The notes under the pieces were generated by a model. It made no database searches. It was not told the DNA's origin and worked only from the letters and a program-made list of their open reading frames with translations. Below, piece by piece: positions 1 through 64,000 of a stretch of 64,000 nucleotides of DNA. The position numbers and the translations under genes are program-made. Where the stretch lies: NCBI GenBank assembly GCA_030324005.1, contig JARDVH010000099.1, forward strand, positions 25,330,800 to 25,394,799. Reading direction: 5' to 3'. Origin of the DNA: Negaprion brevirostris (lineage: Eukaryota). Position 1 is the stretch's first letter; every line of letters begins with the position of its first letter.

Positions 1-17
1 GTTTAACACCCTCTCTA

Positions 18-310
18 GAATCATAGAATCCCTGCCGTGCAGGAGGAGGCTTTTTGGCCTATCAAGCCTGCATCCACAACTATCCCACCCAGAATGTATC
101 ACCGTAACCCCACGTATTTACCTTGTTAATCCCCCTGACAGTAAGAGGCAATTTAGCTTGACCAATCAGCCTAACCCACACAGTTTTGGTCTGAGAGGGG
201 AAACTGGAGGAAACCCATGCAGATACTGGGAGAATGTGCAAACTCCACGCTGTAACCCAAAATTGGAATTGAACCCTGGTCCCTGGCACTGTAAGGCAGC
301 TGTGCCGCCC
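18..310 (-). mobile_element. HE1-like tRNA-derived V-SINE
   Basis: Tail (catagaatccctg...ggcc), core (gagaatgtgcaaactccac) and B-box-like head in reverse; many related copies in the window. Confidence 0.85.
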
Positions 311-329
311 TCTACTTCCCTAATTATGC

Positions 330-1200
330 AGCTCTCTATTACAATGGCCCCAGCATGGCTAAAGTATAGACTGTTCCAATAGTACAATCCCCACTTCACC
401 TGCACTGGTTATTACCATCCCACAAACCAGCCTCTGTGCGCTATTCATTTCTCTAATTTCATGTACCTGATGTCAATTTGTACATGGCTTGGGTAACAAT
501 CCAGAGATTAGTACCTTTGAATTCTGTTTTTTAATTTAGCCCCTAGCTGCTCATACTCTGTATGCAGATCCTTTTTCCTAGTTCTAACTATGTTGTTGGT
601 ATATACATGGACTGTAACCACTGTATCTTCCCCCTTGCACTGCAAGTTCCTCTCAAGCCCTAAGCATATACCCCCAAACCCTGGCACTGGGCAGGCAGCA
701 CAGTCATTTGGAANNNNNNNNNNNNNNNNNNNNNNNNNNNNNNNNNNNNNNNNNNNNNNNNNNNNNNNNNNNNNNNNNNNNNNNNNNNNNNNNNNNNNNN
801 NNNNNNNNNNNNNAACTGGCCAGGCAGCACAGTCATTTGGAATCTTGTTCTTTGCTGCAGTGAACAATGTCAGTCCCTCTCGTTATACCCTTCACTGCTC
901 CCACTAAATCCCATTTTGCTGTCCCCGCTTGGCTCTCTGTATCATGGTGCCATAGTCAATTTGCTCATCCATTCTGCAGCCTCCACTTTCAATCAGACAA
1001 ACTGAGAAAATCTCAAACCCCCTCGGGCAATTGCAAAAGCTTCTACACACCTGCCCTCTGGGTTTCTTACCTTTTCTCACTCACAGTCACACCCTCCTCT
1101 CCCTGATTATTGACCAAATCAGAAAACTGTATTCTAAGTTGTGTGATTGCCTCCTCCTACAAAGCATCCGTGTTAGCTCTCTTTATTCTCTCTCTATCCC
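330..1200 (-). mobile_element. CR1 LINE ORF1 (esterase region) fragment
   Basis: Minus-strand peptide GEDTVVTVHVYTNNIVRTRKKDLHTEYEQLGAKLKNR resembles CR1 ORF1 SGNH-esterase (VVVHVGTND). Confidence 0.7.
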
Positions 1201-1331
1201 AGACTGCTGTACTTTTGCACAATGTTCAGCAATGTATGATTGTAATTATCTGTGATAAAATGGATGTACAATACAAGAGGAATGTTGCTATGTTTCTGCT
1301 TCCATACACTATTTTTTCTATTTTTGCCCAG

Positions 1332-1585
1332 TTGTGCTGTCCAGCGACGATGAAGAAGAAGAAGATGATAATGCCAGTACTGGAAGTAGCAGAATGGACA
1401 GTGTTCATTCTGCTGGTAGAACTACTGACCCTGCAAGTCTTTCTCCTGTACCCTCCAGTAGACCCTTAGATCCTGTCCCAGAGGAGCCTCTTGATGGAAA
1501 CGCAGCTGAAAATATTTCTGAAAAGACTTTCACAGAAGTAGAATCTACAGCCACGTTGCCACGAAAGGCAAAGATGAAAGACAAG
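1332..1585 (+). CDS. SENP6: SENP6 exon a ([12 protein letters not shown]...[11 protein letters not shown])
   Basis: Acceptor tttttgcccag at 1331; donor AAG|gtaatg at 1586; phase 1 to 0. Confidence 0.93.
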
Positions 1586-4500
1586 GTAATGCAGCACAAA
1601 GCTCCAGATATCCTGTAGGGTTTTGCATGTGAAACAAAGAAAAAAAAGACGAATTTGAATAGCCTCTTTCGCAACCCCAGGATTTGCCAAAACATTTACA
1701 ACTACTTATACACTTAGTATAGAAACTACTTCAATGGAAACACAGTAGTTAATTTGAAAACAGCAATGTGACAGTAACATATATACTGTTTTTCGTGTTT
1801 TTTTGATGATTATTATTCAGGATGCAATAGAGAAATCCCTTGTTTTTCAAGATTGTGTAATGGGATCTTTTGACTTGGTAAGGTTGCTATCATTGAACAA
1901 TGGCTGACACCGTTCTCAAAACTTTATATTCGTTCAGTCAGGTTTGTCCTAAAATCTATTCATGATGAAGAGCATCAAAGGAGAAATGTTTACCTTTCAC
2001 ATTTTAATTGCATGATTTCCTTAACATTCAAGTTGACAGCTAACTTGGTCAGTCATTGGAAATAGGATAGTTAATGCTTTGTTGAGGGGAGTAAAATTGA
2101 GTGGCATGGTGTCACTGTTCATGGTGGAGTAACAAACCAAAAGAATTTGTTGCATTTCTGAACTTGAGACTTCTCCCATTCATTTTGTATAAAGTACTGA
2201 GGGGCATTTTGTTTTTTCCAGTAAGCTATCTCGGTAAGTTGCCTACCTGGTGTCAGACTGAGGGACATCTTGAATTGACTTGAAAGGATATTGGGGACGG
2301 AGCGGAAATGGATCCAGCTGTCCTTATCCATGTTGAAGCTATCAACGTTGGTAAGAGCAGACAAGAGGAAGAATTTAGAGAGAAACACTAGCTAGGGTAG
2401 AGCCCTAGTGTAGAGGATAACTAGGGCCGGTCATTCGGACTTTAACCTAGTAAGTAGTAAAGGAGAACCTGAGTTCAACAAGTAGAAGGAATAATGATAA
2501 GAAAACAAATGAAAGGGAAGAGAGTAGGTAGATAGATTCTTGATTGGTAAGGGGATCAAAGGTTGCAGGGAAAAGGTGGGAAACTGGGGTTAAGAAACTT
2601 TATCAGCCATGATTGAATGATGGAGCAGATTCAATGGGCTGAATAGCCTAATACTGCTCCTATATTTTATCTTAAGGTCCTATGAAGTGCAGTAACAGTC
2701 AGCAATTGTGCAATAGGCACTATAGGACACCTATAAAGAGCTAACGTAGATTCATAGTCATGGAACAATACGGCACGGAAACAGGCCCTTCATCCCAATT
2801 GATACATGCTGTCTGTGATGCCCCCCAGCTATTGGATGGGCAAAATGGCCTCCTGCTGTGCCATTATGATAAATTATTTCTGTTTGTTGGGTAGTCTAGG
2901 ACTAGGGGCAAGGTATAAAAATTAGTCGCAGCTTTCAGGAAACATTTGCGCATACAATTTGTCCAAGTTTGAACTTGGGTCTGTAAACGACAATTGATGC
3001 TAGATCAGTTGGTTTGANNNNNNNNNNNNNNNNNNNNNNNNNNNNNNNNNNNNNNNNNNNNNNNNNNNNNNNNNNNNNNNNNNNNNNNNNNNNNNNNNNN
3101 NNNNNNNNNNNNNNNNNNNNNNNNNNNNNNNNNNNNNNNNNNNNNNNNNNNNNNNNNNNNNNNNNNNNNNNNNNNNNNNNNNNNNNNNNNNNNNNNNNNN
3201 NNNNNNNNNNNNNNNNNNNNNNNNNNNNNNNNNNNNNNNNNNNNNNNNNNNNNNNNNNNNNNNNNNNNNNNNNNNNNNNNNNNNNNNNNNNNNNNNNNNN
3301 NNNNNNNNNNNNNNNTTTAAATCTTTTCCGTAAAAGATAAGCTTTATCTTTAACTTGCCATGATGGAGGTGTATTCCACAAAAGAGATGTCAAGGAAATA
3401 ATTGAACTTTTAAGTTTGATACTTTGGTGAAATTGATCTCCTTTTGAAAGAAATCTAAGAAGAGACCTAAAATCCCCCTCTGAGAGAATTGAAAGGAAGG
3501 TGAAGCTGTCTTTCCCAGAAATATTCACATTGCTCAGAGTTAGGTCAGGACCCAGCTCCAGAGATGCGCGATCTCTGCCTGTTGCCATGGTTTCTTTTGT
3601 ATTCTTTCTTTCTGTTGTGATTGTTTGTGATTTCCTCTCGAATTGAATACCCACATGAAATGAAGTTCTTTAAAAATTCTGTTAGTACATTTATTTGAGA
3701 TGATATTTTCAAGAGCAAAGTAATTTTTTTTTACTGCTCTTTTACACTTTTCAATCTTTTGTAACTGTGTGGTTTCTTTTTTAATTGAAGCATTTTATTA
3801 ATTAAAAGTTACACTCTGTGTGTTTTACTTTGCTGCGTGAAATATATATATTGAGTGATCTGTTCATGTAATTGACAGTTTGGTTCCAGGCTTATATTTT
3901 AAATGGCTATGCATTTACTTTCATAACTCCTCTTCCACTTGCCTGTTTAAAGTATGAAACTAACTTTCAAATTGAATGCAGCTTTCCAAGTTATTTCTTT
4001 CTCATTTTTTTATTCTTCGTGTACAGTTCAGTTTGCTGCCAGTCCAGTGAATAAAATTACAACACATTGTGACTTTGAGCCTTTTATTTGAAAGGTGGTT
4101 AGGTCATCATTTCTGATCTGCATGGAAAGGTCACTACATTTCCTGGTTCTGGACAGTTTGTGCCAAGGAGGTAATTGAACTTTTAAGTTTGACACCATGG
4201 TGAAATAGATTTCTTTCAAAAGGAGATCAAAGAAGGGACTTAGTATCCCTCTCTGAGAGAATTATTTTTACAACCAGTTTTCCAAATATTCTTCCTATTA
4301 CCGTTTTCTTGTAAATGAACTTAGTTCTTGCATTAATTTATGAATCTCTAGTTTGTGTGATATTTCTCATTTCGAAAACATTAGTAACATTGTTCATTAA
4401 TGAAAGCAAGTAGGATAATTGTTAGCTCCTGGGGCAGTTCTGTGAGGGCATGTGAATGTAAAAATTCCAAATCATAGGAACACTGCTCAGGCTACAGGAA

Positions 4501-7500
4501 TCGATCCTGAAAATACAAAGTGCTGGAAAAAAAGTACATACCACACCCTGAAAGTTGGGTTACTCGCACAAGTGTTGTGATAGAAGCGGTGCACAGTTCT
4601 TCTGGCTCCTTCGCAAGGGAAAGAGGCTTGCCTCTATATCTTGGGAAGAATATGTTGCCCATGGAAGGAAATACTATGTAGACTTACCAGAATGATATTG
4701 GAGCACAGAGGGTTAAATTATGTAGACATGTTGAATAAAGTTGGCCTGATTATAGAAGATGAAGGGTTGATGTGAGCGAGCTGCTTAAAAAGTTAAAGGA
4801 ATGTATAGGGTAATTACAGGGAAATCATTTCCTCCAATGGTGAAATCAAGAATGAGAGAATGTAAAATTAAAAGTAGGACTCTGCCATTTAGGAGGAAAA
4901 TCACATGTATCTCTTCACATAAACACTAGTAGAAATCTGGAATTCTCTTCTTTGGAAGGCTGAAGATACTGGGACAATTTGAACTTTTAAGACCAAAATT
5001 GCTTGGTCTTTTGTGAGTCAGGGTATACAGCGTTCAGGCAGGTAAACATAGTTAAGGCACAATGGTGGAGCATGCTTTGCAGTATGAAGTCCATATTTTC
5101 CCAGACTTCAGGACATTTACGTTTCCAAATCAATACTTTGAACACTATTTCCAAACGTTTGGGATGATCAGGATGTATATCAGCAGCATCTGAAATATAA
5201 GTAACAGTTGTGCTGCGTTTATTTCATTCACACATATTCATCCTCAAGAAGGTGAGATATCCTCATGCAGATACGTATAATCCACTTCCATTTAGCTTCT
5301 GTGTTTTGCAGCACCCACTGAGCTTAAGAAAGAAGGAAGTTATGAAATGCCATAAATAAAATGTAAGATTTTGATTGAAATTAGTAATTGATCCCTTTAA
5401 AGGATGAATTCTAAAATTTTGTTGAAATCAAATTAAACCTGATAATATGGACATTGCCAAGTGTTCTAGTTTTCCCAATACAAGTTAATGCAACAAGTAT
5501 TTTATCTTCACTGCAGTGATAGTGGCATGAAGTTCAATTCCTCTACCATGTACAAGTGGCTGATTGAAGCTGGTGAACAAGGTCTCAAGACACTTTAATG
5601 ATGCATATCAAATCTTTAACCATCAGACTCTGCAGGAAGCAACAAGGCTTCATTCTCACTTCAAAGTACCTATTTGTTCCTAACTTGTTTTCTTGATGAA
5701 ACCAGATTTGCTTCAAGCCTAAAGTTTTCTGAACACAAATATTCTGTTTTTTTCATGCATTTAAAAGCTCTCTCTTCATTTTACAGTTTGGAAATTCTTA
5801 TCATGAGGCAGCAGGCAAAAAAAGAAAACTTGAAGTTGCTCAGTCACATGCAGATGCTCTTAGTTCTCAAGTGGAAAATGGCTGTGAAAGTATTATTCTC
5901 AAGTGCCGAAGTATACGAATAGGAAGCTTTCGTGCAACGGTATTGGAACCCGTTATTGTAAGTGCAGTCGTGGAAATTTCCATTTTGATTCACTTTTTTT
6001 TTGTTGCCAATTACAATGTAGCTTCTTTGTAGGGAGAGGGATTATGAGTTAGAACCACTGCCCCTTCTGGTGACAAGCAAATACTTGCCCAGGTTGCAGA
6101 TGGCTGCCGCTGTATTATATTAAAATATATTTAGAATCCTTGCAGTGTGAATGCCATCCACTCAGTACCTAGTGAGGTCAAAGGCCAGTGTTGTGTACAG
6201 GTCAAGTAATTGATTTGGAGCTAAGGTAGAACTTTGCTACCAACTAGAAGAGGCAAGGTGGGAGGGAGATGGTAGAAGGAGGCTAGGAAGGGTACTGAGT
6301 ACTCAGTTTGTAAATGACGTACTTTCGGAGTGCAGGCACAGTTCTATAGCAATTGTGCATGCAATATCCAACAAACAGCACTATGATGATGACCAGACAT
6401 CATGTTGGTTGAACGCTTAATGTTGGCCAGGGTGCTGGGAAAAACTCCACGGCCACGTCAAAATGCTGCCATAACAATAACATCTATCATTGGGATGAAG
6501 TTTCTGGGAACACCAATCTTTGGAGGTCAATCCACAGAACCTAGTGATTTATTCAGTCAAATACTTCGTTCAGGTCAACGAATGCAATGAAGAGTTCCTG
6601 ATCTCAATATTTTCATGGATTTCTCTGACAAAATTGATTTATGCGGGAGGTTCCTGTGGAAGATCTGAAGTCACACTACCTCAGCTAATTTCCATTGGAA
6701 GTAGGTGATTCAGGAGAATGCACGTCAGGAGACCCCCCTCCCATGGACAGGAAGGAAATGCCTCAATAGTTTCCACACCTTGATTTACCTCCCTTCTTGA
6801 AGATAATTGAGTGTCACTTTCATGAAATTCCTGGAATTCTTTTTCCTCCCAAAATTCATCAGATGAGTGCATGAAGTTTTGATGTGTGCAGAAAAGCCCA
6901 GCTGGAATATCCTTGGATACCACATGTTTCGTCGTTCTTCACATGTGATTGCTTGTTGCAGTTCTCCTCTGATGGTGGCTCACCAATGGATTCTACAACA
7001 GGTAATGGAAGATAGCCTGAGAGTATCAGGTGTCATTGTGGATTCACGATTTGTTCAAAATGTTCTTTCCTGTGTGGATGAATGGCATTGGCATCCTTAA
7101 AAAGAGAAACTCTGTCCTGTGACTGAAGGGGATTTTATCCATTTGACCTTGGTCTATAGATGAAGCATGTGGTTCCAAAAAGGCTTGGCATGTCATAATG
7201 GTTTGTATGTTGTTCAATCTCTCAGGCTTTCTTTTCCTACTACCTGTCCTTTCTATTTCTCTTTCCCACAACCTGTCCTTTCCCTTTCTGATTGGTCTTT
7301 TGCATCAATTCTGTGAAATTAGAGAGATGTGAGAAGCTGGGAGGTGACAAGACTTTGCATCAGAATCCAAACATTGAAACTGACGTGAAGAGAAATCATG
7401 ATGGAACCATGGAGAAAATATTCCAAATCCTTAGCAACTGGGCCTTTTGGAGGCACCAACTAGTGGGTGTAGGCGCGTGCACACAAGTCCGAGGGCCCAG

Positions 7501-10500
7501 CATTAGCTGTTTGTTTAATAATAGGAAACCTCATTGAACTGTTTGCTGAAAATATGACAGTGGGTAAATTTCTAATTCAAATGGTGCCACCTTAAGAAGT
7601 GTGTGGCTTTTTATTTTAATTTAGATTAAGGTTTCATTTGAAGAAAATAAATGAGCTTTTGTGATGATATTGTGCTATTTTATTTTGTTTAAGGGCGGAC
7701 TGCTTCAAGAGGCACTGTTTTATTATAAATAGTCTGTTTGTCTTGCAGGAATGCAGAGATGCTGAAAAAGCAGATAATTAATCATTTTAACCATTTCAGT
7801 GTTTATTTTGCAAGAGGCTTAATGGAGTGTTTTTTGTTTAAAGTAATAGAAGGTAAGTTAGGTATACTGGGACAGAGTCATGTGATATTAGGTTAGTGAA
7901 AGGCCTGTGGCAGCGAATCAGTGTCACTTTCATTTTTTAACAAAGAGCAGTTGCTGCCTGGAGCTGGCAGAATGAAGAGGTAGTCCTGTGCTCTCAAGTT
8001 TTCTGAGAGCTTCAGGGTTGTTAACCCAAGGCAAAGCACATATGCCTGGATTTGCTAACTAGTTTTCAAGTGGAGTTAGAGATCTTCTGCAAGCTGCTGA
8101 ATCTCATTCAATCTCTTTGAAAGCTCCAAGATTATTAGCAAATGTTGAAGCAAGTATACACATGTTTTGTTCACAATATTTGAAGTGCATTTTAGGAGAA
8201 ATAATGCTTAATTGGAACTGATATAGTGATAAGTTAGAATGTGGAATCGTTCCCTTTCGTTTTAAGTATTGTTCAACTGTTAAAGGTTAAGGTAATTCTT
8301 TTGTTATAGTTAAACTGTGTTGTTAAGTACAGTTTGTTTTGATAAAAGTTCCTTAGTTTGTCAGTATAATCATACCGAAAGTGAAGCATTCTATCCTCAC
8401 GTTTATGCCAAAATAGAGAAATTGTTGGGTGTAGTCTGGCTTCATATATTGTTGGGGTTCTGATCTGGCACACTAACACTTCATTCAATTGCTGTTATTT
8501 CAAGAAGACCTTTGTTGTAGTTTTATTAAATTTTTACTGATGTTGTTTAACAGTTGCTAATGCTGAATTTGTAAAGACTAAAAGCAGATTTTTCTTCTTT
8601 CAGTTCAGTCTAGACTTCATCAAGGTCAGTATGGGAGGTAAGTGTATTCAGTTAATTCCTAAAATTGCAAATCAGTGGACTGTAAAGTTGGGGTCCAAAC
8701 ATTCAGCCTCCATATCAATTTGGGAACAAAAATAGAGCTAGAATGGGCAAAAAAGTTGTTTAAAACTATTTCCTTAAAATCCAATTTGGAAAACTTTTAA
8801 GTTTAAACTTTCATGTTGGAGTTGATGTTTCTTGATACTGACGAATTCAGAGTAAAGAGGCTTTCCAGATTTGTAAACCACTTTATAAATGCAAAATCTG
8901 GCATTTAATAAATCATCTTGTCCTCTTGCGAGACAAAAATTTGAAAGTAAACTCTAATGTTTGGTGATAAAGGGAAAACGAAATTACGCCTGAGGTAAAT
9001 TGTGCCAAAGTTTGTCCTAATGGATCAAAATGTACACCTGCTTTTGTGCTGACTTCCAAATCTGCTCAACGTCCATTTTCCAGAAGGCACTTCATGATTT
9101 TACTTTTCCTTCCACTCTGTAAATTTCTCTCTCTGAAATGGTATTTTGCTGCTTTTTTTCTCTTGTTAACAATTTATTTGGTTACTGCAAAGAAAAATTG
9201 CTGACGTTGGAACAGTTTTTTAGTTAACCTGATAGTAAATGAATTTTGCGATTGTAGTCTTTTTGCAAAACCTTTTAGAATACTGCAGACTTGAGTTGAA
9301 GGCAGTCAAAAATGACCTTCCAGCTTTACAACATTTATTTAAGTCTCTTGATTAAGCATTAGTTAGGTTGTCATCTGCATGGAGGATTCCCTGTAGACTC
9401 TCTCATATTGTAAGTTGATATGAGGAGCGAAATTCGGGAGTCCTTATCTGCTATAGACTCATTACTTTAACAAGAACAGTCCAACCGTACTCAACTTTTA
9501 ACCAAACTGTTGCCATTCAGAAATGCCACGCTGGAGGTCAGTCAGATGAAGAACAATATTAGAGTACTTAATGTAGCAGTGACCTGTAGTTTAAATGTCT
9601 TCCTTGTTACATTAATGCCATCTGCTTGCTGGCAATTTTTAAATTAAAACCTGAGGAATGGTCTCAGAATTCTGTCCCTTTTATTCAGTAGAGCTTTACA
9701 AGGATTTATGCTGGTATGGTTAACGGTAAACACAATAAGAAGTCTCACAACTCCAGGTTAAAGCTATGAGACTTAAAGTTGTAAACTCTGTGAAACTTCT
9801 TACCATGTTTACCCCAGTCCTACACCAGCATCTCCACATCATGGTAACTGTAAGCCAGCAAGACTTTAATGGGACAGTGATCTTTCGTTTAGTCCGTTAC
9901 TCTGCATTTTTCTTTGTGAGGAATTGCAACGTTATTCCAAGAATATGACATGATTCTGAATCATTATCTTTATTTTCGTGATCCCTGACTCTTGCTAATT
10001 GGGGAAGTAGTTTGGAGAAGTTGCTGTAAGAGAATGCCAGATGAGCATATATTCAAAATGGTTAAACTGTCAGAACAGCAGAGTTCATTATGTTCATTGT
10101 ACTGTTACTCTCATGGACATAGTAAGCACTAGCAAATAACTACTTTTAAATTTAATTCAATGTGACTGGACTGATAGTTCAATTGGAATTCTTGATAGAA
10201 ATTTTTCTAATTCATTAGCTAAACCAAATCAGTCATACTGTTAATCCACATATGTCCAAAAATGTGACTACAAGAGTCATCTTTCTGTCCTTCCTTTGCA
10301 GTGCCGAATGAGTCATCCCAGGAGATAGTTTTAAAAGCCACAGAATTCACTATGTGCGAATGGTGCAGTGCACGCGTATTACCAGTACTTTTTCTGCAAA
10401 TGACAGCTGCTGCTTGCCACAATATCCAGTCATCTCTCAAAATGAACAAAGAGAAGAACTGGTTTGATTCTCAAGGGACCAGTGAGTATAACCCACTGAT

Positions 10501-13500
10501 TAATTATGTTAACTTGAGAACTTTGACCTTTTATATAAATGTTACTGTACCTGAATATTTGTATCCCTTAATCCTAAATCATTCCACCATTGCCACTATG
10601 CTTGCTCACTTGTACTGCCTTCTCATCCTTGGAATGGTTAATCTTAATGTTCTCATCCTTGCTTTCAAATCCGTCCATGGCCTTCCCCACTGCTCTCCTC
10701 ATCTCTGTAACCTTCTCCTGCCCTAAAGTTCTTCGTGATATCTGGCCTCTTGCTTGTTATTCCACCATTGGTGGCTGAGCATTTGATTGCCTAGGTCTTG
10801 AATGCTGGAATAGTCGAATTAAATTACTTTGTTGTCTATCTCCACTTCCTCCTCTACGGCATGCCTTTATGTCTACCCACTATGACTCGACATTAGTTCA
10901 CATGATTTTGTCAAATTTTGATTGATAATATGCTGATGAATTGCTTTGGAATATTGCATTAAAAGTGAGATATTAAAACTGGTTGGTTTTTTTTTTGTTG
11001 AGCGAGGAATTATAGCCATTTTGTTGAAGTAGAACATCCACTTGCTAATGGTGCTCATTGTGTCTCTACTTCAATTAATTTTCTAACCTGAGACAGTTTG
11101 AGCTTTTCACCCAATCACAGCAAGTTACAGCACTGAAAATGCTGACTCTTTTTATATAGTTTAATCTATTCATCCCATTTCCCTGCTCTTTATTTCTATT
11201 TCTCTTGTCTCCAATGTGATATCACCTTGATGAATCTTCTTTTCCTCCTCTCTATATCCTATTCGTCCTCCCATTGTTGTTCAGCTCCATTGGTCCACTC
11301 TTGTCCATCTAAACATCCTCTGCATGGCATTTCTTCCAACTCCTCTGGAGCCCTTCAAGAATAGTCATGATGTGGATGTGTCGGCGTTGGACTGGGGTAA
11401 ACACAGTAAAAAGTCTGACAACACCAGGTTTTAGTCCAACCGATTTATTTGATAATAAACCCACAAGCTTTCGAGGGGTCACCCTCTTCGTCAGGTGAAT
11501 GGAGAGTTCTGGCCTCAGACAGAGCATATACAGCACAGACAGTTTAGAGATTACTGATTAGTAATCTCTGTATTAATCTGTATTAGTAATCTCTAAGTAA
11601 TTACTGATTACTAATCAGTAATCTCTAAACTGCCTGTGCTGTATATGCTCTGTCCGAGGCCAGGACTCTCCATTCACCTGACAAAGAGGGTGTCCCCTTG
11701 AAAGCTTGTAAGTTTACTATCAAATAAATCGGTTGGACTAAAACCTGGTGTTGTCAGACTTTTTACCGCCCTTCAAGAATCCAGCCATGGCATCCTCCTC
11801 GTCATTTGTAGGATGCCTACTGATGACATCATTCCTAAACATGGGATTTGCTTTCATAATTACACTGCTGGCAGTGGCTCTTGTTGAGCCATAATTCCTT
11901 CAGTTGAACATTTGGAAGACCAAACGTTAGGCCTCAGCTGCAAACCCTGTACCGTTGACACCAATACCAGTCTTGCAGTCTCAGTCAGACTGCTTGCAAC
12001 TTCAGCATTCTATTTGAACTTGAGCTGACTTTCCCATATCTTCTCCATCATAAAGACTGCCAACCTTAACTGTTCCCACCAGTGTCCCTACCTCAGCCAA
12101 TTGGCCACTGAAAGTCTGATCCCTGTCCTTGTCATCTCCAGACTCAACACTTCCAATCTTCTCCTGGCCAATCTCTCTAATTTTCCATCCCACTGCAGCT
12201 CAATAAAAACTGTCCTCAGCCTTGGGCATTGTTGGCTTGCATTGCCTCTTGATATCGAAACACTGCAATTTAAAATTCTTATCCTTGTGTTTAAATGTTT
12301 TGATAGCCTTACCTTTCCCTATCTGTATAACAACACCTGTCAATGCTACTGAACTTTCCATCCTCTGACTCTAGTTTGTTGTGTATTTTCCCCTCTCTTA
12401 GCTGCATCACATCCACAAGTACCCTTCTACCCCATGTCTTCATTAGCAGCTGTACTTTAATATTTAAATTCTTCCATCTTTAACTCTTTTGGACCTTCAT
12501 CAAAGCCCACTTCTTTGACCAATGTTTTTGAGATTCCTCCTAATACTTTGTCCTGTTCCTCAACATCCATTTTTTCAATAATTATGTTAATGTATTTAGC
12601 CCAAGAAATTATTTGTATAAATTTAGCACTCAATCCCCCAGCTATAAAAATAGGATGTATTTTTAAAATAGGTATCATTTGCTCTACTATATTGTAGGAT
12701 TTATGTATCCACAACTTGTTTTGCTTTTCAAATGTCATTTCCCTCTTTTCCCTCTGAAAATGTTTCACTACACACTTGTAGCAAGATAGGAACAGGAGTT
12801 TGCCATTTAGAGCATTAAGCGTGTTCTACCATTCAATGAGATATTGTTGGTCTGTGACCTAACTCCAACAACCCTGCAATTGCCCCATATCCCTCAAATG
12901 TAAAATTTTCCATTTCAGGCAACATTTGATTTGATTTATTATTGTCACATGTATTAGTATACAGTGAACAGTATTGTTTCTTGTGTGCTTATGCAGACAA
13001 AGCATACCGTTCATAGAGAAGAAAAGGAGAGTGTGCAGGATGTTGTTTTACAGTCATAGCTAGGGTGTAGAGAAAGATTAACTTAACATGATGCAGGTCC
13101 ATTCAGAAGTCTTATAGCAGCAGAGAAGAAACTGTTCTTGAGTTGGTTGGTACGTGACCTCAGACTTTTGTATCTTTTTCCTGAAGGAAGAAGATGGAAG
13201 AAAGTACATCTGGGGTGTGTGGGGTCCTTGATTATGTTGGCTGCTTCTCCAAGGCAGTAGGAAGTGTAGACAGAGTCAGTGGATGGGAGGCTGGTTTGCG
13301 TGATGGACTGGGCTTTGTTCACGACCCTTTGCAGTTTTTAGCGGTTTTGGACCGAGAAGGAACCAGACCAGTGAGGCAACCAGAAAGAATGCTTTCTAAA
13401 ATGCCTCTGTAAGCTTTGGTTAGAGTCGTAGCATGCATGCCAAATTTCCCTAGCTTCTTGAGAAAATAGAGAGATTTCTTAACTATAGCGTCAGCATGGA

Positions 13501-16500
13501 GTGATCAGGACAGGTTGTTGTGATTTGAACACGAAGAAACTTGAAGCTCTCGACCATTTCCGCTTTGCCCTTAATGATGTAGGCAGGGGCATGCCCTCCA
13601 CTGCACTTCCTGAAGTCTTCATAAATTTCCTCTTTACCCTGTCTATTGCAGTCGCACTCTTCCTGTAAAGTAGTGATCAGAACTGCATGGAGTATTCTAG
13701 ATGTGGCCATTTAGTGTGGTATGCCGTTCCAGTATGACCTCCCTGCTCTCATATTCGATACTGCAACTAATAAAGCGAAGTGACTTCTTAACCACCTCAT
13801 GATCGGCTCCCTTATCTTTAGAAATCTGTGGACGTACACTTCAAAATTCCTCTGTTCCTCTAGGCTTCTCAGTGTCGTACAATTTACTGTGCAGTCTCTT
13901 GTCTTGTTTGCCCTCCCCACATGCATAAACTCTCACTTCTCCAGATTGAATTCAATTTGCTACTTTTCTGCCCACCTAATCAGTCCATTGTAGTCTACAG
14001 CTTTCTTCCTCACAATCAACTACACTGCTAATTTTTCTATCACCTGGAAACGTTTCAATCATTCCTCTGATATTTATGTCTAAATCGTTAATTTATATCA
14101 AGAAACAATAGGCATTGTACTGAGCCCTGCAGGACTCCACAGGCTTGTAATTATTTGGCTTATCCCTTCCTTTTTTAAAAACAATGGTACAAAGTTTAAT
14201 ATTCTCTGGCACAATTCACATCTTTTTACCTGTGCTTAACCCCCTCTCCACTCACATTGCCTGTATCTTTAAGACTTGATTACCTGTAAAGATTTGTATT
14301 CCAACTATTATTTTGTGAACTGAGTTTGTGTCTTTATATGCTCTTGTGAACATAACTCCCACTCACCTGATGAAGGGGCAGGGCTCTGAAAGCTAGTGTT
14401 TGTGCTACCAAATAAACTCGTTGGACTTTAACCTGGTGTGGTGAGACTTCTTACTGTGACCACTTCTGCCACCAGAGAGAATTGGAAAATTGTGGTCAGA
14501 ACCTCCCTTGCATCCCTTAGCAACATTTCATCAGGGCCTGGTGATTAGTTCCTTTGCAAAGATGTTAAATCCAAAAATATTTCTTGTCTCGTTGTTTATA
14601 CCATCCAGTATTTCACATTCTTCCTCCTTAACTAATGTCTACATCCACCTGTTTGATAAAGACAGATACAAAATATTCACTTACTACCATGCCCACTTCT
14701 TCCACCTGCACACAAGTTACTGTTTTTACCATATGTCCTTATTTATCACCTTGCTGGTTATGTGTTTATAAAATGCCTTAGGATTTTCCTTTATTTTGCT
14801 TGTCAGTATTTTTTTTCAAGCCCTCTCCTTGCTTTCCTAATTTTATTTTTCACTGATATCCTGTACTGTCTATACTCCTCGTATCGACAATAATGAGCTC
14901 TTTGTATCTGACGTAAGCTTCTCTATTTTTGTTCTTCTCCTCTCTATGCTTTTTGACATCTGGTGGGGCTGGCATCTAAATTTGGGTAACAACCTTTTTC
15001 TTTCTGGAATTTTATTTCTGAAGCCTCTCTTTCCTGCCTGATGCCTCCCATTGCTGTGACGATAATTTACCTTCATGTAGCTGTTTCCACTCCACTTCTC
15101 CCAAATCACATCTCAGTGTAATAAAATTGGCCTTTCCCCAAGTAAAGACTTTTATTCTTAGTCCATCTTTGCCCTTTTTCATAACTGCAAACTAAATTAT
15201 AGTCACTGTCCCCAAAATATTCATCCACTCCTACCTGCTTGGCAGACAAATTAACAGACGAACTATGGTCAAGCACACCACACTTCAGAGCAAAACACAA
15301 GTGCAACTGTGACAGAGTCTATTGATTTCTCAAGAATCCACCCAGAAGTTGGAAAGCACCAAGTCAGACAATCTCACTGACGTTCTATATCACAAGGTAT
15401 TTCCAGCTTCATGTTTGAAGATTTATCCTTGGAATTCGCTTCCACTCGGGCAGCTTTAACAATGGCCCACTGCACAGAGTTTCAGTCTCGCCTTCTGAGA
15501 TTCATTCTCCCTAGATTCCTGAGTCTGTATTTTAGCCTCCACTTAATGGTGTAATTTCAGCTCTTTGCTGGACAGCTAGCTTCACTGAGCTGGAACTGGC
15601 TTTGTGCTTCACCAATTTCCTGTCTCCTGGCTCTACCCAGCGGCCTAAGACTCCAAGGGCTTTGTCTGAGCCCTCTTCAATTACCAGGATTTCTCAGGGA
15701 CCGTTTTGATTATCAGGGCTTCGATTAACAGGACTTCTTCCCCAGCCCCCTGACTCTCCTGATATTGACCGCCTCCAGAAACATTGTTCACTGACCCTTG
15801 AACTGTTATGATGACCTATCAAAACACTCTGAGGGTCCCACCCTTGTTATTAGGTAGGATCAATGTAACAAGCATTGGGACGTCCTGCACCTTTAAATGT
15901 TACACTCTTCACACGTGTCTACATGTGCGCAGTTAAGTTGCTGAGTGACACCTGAAATATTTTATCCATGTAGCTGTCAGCCCCTCGGTTGTATTGCTGT
16001 TCAAAGACCAAAACTCTCAGCAATAGTTCCTTTAGCTAGCTGATGGCATTTAAATTCATGGGATATGACATCACTGGCAAGGCTGGCATTTATTTTCTGT
16101 CTCTAATTTTACTTGAGAAGATAATGATCATGAGCTACCTTCTTGAACCACTACAGTCCACATATAGTTAGGAAATTATCCAGTAACAGTGAAGGAACAA
16201 CTGCACAGGATGGTGTCTGACATGGATGGAGGCTTGTAGATAGAATACAGTCATAGAACCCCTACAATGCAGGAGCCTGCACCAACAACAATCCCACCCA
16301 GGCCCTATCCCCATACCCCACATATTTATCCTGCCAGACGCCCGACATTAAGGAGCAATTTAGTTTGGCCAGTCAACCTAACCTGTACATCTTTCGGACT
16401 GTGGGAGGAAACCAGAGCAGCCAGAGAAAACACACGCATACATGGGGAAAACATGCAAACTCCATATGGACAATCACCTGAGGCTGGAATTAAGCCCAGG

Positions 16501-19500
16501 CCCTGGTGCCATGAAGCAGCAGTGTTAATCACTGTGGTGGTGGTGATGGTAGTGTACCCATTGTTTCTTCCAGGAGGTAGGGATTGCAGGTGCTGAAGTT
16601 CCTACATGATACCGATAAGCTCTTGATGGGTCTAAAGTGATTTGCCACTCCTCCATTGATTGGATGAGCAGCTGAAATTACCAGACCTAACATTAAATCT
16701 CAATGACCAGATCAAGTTTAATTTACGTCTAAGTTAGGTTAAGCATTTAACTAACTGTCCCCTCTTGTGATGTGATAGCTTCCTCTGCATTAACAATGAT
16801 GTCACTTTCCCAAATTCCCTCTAATTGGACGGTTTATCTCCCTTTACCGAGCAGTTGCACTTACTATCTTGAAGATGTCAATGAAATCACCTTTAACATT
16901 GTAAATTCAAATAACTGCAACTGTAGTTTTCATAATCTCTCTATACAGTTGAATTTTTGGAGTCCAGGTATCATTCTAGCAAATCTGTGTTGCACTAGTA
17001 ACTCCTTTCCATGATATTATGTTCAGAATTGATCATAGATTTTAGTTGTGGTCGAATCAGGGCTTTGCAAAGCTGTNNNNNNNNNNNNNNNNNNNNNNNN
17101 NNNNNNNNNNNNNNNNNNNNNNNNNNNNNNNNNNNNNNNNNNNNNNNNNNNNNNNNNNNNNNNNNNNNNNNNNNNNCATTGTATTCTTGTCCTTTATATC
17201 TAAAGACCAGAATGTCATTATCTCTTTAGATTATTACCTGCATCTGTTCTTGACATGTTAATGATCCATGTCTTTGGACATTTACTACTACATTTTCACC
17301 ATTTAGAAAATATACTGATTTATTGCATAGTTCCAAAATGGATGACCTCTTACTTACCTACATTGAAATCCATTGTTTTCCCCATTCACTTATCTATCAA
17401 CAACCTTAAAAAAAAATGCTTCCATCAACAGTTGTAATACCACTTATCATTCTGTCATTGGAAAACTTAGATATGTGGGTTTCTACCATGTCATCTTAGT
17501 CATTATTAAATACAATGAATAACTGGGGCCTCAGCGCATATTTTGCATGACAGCACTAGTCACATCCTGCCATGTAGAATGCCTGCTCATTTTCCCCACT
17601 ATCACCTGCTGCTCAACAATTTCCTAACCAGGTCATCAATTTACCTTAAACTCCATGAATTTCAGCTTCAACTAACAATCCATTACCTGGGGCCTTATCA
17701 AATGTCTTCTGGCAGTCCATATAATTACCATCCATGAACACTTTCCAGTTGTGCTACTGTCGTCACCTCTCCAAAACATTCAGCCTATTTCTTCGAGATT
17801 GACCTAACCTCTAAAAGTTGTCTCTCTCTGAATTTCACCTCCTTCAGCTCAGTAGCCACTTACCCTCACACTTCTGTCGAATGTCTTGGTGCAATCTCCT
17901 CCATAGAAGGTGCTGTAAAAACACTGCTAGTTTTTATTAACCATCTTCCTCTTCATCCTTAAAATTCCCTTAACTTCTTCAAGAAACCATCAATGTAGCA
18001 ATTAATCATGAACCTTTTAATAGTNNNNNNNNNNGTATTGCAGTAACTAAACAGAAAACAGCTGGCATTGCATGAAAAAACATCAACGTAGCTACTTTTG
18101 TCGGCATACATTGAACAGTATTTGTGTGTTGTACTTTACAGCTACTGATGAACGGTACATTGTCCTAATTTTTGAATCTGTTCCGGATCTTCAAGCAACG
18201 GTTATTTTTGAAAAGATTTTAATGGAAATTGGCAAAAAGAATAGTATTCCAAACTTTTTTGTCACCATATCATTTCATGAAGCAAACAACAGGCTTCTTC
18301 TATTTACACAGAACCTAGAGGAACATAACACCGGGAATCTATTAGTTAAAGACAACAGGGTAAGCGCGTTATTGTACTACTCCAGTTCATTTCCATTGAT
18401 TAACTTGTCTTGCAGATATCTGGTTTTAAAAAAAACAAATAAACCCAAACAAATAATAGAAATATAAAGTTGAAAGATGCATCTTTGTTCTTCTATACCT
18501 CNNNNNNNNNNNNNNNNNNNNNNNNNNNNNNNNNNNNNNNNNNNNNNNNNNNCACCTTATTGAAATCAAATTACACAGGTTTCAATAAGGTCTTTGAAAG
18601 GCAAGGAACCAGCATATGAGAAACATTCGGAACAGAAAAGGTTATTTGCTCATTCATAACATGCATCTACAGGTTTTTGAACTTTGCATTGCTATGAGCA
18701 GTTGGCTGACTCCTTCCCTTTATAATTTTGAAAACTTGAATTCTACCATCTCAAAGTTTCTCCTATCTCTTGTGGAAGGGAGGAACTTACAATATTCTTA
18801 AATTTTCACAGAACTTAAATTTTTGACTGTTGCAATCTTCCTTATTGTTTGCCTTTCAAGAGTTGTCATCATCCTTACTGTCATTAGATGACCAAACATA
18901 TACAGTACTCAGGATGTGATTTGGATGCCAACATAATTACAATCCAATTGATAGAAAATTTTTCCATTTGGACTTGTATAGAGACTATCATGACCTCAAT
19001 ACATTCCCTAAAGGAGTATTTGCAGTCACTGTTGCATTGTAAGAAATATGACAATTAATTAGCACACAGTAAGGTCCCCAATGTGAGACCAGAAATTTTT
19101 TTAATAGTATTGGTGGCAGGATAGCAGTAGCTAAAATGTTGAGAGCTCCCCCTTTTTGTGAAATAGTGGCATGGGACCTTTCATGTCCACCTGAAAGCAC
19201 AGACGAGAACTCCTTTTAATGCCTCATCTAAATGGCAGCACCTTCATTAGTGCAGCACTTTTGGAGTACTGCACAGGTGTTTCACATAAGCTTTAGTGGT
19301 AGTGTCTGATGATTCCTGAATATACAACTCCCAACCCGTGAATCTTTTGGCTGCTCAAGTTAACTGTAGTGCTTCTGGGACAGAAAAATAATAGGCCAAT
19401 GTTTAGTTTGGACCAATTGAGAATGGAAGGAATGCAAGGATTAGAATTCTGTGAAAAATCTGAAGAGCAATGGGAATGCTGTAGGAAAATAAGAACGACT

Positions 19501-22500
19501 GAGATCACTTTGTCTTTCTCCTTGAAAGAGAGAGGTTTAGTATGGTAAAAGATGAATATCTCCAATTATTCCAAGTGCAAGTTTCTTGAAGTTAAATGTG
19601 CTGCCAGGTGTTGAAGAATTCCTCAGCCTTGGGTGTAAGAAGTAGATTTATGTAGGAGGGAAGAATGGAATGCAAACATAGACTGGTCCCAGTATTTACC
19701 AATCTGATTCTATCTTGACTGATGACCAAAGAGAGTTGATTACTGTTTCTGTTGGTAGATGTATATCAAATCCTAATAGTATTGGTGGNNNNNNNNNNNN
19801 NNNNNNNNNNNNNNNNNNNNNNNNNNNNNNNNNNNNNNNNNNNNNNNNNNNNNNNNNNNNNNNNNNNNNNNNNNNNNNNNNNNNNNNNAAATGTTGAGAG
19901 CTCCCCCTTTTTGTGAAATAGTGGCATGGGACCTTTCATGTCCATCTGAAAGCACAGACGAGAACTCCTTTTAATGCCTCATCTAAATGGCAGCACTTTT
20001 GGAGTACTGCACAGGTGTTTCACATAAGCTTTAGTGGTAGTGATAATTCCTGAATATACAACTCCCAACCCATGAATCTTTGGCTTACTTGCCACCAAAA
20101 ATCTGTTGATCATAGGCTTGGAGCTTGATGCTCATTGAAACATCCACAGCCCTGTGGGCTGAAGAATTTCAAAGATACACAGCATATTGAATGAAGACAT
20201 TTCTCCTCATCTCGACGAATTAATCTCGACCAAATAACTAACTCCTTAATTGGAGATTCTTTGGCAAGGGAAACACCCTTTCAGCATCCACTCTGCCAAG
20301 CACTTTGGGAATGTTATGCTTTGCAGAGATCACTTCTCATTCTTCTAAGCTTCAGAGAGTACATTCTAATCAATCTCTTCTCGTAGGACAGCCTTCTCAT
20401 CCCAGGAACCAATCTGGTAAAACTAACTTATGTGCTATCTACCGTGTATATCCTTTTATCTTGGATAGTCTATAATAAAATATAATTTTAATAGCTAAGA
20501 TAAAAAATCCTATGGCAATGGTCCAAGAGGAGTAGGAGAATTCACTTGGTATGAGTGCTGGCCAGTATATAATCCTCCAACCAACACCAAAAGGACATTT
20601 ATTTGATCATTTATTTCATTGTTGTTTGTAAGAGCTTAGCATGTGAAAATTGGCTACTGCAATGGGGAGATGCTCCGAGGTCACAAAAGTTGCCTTATAA
20701 ATGTCAATTTTTTCTTACCATCTTGACTCTGATGTGAAGAATGGCTTCTCCTGAAAGATATAGGGTATGCTACCAGTGTCTGAAAATCCATTTAAACAGG
20801 AATTGGTACCCTCGGGAAAATTTATTGGGAAGCGGGGGACATCATTACTGAAGAAATGCTGTTTTTATTCTTCATTTTGAATGTAATTTCTACCAGGAAT
20901 GGAATAGCAGCGTTGGCCTCAGAGCTGCATCCTTTTTTACTTCTTTAGTTGAAAATGCTAATCAAGTGATCAAGATACAAGTTGTTATGCCTTGACCTCA
21001 CTCGTGCCTACAATTTTATAAAAATATAGCTATCTGTTCTTTGAACAATCCCATATCTTTCATTATATGGATATGTGTCTGTGTATGTATGTGTGTGTGT
21101 GTGTGTGTATGTATATATATATATTATATATATATATATACACATTCAGTATGATGCACGTAGGTATATATAATAAAAAAAACTCCTGAACTAGAGAGAG
21201 TTTGAAGTGATGTACTACCTTGGAAATGAGACTCTTTTTTGCAGTTTTTCCTGCTCCCTTAGTGAGATCTCACTGCTTATGCATTTGAGGGCTTTTTATG
21301 AAAACAATTAACGCTGCATCTCAAGTTTAAAAAGCCTGGAGCTGTTGCTAATGGTACACAAGATATAATGATGCAGAAGTAAAATCTCTTTGTGTTGTCA
21401 ACCTTAACTTTTATTACCAAGTTAGTGAATGTAGGTTTTCTCCTGAATGAGTCAGCAAGTTAATAAAATTTAATACTAAGCAGCATTGGATAAGTTTTGT
21501 GTTTATAAATTGTAATTAGCTGAAAAAAGTTATGAATTTCCATTGTCCTTGTATATAAAAGTCATTGGGTTCCTCCAAGATAGGAGTTAAAGATAGATAC
21601 AGGATATGCAGTTGAAAAGGGCAAAGATTACCGAGTTTTACCTGTCAATTCTGAGTGGGAGAGGCCTTGCAATAATTTTACTGGATATGTGATTTTAGTC
21701 TATAGAATCTGGAATTGGTCTAACTTAAAGAACTAGCACCCTTGTAACAGCAACTTGTTTGTCCCTGTTCGATTTTCTTCTCTTCTAATGTGTGATGTGT
21801 TTTAAATCTAATTTCTAGGTACCCCCCAAATATTGTTTGAGGAACACCTCCCTTTCAAGTGACGATAGTTTGGGAACATCCCATACTTCGTTTACGGGTC
21901 CTATTGAAAAGTAAGTCTGTTAAGTTGAGAGGAAGAAGCACAATAATTGAGCAAAGACCTATGATACAAAACTAGTGTTTAATTTACAATGATGGCGTGG
22001 ATGATTATATGCTGTTAAAGTGAGCTAGTTTATGGCTTTCAGTCATGGAATGTTAAAACTTTTTGGAGATAAGGGAAATATTCTTTTTGAAAATAATTGA
22101 CAGTTCTCTTGTTAGAATAGATATGTGTGCGTAAAATGAGTGGGATTATATGGGGGTTCAGATTCCCCCTTGCCGTTGAATACCAAATTCAGTGTTGGTG
22201 TTACAAAGAGGGTTTAGCAGAGACCAAATATTTCCCCTTGGAGCAAGAAAAAGCAGAAGAGACTTCAGCAGCCGAATCCTAATCCTACTTTGTGCTGCCA
22301 AAATTTTCTTTCTTGGGTTTTTGTTCTGTTTTCCTCCCCTTATCGCCCTTCCATAAGGTCAGTTAGGAGAGTTTCTGACCCAAAGAGCATTTCTTTATTG
22401 CTTTTATTTTATTCGTTCGTGGGTGTCACTGGCTGGCCAGCATTTATTGCCATCCCTAGTTGCCCTTCGAGGGCAATTGAGAGTCAACCATATTGCTATG

Positions 22501-25500
22501 GCTCTGGAGTCACATGTAGGCCAGACCCAGTAAGGATGGCAGATTTCCTTCCCTAAAGGATATTAGTGAACCAGATGGGTTTTTATGACAAAAAGTAGTT
22601 TCATGATCATCAGTAGATACTTAATTCCCAGATATTTTTGATTGAATTGAAATTCCACCATCTGCCATGGTGGGATTCAAACCCAGGCTTCCCAGAACAT
22701 TAGCTCAATTTCTGGAATAATAATGAAGTGATAATATCACTGGCCATCACCTCCCCTATCCTCTATGGATTTCATAGTGCTTTATGCACATTAAAAAAAG
22801 CTGTACCAAGAGATGTTTTTAATTCTGTATTTTTAAGTGTTGCACTATATTATAAGACATTACCTATATTTGCCACATATTTCCATCATTCAATAAATTT
22901 TATGGTTCCAAATTTGGTTCTGTTTGTACCAGGTTGATTGTTTACCCACCTCCTCCATCTAAGGGTGGCATATCTGTGACTAATGAAGATCTCTATTGTT
23001 TGAAAGAGGGAGAATTCTTGAATGATGTTATCATAGACTTCTATTTAAAGTAAGTAACTCTGGTTACCTTGCAGTTGAGGTGCATAAAAGGTTTAAATGG
23101 AAAGCACACTGAATTTGGAATGGTATAACTTGATACTAATGATGACAAAAATAAATTTGTTGAAAAATATAATTCAAACCTATACCAAAACATGTTCCTT
23201 GAACTGAGATCAGATATTTGGCATTCAAATTGTAATTGGATTTTTGGTTGGTATTATGAGTTTTGATGTGCCAATTAATGTGGTAAGTGGGGCTCTTGAA
23301 GGTCCCATATAGGAGCATTAACTTGTCATTATGTATCTTCAATGTATATATCTCATGAATGAATATAGACTTGTATGCTCAAGATTGCAGAGGATACTAA
23401 ATATGGAGGAAAAATGGGCTTTGTAGATAGAAACAGGAAGTTTCAAAGGCATGTGAAGTATGTGGACAAAATGGCAGGTTAGTGTGAAGTGTGAGGTCAT
23501 TCATTTTAGATCAGAGAAAGACAAATTGTAATAATTTTATAATGGTGAGACGTGAGGAGCTGTGAAGCTACATGTGGTCATGTATACATCACTAAACGTT
23601 AGAGCTCAGATAGAAAATGTAATCAAAAGGTTTGTGGAATGCCAGTCTTGAAAGGATTAATGCAGAAGACAGAAAGCTTTACTTCCATTGTACAGAGCCA
23701 CAATTAGAATCCATTTGGAATGCTGCATTCAACTTTGGACACTGCACCTCCGTAAAGATGCATATTATACTTGGAAAGCAGACAACACGGATACACCAGA
23801 AGCTGAGGCTGCGTACAGGGGTTTAAGGGGTGAAATTCTGAGGGCAGGTTATATAAAGAGCTTGTAGCCTGTTGAGTTTAGAAGAATTTTGAATTAGATT
23901 TAGCGCGGCTTAACCCTGTGGTTAACGCTGCTGCCTCACAATGCCATGGGCCTGGGTCCAATTCTGGCCTTGGGTGACTGTGTGGACTTTGCATGTTCTC
24001 CCCGTGTCTGCGTGGGTTACCTCTAGGTGCTCCAGTTTCCTGACAGCCCAAAGATCATAGAATTATAGAATCCTGTAGTGTAGAAGGATGCCATTCGGTC
24101 CATCGAGTCTGCATTGATTACAAACCGAACCAGGCTCTATCCTCTTAATCCCATGCATTTACCCAGCAACTCCCCCTGACACTAAGGTGCAATTTAGCAT
24201 GGCCAATTCACCTAACTCACTCATCTTTGAACTGTGGGACGAAACCAGACCACCCGGAGAAACCCACACAGACTCAGGGAGAATGTGCAAACTCCACACA
24301 GACAGTGACTCAAGCCGGGGATTGAACCTGGATTTCTGGGGCTGTGAGGCCAGCGGTGCTGGCCACTGTGAGGCAGGGGTGTGCAGGTTAGGTGGATTAG
24401 CAGGGTAAATATCTGGGGTTACAGGGATAGGGTCTGGGTTGGATGCTTCTCCGGTGAGTTGGTGCAAACTTGATGTGCCAAATGGCATGCTTCTGCTCGT
24501 TAGGGCTTCTGTGATTTGATAGAGTACATACTTTTAGGGTTAAATCAGCAAGGACTTCATTCAAAGGGTCAGTGAAATCTGAAATTCACTTTCCTCAAAA
24601 AGTTCTGTATATTCGGTTAATTTTTTTAAAGACTGAAATTTATAGAGTTCTGTTAAGCAAGAGTATTAAAGGATGTGGAAGGAGAATAAATGAAGTTGAG
24701 GTTGATTTGAATAGCATAGCAGAATTGACTCGCTGGCTGAATTACCTGCTTTCTACTTTAAATTCCAGATGGTCTTCTCATATCTTCAACTTTACATCCT
24801 TGTCTTTGCCTATTTCATTGCTTTGTCTTCCATTTTGAAGCTGTGTATAAATCACTTTTTTTGTTGATTGCCTTTTCATGTGCCTGATTGAGAAGTTAAA
24901 GTTTATTTATTAGTCACAAGTAAGGCTTATAGTGCAATGAAATTACTGTGAAATTCCCCTAGTTGCCCCAGTCAGCGTCTGTTCGGGTCAGTGTACCTAA
25001 CCAGCACGTCTTTCAGAATGTAGGAGGAAACCAGAGCACCCGGAGGAAACCCACGCAGACACGGGGAGCATGTGCAAACTCCACACAGACGGTGACCCAA
25101 GCCGAGAATTGATCCCGGCCTTCAGTGCTGTGAGGCAGCAGTGCTAACCACTGTGCTACCATGCCATTCCTAAGTAATGTGTAATTTGTTGGTACACCCC
25201 TTAAGGGTTAATGTTTAGAGAGCTGGCTGATGTATTCTAGAATAATCTGTTTAACCTCTAGCTGATAATGATTAACATTGCACTTTGCATGACCATTTCC
25301 ATGAAAGGTATTTTATTCTGTTTGGGATGAAATATATATTGCTGGGTTTGGTTCCTGGTAGGTAAGACACAGCAAAATACACACACACACATGAGCATCC
25401 AGATGGTTCACCACCTTACACAGCTGCACACAAGGGAGCCCAAACCACAAACTAGTAAGCAATTCACCTTAAAGGTCCCCAGTTACTCTGAAAAATAACA

Positions 25501-28500
25501 TACATTCATCAACACAAGTATTATGAAACAATCCGTAGGGATACTCAACCAACCATCCTGGCAGCTCAGTGTTTGAAAAGAGCAACAGCGTCAAGCAATA
25601 ACCCACTGATATCGTCCATTGCACGCACCATCCGCCCACAAACCCCATCCCGCTGAGGTTGAGGTGGAAGCCAACCTGGCTCACTGGAGAGGGCAAATAT
25701 GTTAAAAAGGTTGGAAATTTCAGATTTAACCTGCTTTGCGAGTCTAATTGTGGCTGTCCTGGGACCACTGACAGTGAAGACAATTTGGGAAGAAGGAAAG
25801 CACGTTCTTGACATTGGTTCTGGTAAGGAAGAGCGAGGAGCCCTTCATGACCTTCCCATTGGTGATTGTGTCCCCATCACCAATCCTGTTGCACCCCCCA
25901 GTTAAAACTCCAAGTGGGCAAATCCAGAATTCTGAGTTTCTTGCTTGCTCCCGGTTCCACCTCCCCATTCTCCTACCCCAGCTCGTGATGCAGCAACAAA
26001 TTCTTCCAATAACTGTGCAGATCCATATTCAAAATAAATGTTTTTGATACTTATCCTCTCCAATGTGCAAGTTCCACTGTGCTTTAGTATTTTACCCCTA
26101 TGTAGAAGTACATAATTTCTGTCACGAGGTGGCACTGTCTGGAAGCTCATCATATAATTTGTTTTATACTTTGTCGAGCTCTGCAGTCTTGGAGGATTTC
26201 TCATTAGTCACCGCGCAGACAAATGACTGCAATAACACTAATACCAGGACAATACTCTGGTGAATTTGAAAAAGGTTAAAGAAAGAACTTGCATTTATAA
26301 AGAGACTTTCATCACTTTGGGACGTCTTAGCTGCTTTCCAGATAATGAATTACTTTCTTAAGTGCAGTTACTGTTTTAAACAGTGCATCCTAGTGCATTC
26401 TCAAGGTACTTTAATACAATGAATTGTTTCCAATGAGCAAAAAGAACGGACTCTTCCTTTTATGTGCAGACCCGACAATAGCAATGAAATTAATGATGTG
26501 ATCCGTTTTGGTAGTTGGAAGGAAACTTGGCCAGGTCATCAGTTAAATTTCTCAAATTTCATTATAGGATATTTGGCATCCACTTGAATGATCAAAACAA
26601 AACACATGATACTAGAATGCCAGGCCAGACCATATAAGGGTGGCATGGTGATACAGTGGTTAGCACAGCTGCCCCACAGTGCCAGGGAACTGGGTTAAAT
26701 AACAACCTTGGATAACTATGGAGTTTGCACATTCTCCCCACTTCTGTGTGGGTTTCCTCCCACAGTGCTCCAGTTTCCTCCAGCAGTTCAAAGATGTGCC
26801 AGTTAGGTAGATTGGCCATGCTAAATTGTCTCTTAGTGTCCAAAGATGTGTAGGTTCAATGGATTAGCCAAGCTAAATGCATGAAGTTACAGGAGGGGAG
26901 GGCTTGTGTGGAATACTCTTTCGAGAGTTGGTGCAGACCCTATGGACAGAATGACCTCTCTCTGCACTATAGGGATTCTATAGTTCTATGTGATCAGTGA
27001 CTGGAAAGGAACTTAAAAGTTGTAAATTTCTGACTTTGACAGAACTGTGTCAGTCATTGAAGCAAGAGAAGAAGAAATAGTATGAAGGAAACTGAAATAT
27101 ATGAAGTAAAGGAAGCCAGTGGTGGCCAGTAGGTGACTTGAGGTCCTGACAGATTTCAGTTGCCACATTTCAATAACGAATCTCTTCCAAAGCTTAATTT
27201 GTGACAAAATCTACAAAAAAATTTCATCGAAGATCCATTGGATGCTGCATACCCTTTGACAGATGTAATGTTTGCGAATGCAGCTTCCAATCAAGAGACC
27301 CCATCTCTGTTCCTCCAGAAAAAGATGTGGACATGCCGGCGTTGGACTGGGGTAAACACAGTAAAAAGTCTGACAACACCAGGTTTAAGTCCAACCGATT
27401 NNNNNNNNNNNNNNNNNNNNNNNNNNNNNNNNNNNNNNNNNNNNNNNNNNNNNNNNNNNNNNNNNNNNNNNNNNNNNNNNNNNNNNNNNNNNNNNNNNNN
27501 AGTGAGCTTACTATCAAATAAATTGATTGGACTTAAACCTGGTGTTGTCAGACTTTTTACTGTGTCCTCCAGAAAAAAACATAACTTACAAATTAAGGAA
27601 ATGCAAATTTCAACATTGATCTTTATTTTAGATATTTGTAGAATTATTCCCAACTATATATATGTGGAAGAGATCTAAAATTATGGAAAATCATTCCATG
27701 GGCACACTTGTCAATTAATTGTATATTGGTCAAAGTAATATCAATTTTCAGGTTTATATCTTTATCACTCTCCGTCAAGGCCTAAGTTACTTTTTTTTGG
27801 ATCATTCGCAGTGTATGTTGAGGGAGCTTAGCTATAATAAATACGGATTCAGTAATTCATTGATTTGTCCTGTCCTTGTTTTGTAACTGCAGGTATTTAG
27901 TACTCGAAAAGATCAAACAGCAGGATGCAGATAGAGTGCACGTTTTCAGTTCCTTTTTTTACAAACGACTGAATCAGCGAGAACGACGGAATGTTCCAGA
28001 ATCTGCCAATCTATCGTAAGCTTTCATAACTGAGACTCAAGAGTTATGTAATTTGCCTCCCTATTGAAGTGGAATACATGAAAAGGTTTTTGCGAAGAAA
28101 TCCTATATTCTCCCACGGTTTTTCTCCACCTGCCCCACTGCCACCACAGGGAAGAAAGCAAGAGCAATTGATGTTTGCGCTGGCCATCCATATCAAGGCA
28201 TTAATTTGTCACTGATGTTCTTTCGAAAATACTTTCAGCTCAATTTGAACAACTTTTGTTTTCCACTTTCTACATGGGACACATTTGGGAAAAAAAACAA
28301 TGTAATCAGCTATGTGCTCCTTTAGTAAGGAAATATACTGGATCACTCTGCTGAACCCTGAGTATCGCAGGTTGAAAAGGGTCCCTTCCTATTGCACCGT
28401 CTTGTTTGAGTATAGATGCACTCAATAACTTTTGCATGTTGTTTACTTCTCTAAGAATCAATGGCAGGGGGTTTCCAGCTTGCCCACTTGCCAGACTGCA

Positions 28501-31500
28501 TTCAGGTTAAATAACAGAACACCCCTGGCTGGCTTGTGCAGAGACGCAGTTCACATCTTAACTTGCATAATGGAGAGAGTTAATTTTTTTTGATAATTTC
28601 CCCAGAGTCTTGGGCATTAGATAAAAATGTCGAACAGTCATCAATCCCCTCCATAGCTTAAACGTTTTATTGGATTTTCACTGCATTTAGTAAGAGACTT
28701 TACCACAGAAATGGACGGACAGAATGGAATAAATCCATTGTGCCTATGTTGGCTGTTAGCTTGTGCGGCCTGTTACTTATCACAGTGTATTTTTCTCTCT
28801 CCATTGCTGTGTATTTTACACTGCTCCAAATGTTTCTTTTTGCATAATTTTCTTTCAAAAGATACAATGCCCCCACCGCACCCCTGCCCCCCCTGCGTGT
28901 GCGCGCACACACACAACCAGAATCTATTGTACAGGTTTCCTGACCATCCTGTGGTTTTTTACTACAGGGCATCTTTAATTTTTTCTAACAGTTTCCTATC
29001 TGATTAACAGCTGGTTGCTTGCCAGGCAGGAAATCTTGCAGCACAAAGTCACATCAGAGCTGTGCTGAGATTGGGTAGGTCAAGGGGGGGCACATAGTAG
29101 ATGTAATCACTTGGGGCCCGTTGATGGAGGTCGTGCAGAAGTGGAGAAGACCTTTACTGGGTTCCTTGCTGGTTGTTAAGGAGACTCGTGGTCCCTACTC
29201 ATGCTGTCTGACAAGAGAAAATACTTTTGCTTATGAAAATTTTATATACCTTTTAAAATCAAGTATATGTGGCCTTCCCTGTTCCAGCATGAACCTCAAG
29301 TGTGGTTTCTGACTCTAGCATCAAGCTGAAGCTTTATGGTCTCTTTTGTTTTTATGCTGGTTTTCCTAAGTGGATGTCTGAAACTAGAGCTAATATTTTA
29401 CAGTAAGTTAACCAATGATGTCTGTACACTTAATGCTGCTATTTATAAAACTCAAAATGCAGTTTGATGTTTTGTAGGTTTCTCTGCCTGTACACTCATT
29501 TTCAGGGAGTCATGTACTTGAATCCCCAGATGNNNNNNNNNNTTTCCTCAAAACTGTATTGGATTGCAGTTATCCACATCAAATGATATGATCCACCTGT
29601 TCTCTCAGTTCACTGATCAATGCTATTCATGTTGTTATGTTTTGTTTTGCAGTACGTGTCTGAACTTTTACTACAAATCGCCTATAGTGCATCTTTTCAA
29701 ATGTCCATGTGTTGCATCTACACATCTACGTGTTTTGTTTTAATCTATCTTTACTTTTTCAAAGTAAAGTCATTAACTTGAACAAATATGGCTTGCCTCT
29801 ACTGAACCTGTTCTATCTGTTCTGGATGATTAACTCACATTTCTAATGTAACTTGAATTATGAATTTCATGAATTTTCTCGCAGCTGTCCTGAAATGATC
29901 TGTAATTAGTTGATATTATCCTTCCCTCCATTCTTGGATAATTTATTCTGAGTTACCTTTAATTATCTGGCACAGTTACTTGTCTAAGATGAATTGAAAC
30001 ATTGTGATCAGAGCCTTAGCTGTCACCTTCCTAACTTGACTAAATGGTTCGATGTGCAAGTCAACAGGGCCCAGAAACCTATCCCGTGGCACTTTGTAAA
30101 TCCTTTTCTATAGCTAAAATAACATTCAGGAGAATGTTCCATGAATTGGAAATTACCCAAGTGTTTCTGTGAAAGTGTATTCAAATGCTTTACTCGATTT
30201 TGGTCAAACTTGGAGATGGATTTTTGTCTATTTAGCTTTCGTAACATACTTCCTTTTACATCTGTGCTTTTTTTTGCTGACATGCTTCAACATATTCAAA
30301 ATGCAGATGCCTGTCTCCTGTTCTATAACATGTGTATCTCACCTTTTAACACCTTACCCCCTGCTCTCTTTGCTTTGACCTTTTTTAATCTCAAAGTAAA
30401 ACTCGTTAAATTTTACAAACCAGGCTTATTTCTAATAAATCTGTTCTGACTATTCTTGATGATTATCACACATTTCTAAATACTGATTTAACTTGGAGTA
30501 TGGATTCTATGTAGAAATACACTGGTTCCCTGAATTTCCTAGTGTGTGTGCTTTAAAATCTTTCTTATTTAACCCCTCGTTCTTCTCTAACTTCGCAACC
30601 TCTTCCAGCTTTGAATCCCCTCAAGCATTTTCTGCATCTTTCTCCTACTGTATCCTGCCATCATTGGCAGAAATTCAGGATATCTCGGGTCTACTCTCTG
30701 AAATGCCTTAAGAAGTTCCTTGGGGTGTTTAAAATGTTACGGTGCCATGTAAATATTGTCACAAAACTAAGGGTTCTCATGCATTTGTAACACTGCCCAA
30801 AATTAGACTTCTAATGAAAATTGGAAGCAATGTTAATTGATTAAATTTATCAAGTATAACATGAATCAGTTTTAGTTATGTACTTCTCTGTTATATGTAC
30901 ATATGCGTTACAGTCTCAGTAAGCCTTCTGATACCATTTAGGTTACCACAAAGACGTCATGCCAGGGTGAAAACATGGACAAGACATGTGGATCTCTTTC
31001 AAAAGGATTTTGTTTTTGTTCCTATTAATGAAACGTAAGTATTATAGCATCCTGGGTTTATTTACACAGGGATGCTGTCAATATTAGTTTTGGAAACTAT
31101 TCAAGTGCTGAGATGTGATGCCCTCTCCCTTTGTAGTATTTGAACATCCAGGGAGTTTTATATTAAACAAGACTTGAAATGGGACTGTAAATTAAACAGA
31201 ATGTTGCTCTGATTATTGGTGTTGCTGGAGGTGTAACAATTGTGGGGCAACAGAATAATGCAAAGTAGAAAACAAATATTTGAATTGTCATCTGAAGTCT
31301 TCCAAATAATATTAGAATTCTCTGTGCTAAAATTATTTACAACAATAACAGCAAGTTGCATTTGCATGTAATATTTAATGTAGTAAAATATCCCAACCTC
31401 ACAGGAGCTTAATTGGGTTAAGATTAACACTGAGCCAAAGAAGGAGACATTAGGGTAGGTGACCAAAAGTTTGACCCAATTTTTTTAAGGTCTTAAAGGA

Positions 31501-34500
31501 GAGAAATGGGATTTTGGGAAGGAATCCAGAACTTGGTGCCACGATGACTGTGTTCCATATTTGTGAACACGTAGAATTGAGATAAGATTTCACAGTAAAG
31601 GTTTAATTAAATTTGACTCATTTGTTATCCAACAAAGGCATTTTCCTTAATTTGAGAACATTTCTCTCGATTTTCCATGCCAAATTCCTCACCTTTTTGC
31701 ATAACTCCAATTTAAAAGAAGCCATTTAATTAGTTTCATTCCCTGTTCCCACAACTCTACACCTTTCCTTCTCAAGTATTTATCCAATTCCCCTTTTTAA
31801 AGTTATAATTGAATGTGTTTCCAGTGCTCTTTTGAGCAGTACAGTCTGGATCACAACTTATTCTTTACTTCCTCTTTGATATTTTGCCAGTTATCTTAAA
31901 TCAGTGCCCTCTAGTTACTATCCCAGTCAACCACCCCCAACTGTAATGGTAAGTCGCACCTTATTTATTCTGACCACCTCTATCAAATCCACTCCTAGCC
32001 CACTCTGCTCCAAAAAGAACAATCCTAGTATTTCTAGTCCTTCATCCCTGACACCATTCTAATAAATCTCCTCTCTAGTTTTTTGACATTTACAGAAAAT
32101 TCTGAAGGATCTTAAGGCCACCAAAATAGGGAAGACTCAATTGAATTGCAAAGTGGTTTTGAAGGAATGGTGGGTCAGGGAATGTGGGGTCATCAGGTTA
32201 AAACTGGGAATAAGGAGCAAGGTTTTGAGGCAGCACATGGCCAAGCCAGGGACAATTAAACCTTTGTGTTGAGACCACTTGAGTTCTCCTAGCATAAGAC
32301 AATTCAGATCAACTAATGTTGTACAAACCTGGAATTGGACATGGATTTTATGGTCAGTTACTTGATGAACTTAGTGAGCCATCTGGAGTCCCACCAGTTC
32401 ACCCTTCTATAACTGAGAAGTTTTCAAAGTTTTTATTCTGTGACAATTGATCTAACCCAGAAAACCAGATTGAAGTTATTTTTAATATACATTCATAGGA
32501 TATGGGTGTCACTGGCTAGGCCAGCTTTTATTGCCCATCTTTAAGTGCTCTTGAAAAGATGGTGCTGAGTGTGTTCTTGAACTGCTGCAGTCCATGTATT
32601 GTAGGTATACCCACCATGCTGTTCAGAAGGGAGTTCCAGGATTTTTACCTCGCGATAATGAAGGAATGGTGGTAGCGCTCCAAGTTGATGGTGTGTGACT
32701 TAGAAGGAAAATTGCAAGTGTTGTTTTTCCCAGGCACCTGCTACCTTTGTCCTTCTAAGTGGTAGAAGGTTTGGAAGGTGCTGTCAAAGGAGCCTTGGTC
32801 AGTTCCTGCACTGCATCTTGTTGATGTAACACACTATTGTCATTGTTCGCTGGTGGTGGCGGGAGTGAATGTTGAAGGTGGTGTTTGGAGTGATTTCCAA
32901 AGGAAGATTTATTATTTAGCAAATATCAAAGACGCTAATATAAAATCTTTTCTTTTCTAAAGGGCCCATTGGTTTTTGGCTGTTATTTGTTTTCCTGGCC
33001 TTTGCACTGAACAAAATTTCAAGTCACAGGAAAATGAAGGAATGCTGTTCAATAGCTCCACACTAGAGGAAAGCAACAGTAACTGGCCATCGTTGCAAGG
33101 GGAGACTGATGGTTTAGCTGACAACTCAACTTCCACAAATGTGCTAAGAAAAACTCCTGACACCATCGAGAAGATGTCTGAACTCAGTGTTGGTAGTAAC
33201 TGTGAATGTGTGGAATTTGATAAACTCCATACAAGAAGATGCTTATTAACAAATAAATTCCTCAGTAATGTTAATCAGATGGACACTGAATTTGAAGATG
33301 ACCAAAACTCAAACACAAGAGCAGAAAATGTTGCAGAAGGTAAACAGCTAGGTACCTGGTTTATTTTTAATTTCAGAACTAAGCTAACAGGAACAGCTCT
33401 TCAAGTTTAAGTGAGCTTGTCACTTATAAACTTTTTCTTGAGGTGGATAAAATCCTGTACGTGAAGAAGCTGAAATGATCAAGATTAAGTAAACTTCACA
33501 ACTTCTTTTAAAGGAGTAATTGTACCCAAACTGCCATTTCAGAGTATGTTTGAAAGTTAATTTCACAACTAAATGATGAGAACCTTGCACTCACTACTTT
33601 TCCCACTTCAGTGGTTTCATTAGTAATGCATGGTTCTGATATTGCTACATTTTACTTTCAGTAATACACTTGTATACAGAAATCCATTGGTTTTCATTGT
33701 TTCATAAAACTTAAAATAAATATTGAGAATAATGGATCTGAAATGACAACAAAAGCTAAGTCTGGGAAAGTAAAATTCATGGAGATGGAAATGTGATTTC
33801 CACTGAGTTGTGCAGCGTTTCCCCACTGTAGACTTTTAGTTCTCCCATGATGTTGGAACTTTGCAAATCATTTTGCAACATTGTTCCATGTGAAGGTTTT
33901 TACTGATCTTGACTCATGAGAATTATGATATTTTTCATGTGAAATGTATAAGGAAAGTGAAGTATGGTGTGCTATCTAACTGGGTTATGGTTTTTTCCAA
34001 CATCCTTGGATACTTTGCAAATCAAGGATTCATGCATGGTACACATCATCATTAGCTGTTGATCTCAGCATTACTGTACAGACAGCTGCTGTTCTGCTAA
34101 TAGATACTAATTGTAGAACTAATTTTCTTACTGAATCAATGCAGATTTTGCTGACTCAGGTCCTCTGCCATCTCCAGACTCCTTACCATTGTAGAATCTT
34201 TACAGTGCAGAACGAGGCCATTGAGCCTACACTGGCAACAATCCTACTGAGGCCCTATCTCTGTAACTCCACATATTTACCCTGCAAGTCCCACTAACAC
34301 TAAGGGCAATTTAGCGTGGCCAGTCGACCTAACTTGCATACCTTTGGAGTGTGGGAGGAAACCAGAGCACCTGGAGGAGACGAGGGGAGTTGTTGCAAAT
34401 TCCACAGAGACATTGATTCCACACAGACAGTGAACCCGAGTCTCTGATGCTGTGAAGCACAGCACTTACCATTGTGCCACCATCTTGCTTTCTCTCAGCT

Positions 34501-37500
34501 TCTCTTCCAATTTCCCTGTTGTAACTGAAAGTGCTGTATCCTTTGTGGAAGGCTTTCTGTTTCCCAAAAGGAATTTCATTTTGTTTCCCCTCCCATGTTG
34601 TCACTGAATGTTCCACACAGCTTTTGTTTCAAAAGCTACATATTTTGAAATATTAAAATTGTGGAAATTAGGTGATAAGATTCAGAGTTACACTCTTACT
34701 GATTTTACAAATCAACTTTTATTACAGCAGTAGTAAATTTTATCCCACAACAGCTAATTTGATGTGTTTAAGCATAGGTGTCTTTATCGTTGGCAGTGCT
34801 GTGCAGTGTTTGATCCTGAAGAAATTACAAAAGAACGCACTGCGTGTGCGCTCAGCTGGGGTCACTGTGACCTAAAAAGAACGTATAGCCCACAGCACAA
34901 ACCTGAGTGTTCATACACCATGATATTGAAGTTACCTGCTAATCGAACATAGTGCGCACTTGTTAGAATACAAGACATTTACATCAACTAAGTGGAAAAA
35001 CCATGCTTTAGAACATTTTGACTTGATGTGGCAGGTAACAAACTAAAGGATTTATTGATTGGGAAGAACTATCTACATTAAAGGGTTTAACAGCAAAACT
35101 AGATAGGTCTACTCCTAACAACACTCTCACTCCAACTGCAGCCTCCAGACCTGGGGATGCACATCCTTGCTCCTGATAGCCTGGGTTCACAATTTTGCAT
35201 TCCATTTGTTCCATTCGGTCATGTGACTTGCAAAGGATTGGCCATTAATGTGCCATACTACCACACTCCTTTCTCTCCCTAACTCCTGGACGACTAGTGG
35301 TAAAGCAAAGAAAAACAGTTAACCCCTAGTCAGGCAAATGACAATATTGCAGCAAGGAAGAATAGTTTGTAACATCAGCCGATTGGAAACTTCTGGACCC
35401 TTGCGGAATGCAGCAACTCTGTCAAGGGTTCTTCATTAATGAAATGGATACGCTAACTCCCTCAGAAGCCTGGCCTTTGCCACCCCATTCCTCTGCCTCA
35501 GCTACCTAGGACAGAGCTGGTCTTGGCCCGACCACAGTCATTGGAATCTCAGAGGCTAGTAAACACAAACTGGATATGGGGCCCACTTGTTTGTCTCCTG
35601 GACCTGGCTCTACTCTTGCCTGGGACATGTTTCTTTACTCAGCGTCCTGTGCCTCCACATGTGAGACCAGCCCATCTTCTCCACAACTCTCCCTGATACC
35701 CAGGCAGGTCCGCCACCAAAATTTCTTGCCAATATGAGGTTGGCCAAATTAAATGATCTGTCCCTTTTTGAGTGTTATGATATTCTTTGAGAGGCTTACC
35801 TCGCCTCCGTCCTTCCCAACCCATTATCCATTCTGCTGGCGAGACCCTAGTGATGGTAGGACAGCAAAAAATCTTACCAATTGGAATGGCAACAGCCTGT
35901 GAGCCTGCTTCTTCATCAAAGTATTAAATGTCTGCAAAGTTCATTCCATCAACCTTTGGACACTTTAGGAACCTTCAAACGGTTATTGGATAGGCACATG
36001 GAACACACTAGAATAATAGGGAGTGGGATAGCTTGATCTTGGGTTTGGATATAGCTCAGNNNNNNNNNNNNNNNTAGAGTTTGTCAGTTGTGAATGCTAT
36101 TTTATTGTCTGATGCCAACACTTTGGGAATACCATGGTTCACGAATATCTACCTCAGTTTATCAATAGTAGCCATAACTCTGGTGGATATCATAAGCTGG
36201 AATTCCAGCCAATTGAAATGGGCATCTACTAGGATCGATAACATACGTCCCAGAAAAGGCCCAGCAAATTCTACATGATGCTGCAACCACAGATGGCTTG
36301 GCTGCCCCTAAGCATGCATGTTCAGTGGTGGAGATGATATTTACTGGGTCTGATAGCTTTCACATCGCCCAACCATTTGTTCAATTTCTCTGTCAATGCC
36401 GGACTACCANNNNNNNNNNNNNNNNNNNNNNNNNNNNNNNNNNNNNNNNNNNNNNNNNNNNNNNNNNNNNNNNNNNNGTAGCCATTGCTCTGGGGCTAGT
36501 ATGATGACGGGGGCCCCTGACAGTAGCATCTCATCTTTGCTGGTTATCTCATCCCTACTTTGCAAATACAACTTCATTTGCTCTGCCTTGTCATAGTGCC
36601 ATTTTCTTGACTTTTGAAAGCAATGGGTCCCTATCTGTCCACAACGTAATGTGAACTGCTGAGACAGGCAGGATATCAAAAAAATGCAATGGTGATTCAC
36701 CGCTCCAACCACANNNNNNNNNNAAAATGCAGATCCAATGTTGTATCCTGTGGAACAGGTGGCAGCAGTATGGTCTGTGGCAGTGGCAGGTGGCTTAGTG
36801 CATCTGTATTTGATATATGCTAATAGATATACATAGAAGCATACATAGAAAATATAAGCAGAAGTAGGCCATTCAGCCCTTCAAGCCTACTCCACTATTC
36901 GTTATGATCTGAAACAGTCCATGTTCAAATGCACAAGATTTGGACAGTATCCAGGCTTGGGCTGACAAGTGGCAAGTAACATTCGCGCCACATAAATGCC
37001 AGGCAATGACTATCACCAATAAGAGACACTCTAACCAGTGGCCCTTGACATTCAATGATGTTACCATCACTGAATCCCCCACTGTCAACATCCTTGAGGT
37101 TACCATTGACCAGAAACTCAACTGGACTCACCACATAAACAGTGGCTACAAGACTAGATGAGAGGCTAGGAATACTGCAGCTCATAACTCACCTCCTGGT
37201 TCCCCAGAGCCTATCCACCATCTGCAAGGCACAAGTCAGGAGTGTGATGGAATATTCCCCACTTGCTTGGATGGGTGCAGCTCTGTATTGCCACCTTTTT
37301 ACGACTGATCAGATTCGCCCTTGTTGCCAGTGTAGTGACTCAATGTGTCAAGTAGCTAGCTAAAGGATTATCGATTGAGAAGAACTACATATAACGAAGG
37401 ATTTACAGCACAACCATCCAGGTCTTCTACTAACAATGACTGAATTGAATTGCAGCCTCCAACCCAGGGATGCACGCTGTCTGTTCTGATAGGCCCAGGA

Positions 37501-40500
37501 TTGCATGATCATACTCCATTGATTCCAGACTAGCCACATGGCCTGCAAAGTATCGCCCGCTAAAAGGGCCATGCCACCAAAGGCCCACAATCAATGGGCT
37601 GAACAGCGTGGTTGATTAGTTTGGGTCAGGATTGGCAATCGGGGCTGGGATTAGCTGGATATTTTGTTGAAGGGACAGTTGACGACCTCTTTCTCCTCCT
37701 GATCCACAAGGAGTGTTGGAGGAGGCACCTGCCTTGTAAAGCTGGCATTTCCTTCCTACCTACCTCCCCCTCACTGTGGGGTGCAACAATAAATTTAAAA
37801 CTAGGTTTATTACTTGTTCTGCCTCACTGCTCATTTCCTAGATGTGACCTTTACACCTCCTGACGCCTCCCTGCCTTCTGTAACGGGATTATGTTGAACA
37901 GTTGCTGTGTTTACCAACAAACTTTCCTTTGATAACTTGCAAGGCAAAAGCAAATTGATTATTTTAGGGTTTAAGGACACTGCTCTTAATGCAAATTTTC
38001 AGCATGTTCTGAATTGCTTTAATATCAGTTGCTTAATTGTCACAGCTAGAGGCGTAATGTAGTTGTTTAGAAGCTTCAGTTTTAAAAATGCTGATAATGA
38101 ATGTTGGAATTTCAAAACAGATGCTTTAAGGCAAATCCAAATCAGTTATGCCGATGACAACGATGATTCCTTTGACTTTTTGCCTGACCAGGAATACAGG
38201 CAGGTGAGATTATAACTTGTACAACTCTTTCATAATATTTTTATGGATAAAAGATAATCTGCTTTATGGCAGTCTAAATTTATTAATCGTGCTGTTACTG
38301 TACTATAGGTATTCCAGAATTGACCAGTCTGTCAAATATCCACCAGTATTTTTTTACTGCAGCCAGGATTTCAAAGAAATAAATACTTGGATTTATCAGA
38401 AACGTTTCACAATACTTTGTGTTCAATATGTAGCCTATAATTCATAATTACAAAAACAAATGCCATTGTCACAAAAACAAAATTTGAAGAAAGCCAATTC
38501 ATAGAAGGTTTGTTGATCCTTCTCGTCTACTATTGATAATTTATTAGCATTCTGTACACCATGTCATTGAATAATACCTTACACCACCAAATCCCCAGTT
38601 TAGGCCTTCATTTTCTTCAAGGCAGATGTCCTCTTAGCCAATCTTCCAGCTTCTCCCTTCTGTAAACTGGTAACTTTTTCAAAGCACTGCAATTATTGTC
38701 ATTGCGCTGTCCTTCACTTCCATTGCTGCATTTTCTCAACCCACTAATGGATCCTGGTTCCCCAATGAATTGACTTCAAAATTATGTTTCTCCATTTCAA
38801 GTCTTTCCATGGTCTTCCTGCATCTACTTTACTTTCCTTTAGTTTTTTTTCTCTTCCTCTGGCTTCCACTCCGTCATTGGTAGTTCCTTGTTCACTCATT
38901 GCGCTCCTGTCACCTTTAGTTTTCTGCCTGCTCCCTTCAACTGTGATACTTTTCCAGGTTTCCAAAACGTTTAAAGTGATGCACTTCAACTATTTTGTCA
39001 CCCATCCATGACATCGGAACCTTTCCCATTCCCTTTTGTCCTGTATGCACTATCCACTATTTTCACTGCATTAAAGTAAATTAACTTAAGAAATTATCTT
39101 CTGTGTGAGTAGTTCTGTAGAAATGCAATCTGTTGTTGTGAAAGGTATTTCATGAAGTGATCAGATGGGTTGAGTTCCATTTAAAATTTAACAATTTGCC
39201 TCTGAACTGAACAACAGTTATTTTCTTAGGCAGTACCAATGTGGCCTCGAAATCCATCTATAAGTCAGCCCTATAGAATAGTGCTTATGTTTTCAGAATC
39301 ATGGAAAGATACAGCTCAGGAGGAGGCAGCTCTTTTTGGGCTTATTCAAATCATTTCACCTCCCTGCTCATTCCCCATAGCCCTGAAAATATGTTTCCTT
39401 CAGTTGTTTATCTGATTTCCTTTTCAAAGTTGATTGAATCTCCTTCCGTCATCCTTTTAGGACACGCATCACGGATCACATCAATTCGCTGCATAATAAT
39501 TTTTACAAATGTTCATGTTACTTGTTTCTTTTGCCAATCGCCTTTAAAATTTGTATCCTGTGGTTTCTGTCACAGAAGACACATTCTCCTTATTTACCAT
39601 TCACAATTGTCATTTACTGAAATGAAACTACCCTCCTTACTTGGTCTGGCCTCCATGTGACTCCAGACCCACAACAATGTGGGTTGACCTTAACTACCCT
39701 CTGTTCTGGTATGATTCTAGTAAATCTCTTCTGCATCCTCTCTAAGGTTTTGACATCCTTCCTAAAGTGTGGTGCCAAGAATACTCCACCTGAGATTTAA
39801 TCAGTGTTTTATAAAAGTTTACAACAATCTCCTTTTATTTTTATACCTTTGTGCCTCTGTTTATAATGCCAAGAATGCTATATGCCATTTTAAGCTGTCT
39901 TCTCAACCTATCCTGCTATCTTCAAAGATTTGTTTGCTAGACCTCCCCAGGTTTCCTGCTGCATCTTTAGAATTATTTTATGTATGTTGCCTCTCTGTGT
40001 TCTTCTGACCAAAATGTGTCACTTCACACTTTTCTACATTAAATTTGATCTGCCATTAGCCTAATCAGTTTACCAGTATATCCGTCTGAAGTCTGTTACT
40101 ATCCTCCTCACTATTGAGTCATTTGCAAACCTTAAACTGAAGTGCTAATCCCCAAGTCCAGCTCATTAACAGTATAAATCAAAAAGAGCAGTGGTCCCAA
40201 TACTGGTGCATGGGACACACCGTTACATATTTCCCTCTAGTCTGAAAAGCCATTGTTCACTGCTGCTCTGTGCTTTCTTTCTCTCAGCCAATTTAATATC
40301 CAAGCTTCAACTGTCACTTCAGTGTGAACTGGAATTTTGCTGACAAGTTCTTTGTGATACTTCGTCAACGGGATTTTTGAAGTCCATGTACATATTATCA
40401 ACCTTCCCTTTTCATCAGCATATTTTGCCTTTATCAAATCTATGCTNNNNNNNNNNNNNNNNNNNNNNNNNNNNNNNNNNNNNNNNNAAGAGGCCATTTG

Positions 40501-43500
40501 GCCCATCAAGTCTGCACTGACCACAATCCCACCCAGGCCATACCCCCATATCCCTACATATTTTATCCGCTAATCCCTCTAACTTACTCCTCTCAGGACA
40601 CTAAGGAGCAATTTTTAGCATGGCCAATCAACCTAACCCGCACATCTTTGGATTATGGGAGGAAACCGGAGCACCCGGAGAAAACCTATGCAGACACAAA
40701 GAGAATGTGCAAACTCCACACAGACAGTGACCCAGCCCAGGAATCGAACCCAAGTCCCTAGAGCTATGAAGCAGCAGTGCTAACCACTGTGCTACTATGC
40801 CACCCATACATTTATTAGCCCACACATTTCCAAATACCAACTACTTTTATCCCAATTATTGCCTCTGGGGAGGATTAAGTTGTTGACTTTTCTATTTCTG
40901 GGGACTCCCCAACTTTTAGTACATCCTGGCTACCCAATATTGCTGCGCTTGTCCTTTGCTGCTACATTGGCAGCACCTTCATTTTTATGGTGCAAAATTG
41001 TAATTTGGTGCTTGCCCTTACCCTCTACCTCCACTGGTATAACTCCTTTTTTGGCCCACCTTATCTTTAGCTGCACTTATGTGCAAACACTAAATTCTAA
41101 GTATCTTGGGTTCCCTTTTTATGCTAGAATTTGAAATATCAAATTTAAAATTTTCTGAGTACTTAGTAAAGGGATATACAGTGGAATTGGTGATTTGTGA
41201 ACTCCTTAATGCGACTTACATATGTTGTACATTTCACTCATTCTGCTGGTCAGGATCATCTATTCCTGATAGTGATTGTAGAATTTCTGTTGTTAAGGAG
41301 GACAGCAACGAAGCCGGGAGCATGGCAGAGGACAACTCTTCAGAAAGTGTGCCGTGGGGTCAGCAGCCTTCAAAACAGTGAGTACATGAGCATTGTGAAG
41401 TAGGATAGGTCTGTATCTGAGTTTGCTTACTGTCATGTCTTTTACCGTTGTACAATTTCTGAAAATTGTCACAAATGTCGATAATTTTTCTCCTCATCTG
41501 GTTTTGGGTTCTGAGGCTTCTAAATAAGATGCAAGAAATATTCAGCACTTGAGTTTGATATTCATCGTTTGATCATCCTGCACATGGATTCAGCTGAGTT
41601 TGCTATCCAGACAAGGAGTCGTTGCACAAATGTTAGTATCTCTGACTGTCGTCTTGGAGTAGCCATGTTATCTTCTCTATCTTATGTGTCACGTAAGACG
41701 CCAGCCCAGAAATTATNNNNNNNNNNNNNNNNNNNNNNNNNNNNNNNNNNNNNNNNNNNNNNNNNNNNNNNNNNNNNNNNNNNNNNNNNNNNNNNNNNNN
41801 NNNNNNNNNNNNNNNNGTGATTCCTATTTTACATTTAAATGATATAGTTTCACAATGTAATTTACATAGTTAATGCACAAGAAAACAATACGAATGACCT
41901 ACATATCTGGCCAGTCCTTGCAGAGGTTTTATCAGCGCTTCTGCGATCCACAGTCTCTTGAAATTAAAATAATTTATCTTGTATAGTATTGTGATCACCA
42001 GGATACGAAGTATATAGATCATCAGATTGTTGAAACATGCCACTAATTAAACTATGTGGGACATGGTTGTAATTCTTCGCAATGACAATTCTCGTCACCA
42101 CGAAGGCTTCATAGATGAAGATTTGAGGTGCACTCTCCTAGTCTAGTTTGAAAATGGTTCAGAAGTGCCCAACTCCAATATGACCGGTTGAACCTATTTG
42201 ATTGTTCTATGGGTTTTTATGGGAAAATGTGTAATTGTGTCTTGACACAACAGGGTTACAGAGGAAGTGTCCAAGGAATCTTAATAAATTGATCATATTA
42301 GATGTCTTGAAGATGAGTGGTGGACAGAACAAATTGGAACAAGTCATTGCCATGATTTTGCCTTCACCTGTTCACTAATTTTGCCACTGAAACTGAATGG
42401 GACAGATGTGAAGGGGATAGGCTGAAAAGGGCATATAACTACAGGAGGGCTGTGCAGAATGCACCACCAAAAACCAGATAGTGTGAAGTGGAACTGTCTG
42501 CTCATGAAGCAGAGTTGGTAGCTTTGCCAATTAGGATATTTCATATTTTGACTTTCTCAGCAGTTAATAATGAGCTACCAACCAACCTCCCGCTGAGTGT
42601 TTATTCTAAGATGCTGGAGTGATTGCCAGTGTATATTTTGGTAGTAAATGTTGAGCTGGTCCTCCACTCTGTATCTCTGTATAGTACTCTCCACTCTGTA
42701 TAGTACTGATGCTATGCTAAGTCCAGGCTAAGTTGATAACTGCCATGGTTACACCTGTGTACAAGTGTTTGCCATAATTACATTAATTGAAAATGCCTTT
42801 CAGAAAAAAAAAGTTGAGTTATCTTCATCTATCTAACAGGAAAAGATGCTGTGTTTTATTAGTCTTCTGGCAAAAATATCGAAGATCCTGCCGTATTGGG
42901 TCATCTTTTGCTTGAATTACTACTGTAGGGTCAACATAAGAACATAAGAAATAGGAGCAGGAGTAGGCCATCCAGCCCTTTGAGCCTGCCCNNNNNNNNN
43001 NNNNNNNNNNNNNNNNNNNNNNNNNNNNNNNNNNNNNNNNNNNNNNNNNNNNNNNNNNNNNNNNNNNNNNNNNNNNNNNNNNNNNNNNNNNCATTCTTCT
43101 AAACTCTAATGAGTACAAGCCTAGTTTATTCAGCCTCTCCTCATAGCTCAACCCCCTCAACTCCGGTAACATTCCGGAGTAAACCTGGCCTACTGCACTA
43201 GGTTGTGGAGATACCAAATCAATTACCTTTCTCATGGATCAATTCAAGCACTGTTCCATTTTAAACTGTGCATAGATAACCTACCTGACCAGATTGTGGA
43301 AATTCATGCATATTAAAGCCATGGCTATTCAAACCAGTGATTTTTTTAATCCTTGAAACCATATTCCATGATATGAAAGCTGTGCCTGGAAATGACATCT
43401 TCAGCCATGAATACTCTGTCCTTGTATTTCACTTGCATGTGATAGCACCCATTGGGAACTTATGACTATCATAAATGGTCATCTTCTGAAACATAATACT

Positions 43501-46500
43501 CACCCTGCCTACTTGTGCATAACTCTAGATTTGTTGCAAAGTATAAATACCATCTACTTGAAAGCACCTGACTTCGTCTTGAATTGAAAGGATGTCATGC
43601 CTTGTTCAGAGTTACAGGAAATTCAACAGACAAAAGCTCGCTAAGCTCTTTTGAGGCAGAGAAACCTTCAGAAATTCGATCATAGTTAAGGAATCAGAAA
43701 GCTCTTTAGTTTATTTTCTTGATTCCTTTCTGAAGGAGAAAGCAATTTAACTCATGTAGAACAGCTAACAAAATTGCTAATCAGCAATGTGCTTATAGTG
43801 TTTGCTTTCAGCAATTTTAACATGACAGTAGCTCAGATGATGGTTATATGTCATTTGTGGACTCTTAATGAGAACTGGTTATTGAAAGATGAGTGAACTG
43901 TTTGGTTGAACTGAAAAAAGGCTATGAAGGATGTAGTGGCTTACATAAAGGGGTCTAAGCTTAGAGATTTATCGAGGTTATCCTAGCAAGGGAATCAATA
44001 ATGGCATGAAATACGTCTTTACATAGCGCTTGTAACGTAGAAAAGCTCCCCAAGACCCTTCACAGGAATGCTATCAAACAAGATGTCACACTGAACCACA
44101 ACCTAGAGATGACTTGGCTGATGGCCAAATGGCATCAAAGGGATAGGTTTTGAGGAATGTTTTAAAGGAGGTAAGAGGGGCGTAGGGAAAGGAATTCCAG
44201 AGCTGAAAAAATGATCAACAATGGAGTAATTAAAATTGGGAATGCTCAAGAGGCCAGAATTAGAGGGGCCTGGGTATCTTAGCGCATTGGAAGGCTGAAA
44301 GAGATTACAGAGACAAGGACAAGAACGAGACCCATGGAGGAAGTTTAAAACCTATGAGAATTTTAAGATCTCTTTGTTTAAAGAGGAGTCAGTTTAGGTT
44401 AGCAAGCACAAGGTTGCTTGCTGCTAATAGGAGATGAATAGCAAAGTTTTGGGTGACCAAGTTTACGGAACGTACAATGTGGGAGGACAGCCAGGAGTGC
44501 TTTGGAATAGCCAACTCTAGAAATATCAAAAGCATAGATGAGAATTTCAGCATGTAGGTATTACGGTGTGAGAGCAGTATAGGATAATGTTAGGGAAGTG
44601 GAGATGGGTGATCTTTATGTTGACATAAATGTGTAATCAGGAGCTCAACTTGGTCAAGTATAACACCAAGATGCAAACAATCCAGATCACCCTCATACGT
44701 TTTCCAGAAATGAACGTGGAGTCAGTGGTTAGGGGACAGAGAGTGTGATAATCACTGACACTGATGGCTTTGTTCTTCCTAATATTTAATTGAAGGGAAT
44801 TTCTGCTGCTTCGTTACTAGATGCCAGATAAGCAATTTGGACATAGTAGAGGGCTTGAGAGGGTCAGTGGATGTCATCAGCGTGCATGAAGAAACTGAGG
44901 ATTTGTTTTCAACTCACTTCACTGATTGGCAGCCTTTGGATGATAAATAGGAGGAAGGCCCAGGATAGATGCCTAGGGGACATCAGAGGTAATAGTGCAG
45001 GAGTGGAAAGGAAGACATTGTCAATTAATCTCTTACCATGATTGAATAGATAAGGATGAAGTCCAGTTGAGCGCTGCCCCACTTGGCTGGATGGCAATGA
45101 AGTTGCTTTTGAAGAGGATCCTGTTGTCTACCATGTTGAAAGTGCAGCCAGGTTGTGAAGGACTAGGAAGAATTTGTCACAGTTACTTGGGATGCCACTT
45201 GTGACATTAAGCGTGGGGGTGAGGGGGTACCCAATTATAGGGATTCAAATATGGAGTTTGGGGAAGGCTAGGCACATTTTGCAGACTTTGGGGAGGGAAG
45301 TTGGGGATGGGCCTGTTTGTAAATTGGGAGGGCCCAGGGTTGCCTTTTTGAGGAGGGGTGATGATGACAGATTTTGGGGAGGGGGTGGGGGGAGTTCAGT
45401 ACCTGGAGAGAGAAAATGTTTTTGTGAACTAATGGGAGCCAGGATAGGAGGTTGGGTTGTCAGCAGTTTAATGGGAGTGAGTTGGAATAAGATTGAATAA
45501 AGTCTTCTCATGGACAAGTTTGAGCTCAGAACAGACGTGAATGGAGATGGGTGATAAAGTAGATAAATAAGAAAGAGGTCAGAGATGGGGTAGAAGAGAA
45601 CCTTGGATAAAGTTTAGATCTTTGGGCTAGTGGCAGAAAGGGAAGTGGCACAAATGGCTAATCAGGTGGTTTCCATCTTAGTGATCAAAAAGACCATGAG
45701 CTCCTCGTTTGTTGGTGAGAGTGGAGGAAATGGGAGAGGGGTAGAAGAAAATAGTTTGCAAAAAAGCCAAAGATGNNNNNNNNNNNNNNNNNNNNNNNNN
45801 NNNNNNNNNNNNNNNNNNNNNNNNNNNNNNNNNNNNNNNNNNNNNNNNNNNNNNNNNNNNNNNNNNNNNNNNNNNAAAGATGTGCAGGGAAGGTTGATTT
45901 GGCCAAGCAAAGTTGCCCCTTAGTGTCAGAGGGTCTAGCAGAGTTCATAAGTGGGACTACAGGGATGGGGTTTGTGTGGCACTGTTGTTGGTGCAGGATG
46001 GCCTCCTTCCTCATTGTAGGAATTCTAGATTCTGCGGGAGAAGAGGATGGCATGATGGCTCAGTGGGTAGCACTGCTGCTTCACAGCACCAGGGATCTGG
46101 GCTCAATTCCGGCCTTGGGTGTCTGTGTGTGGCGTTTGCACGTTCTTCCCCTATGTACGTGGCTTTCCTTCGAGTGCTTTGGTTTCTTCCCATAGTCCAA
46201 GTTAAATGGATTGATCATGCTAAGTGGCCCCATAGTGTCCAGGGATGTGTGGGTTAAGTGAATTTACGGTGAAAAATGCATGGGGTTGCCTGGTTGGAGG
46301 AGAGGGTCTGGGTGGGATGCTCTTTCGGAGAGTCAGTGCAGATTTGATGGGCCAAGTGGCCTCTTTCTGCACTTTAGGGATTCGGATTACAAAAGAACCC
46401 AGGGAATACCTTTGCATTCGACGTAACATTGAGAAATTTTGATAATTCAGAGCAGGGCCTGATATTGCCTTGCTAACTCAATTTTTGATAGGACTAAGGC

Positions 46501-49500
46501 ATCAAAGATGAGGATGTGATTGAACAGACTGGTAACTGCAGAAATGTCAAGAATGAGGGCTAACGGTTAGACAATTTGAATTTTGAAAGTAAAATTATAA
46601 ATTCATTGAAAGAGCATTTTTTCCAAGATTGGGAGGAGAAAGGACTGTGGGAGAGCAATGCAAGGAAATGATCAGAGATATATCTATCTATGATTGATGT
46701 TAAATGTTAAAGAAGGAAAAAATATGAAAGTAGCTCATGAAGTAGAGTACTGGAAATCTGGAATTGAAAAAATGCAGGTGTGAAGCAGACTGAAAAGATC
46801 AGGAAGATCTTAGTTACGTCCTGTGTTCCCTGCAGTCAGCAGGGTGCTCAAACAAATGCTTCATGTCGTGAGGCCGGCTATCTTCCATTGTGAACAAATG
46901 TCATGTCCCCAGTACCTCTGTTTCTGAGCCAAAAAGAGTTTACCGTAGTCTAAAATTAGAAAAACATAACCTCATATCAGAGTGTTTCCAGGAGCTCAGG
47001 CAAAAGAAGATATTATTCCTGCAGCTTGCATTGAACTTGATTGCTACTAGTGTAGGTGTTTATCTTCAGGTCTGAGTAAGCAAAGGGTCACATTTGCAGC
47101 CAGAATAAAGGTGTCCAACAAAATGGTCACCAGCTGTGTTTCTCATATGAAGGTGGCAGTATATTTGAGCAAGGAATCCAGTATGGTAGAATGGAAGAAA
47201 TCCCTGTCTTGTGGAAAATTCATTTGGGGACCCTGGACAATGGTATGGAAAGAATGAATATTGTACCTGGAAGCTTGGATGGTGGAAGATGAATGATTGT
47301 ATTTGATGTGATACAAGGAGTATAACCAGTCAATGACATTGCCTTCAGATATCCCAGAATGTGACATGGCAGGTGTTAAAATTCCATGTCATTCTCTCAC
47401 CCGACAGCCATAACCCAATTAATCTCTCATATTCACATTGTTGTTCTTTTTCACAGGCCATGTATTCTCATCATGGACTCTTTACGTGGACCAAGCCGTG
47501 CAAACGTGGTTAAGATCCTGCGAGAGTAAGAGCTATTCTGAAAATCACTCCTACGCTTTTTAAAATTCTAACAGGGATATCCCCACTTGACTTTCTTTAT
47601 TGGTTCTTGGAACAGATACCTTGAAGTAGAATGGGAAGTGAGGAAAGCGAGCAAGAGGGCTTTCACCAAAGATGTGATTAAGGGCTCCAATCCTCGTGTT
47701 CCTCAGCAAGACAACTTTAGCGATTGTGGTGTATACATCCTCCAGTATGTAGAAAGTTTTTTTGAGGTTAGTATCAACTTTTACTCTGGTTGCGAGAAGA
47801 GCAGAAGTCTGTTGCGAAAGAAGGGCGGTTTTAATTTCATGTTGACTAGTCACTTTTGCTTTTGATCCTCCTCTTCTGGAGGTTTTGAATTGCTTAGATA
47901 GATGCATAATGTACCAGTAACCCACCTGGGCATTGAATATTGATAGATTAATCACCAGCAAGCCCAATTTCGTTTTATTCATGTAAGCATACTAACCAGC
48001 AGTAGGTCACCAGATAATTAGTAGTGGAAGACCTGGCTGATTTATATCCCCAGCCACCCACTAGACCAAACCAACTAACTCACTGCTGGCAATATTGTTT
48101 ACACTCCTTAATAACTTTGTTTCTGCTGCATGTAAACTAACTATTGGAGAATTGCAATAGGAGTAAAAAAACCAAAAATCTCAAACCAATACCAAAACAT
48201 TCAGCCAAGCATTTAGGACATTGAGGAATATTGTAGACTGATGGTCTGAAAATAGCTTTTTTAGCTGAGGCAATCAAAGAATTGAAATAGCACCTCTCCT
48301 TTGTTTATTTTCAAAAGGTTTTGACATTCAGTGCAAATGAATTGGGCCTCTTATGACTAATGCCATTTTAGTTCTTCATATTTGAGGTTCCGTTCAGAAA
48401 GGAAATTTGAATTGCGAACCCTTTTCAATAATAATAATAAGTCAATAAGAAATAGGAGCAGGAGCAGGCCATCTAGCCCCTCGAGCCTGCCCCACCATTC
48501 AATAAGTTCGTGGCTGATCTGTCGTGTCTCAGTTCCACATTCCTGCCCTCTCCCCATAACCCTTAATCCCCTCGCCTATCAAAANNNNNNNNNNNNNNNN
48601 NNNNNNNNNNNNNNNNNNNNNNNNNNNNNNNNNNNNNNNNNNNNNNNNNNNNNNNNNNNNNNNNNNNNNNNNNNNNNNNNNNNNACACACACTGTTCAAG
48701 GAAACTATCCCGGCAGCATTCCAAGAACAACTCCTCGAGCCCACCGCGTCCAACATGGGTCAACCAATCAATATGTAGATTGAAATTTGAATCTGGATCG
48801 TGCTGCTGACGTGATCCATATCATCATCAAGATCACCTGCTTCAATCTGCTTAACATCATCTGTCTTGGACCCTGCTGAAGCCCTCAATTGTGCCTTTGT
48901 TACCTCTGGACTGTAGTATCCTGGGGGCTTTCCTGGGTGCCCAGCCTTGGTGTATCATCTTTAAATTTAAACTCAGCCAAAACACTGCTAACCCTATCCA
49001 AATTCGCATCAAATCCTGTTCACCCATCACTGCTGAGGGACGTTGGCTGCCAGCAGTGACGTGATTCTCAATTCCTTTTTTATTCAAATTCCTCCATAGT
49101 TCTCCTCTCCCTATCTAGCCCTGTATCCTTCCACCAGTTGCACAACTCTGAGGTTTCTGTGTTCGCCAATTTTGATTGTTCATGCAAAATTCAGTGCTCT
49201 GCTGTTAACAGCCATGTGTTCAGATGTCTGGCCCCTGAAATGTGGAATTTCTTCCCCTAAACCTTGCCACCATTCTACTTCTCTCTGCTTCTTTAAGAGA
49301 CCCTTTAAAACCTATCTCTTTCACTAAACATTGAGTCATCTGCCCTTGTGTTTTATTATGTGACTGTTAAATGTTGTCTAATAATGCCTCTGAGAGTTGT
49401 GAATGCAAGTTTTTGAGAGGCACAGCTAAAGTTAATAAAGCGTAGCTACAAAGGTGCTGTGGCATACAGATATCTTCAGGACGTTGTCTTTTCCCCACCT

Positions 49501-49713
49501 GCGCGTCTCGCCACTGAGCTAATATTTGCACTATGCTATCCACAGAATCCGATTCCAAGTTTTGAGCTGCCCATGAATTTGATAGACTGGTTTCCTCAGC
49601 AGCAAGTTAAAAAGAAACGAGAAGAAATACGCAATGTAATTCTCAAACTGTGTGAAACACAAAGCAAAGGGAAGAAAGGGCAGGAACACAAAGCAACAGA
49701 GGCACCTTCATGA
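1332..49713 (+). CDS. SENP6: SENP6 (sentrin/SUMO-specific protease 6), 5'-partial spliced gene, 15 coding exons, about 735 codons
   Basis: Spliced translation follows vertebrate SENP6 as recalled ([86 protein letters not shown]). All 14 introns are GT-AG with compatible phases. Confidence 0.97.
2220..2685 (+). mobile_element. CR1 fragments: ORF1 esterase piece plus 3' tail
   Basis: LPGVRLRDI...[17 protein letters not shown], then a CR1-type tail (atcagccatgattgaatg...ctgctcctat). Confidence 0.6.
4640..5080 (+). mobile_element. Decayed CR1 LINE 3' end
   Basis: Resembles the CR1 ORF2 C-terminus (gaaatctggaattctct...ttttaagacc). Confidence 0.55.
5787..5957 (+). CDS. SENP6: SENP6 exon b ([16 protein letters not shown]...[18 protein letters not shown])
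   Basis: ttttacag acceptor; ATT|gtaagt donor; 171 nt, phase 0/0. Confidence 0.95.
6295..6475 (-). mobile_element. DeuSINE/SacSINE1-like fragment
   Basis: caaacagcactatgatgatgaccaga...ttggccagg...tgccat matches the copies at 19.0 and 26.3 kb. Confidence 0.55.
8604..8637 (+). CDS. SENP6: SENP6 exon c, 34-nt microexon ([11 protein letters not shown])
   Basis: tttttcttctttcag acceptor; GAG|gtaagt donor; resembles human FCLDFIKIQLD; needed for phase 0 to 1. Confidence 0.92.
9725..9843 (+). mobile_element. Miniature Penelope-like fold-back remnant
   Basis: ggtaaacacaataagaagtctcaca inverted against tgtgaaacttcttaccatgtttacc, plus the ccagtcc...catctccacatc tail shared with the 11.4 and 27.3 kb copies. 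Confidence 0.7.
10302..10481 (+). CDS. SENP6: SENP6 exon d ([32 protein letters not shown]...SQGT)
   Basis: ttcctttgcag acceptor; A|gtgagt donor; 180 nt, phase 1/1. Confidence 0.95.
11363..11767 (-). mobile_element. Penelope-like (PLE) fold-back insertion with 13-bp TSD
   Basis: Inverted arms 11406-11566 and 11606-11766; direct repeat GCCCTTCAAGAAT at 11350-11362 and 11768-11780; hammerhead motif in each arm. Confidence 0.85.
11462..11497 (-). ncRNA. Minimal type I hammerhead ribozyme motif (PLE-type)
   Basis: Minus strand reads CAC CUGACGA A GAGGG-UGAC-CCCUC GAAA GC UU GUG: both core boxes, a 5-bp stem II, palindromic AGCU stem III and CAC/GUG stem I. Confidence 0.72.
11800..12600 (+). mobile_element. 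Decayed L2-like LINE 3' region
   Basis: Pyrimidine-rich, with tccagactcaac and tttaaaattcttatccttgtgtttaaat; similar pieces at 10580-10940, 38600-38970 and 48690-49420. Confidence 0.5.
12925..13620 (-). mobile_element. Rex1/Babar-type LINE 3' end
   Basis: Peptide [12 protein letters not shown]...IIKDPTHP...[23 protein letters not shown] and an (aatca)n tail; second copy at 61790-62145. Confidence 0.85.
14221..14458 (+). mobile_element. Penelope-like pseudo-LTR
   Basis: Same terminus as the 11.4 and 27.3 kb elements (aaataaa...ttggactttaacctggtg...gacttcttactgtg); contains a hammerhead motif and AATAAA. Confidence 0.8.
14364..14398 (+). ncRNA. Minimal hammerhead ribozyme motif, sense to SENP6
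   Basis: CAC CUGAUGA A GGGGC-AGG-GCUCU GAAA GC UA GUG: intact core, stem II with two G-U pairs, CUA cleavage triplet. Confidence 0.68.
16241..16536 (-). mobile_element. HE1-like V-SINE
   Basis: Same tail, core and head as the other copies. Confidence 0.85.
18142..18359 (+). CDS. SENP6: SENP6 exon e ([11 protein letters not shown]...FHEANNRLL...KDNR)
   Basis: actttacag acceptor; AGG|gtaagc donor; phase 1 to 0. Confidence 0.94.
18985..19352 (-). mobile_element. DeuSINE/SacSINE1-like element
   Basis: aaatagtggcatgggacctttcatgtccacctga...gcctcatctaaatggcagcacc...gtgcagcact resembles the reverse Deu domain as recalled. Confidence 0.65.
19774..20085. repeat. Near-identical local duplicate of 19102-19352
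   Basis: Direct alignment by eye: 17-bp and 4-bp deletions, a few substitutions, internal 100-N gap. Confidence 0.9.
20500..20715 (+). mobile_element. DeuSINE/SacSINE1-like element
   Basis: Reverse-complement similarity to the 19.0 and 26.3 kb copies (ctggccagtat...tcattgttgtttgt...aaattggct). Confidence 0.55.
21074..21143. repeat. (TG)n(TA)n compound microsatellite
   Basis: Directly visible. Confidence 0.95.
21819..21910 (+). CDS. SENP6: SENP6 exon f (VPPKYCLRN...[10 protein letters not shown])
   Basis: atttctag acceptor; AA|gtaagt donor; phase 0 to 2; resembles human HTIFIGPVEK. Confidence 0.9.
22933..23049 (+). CDS. SENP6: SENP6 exon g, start of C48 protease domain ([12 protein letters not shown]...DFYLK)
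   Basis: tgtaccag acceptor; AA|gtaagt donor; 117 nt, phase 2/2. Confidence 0.98.
23904..24520. mobile_element. Nested V-SINEs: + strand host (23904-24055, 24379-24520) interrupted by a - strand copy (24056-24370)
   Basis: Host breaks at ccaaagat and resumes gtgcaggttaggtggatt after a near-full reverse copy. Confidence 0.85.
24893..25165 (-). mobile_element. V-SINE variant with a non-HE1 3' tail
   Basis: Head and core as HE1; tail reads ...aagccttacttgtgactaataaataaac on the minus strand; tail-only copy near 57452-57520. Confidence 0.75.
26280..26590 (-). mobile_element. DeuSINE/SacSINE1-like element
   Basis: aaagaacttgcatttata...gggacgtc...agcaatga...ttggccagg...catccacttga. Confidence 0.6.
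26638..26990 (+). mobile_element. HE1-like V-SINE, near full length
   Basis: A-box-like head gggtggcatggtgatacagtggttagcac; core gagtttgcacattctcccc; tail gcactatagggattcta. Confidence 0.88.
27324..27564 (-). mobile_element. Second PLE fold-back insertion with 13-bp TSD (centre in gap)
   Basis: Inverted termini nearly identical to the 11.4 kb copy; TCCTCCAGAAAAA at 27311-27323 and 27565-27577. Confidence 0.85.
27893..28015 (+). CDS. SENP6: SENP6 exon h ([32 protein letters not shown]...)
   Basis: aactgcag acceptor; TC|gtaagc donor; 123 nt. Confidence 0.97.
30942..31034 (+). CDS. SENP6: SENP6 exon i ([31 protein letters not shown])
   Basis: ccatttag acceptor; AC|gtaagt donor; 93 nt. Confidence 0.97.
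32963..33339 (+). CDS. SENP6: SENP6 exon j with catalytic His ([13 protein letters not shown]) and start of the large loop insertion
   Basis: tcttttctaaag acceptor; His codon at 32967-32969; GAAG|gtaaac donor; phase 2 to 1. Confidence 0.93.
34192..34482 (-). mobile_element. HE1-like V-SINE
   Basis: Same family motifs. Confidence 0.8.
36074..36710 (-). mobile_element. Decayed Ty3/Gypsy integrase fragment
   Basis: Manual minus-strand translation gives [12 protein letters not shown]...[19 protein letters not shown]...[25 protein letters not shown]...[11 protein letters not shown], with several stops. Confidence 0.85.
36915..37280 (+). mobile_element. CR1-group LINE RT C-terminal fragment
   Basis: [18 protein letters not shown]...[17 protein letters not shown]...[18 protein letters not shown]; related minus copies at 32480-32890 and 60440-61760. 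Confidence 0.85.
38121..38203 (+). CDS. SENP6: SENP6 exon k ([28 protein letters not shown])
   Basis: caaaacag acceptor; CAG|gtgaga donor; phase 1 to 0; resembles human DGLSKIRLNYSD...DFSEDQDNQ. Confidence 0.87.
39295..40445 (-). mobile_element. Decayed CR1 LINE 3' region
   Basis: Minus peptide ...[22 protein letters not shown], plus a CR1-type tail near 39300. Confidence 0.7.
40488..40805 (-). mobile_element. HE1-like V-SINE
   Basis: Well-preserved copy of the family. Confidence 0.88.
41298..41377 (+). CDS. SENP6: SENP6 exon l ([27 protein letters not shown])
   Basis: ctgttgttaag acceptor; CA|gtgagt donor; phase 0 to 2. Confidence 0.87.
42932..43175 (-). mobile_element. CR1/HER1-type LINE 3' end
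   Basis: (aacataag)n tail and peptide [28 protein letters not shown]; another tail at 48443-48583. Confidence 0.85.
44010..45775 (-). mobile_element. Decayed L2-like LINE
   Basis: Purine-rich on the + strand; minus strand shows DPIPS-like and PLLKK...P...[11 protein letters not shown]-adjacent motifs. Confidence 0.6.
45876..46390 (+). mobile_element. Two tandem HE1-like V-SINEs (3' part 45876-46032; near-full 46046-46390)
   Basis: Family motifs repeated head to tail. Confidence 0.8.
47457..47525 (+). CDS. SENP6: SENP6 exon m with catalytic Asp ([23 protein letters not shown])
   Basis: tttttcacag acceptor; Asp codon at 47476-47478; GA|gtaaga donor. Confidence 0.97.
47616..47766 (+). CDS. 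SENP6: SENP6 exon n with catalytic Cys (YLEVEWEV...[22 protein letters not shown])
   Basis: Follows a 90-nt intron; Cys codon at 47725-47727; GAG|gttagt donor. Confidence 0.98.
49546..49713 (+). CDS. SENP6: SENP6 terminal coding exon ([17 protein letters not shown]...[10 protein letters not shown]...TEAPS*)
   Basis: atccacag acceptor; TGA at 49711-49713. Confidence 0.96.
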
Positions 49714-50055
49714 ACAATGCCTGACCAAGACAAACTCTGACAGAAGATAACTCTTTTCGATTACAGAATATTGTTGCACTAACACAGAAATGACTTTGAT
49801 TTGTTCTAGTGTAGGCTTCCACAGAAGAATGAATTCTCAGTGTGCTCTTGATCTTTTAGGACATTGTTTGATGCACACGTCTTCATTTTACAGCCACCCA
49901 AATGAATGTTCTTGTGCTGTTATAAATATAACAAACTGTACATATGTTCATAAACAGATTTTGCAGCATTTGTGATCAATTTTCACTGTTTGAGTTAGTA
50001 AGCATTTTGGTATGTATTTTTGTTAAAGGTAGTTGGATAGCTACTTACAAGTATG

Positions 50056-50110
50056 ATTAAAAGTTATTGTAGTATTAAATGGACTGGGCAAATTTATTTT
50101 TTATTTTTCT
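50056..50110 (+). terminator. Candidate SENP6 polyadenylation region
   Basis: ATTAAA at 50056 and 50074 followed by a T-rich tract; further AATAAA at 50435. The real 3' end cannot be determined from DNA. Confidence 0.35.
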
Positions 50111-52944
50111 TGCTGAGTTTCTTGATACATTTTCTTCCCCTCCTCACGTGAATTAGTTCACTCATTGTTCGAGCTTGGCTCCAAGGTATCCTGNNNNNNN
50201 NNGTGAAAGTAGCCATTAATCATGGCCCTTGACACTGTATGTTGGCAGCCTAACCCACCAGGGGAGTGCCCAATCCTCCTCTTAGCGAAATGTCCATCCA
50301 GGCGTACTTCCAACAAAGGTCACTCAGCAGCAGGAATCCTTCAGCCTAAGAGTGCTGAGGCCTATTTGAGCCTGGCCCGAGGTCAGCTAATTCAAGAGTA
50401 GGGCATCAAACTTTGCTGAACTGCAGGCACAATGAATAAATTTGAGCCAGTTTTTAAATAGGTGCACACTGTTGTATGTCACCAGCCATCTTTGAAAGCA
50501 CTTATTGCACATTGGGTACAATTCAGCTATTGGGAGAAGCCAGTCTGGAAGTTGTCAGATTTGAAGCTCTTGTATAAACAAACCTCACTTAAAAGAGGCA
50601 CCTGTGAGACTGTAACCCAGCCAGTTCCAATGGGACTGGGAGGCAAGAAAATTGATATGTACGGGGAAGGTACAGATTTAAAGCAAGCAAGTGCCTTCAA
50701 AAAATAATAGTCTCCTGGATAACTGGTGTATAGTTACACAATCCCAGAATTTGTTGCTAATCAATTTGCAATCAAATCAGATTGTACTTGGTGTTCTCCT
50801 TAGTACGAGTTAGGTGATGAAGGATTGAATTGAAGTGCCCCATGGAATTGTCATATCCAATCAAACTATCACTGAAACCAATTCTGGATGCCTTCTGCAA
50901 AAGCTGTCCACGTAGTGTTGGTTTTTACTGCTTAGTTGCATTAAAACTGTCTATATTCAAAGGTTTGCTTAATCTAAATCATATTTGGAACTCAACTGAA
51001 TATTTTGAGGAATTTATTTCTCCTCTGCAATAATACCTCAGCATAATTATGCACATCTGTATATTAGTAATTGCCATCATTAAAACGAGAATGTTTGTGC
51101 TGATTTTCTGTAATCCTGGTTTTAGATTGTAATCTGTGTACTAATTTGTGGAGCATGCCTATGGTTTATATTTCATTTTTCTGCTGCTACGACCAGAGAT
51201 GCCTCTGAAATACACTATTTAAACTGCAAAAATGGTACTGAATAAGAAAATGGTTAAGGCATTGAGCTGTTCACACAGTGATAACACAATTCTGTGATGC
51301 TACTTCACATGTTTTGATGTAAGCTATCCTTTCATCTTATTCCCCTCTTTAAAAAAAGAGAGCTTGGAATGGTATTGAGAGAGGATTTTTTTTTTTAAAG
51401 AGTAATCAAATGACTGCTGTATGCATGGTGTATGGCATTAGTGTTCGGTCTCAGCTGGGAGATGCTGGTCTACCAACTTTAGGCCTCATCAGTCATAAGT
51501 GATAGGGAGGGAGAAACAATAAACTGAAGTTGCCCTTAAGTTTAATGGTCCGGTGACAGACCCAATCCAGACTTGCAGTTGAAGACTGATCACGTCACGC
51601 AGCTATTGTAAGGAGCCATCCATGCACGGATATGATTTCCCACCTTTGGCAGAGGGGGGAGGAAATTGGAAGACTCAATACCATGTAGATCAGACACTTC
51701 AGGCAAACTGCAATATGCATTGCTCTATGCTGCAATAGTATTTACATGCTTTCCCTTCAGTAAAATTGGAAAACTGACTACATGGGAGCAAATAATATTT
51801 TTCCTACTGTGTATTAAAATATTTGTTAATAGCCCAATGAGTGGATTCTCTTTATTCCAATGTTTTGACATAACTTAGAGTAAGCTAACATTTCTGTCGA
51901 TTGTTTTTGATATTTTTGACCTTGCGCTGAGTGCTCAATTTCCTCTTCTATGGCACATTTTTGAGACGTGTCATTACCTTTTCTGATGTAAACTGATTGC
52001 TGCCCTATCTTTCCAGTAGATGAAATTGTGCAAATCGGGGATTGAACTGGAAATTGTTCCAGCAGGCATTTCCTTACTAAACCATTCTTCCCATTATCAG
52101 GTTTTAAGGATAGGACACAAGTGATGATAGTGAGACCAAGTATTATTTTGCAGTGACAGTGTGCTTGCAACTTTTCCTTGATTCTGGTAGCATTTGCCCT
52201 CCGAACTAGTTGAGGGGCTTGTGTATACAGAACTGTACCTCTGCGCCCCAGGGGCAATTGAGGTGGCACAGCCATTAACACAGTTACCCAACTGGACCAG
52301 TGTATAGATTGTGTCAGCAGTGCTCCATCTTCCCTCATGTTTTGCCCACTATAGCATTGGAACTTTTCTTTCCGAAAGGAGTTACTGCCCCTTTGGTCTT
52401 CAAAGATTTGGTGGACTTGGAAAGGACTGTAACTGATTGTGTGAGCTGTACGATGTCAGTTGTTATTGACACACTCCAACTGGAGAGTGCCAATATACTG
52501 GTTGAATTTATTTTACATTCTCACCACTAAGCAGGAACAAAATCTTTCAAGTTAGGGCTGAAGATTATTCCAGTTGATCTAAGATTAACTCGTGAGCATG
52601 TTAGTCTCAGGAAAGTTACTGGACAGTACCTATCAAGGTGGTGGTTGGAATAATTTTCATTAAAGCATTATTTGTCAACTAATGAATATTCTCTTTTTGC
52701 AGGTCAGTTCTTGATGCTATGTCATTTTTTTTAGGGCCACCTCTTCCTGCTTGAAAGTCAGTCAATTTCCTGTATTACCTAGAAGATGTTTGAATAAAGA
52801 AAGCTAGGTAATTTACCTTGATATTATCCCTGTTCATCAGCTAGTAGAATCATCCATATGCCCCAAAATTATTTCCCTTATTTCTGTCAGCTCTGGGAGA
52901 AGTGAAAAGGGCAGATAAAATGTTGACTAGATTTGGGAGGGAAA

Positions 52945-53415
52945 GCAAGTGAGAAATTCACTGTAGAGGTGTACTCATTCAGGTTGGTTGCAGAGTTTTT
53001 AAATATTGACCAGTCTACTGACTTGAAGCAGTCCCATAGGTGGTCACCTGATTCTTCAGAACAAAATTGTACAACTTTAACAGATTCTCTCATTTTGCTT
53101 GTACACTGGGAGCAAGAGTACAGCCTTGTGGTCCGTTTTGCCGAAGTGTGGGCTCGTGATGGAGTGGTAGGCCTGTTTGATGTTTGTGTAGCAGCTGTAT
53201 GGAATGTTTGGGCCTCTGGTGGAACAGGAGATGTATTGGTGGTATCTTGGAAGTATGCTCTTGAGCTTGGCCTGATTGAAGTCCCCGACCACAATGAGCA
53301 AGGCCTCAGGATGTTTCGTCTCGAGGCTATTTGTGATGGTGCGTATTTCGTCCAGCATCATCTGTGTGGGATAAGGTGTAAACTGATGTCAGGGTAATAG
53401 AGGTGAACTCCACGG
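52945..53415 (-). mobile_element. Rex1/Babar LINE APE endonuclease fragment
   Basis: HPEALLIVVGDFNQAKLK...CYTNIKQAY...PHFGKTDHKAVLLLP...DCFKSVDWSIF. Confidence 0.88.
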
Positions 53416-54569
53416 ACCTTTTATCCTCTGGTTAGTAACTTATCCAAACCCCTTGCATAGTTGTTACATTAGTATTGTCTTTTTAAACTAGAATGTTTAA
53501 CAGAGCATAGTCTCTTTGCTGAAGCATACCAGATTCACAAGAATGAAATAGCTCATCAGTTGTCTTGAACCACTGTAAATGCTGCATTATAAAGTGGGCG
53601 AGTGAGGGCGTTCCACAGTCCCAGTGGAAATTTCTTGCATAGAACTTGCAGCACAGAAACGACCCAGTTGCCCTAAGGTTTATGATGGTGTTTATGACCC
53701 ACCTGAGCAATCTTCTAACCTGATTCATATAATCCCATTGGTATAACATGTAACATATTCCTTTCTGTCTTGAATTTATCTAACTGCCTCTCAAACCTAC
53801 CTTAGTGAACTAATCTCTGCTGCACTTTGTCATGAGATTACAGCGACTGACCACCAATCAAAGGGGAAAAATTGGACAGGTTGTACCCAGCAAATTGAAT
53901 TTGTGAACTGCCTGATGTGCAGCAAGGGTGATACCAGCAGTGACCTAGAAGCAGGCTGTCTCCCCACTCCTCAGATTCAGAAGATGTATCACTTTTTAAG
54001 AGAAAGAAAAGGGATGAAGAAAGAGAATGTGCTTGCCCAAGTAGGTGGGAAGATTATTACGAATTGCACAATATTCACATGTTCTTATCTACAAGCAGCT
54101 GGGTTTTAATGTTGAGCTTAAAACAGAAAATGCTGGAAATGTTCAGATCAGGCAGTGCTTGTGGGGAGAGGTAACGGATTTCCGACATTCACAGTAATAC
54201 ATTATGTTCTAATGTAGGTTGAGTTAAGCCCTCATTTATTTTTTCGAGATTCTCACCTAGAGATGCAAGGTTTTAAATTACCTGAATCTTAATGAGCTTC
54301 ATGTAAATATGAATACTCAGGGATGTACGAAATTTCTTACAAACTCATTGCATTGCAGTAGCTTCACTTATAAGATTCTTAAAATTATGATCTCAAGCTT
54401 TATTTCAAGCTTTAAGTTATGTTTGCACTATTTCACCCCTTGTTTCCGTTTTAGCCTGATTAATTATATTGCTTACAAATAAAGCAGCATTGTTAAAACG
54501 GAAAATACTCTGGGTGCTGGAAATTTGAAATAAAACAAAATACCTGACAGGTCTGACAGCATCTCTTAG

Positions 54570-57110
54570 TCATTTATAGTTTTGATGGAGGCCTTTCAGC
54601 CCTTTGATTCCATGCCTGCCCTTGGAGCAATCCGGTCCGTCTCACTTGCCCCACTCAATCCCTATTGACCTGCAAGTTTATGTCCATCAAGTGTCTATCT
54701 AATTTTCTTTTGAAATCATAGATTGTTCCCACTTCCACGATCATGGTGGACAGAAGGTCAAGGTCATTATCACTTGCTGTGTAAAAAAAAATAAGTTCTT
54801 CCTCACGTTCCCCTGCATTTGTCTTGCCTAAAATGTTAAATGTGCCACCCCTCCCCCTCTCCTGCCTTCAGCTAATGGGAAGATTTTTCTTCTTCAACTT
54901 TGTGTAAACCTGTTGTAATCTTGTACAGCTCTATCAAATCTCTCCTCCATCTTTTGGTCAAGAACAAGAACCTCAACTTCTCCAATCAAACCTTATAACT
55001 AAAACCCCCATTCCTGGAACCGTCCTCGACACTCCCTCAACTTTCCTAAAGTGTAGTGACCAGAACTGAACATAATACTGTAGTCGGGACCTAACCTGAG
55101 CTTTCCAAAGTTTCATCATTACTCCCTGTTTTTGTATGTGATATCTCTGATCATTAAGCTCAAGATCCCATATGATTTGCTAACTGCTCTCTCAGTATGT
55201 CCTGTGACCTTCAAGGTTTGGTCATATGCACCTCCAAGTCTCTTTGTCCCTGCATACTTTAGAATTACATCATTACGTCTATTTTGCCTCCTAATCTCTT
55301 CTACCGAAAGGTATCATCTCACGTCTCCATGTTAAATTCCATCTGCTACTTTTCTGCCTATCAATGGCCTGATGCAAATGACTTCTACCATCTCGAAGTT
55401 TGCCACGCCAACTTGGTATCATCGACAAATTTTGAAATTTTACTCCATACTCCAAGATGCACATCATTCATAGTTAGCAAAGGAAAGCCGTAGTCCTAGC
55501 ATTGACCCTTGGGAATACCATAGCGTATGACAGTCCAATCTGAAAAGCAGCCATCTACCATGACTTTCATTACTTTCTGTCCTCGAGCCAATTTTTAAAA
55601 ATCAAATTGGATGCTGACTCTAATTCCATAAGCCTTAATTTTGTGCATTAGCCTTTTCCATGGTACCTTGTCGAATACTTTGTAAAATCCATAAATGACT
55701 TTGCATTCTCTTCATCAACCTTCTCTGTTGATTCAAAAAATTCAATTAGAGTAGTTGAGTGCCTCCTTAATTTACTCAAACTGTTCAAAGTGCCTGTTGA
55801 TTTTTTTTTCCCCAAGTACAGATTTCATAAGCCACTATTGATGTTAAACGACTGGCCTGTAGTTACTTGGCCAGCCCTTGCACTTTTTCTTGATAAGGAT
55901 GTCACATTTTCCACTCCTCAGACCTTTGGCACTTTCCAGTATCCAAGGAACATTGAAAAGATTAAGGTAAGCCTTACCATTGTCTCCTCCCTCACTTTCT
56001 TCAGCGATCTGCGATACGGTCCACTCAGACCAGATTACTTATCTACCCTGAGTAAAGCGAGCCTTTCCAGCACCACCTCCCTTTCAATTTTCACATCAAT
56101 TGTCTCAACTCTCTCAATATTTTTTGTCATATTCCTCTTATTTCATAAATGCAGAACAAAGAACTCAAGTATTCGAAGTCTTCTGGCCTTTCTCTGTGCC
56201 CTAAACGTATCTTTCCTCCTTTGTCCTGAATAGGATGCACTCATTATTTACATGCTAATTTTTGGATTCTCTTTTATGTTGAATGTCATTCTATTCTCAT
56301 ACTCTCTCTTTGCCAGTCTTATTTTCCTCTTTACCTTTCATCTTAATCTATTTGACCTGGTTTTCACTTGGAGTTTGTCTGATCTGCATCATAGAATAGA
56401 GTCATAGAATCCCTACAGTGCAGAAGGAGGCCATTCATCCTAAAGAGTCTGCACCAACCACAATCCCACCCAGACCCTATTCCTGTAACCCCACACACTT
56501 ACTGTGCTAATCCCCCTGACAGGGTCAATTTAGCATAGCCAATCAACCTAACCTGCACATCTTTGGACTATGGGAGGACACCAGAGCACCCGGAAGAAAC
56601 CCGTGCAGAATCCACAGACAGTCACCTGAGGCTGGAATTGAACCCGGGTCNNNNNNNNNNCACACAGACGGTGACCCACGCTGGGAATCGAACCTGGGGC
56701 CCTGGTGCTGTGATGCAGCAGTGCTAAACACTGTGCTACCTTTTTGTTTCATCATATTCTCTGTCTGCCTCATCATCCAAAAAACACTTGTTGTCTCCTT
56801 TTAGCCCTTCTTGAAAAGTATCTGAAGAATCTCTTCCTTTAAAGCTCACCTTTTGTCCTGTTACAGTTTTTCCTGTCAATCTCTTCCATTTTACCCTTGC
56901 TAGATCTCTTCTTATCACTTTGAAATTAGCCCTCTTCCAATTTAGTTCCATGTTAGATTGTTCATTGATCTTCATCACTTGTCTAAACCTTATAATATTA
57001 TGATCATTTTTACCTAAATGTTTACCACAGACACTTGGACCATTTTTCCCACTTTGCTTCCCAGTATCAGATCCAGTAATGCTTCCATTCTTATTGAGCT
57101 GAGAACATGC
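54570..57110 (-). mobile_element. Long decayed CR1 LINE with an inserted V-SINE
   Basis: Minus peptide LNWKRANFKVIRRDLARVKW and other CR1 ORF2-like segments. Confidence 0.7.
56389..56740 (-). mobile_element. HE1-like V-SINE, head repeated across a 10-N gap
   Basis: Family motifs; two partial heads either side of the gap. Confidence 0.8.
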
Positions 57111-58339
57111 TGTTCAAACAGGTTTTCTTGAACTCAATTCATCCCCTTCTTTTCCCTTTACTCTGACAGTACTCTGATTGTTCTGTAGAAGGGTTATTTG
57201 TATGTGAAACATTAACTCTATTTCTCTCCACATGCTGCGAGACCTGAGTTTATCCAGCATTTTCTGTTTTTATTATCCTAATTGATATTAGCTAATAAGT
57301 CCCCCAGTAACATTCTATAATTCTTGTAACTCTCTGATTTTCTCCTTCTTCCTATTTCTACTGCAGCTAGCACGTGGCATTGGCGTGGAATGACAGGGAA
57401 TCCACAAGTTATCTTCTATGTGAAACTGTAATCCTGCTACAGCGTCTTAGTAAAGTAGTTTAGTTATTAGTCACAAGTAAGGCTTACATGAACATTGCAA
57501 TGAACTAACTGTGAAATTCTTCATATGCAACAGGAAATTACCTGCCCGTTTTCCATGTAAAAACAACAAATTAGATTTACATAAACAAAATATGAAGCCA
57601 AATCATACATGGAGATATTGGGTCAAAGAGCCAAACATTTAGTCAAAGAGATATGTTTTAAGAGAGCGTCCTAAACGAGAAAAGCTAAGTAGCGAGGTTT
57701 TTGAAGGGAGTTCCCAACTTGAGGCCTAGACAACTAAAGGTACAACCACCAGTAGTTACTGGTTGACGTAGGATGGGCCAACATGAGCAACAAGTTTCAC
57801 AGATAAGATCACTTCAAAAGGCAGCTGAACCTGCAGAGAGATGAGGTCCAGATGCCTCTAACAACACAAGCAAGAGTCAACCTAGTAAGAAATCTGGCAT
57901 AGATTTAGGTCATTGCTAATTTCTTGAGGTAAGCACCTTCCAGCAAATGGAACTGACTCGGCCTTAAATTACGTAGGTTTTCTTCTTCCATCTACACATT
58001 AGCTATGGTCAAGAGAGGAGTTCAGATGCCCAATAAGTCTGCTCTCCTCAAATCATGCCTGGGCAATTCAACAAACTAATGGAAAAGCCACTTTATCCTT
58101 ACCTGATCATTCATGCAAAAAAGGAAACAATGCAGGAGGAAAGAGCCTATGGTTCAACTGGCATAGAGGAAGGGCACTATACATTGTCTCTGACATTGGG
58201 GTAAATCATCTTATTAGTCAGTCACCACCTGTCTCAGGCAGGATGACTCCAACCAGAAAGTTGCTGACCCATCAGTATCTACCTTTCTCTCTGGATATTG
58301 GAGGATGCAGAGAGTGAGAACCCAACAAGCAAAAAAAAA

Positions 58340-59100
58340 AAAGAAATTTTCTAACTTGGAAGCTTGAACATATACAGTGGCTGCATGCAAGAGGACACTG
58401 ACCTTGAGTTGCACAAGTTTGATGCCAACATTGTTGCTCAGCAGGAAACCAGACTCGATGACACAGACGATATGCATGAGGCTAGCAGTGTCTTCTGCTG
58501 GCATAGCAAGAGCACAAGAGACCATGAACACTGTGGTCAGTAATAGATTGATTAGTTANNNNNNNNNNTGCACTTCTGCAGCGTATTGAATGCTAATGTC
58601 TTAGATAAAGATTAATCCTATGAGTCTACATGACATTCTAGAGCACAATCCCAATGGTGAGAAGCTATTCATCCGAAGTGATTTCAACCTAATGACTGGG
58701 TCAGACAGATGTGCCTTGGTCATCATGGCGTGAGCAAAATTAATAACTGATAATGACTTTGAGAGCTTTGTGCCCAGGATGAACTTTGCATCATTAACAT
58801 TTTTTTCAGGGCAAACATTGCTCCAGGTACCATAGCATCATCCAGATCTGGCTATATGCACCTTATCTTAACCAGAGGATGCGATTTGCTTGACATTCTC
58901 CATTCCCACTGACTGTAACACTGACCACATTCTTGTAAGCAAAACAGCGTAGGTGCAACCCCAAAGGTTTCACAGCTTCAAACATGACAGCCTGCCATGC
59001 ATCAAAATCCCTGATATAAATGATTCCAGATAGTAGCAATCGACATTGTGTTTCTGGTAAGCCTTTAGCACCGATGTTGATATTAATAACGCTTGCAAGT
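58340..59100 (+). mobile_element. Decayed RTE-clade LINE endonuclease region
   Basis: Manual translation across frameshifts: LGSLNI, NIVAQQETRL, KLFIRSDFN, CLGHHGVSKIN, ELCIINIFF, DCNTDHILV. Confidence 0.75.
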
Positions 59101-60439
59101 TACTGAGTTCAGTCATCTATGATACAGCAGCAGCATACTTATTGAAGGCTGAACACTCATTAAAGACAAGTTTGAGACCTACTCAGCAGAGAATGCAGGG
59201 AGTGGAGCCTATTCCTGCTGGAGAGGCTAGTAGCAAAGTACTGAATGGGCCACTGCACATTCACCAATTTGTCAGCACTAAGTGTGATGCATGGCAGTAG
59301 TCCCTGTCTGCCGGTTTCCCAGTTGATGGCCAACTTGATCACTGGTCAGCCTGTGACCTCTACAACGCCAGCTTTCCATTCCCCCATAGCAGTCGTTCAC
59401 TCCCCCATGACCATCCAGCCCAGCCTTGACCCCCAACCAGCCAACCCGGCAATCCCGACACCCCGTCACCCCATTACAAAGCCCCCTCCCTCCCCCACTG
59501 ATCCCCACTCTAGTGTAGCAGTGGGACCCCCCACCCCCACTGACTGCCCCATGGGCAATGTCAAGGTGCCCACTGGGCATTGGCACTTTGCCCCTTGGTC
59601 AGTTCTGGCTGGTGCTTCAAGGTGCTAATGCCCAGGGGCACCACACCCTCATCGTCTGCTCTCCGGGGGGGGACCCAATTGCCCGTCCCCAAAAGCGGGG
59701 AGCTACTGTAATCCCTGCTGGGGAGTGAACCACTCTGGAGAATGGGGAGATGCTAGCGGGCCTGGAGACTTCAGTCCCAGGTTCACTTATCACATTTACA
59801 ATATATGGAAATGATCATTCTATAAGTTATGTGCTTCCCCAGATGCGGATATGAAGCTGACATGAATCTAGCAGTGGGAGACAGTAGCAGGCTGGGATAC
59901 CCAGCGATTCCGACATGAGGATGGGAGAATCGGCCCCAGAAGAAAAAGCAAAGTGTACCTGATGCAGAGTAGGAACCCAACAGCTAGAACACTGCATGAC
60001 TTGCAATAGTGAATGTGCAAAAGGCAGGGAGTCACTGCATAAATAAACACTGGCTCAATAAATATCAAGAAATTGAAACTGCCTCTGACAATAGGATCAA
60101 AAGACATTTGGTCTGATCATTATCATGTACAATTTTGGTCATCTTGAAAAAAAGGAGCTAATTGCATCAGAAGTTGGTCAGAGAAGGTTCACTCAATTGA
60201 TTCCTGGGATGAGGGAGTTATAAAGACAGGCTAGACATGTTGGACCTGTGTCCATTAGAGTTCAGAAGAATGAGAGGTGATCTTATTGAAATATATAAGA
60301 GTTACAGAGATTCTTGATTAACAAGGGAGTAAAAGGGTAGTGGAGTAGACAGGAAAGTAGAGGCCATTGTGACAGCGTGCTGTCCCATCCTGAGGGGTTA
60401 CCGTCTAACAGAAACTGAACTGGACTAATCTTATAAATA

Positions 60440-61760
60440 CTGTATGGTGAGTACAAGTGCAGGTGGTAGTGAGCCACCTTCTTGAACTGCTGCAGTCCAT
60501 ATACAGTGCTGTTGGGTAGGAAGTTCAGGTTTTTGACCCAGAAGCTCTACAGGAATAATTATACATTTCCAAGTCAGGATGGTGAGTAGCTTGTAGGGGA
60601 ACTTGGACAGGTGCCTATACCAGGTAGACCGTAACAGTTCAAGAAGGTCATCAACACCTTTTCTATTGTCAGTAATGCTGGCCTTGCTAGTGACACTCTT
60701 GTCATGAATAAATTTTAAAAAGATATTGTCGAAGGAGCCTTGACAAGTTGCTTCAGTGCATATTGTAAATATGACAGACTGCTGCCACTGGGTGCCAGTG
60801 GAGGATGGGATATCAATCAAGAGGATTGCTTTATCCTGGATGGTGTCGAGCTCCCTGAATGTTGTTGGAGGCAAATGGGGAGTGTTCCAGCACACGCCTG
60901 ACTTGTGCCGTAGAGATGGTGCAAACTTTTTATGGAATCAGAAGGTAAATGTTTTATTGCAGAATACCCAGCCTCTGACCGAGTCCTGTAGCCATAGGAT
61001 TTATATGGTTGGTGCTGTTAAGTTTCTGGACACTACTGATCCTTAAGATGTTGATGGATCAGTAGTAATTCTTTTAAATGTCACGGGGAGGTGGTTGGAC
61101 TCTTTTGCCATGTGGCAATTGAATGCATAAAAGTTGCTTTTCACTTATCTGCTCAAGCAGATGGGTGCTGACCCCTTCATTATCTAACAAGTTACAAATG
61201 GAACTGAGCAGTTAAACATAATCAGCAGTGGACATCCACAATCTTGATCTGATTCATTGATGAAACAGATAAAGATAGTGGAACTTAGGAACTATTCCGG
61301 GAAACTGCTGCAGTGATGGGCTGAGACTAAGATAATTGGTTTTCAGCTACTGCAATGCTCGTCCCCAGTCTTTGGAGAGTTTGCATTAACATCAGCTTTA
61401 TTAGGGTTGCTTGATACCACACTTGGGCAAACAACGTCCCAATGTCAAAGGCAGTCACTCTAACCTCACCTCTGGAATCAGCTTTTTGGTCCTTGGTTAG
61501 ATCAAAGCTGGAACCAAGGGATTGTGGCAGAGCACCAGTCACTTGATAACACTGTCAACAACATCTTCCATTACTTTTCTTGTGATTGAAAATAGACTAA
61601 TGAGGCAGATTCCTGGTGCATCTGATGCTGATCCTGGCATGTTCCCCTACACCCTTCATTGAACCAAGGTTGGTTCCCTGGCTTGATGGTGATGATAAGA
61701 TATGAGATAAGCCATGAGGCTGCAGATTGTGGTGGAATATGATTCTGCTAGATCTGTTTT
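60440..61760 (-). mobile_element. Decayed CR1-group LINE
   Basis: Minus peptides PTTFRELDTIQDKAILLI and GEVRVTAFDI...VWYQATLIKL. Confidence 0.75.
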
Positions 61761-61789
61761 AAAACCACAAGAAATTCCAAAAGATTGTG

Positions 61790-62145
61790 AATATAGCCCA
61801 ATCCATTACGCAAACCAGCCTCCCATCCAATGACTCTTCCTTCTCACTTCTCACTGCCTCAACAAAGCAGCCAGCATAATTAAGGACCCCACGCACCATG
61901 GACATTCTCTTTTCCATCTTCTTCCTTCAGGAAAAAGATACAAAAGTCTGAGGTCACGTACCAACTGACTCAAGAATAGCTTCTACCCTGCTGCTGTCAG
62001 ACCTTTGATCTTTCTTGACACTGTAGCTATGATTGTAACACTACATTCTGCACTCTTGTTTCCTTTTCTGAACAGTATGCATGCAAGAAACAATATTTTT
62101 CACTGTATGCCAAAACATGTGACAATAATAAATCAAACCAAATCA
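61790..62145 (+). mobile_element. Rex1/Babar-type LINE 3' end
   Basis: Reverse-complement match to 12925-13320. Confidence 0.85.
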
Positions 62146-62239
62146 TTTGCCTTGTGTGCGTGCCATTGTGCCCCTGCATTTGATCACTCAGTCTCTCACC
62201 TTGTCATTATTGCTTCACCATTAATGATCAAGTAACTGT

Positions 62240-63170
62240 CCTGGTGCAGTGCCAGTACCAAGGCCACCTCCTCCATGGGGGTCAAGATGGATGGATATGG
62301 CAGCCTTTCCTCCAGTCTTGCCTTTTCCTTCACATTGTAGCTGTCTATTCCTGCAAGCACAAAACCAAGCACTGTTCATTTCGCCACAGAGACAAGCACA
62401 ACACAACAGCCCAGTGATCCACGATGGGAACACTCAAATGCCACCTGATGGTGACCACTTTCGAGGGAGCTTATGGGATTTTTCAGTCACAGATGGGTAC
62501 CTCTCACTTCTGGTAGCGTTTGCCACTGACCAGGTGGTCACTCTCTACCAAACACAACATCTCACATTGCCACATATTTCTTTTTATTCTTTCCTGGGAT
62601 GTGGGCTTGGATTGCTTATTCCTAATTCCCATGAAACTAGTGATTTGCTTGGCCATTTCAGTGGACAGTTAAGTATCAACCACATTGCTATGGATTTGCT
62701 GTTGAATGTAGACCAAACAAGAACTGCAGATTTCCTTCTCTAAAGGACAGTAATGAACCAATGATGGTTTTGTGGCCGTAATTACCAGGACTGGCCTTCA
62801 ATTCCAGATTTGTTTATTGAATTTGAATTCCACCAGCAGTCGAGGTGGGATTGAACACATGTCTCCAAAAAATTTGCTTGGACCTCTGAATTAGCCATTA
62901 CACCACTGTTTTACCACAAATCTCCCAGTACAACATTGGTAATGAAGTGCTTGCCTTGGTGGACTGAGTGAGGTAACTGATGCACCTGTAGCACTGGATT
63001 CATGTTCTGGGAGTGACCTCATGGCTGCTGTCCTCCTCTGCAATTTTCATCCAGGCTTGGTTGGTCAGGCAGGTTGGTCTTCTCCTCTCATCCCTGAGGA
63101 AGCAGACTTCCTGCCTTGCCCTTGCAGCCTGGAGGGGAACCTGCAGAGAGGCATCGCTGAACCCTAGGTC
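62240..63170 (-). pseudogene. Decayed two-exon Myb/SANT-like gene, likely from a PIF/Harbinger transposon
   Basis: 63170-62955 translates FSDASLQVPLQAARARQEVCF...TNQAWMKIAEE...RT*IQCYR...LTQSTK; a second segment after ttgcag at 62350 gives KTGG...LTPMEEVALVL. Confidence 0.65.
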
Positions 63171-63529
63171 ACTCAGAATTTTCCTTCTCTATTGTGGCTG
63201 CAACTTTCTGATCAGTTTTCTGATCACCTGGTAAGCTGGCTGCTGTTTCTAGAAGTCAAACTACAATGAATACTAGCCTGGTAACTCTTTAGTATGACTC
63301 CAGCACCTGTTGCATTGTCAGCTTCCACCAACTCACTTCCCTCCTCTTGCTGTGTGAATGGATAGAACCCATGCCTCCCCTTTGTTAGTTGGCCAGCTAT
63401 CAAACATCCTGACGAAAATGACACTAGCTTTTGGTCCTGTGACCTTGCTGCAAAATACAGCCTTCTGGAAAGCAGACGCACCCTTTAGACGATATGGGAT
63501 TACAGAGGATTACATAGGATATATAGGAC

Positions 63530-63950
63530 TTAAACAGTCAGTTAGAACAAAGAACAACACAGCACGGGAAACAGGCCCTTCGACCCAAACAGATCATGCT
63601 AATGTTTATGAATCACTTAAGCCTCCTTCCATATTTCCTATCTAAATGCAATATTGTAACCTTTCTCCCTCATATGCTTGTTAAACTTCCCTTTAAATAC
63701 ATCAGTTGTATTTACTTCAACCACACTGCATAGTAGTGCGTTCCACATTCTCATCACTTATTGAGTAAAGAAGTTTCTTCTGAATTCCCTGTTTGATTTC
63801 TTTTATATTGATAACCTCTGGCTATGCTCTTTCCCATGAGGAAATATTCTTTCTCCAGCTGCTCTATGAAACCATTTCATAATTTTGGAGACCTCTATAG
63901 GTTATCCCTCAACCCTTTTTTTTAAGAGAAAAGAGACCAAAGAGACTTGG
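63530..63950 (-). mobile_element. Decayed CR1 3' end
   Basis: CR1-type tail (agaacaaagaacaacacagcacgggaacaggcccttc) and adjacent ORF2 end. Confidence 0.6.
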
Positions 63951-64000
63951 CTATTCTTTCCAGGTAAATTCACCTGCCCTCATATCAGCCTTATAAATCT

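Follow-up and report, generated by a model that had tools for sequence, protein, structure and literature searches.

A putatively Neptune-type Penelope-like element inserted head to head in an intron of a shark SENP6/7-type gene, likely by priming from both ends of a staggered cut

The insertion and its host gene

The window analysed here, a stretch of 64,000 nucleotides of the Negaprion brevirostris assembly, contains a non-coding insert flanked by a 13-nt direct repeat (Table 1). The insert, of 405 nt in the window sequence, is composed of a 43-nt tail, a first arm, a 49-nt junction, and a second arm. An earlier, sequence-only reading had described inverted arms at 11406-11566 and 11606-11766, and these were found as claimed: each is 161 nt long, they are 94% complementary, and they are spaced by 39 nt; the one-sided tail, put at about 40 nt, is slightly longer when measured. 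Arm sequence with homology to the family stops at 11561 and restarts at 11611, the two arms having an identical stop position at the tip, and the 49 nt between them are a patchwork built of short arm-tip pieces. The predicted fold of the 405-nt RNA has an energy of -288 kcal/mol (z = -31.7), with an equally stable structure in 0 of 100 shuffles. The insert lacks coding capacity, as had been stated, though the end of its tail corresponds to the first two codons of the family's ORF.

Table 1. Features of the insertion and its surroundings, in positions of the window
Feature	Position	Strand	Basis
Exon-like segment upstream of the insert, host gene of the SENP6/7 type	10302..10481	+	Open frame, AG/GT ends
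Target-site duplication (TSD), left copy, 13 nt	11350..11362	+	Exact direct repeat; single copy at empty sites in 4/4 runs
43-nt tail of the PLE, bounded by the two 3' end sites	11363..11405	-	
ATG-ACT at the end of the tail, codons 1-2 of the family ORF	11368..11363	-	
Arm 1, tailed 5'-truncated copy of the 3' UTR/pseudo-LTR, haplotype T-A-G-T	11406..11561	-	
Predicted minimal type I hammerhead within arm 1, intact core	11462..11497	-	Descriptor from the accessible part of PMC4209133
Unique 49-nt junction of arm-tip pieces in both orientations (templated filler)	11562..11610	strandless	
Arm 2, tail-less 5'-truncated copy of the same 3' end, haplotype C-T-A-C	11611..11767	+	
Degenerate hammerhead (G8>A at 11683, C11.1>U at 11699, helix I G>A at 11710)	11675..11710	+	
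TSD, right copy, 13 nt	11768..11780	+	Exact direct repeat and empty sites

The sequence-only reading had placed the insert in an intron of SENP6, a plausible name for the host gene. That it lies in an intron of a plus-strand gene of the SENP6/7 type is borne out by the exon-like stretch upstream and by a Peptidase_C48 exon at 47572-47862, whose best solved relative is SENP7; the choice of SENP6 over SENP7 is not borne out. A protein atlas search with the host exon gave no usable match.

In contigs from all four of the related runs examined (24 were listed), the left flank is joined to the right flank with a single 13-mer. The contigs match the left flank as far as 11362, or 11361 in one case, and pick up the right flank at 11768, so that the two flank pieces overlap by 13, 13, 13, and 12 nt. 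Because all four runs show empty sites, the 13-nt repeat, originally noticed as an exact duplication on both sides, is a true TSD. The empty sites also mean that the insert arose after the divergence from genomes with flanks that are about 2-4% different; it is lineage-specific. One of the four runs has the organism code of the best-matching run, yet its flank variants are common to other organisms, which does not support a polymorphism within the species.

The parent element

The family is abundant: 3,205 sites in the genome match a 40-mer of the arm exactly (control, 0), and the left half of the insert gave 2,997 first-look candidates in the 2.69 Gb. Other copies extend beyond the fold point of the insert, via the UTR, into a frame ending with a GIY-YIG nuclease. 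The autonomous GIY-YIG/RT partner that had been called for is represented by longer copies continuing into such an ORF, those fetched being all broken. The nuclease was identified by eye from its VYLIRC..C..WYIGET motif; a Pfam search left it unrecognised, and the RVT_1 match (E 6.7e-5) was under the curated cut-off. One locus, L154, shows the whole series in its proper order, from RT motifs and thumb through linker and nuclease to UTR and hammerhead, and is 80% identical to the young 3' end, whilst nuclease and UTR are present at 94% in L059/L151 and a C-x4-C-x2-C linker lies immediately upstream of the nuclease in L152, L153, and L179. Neither the 32 nuclease loci nor the ORF-start loci listed (20 fetched) yielded an intact full-length ORF; the long "open frames" in these loci are runs of N, and every fetched copy is broken. 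In most of the ORF-start loci listed, a pseudo-LTR, that is, the hammerhead/end sequence plus the tail, leads straight into the ATG; the loci showing this belong to related, older sub-lineages. The named homologous proteins are from sharks, and several carry RVT_1.

The Neptune clade, according to the accessible text of PMC8557442, has an RT and a CX2-5CxxC linker, as well as a C-terminal GIY-YIG with CCHH. By the features given there, the parent appears from its sequence to be an endonuclease-bearing PLE with a Neptune/Nematis linker; the label "Neptune-type" is used here as a reading of the linker motif. The 3' ends of the copies cluster at reference positions 396-403 and 434-442, about 38 nt apart, and 96 loci sorted by end type comprise 78 tail-less, 16 tailed, and 2 other. 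Variable 5' truncation, an inverted 5' copy, and a TSD of variable length characterise the family.

Several other copies deserve mention. The window contains three head-to-head pairs, including the 11350-11780 insert. The pair at 27324-27565 is of the same young family, with the tailed arm on the left, the tail-less arm on the right, an N gap at the tip, and a flank duplication of about 13 nt, whilst that at 9725-9843, in the intron before the 10302 exon, is older and short, with the tail-less arm on the left, the tailed arm on the right, and a scrambled middle. An older single-orientation copy (73% to the young family) at 14211-14458, downstream of the 10302 exon and before the exon-like frame that follows at about 18140, has an intact-looking hammerhead core on the plus strand, in sense to the host. 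Another very high-copy repeat has two copies in opposite orientation at 12924-13348 and 61761-62143. Elsewhere, an internally deleted copy at L182:5394-6200 (+) lacks the RT, and the N-terminal part of its ORF is fused with linker and nuclease into one open frame of 269 aa; L204 has a similar deletion. Finally, a stretch 72-80% identical to the linker/nuclease of the element occurs in annotated shark proteins (P0008, P0015, P0017, P0018, and P0020, described as NOXP20-like, cytochrome P450, septin 5a, XRCC5, and PPP1R12A-like isoforms); these stretches may be exonised copies or errors in the gene models.

The hammerheads

A hammerhead motif had been reported in each arm. Arm 1 alone has an intact minimal core, with a helix I of 3 bp, a helix II of 5 bp, and a palindromic AGCU replacing helix III. 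The motif of arm 2 has degenerated: its core carries G8>A, a helix I pair is broken, and C11.1>U is present as well. It is predicted by sequence to be inactive. The intact hammerhead is antisense to the host gene; since the intact motif of arm 1 is on the minus strand, the host pre-mRNA would have just the dead copy in sense, inside a long duplex.

Across the family, the motif conforms to the minimal type I hammerhead, following the descriptor in the accessible part of PMC4209133, with a conserved core, the palindromic AGCU, and a variable helix II. Helix II has at least 3 pairs in 46 of 52 distinct family variants, compared with 4.4 in shuffles (maximum 11); the motif is a predicted ribozyme. 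Rfam gave nothing at the gathering score within the window; at E <= 10, there were only generic hairpins far below the cut-offs, and no hammerhead at any threshold tried. Folded alone, each of the two hammerheads was no more stable than shuffles (z -0.5 and +0.7), as expected of a minimal motif.

As for the host, the insert is most likely inert. The long dsRNA stem that had been foreseen in any transcript is a prediction only, and the maximal effect to be expected would be, at most, the folding of host pre-mRNA into an intronic stem of 161 bp.

One insertion or a family of hairpins

The sequence-only reading had left a choice between a one-off, truncated and inverted PLE insertion and a member of a non-autonomous hairpin family. 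Symmetric search patterns returned 109 and 517 head-to-head pairs (controls, 0), such that the genome has at least 517 besides this insert. The 96 loci picked with the 40-mer (first 100 matches) fall into 42 with an inverted partner, 42 in which the 5' end is gapped, and so unreadable, and no partner is visible, and 12 that stand alone, with neither partner nor gap.

Could such hairpins, then, be mobile as units, in the manner of a MITE or a retrozyme? A clean TSD does surround a non-coding, ribozyme-bearing hairpin, and hundreds of hairpins exist genome-wide. However, the junction matches itself at 100% over 111 nt, and the 40 candidates scored, out of 341, include no second copy, the other full-span matches being at 71-75%. 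Moreover, fold points vary: 30 gap-free pairs (from the first 50 of 109) span 35 to 222 nt and have 25 distinct breakpoint pairs. This was the count of copies with the same inversion breakpoint that had been recommended, and it supports the one-off branch. The hammerheads also point apart, whereas those of retrozymes are in tandem, and the scar of one-strand A>G changes is absent from this insert and 34 other pairs. Together with the continuation of other copies into a GIY-YIG/RT ORF, these observations refute the hairpin-family branch and make a family mobile as a unit very improbable. An artefact of assembly, namely a chimeric fold-back read, might likewise be suspected in a short-read style assembly with gaps at many hairpin tips, but it can practically be dismissed, given that the arm differences are real family alleles at 9 of 148 sites and that the TSD is identical to the empty site.

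The search for an A-to-I (ADAR) scar gave, in these 35 pairs, 20 A>G and 26 T>C of 172 differences, with a one-strand excess in none; of the 8 arm differences in this insert, 1 is A>G and 3 are T>C, and lineage sites account for two of these T>C.

Pairing of tailed and tail-less arms

Within a sample of 50 head-to-head pairs, 34 could be classified, 16 having been dropped for gaps or broken alignment, and 32 of the 34 have one tailed and one tail-less arm (p = 3e-8 against 50:50); a gap interrupts one of the two remaining pairs. A sample of 42 pairs, 9 of which were dropped once their ends were read, gave 30 of 33; here the rule-breakers are two tail-less/tail-less pairs and one tailed/tailed pair, a further tailed/tailed pair being in the 50-pair sample. 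In the 40-mer sample, which has 7 loci in common with the 42-pair sample, 34 of 36 loci combine the two ends and, on reading, one exception was tailed and the other gapped. These counts show that the pairing of a tailed with a tail-less arm is a rule of the family. A literature search in which few subscription papers were covered found no report of this rule, or of pairs made from two templates.

An exact TSD of at least 10 nt flanks 19 of the 50 pairs, as against 0 of 300 shuffled pairs. With one mismatch allowed, the tabulated lengths, which had also been recommended, are 10-15 nt in 23 of 37 pairs, with a mode of 12 (13 in this insert). Microhomology between TSD and template exists at both ends, with means of 1.87 and 1.57 nt in 23 pairs and a null of 0.70 (99.9th percentile 1.43), although these means are possibly inflated by choosing the best repeat for each pair. 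In 24 resolved pairs, the arm that reaches further 5' (by at least 8 nt) is the tail-less one in 8 and the tailed one in 7, the arms being level in 9. In the 8 pairs in which the tail-less arm is the one reaching further, each arm has sequence absent from the other, and self-copying cannot produce these pairs. Taken together, the pairing, the TSD, the microhomology, and the non-nested arms favour a staggered cut whose two ends both act as primers, rather than the self-priming proposed in print.

The divergence between arms within a pair is 5.7%, compared with 8.5% for permuted pairs (36 pairs), and mismatches at segregating sites within pairs amount to 17 of 133, compared with 45%. The arms are therefore usually of one lineage, which fits a single source RNA; self-priming predicts the same. 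A systematic difference in haplotype between tailed and tail-less arms found no support (p = 1 at all six sites, in a pattern-picked sample with small counts). Nor do 5' ends accumulate at the hammerhead's cut site or its front edge: the cluster at reference 292-298 lies at the edge of the search pattern, and with a second search pattern, 74 5' ends were spread over 236 to 352, with no sharp peak.

The discordant arms of this insert

Four of the nine differences between the arms of the 11350-11780 insert are linked family variants. The T-A-G-T of the tailed arm is present in 11 other loci and the C-T-A-C of the tail-less arm in 17 others; these loci were chosen by likeness to each arm, and the counts are not frequencies. 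The simplest reading of this mismatch is that the arms probably had two templates, either two RNAs or two pseudo-LTRs of one tandem transcript. In L248 and L261, the arms differ in helix II type and at lineage sites, and these are candidate two-template pairs.

Another possibility is that both arms were primed on one RNA, or on identical RNAs, by the same integration mechanism, and that gene conversion from a family copy later overwrote one of them. Near-identical donors exist in thousands, the majority of pairs are concordant, and at reference site 274, close to the tip, the two arms agree in having G, the rarer variant. Conversion is not needed to account for this G, which is common within the lineage of the tail-less arm and which is also combined with the haplotype of the tailed arm in L006, and the four discordant sites cover most of the arm. 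On this evidence, conversion is rather unlikely, and two templates are preferred.

How the insert may have formed

We consider it quite probable that the insert stems from one lineage-specific insertion event of a high-copy Neptune-type PLE and is non-coding, a structure in which two 5'-truncated, hammerhead-bearing ends lie head to head, likely reverse-transcribed from both 3' ends of a 13-base staggered cut. The element's GIY-YIG nuclease would cut both strands about 13 nt apart. One cut end would prime reverse transcription at the start site beside the ATG, which would give the tail, and the other at the site about 38 nt upstream, which would give none. Both cDNAs would stop early, their tips would be linked by end-joining with templated filler, and fill-in would generate the TSD; in this insert, the two cDNAs were probably made on different pseudo-LTR templates. 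A junction made of arm-tip pieces is what templated filler leads one to expect.

The competing explanation is a self-priming fold-back in which one strand, antisense RNA or first cDNA, folds and is copied back to give the inverted arm, as suggested for the Penelope elements of rotifers in the discussion of PMC3846280. It draws support from the shared lineage of most arms and, in this insert, from the symmetry at the tip and the short palindromic filler. Nevertheless, it requires the copy to be nested in its template, which 8 of the 24 resolved pairs are not, and arms that are identical at birth, whereas here four linked family sites differ; in addition, the outer ends of both arms have microhomology with the target and a fixed start site. 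Self-priming is accordingly improbable, and two-ended priming is retained here.

A more general proposal, which we make tentatively and would not call the likelier outcome, is that vertebrate PLEs integrate as a dimer, in which each half uses a start site of its own, tailed or tail-less, to prime one end of a double-strand cut with a 12-13-nt stagger. The halves could carry different RNAs, and this insert would be a two-RNA fossil. If this is true, the hundreds to thousands of pairs in shark genomes would suffice to test the mechanism by sequence alone. The origin of the inverted ends and one-sided tail of PLEs is called undefined in the accessible text of PMC8557442, and the idea in print, that of self-priming (PMC3846280, in the part available), misfits arms that are not nested or that are of two lineages. 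The present counts connect the two in vitro RT start sites with the two ends of one integration event. In practical terms, hairpins of this kind disrupt assemblies made from short reads and may be confused with MITEs or miRNA precursors. The insert itself is of an ordinary, known kind, and its modest value lies in the family-level pattern of mechanism and in its discordant arms.

Comparison with known systems

In LINE-1 twin priming, both cut ends prime cDNA and the outcome is an inversion within the TSD. The second primer of L1 is at a variable internal site, and the product is a single inverted copy without duplication; here, by contrast, both primers are at fixed sites near the same end, so that this end is duplicated.

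The insert had also been put forward as the best candidate for an under-described system, a suggestion overtaken by the literature. An inverted, 5'-truncated copy, a one-sided tail of 30-40 bp, and a TSD in the insertion units of EN+ PLEs are already in print for Pen2a_Av, in the accessible parts of PMC3846280 and the legend of Fig. 2 of PMC8557442, and the same inverted layout is in the available text of PMC8969392. With units of the Pen2a_Av type, as these sources describe them, the present family shares the head-to-head inverted copy, the one-sided tail, the short TSD, the hammerhead in the repeat, and the assembly gaps at the inversion. It differs from them in having no ORF between the arms, both copies being truncated inside the UTR, in a TSD of 13 nt (10-15 in the family) rather than 8-10 nt, and in a tail whose end coincides with the start codon instead of lying 22 codons inside the ORF. 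The parent ORF resembles that of the Neptune clade in domain order and linker motif, as far as the latter is given in the accessible text of PMC8557442.

The closest biochemical parallel is with PAc, a Poseidon element of Anolis, for which the main text of PMC11167929 reports that the PLE protein in vitro cuts and extends both strands and uses two internal start sites that bound the tail. The two tail-bounding RT starts, the cutting and extension of both strands, and the predicted dimer are points of likeness. According to that text, the RT starts of PAc are 111-118 nt inside the ORF, whereas here they are at the ATG and about 38 nt before it, and its hammerhead overlaps the ATG, whereas here it ends about 95 nt before the ATG. 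PAc is a Poseidon element, the one here is Neptune-type, and paired head-to-head products are not covered in the main text of that paper.

Lastly, the non-LTR retrozymes of metazoans are, in the accessible text of PMC7229834, direct tandem repeats with canonical hammerheads and circular RNA. Like them, the insert is short and non-coding, has a type I hammerhead, and is plausibly mobilised by a PLE. A metazoan retrozyme was nonetheless rejected as its identity: the arms form an inverted pair rather than a direct tandem, and the hammerheads are minimal, with one predicted from its sequence to be dead.
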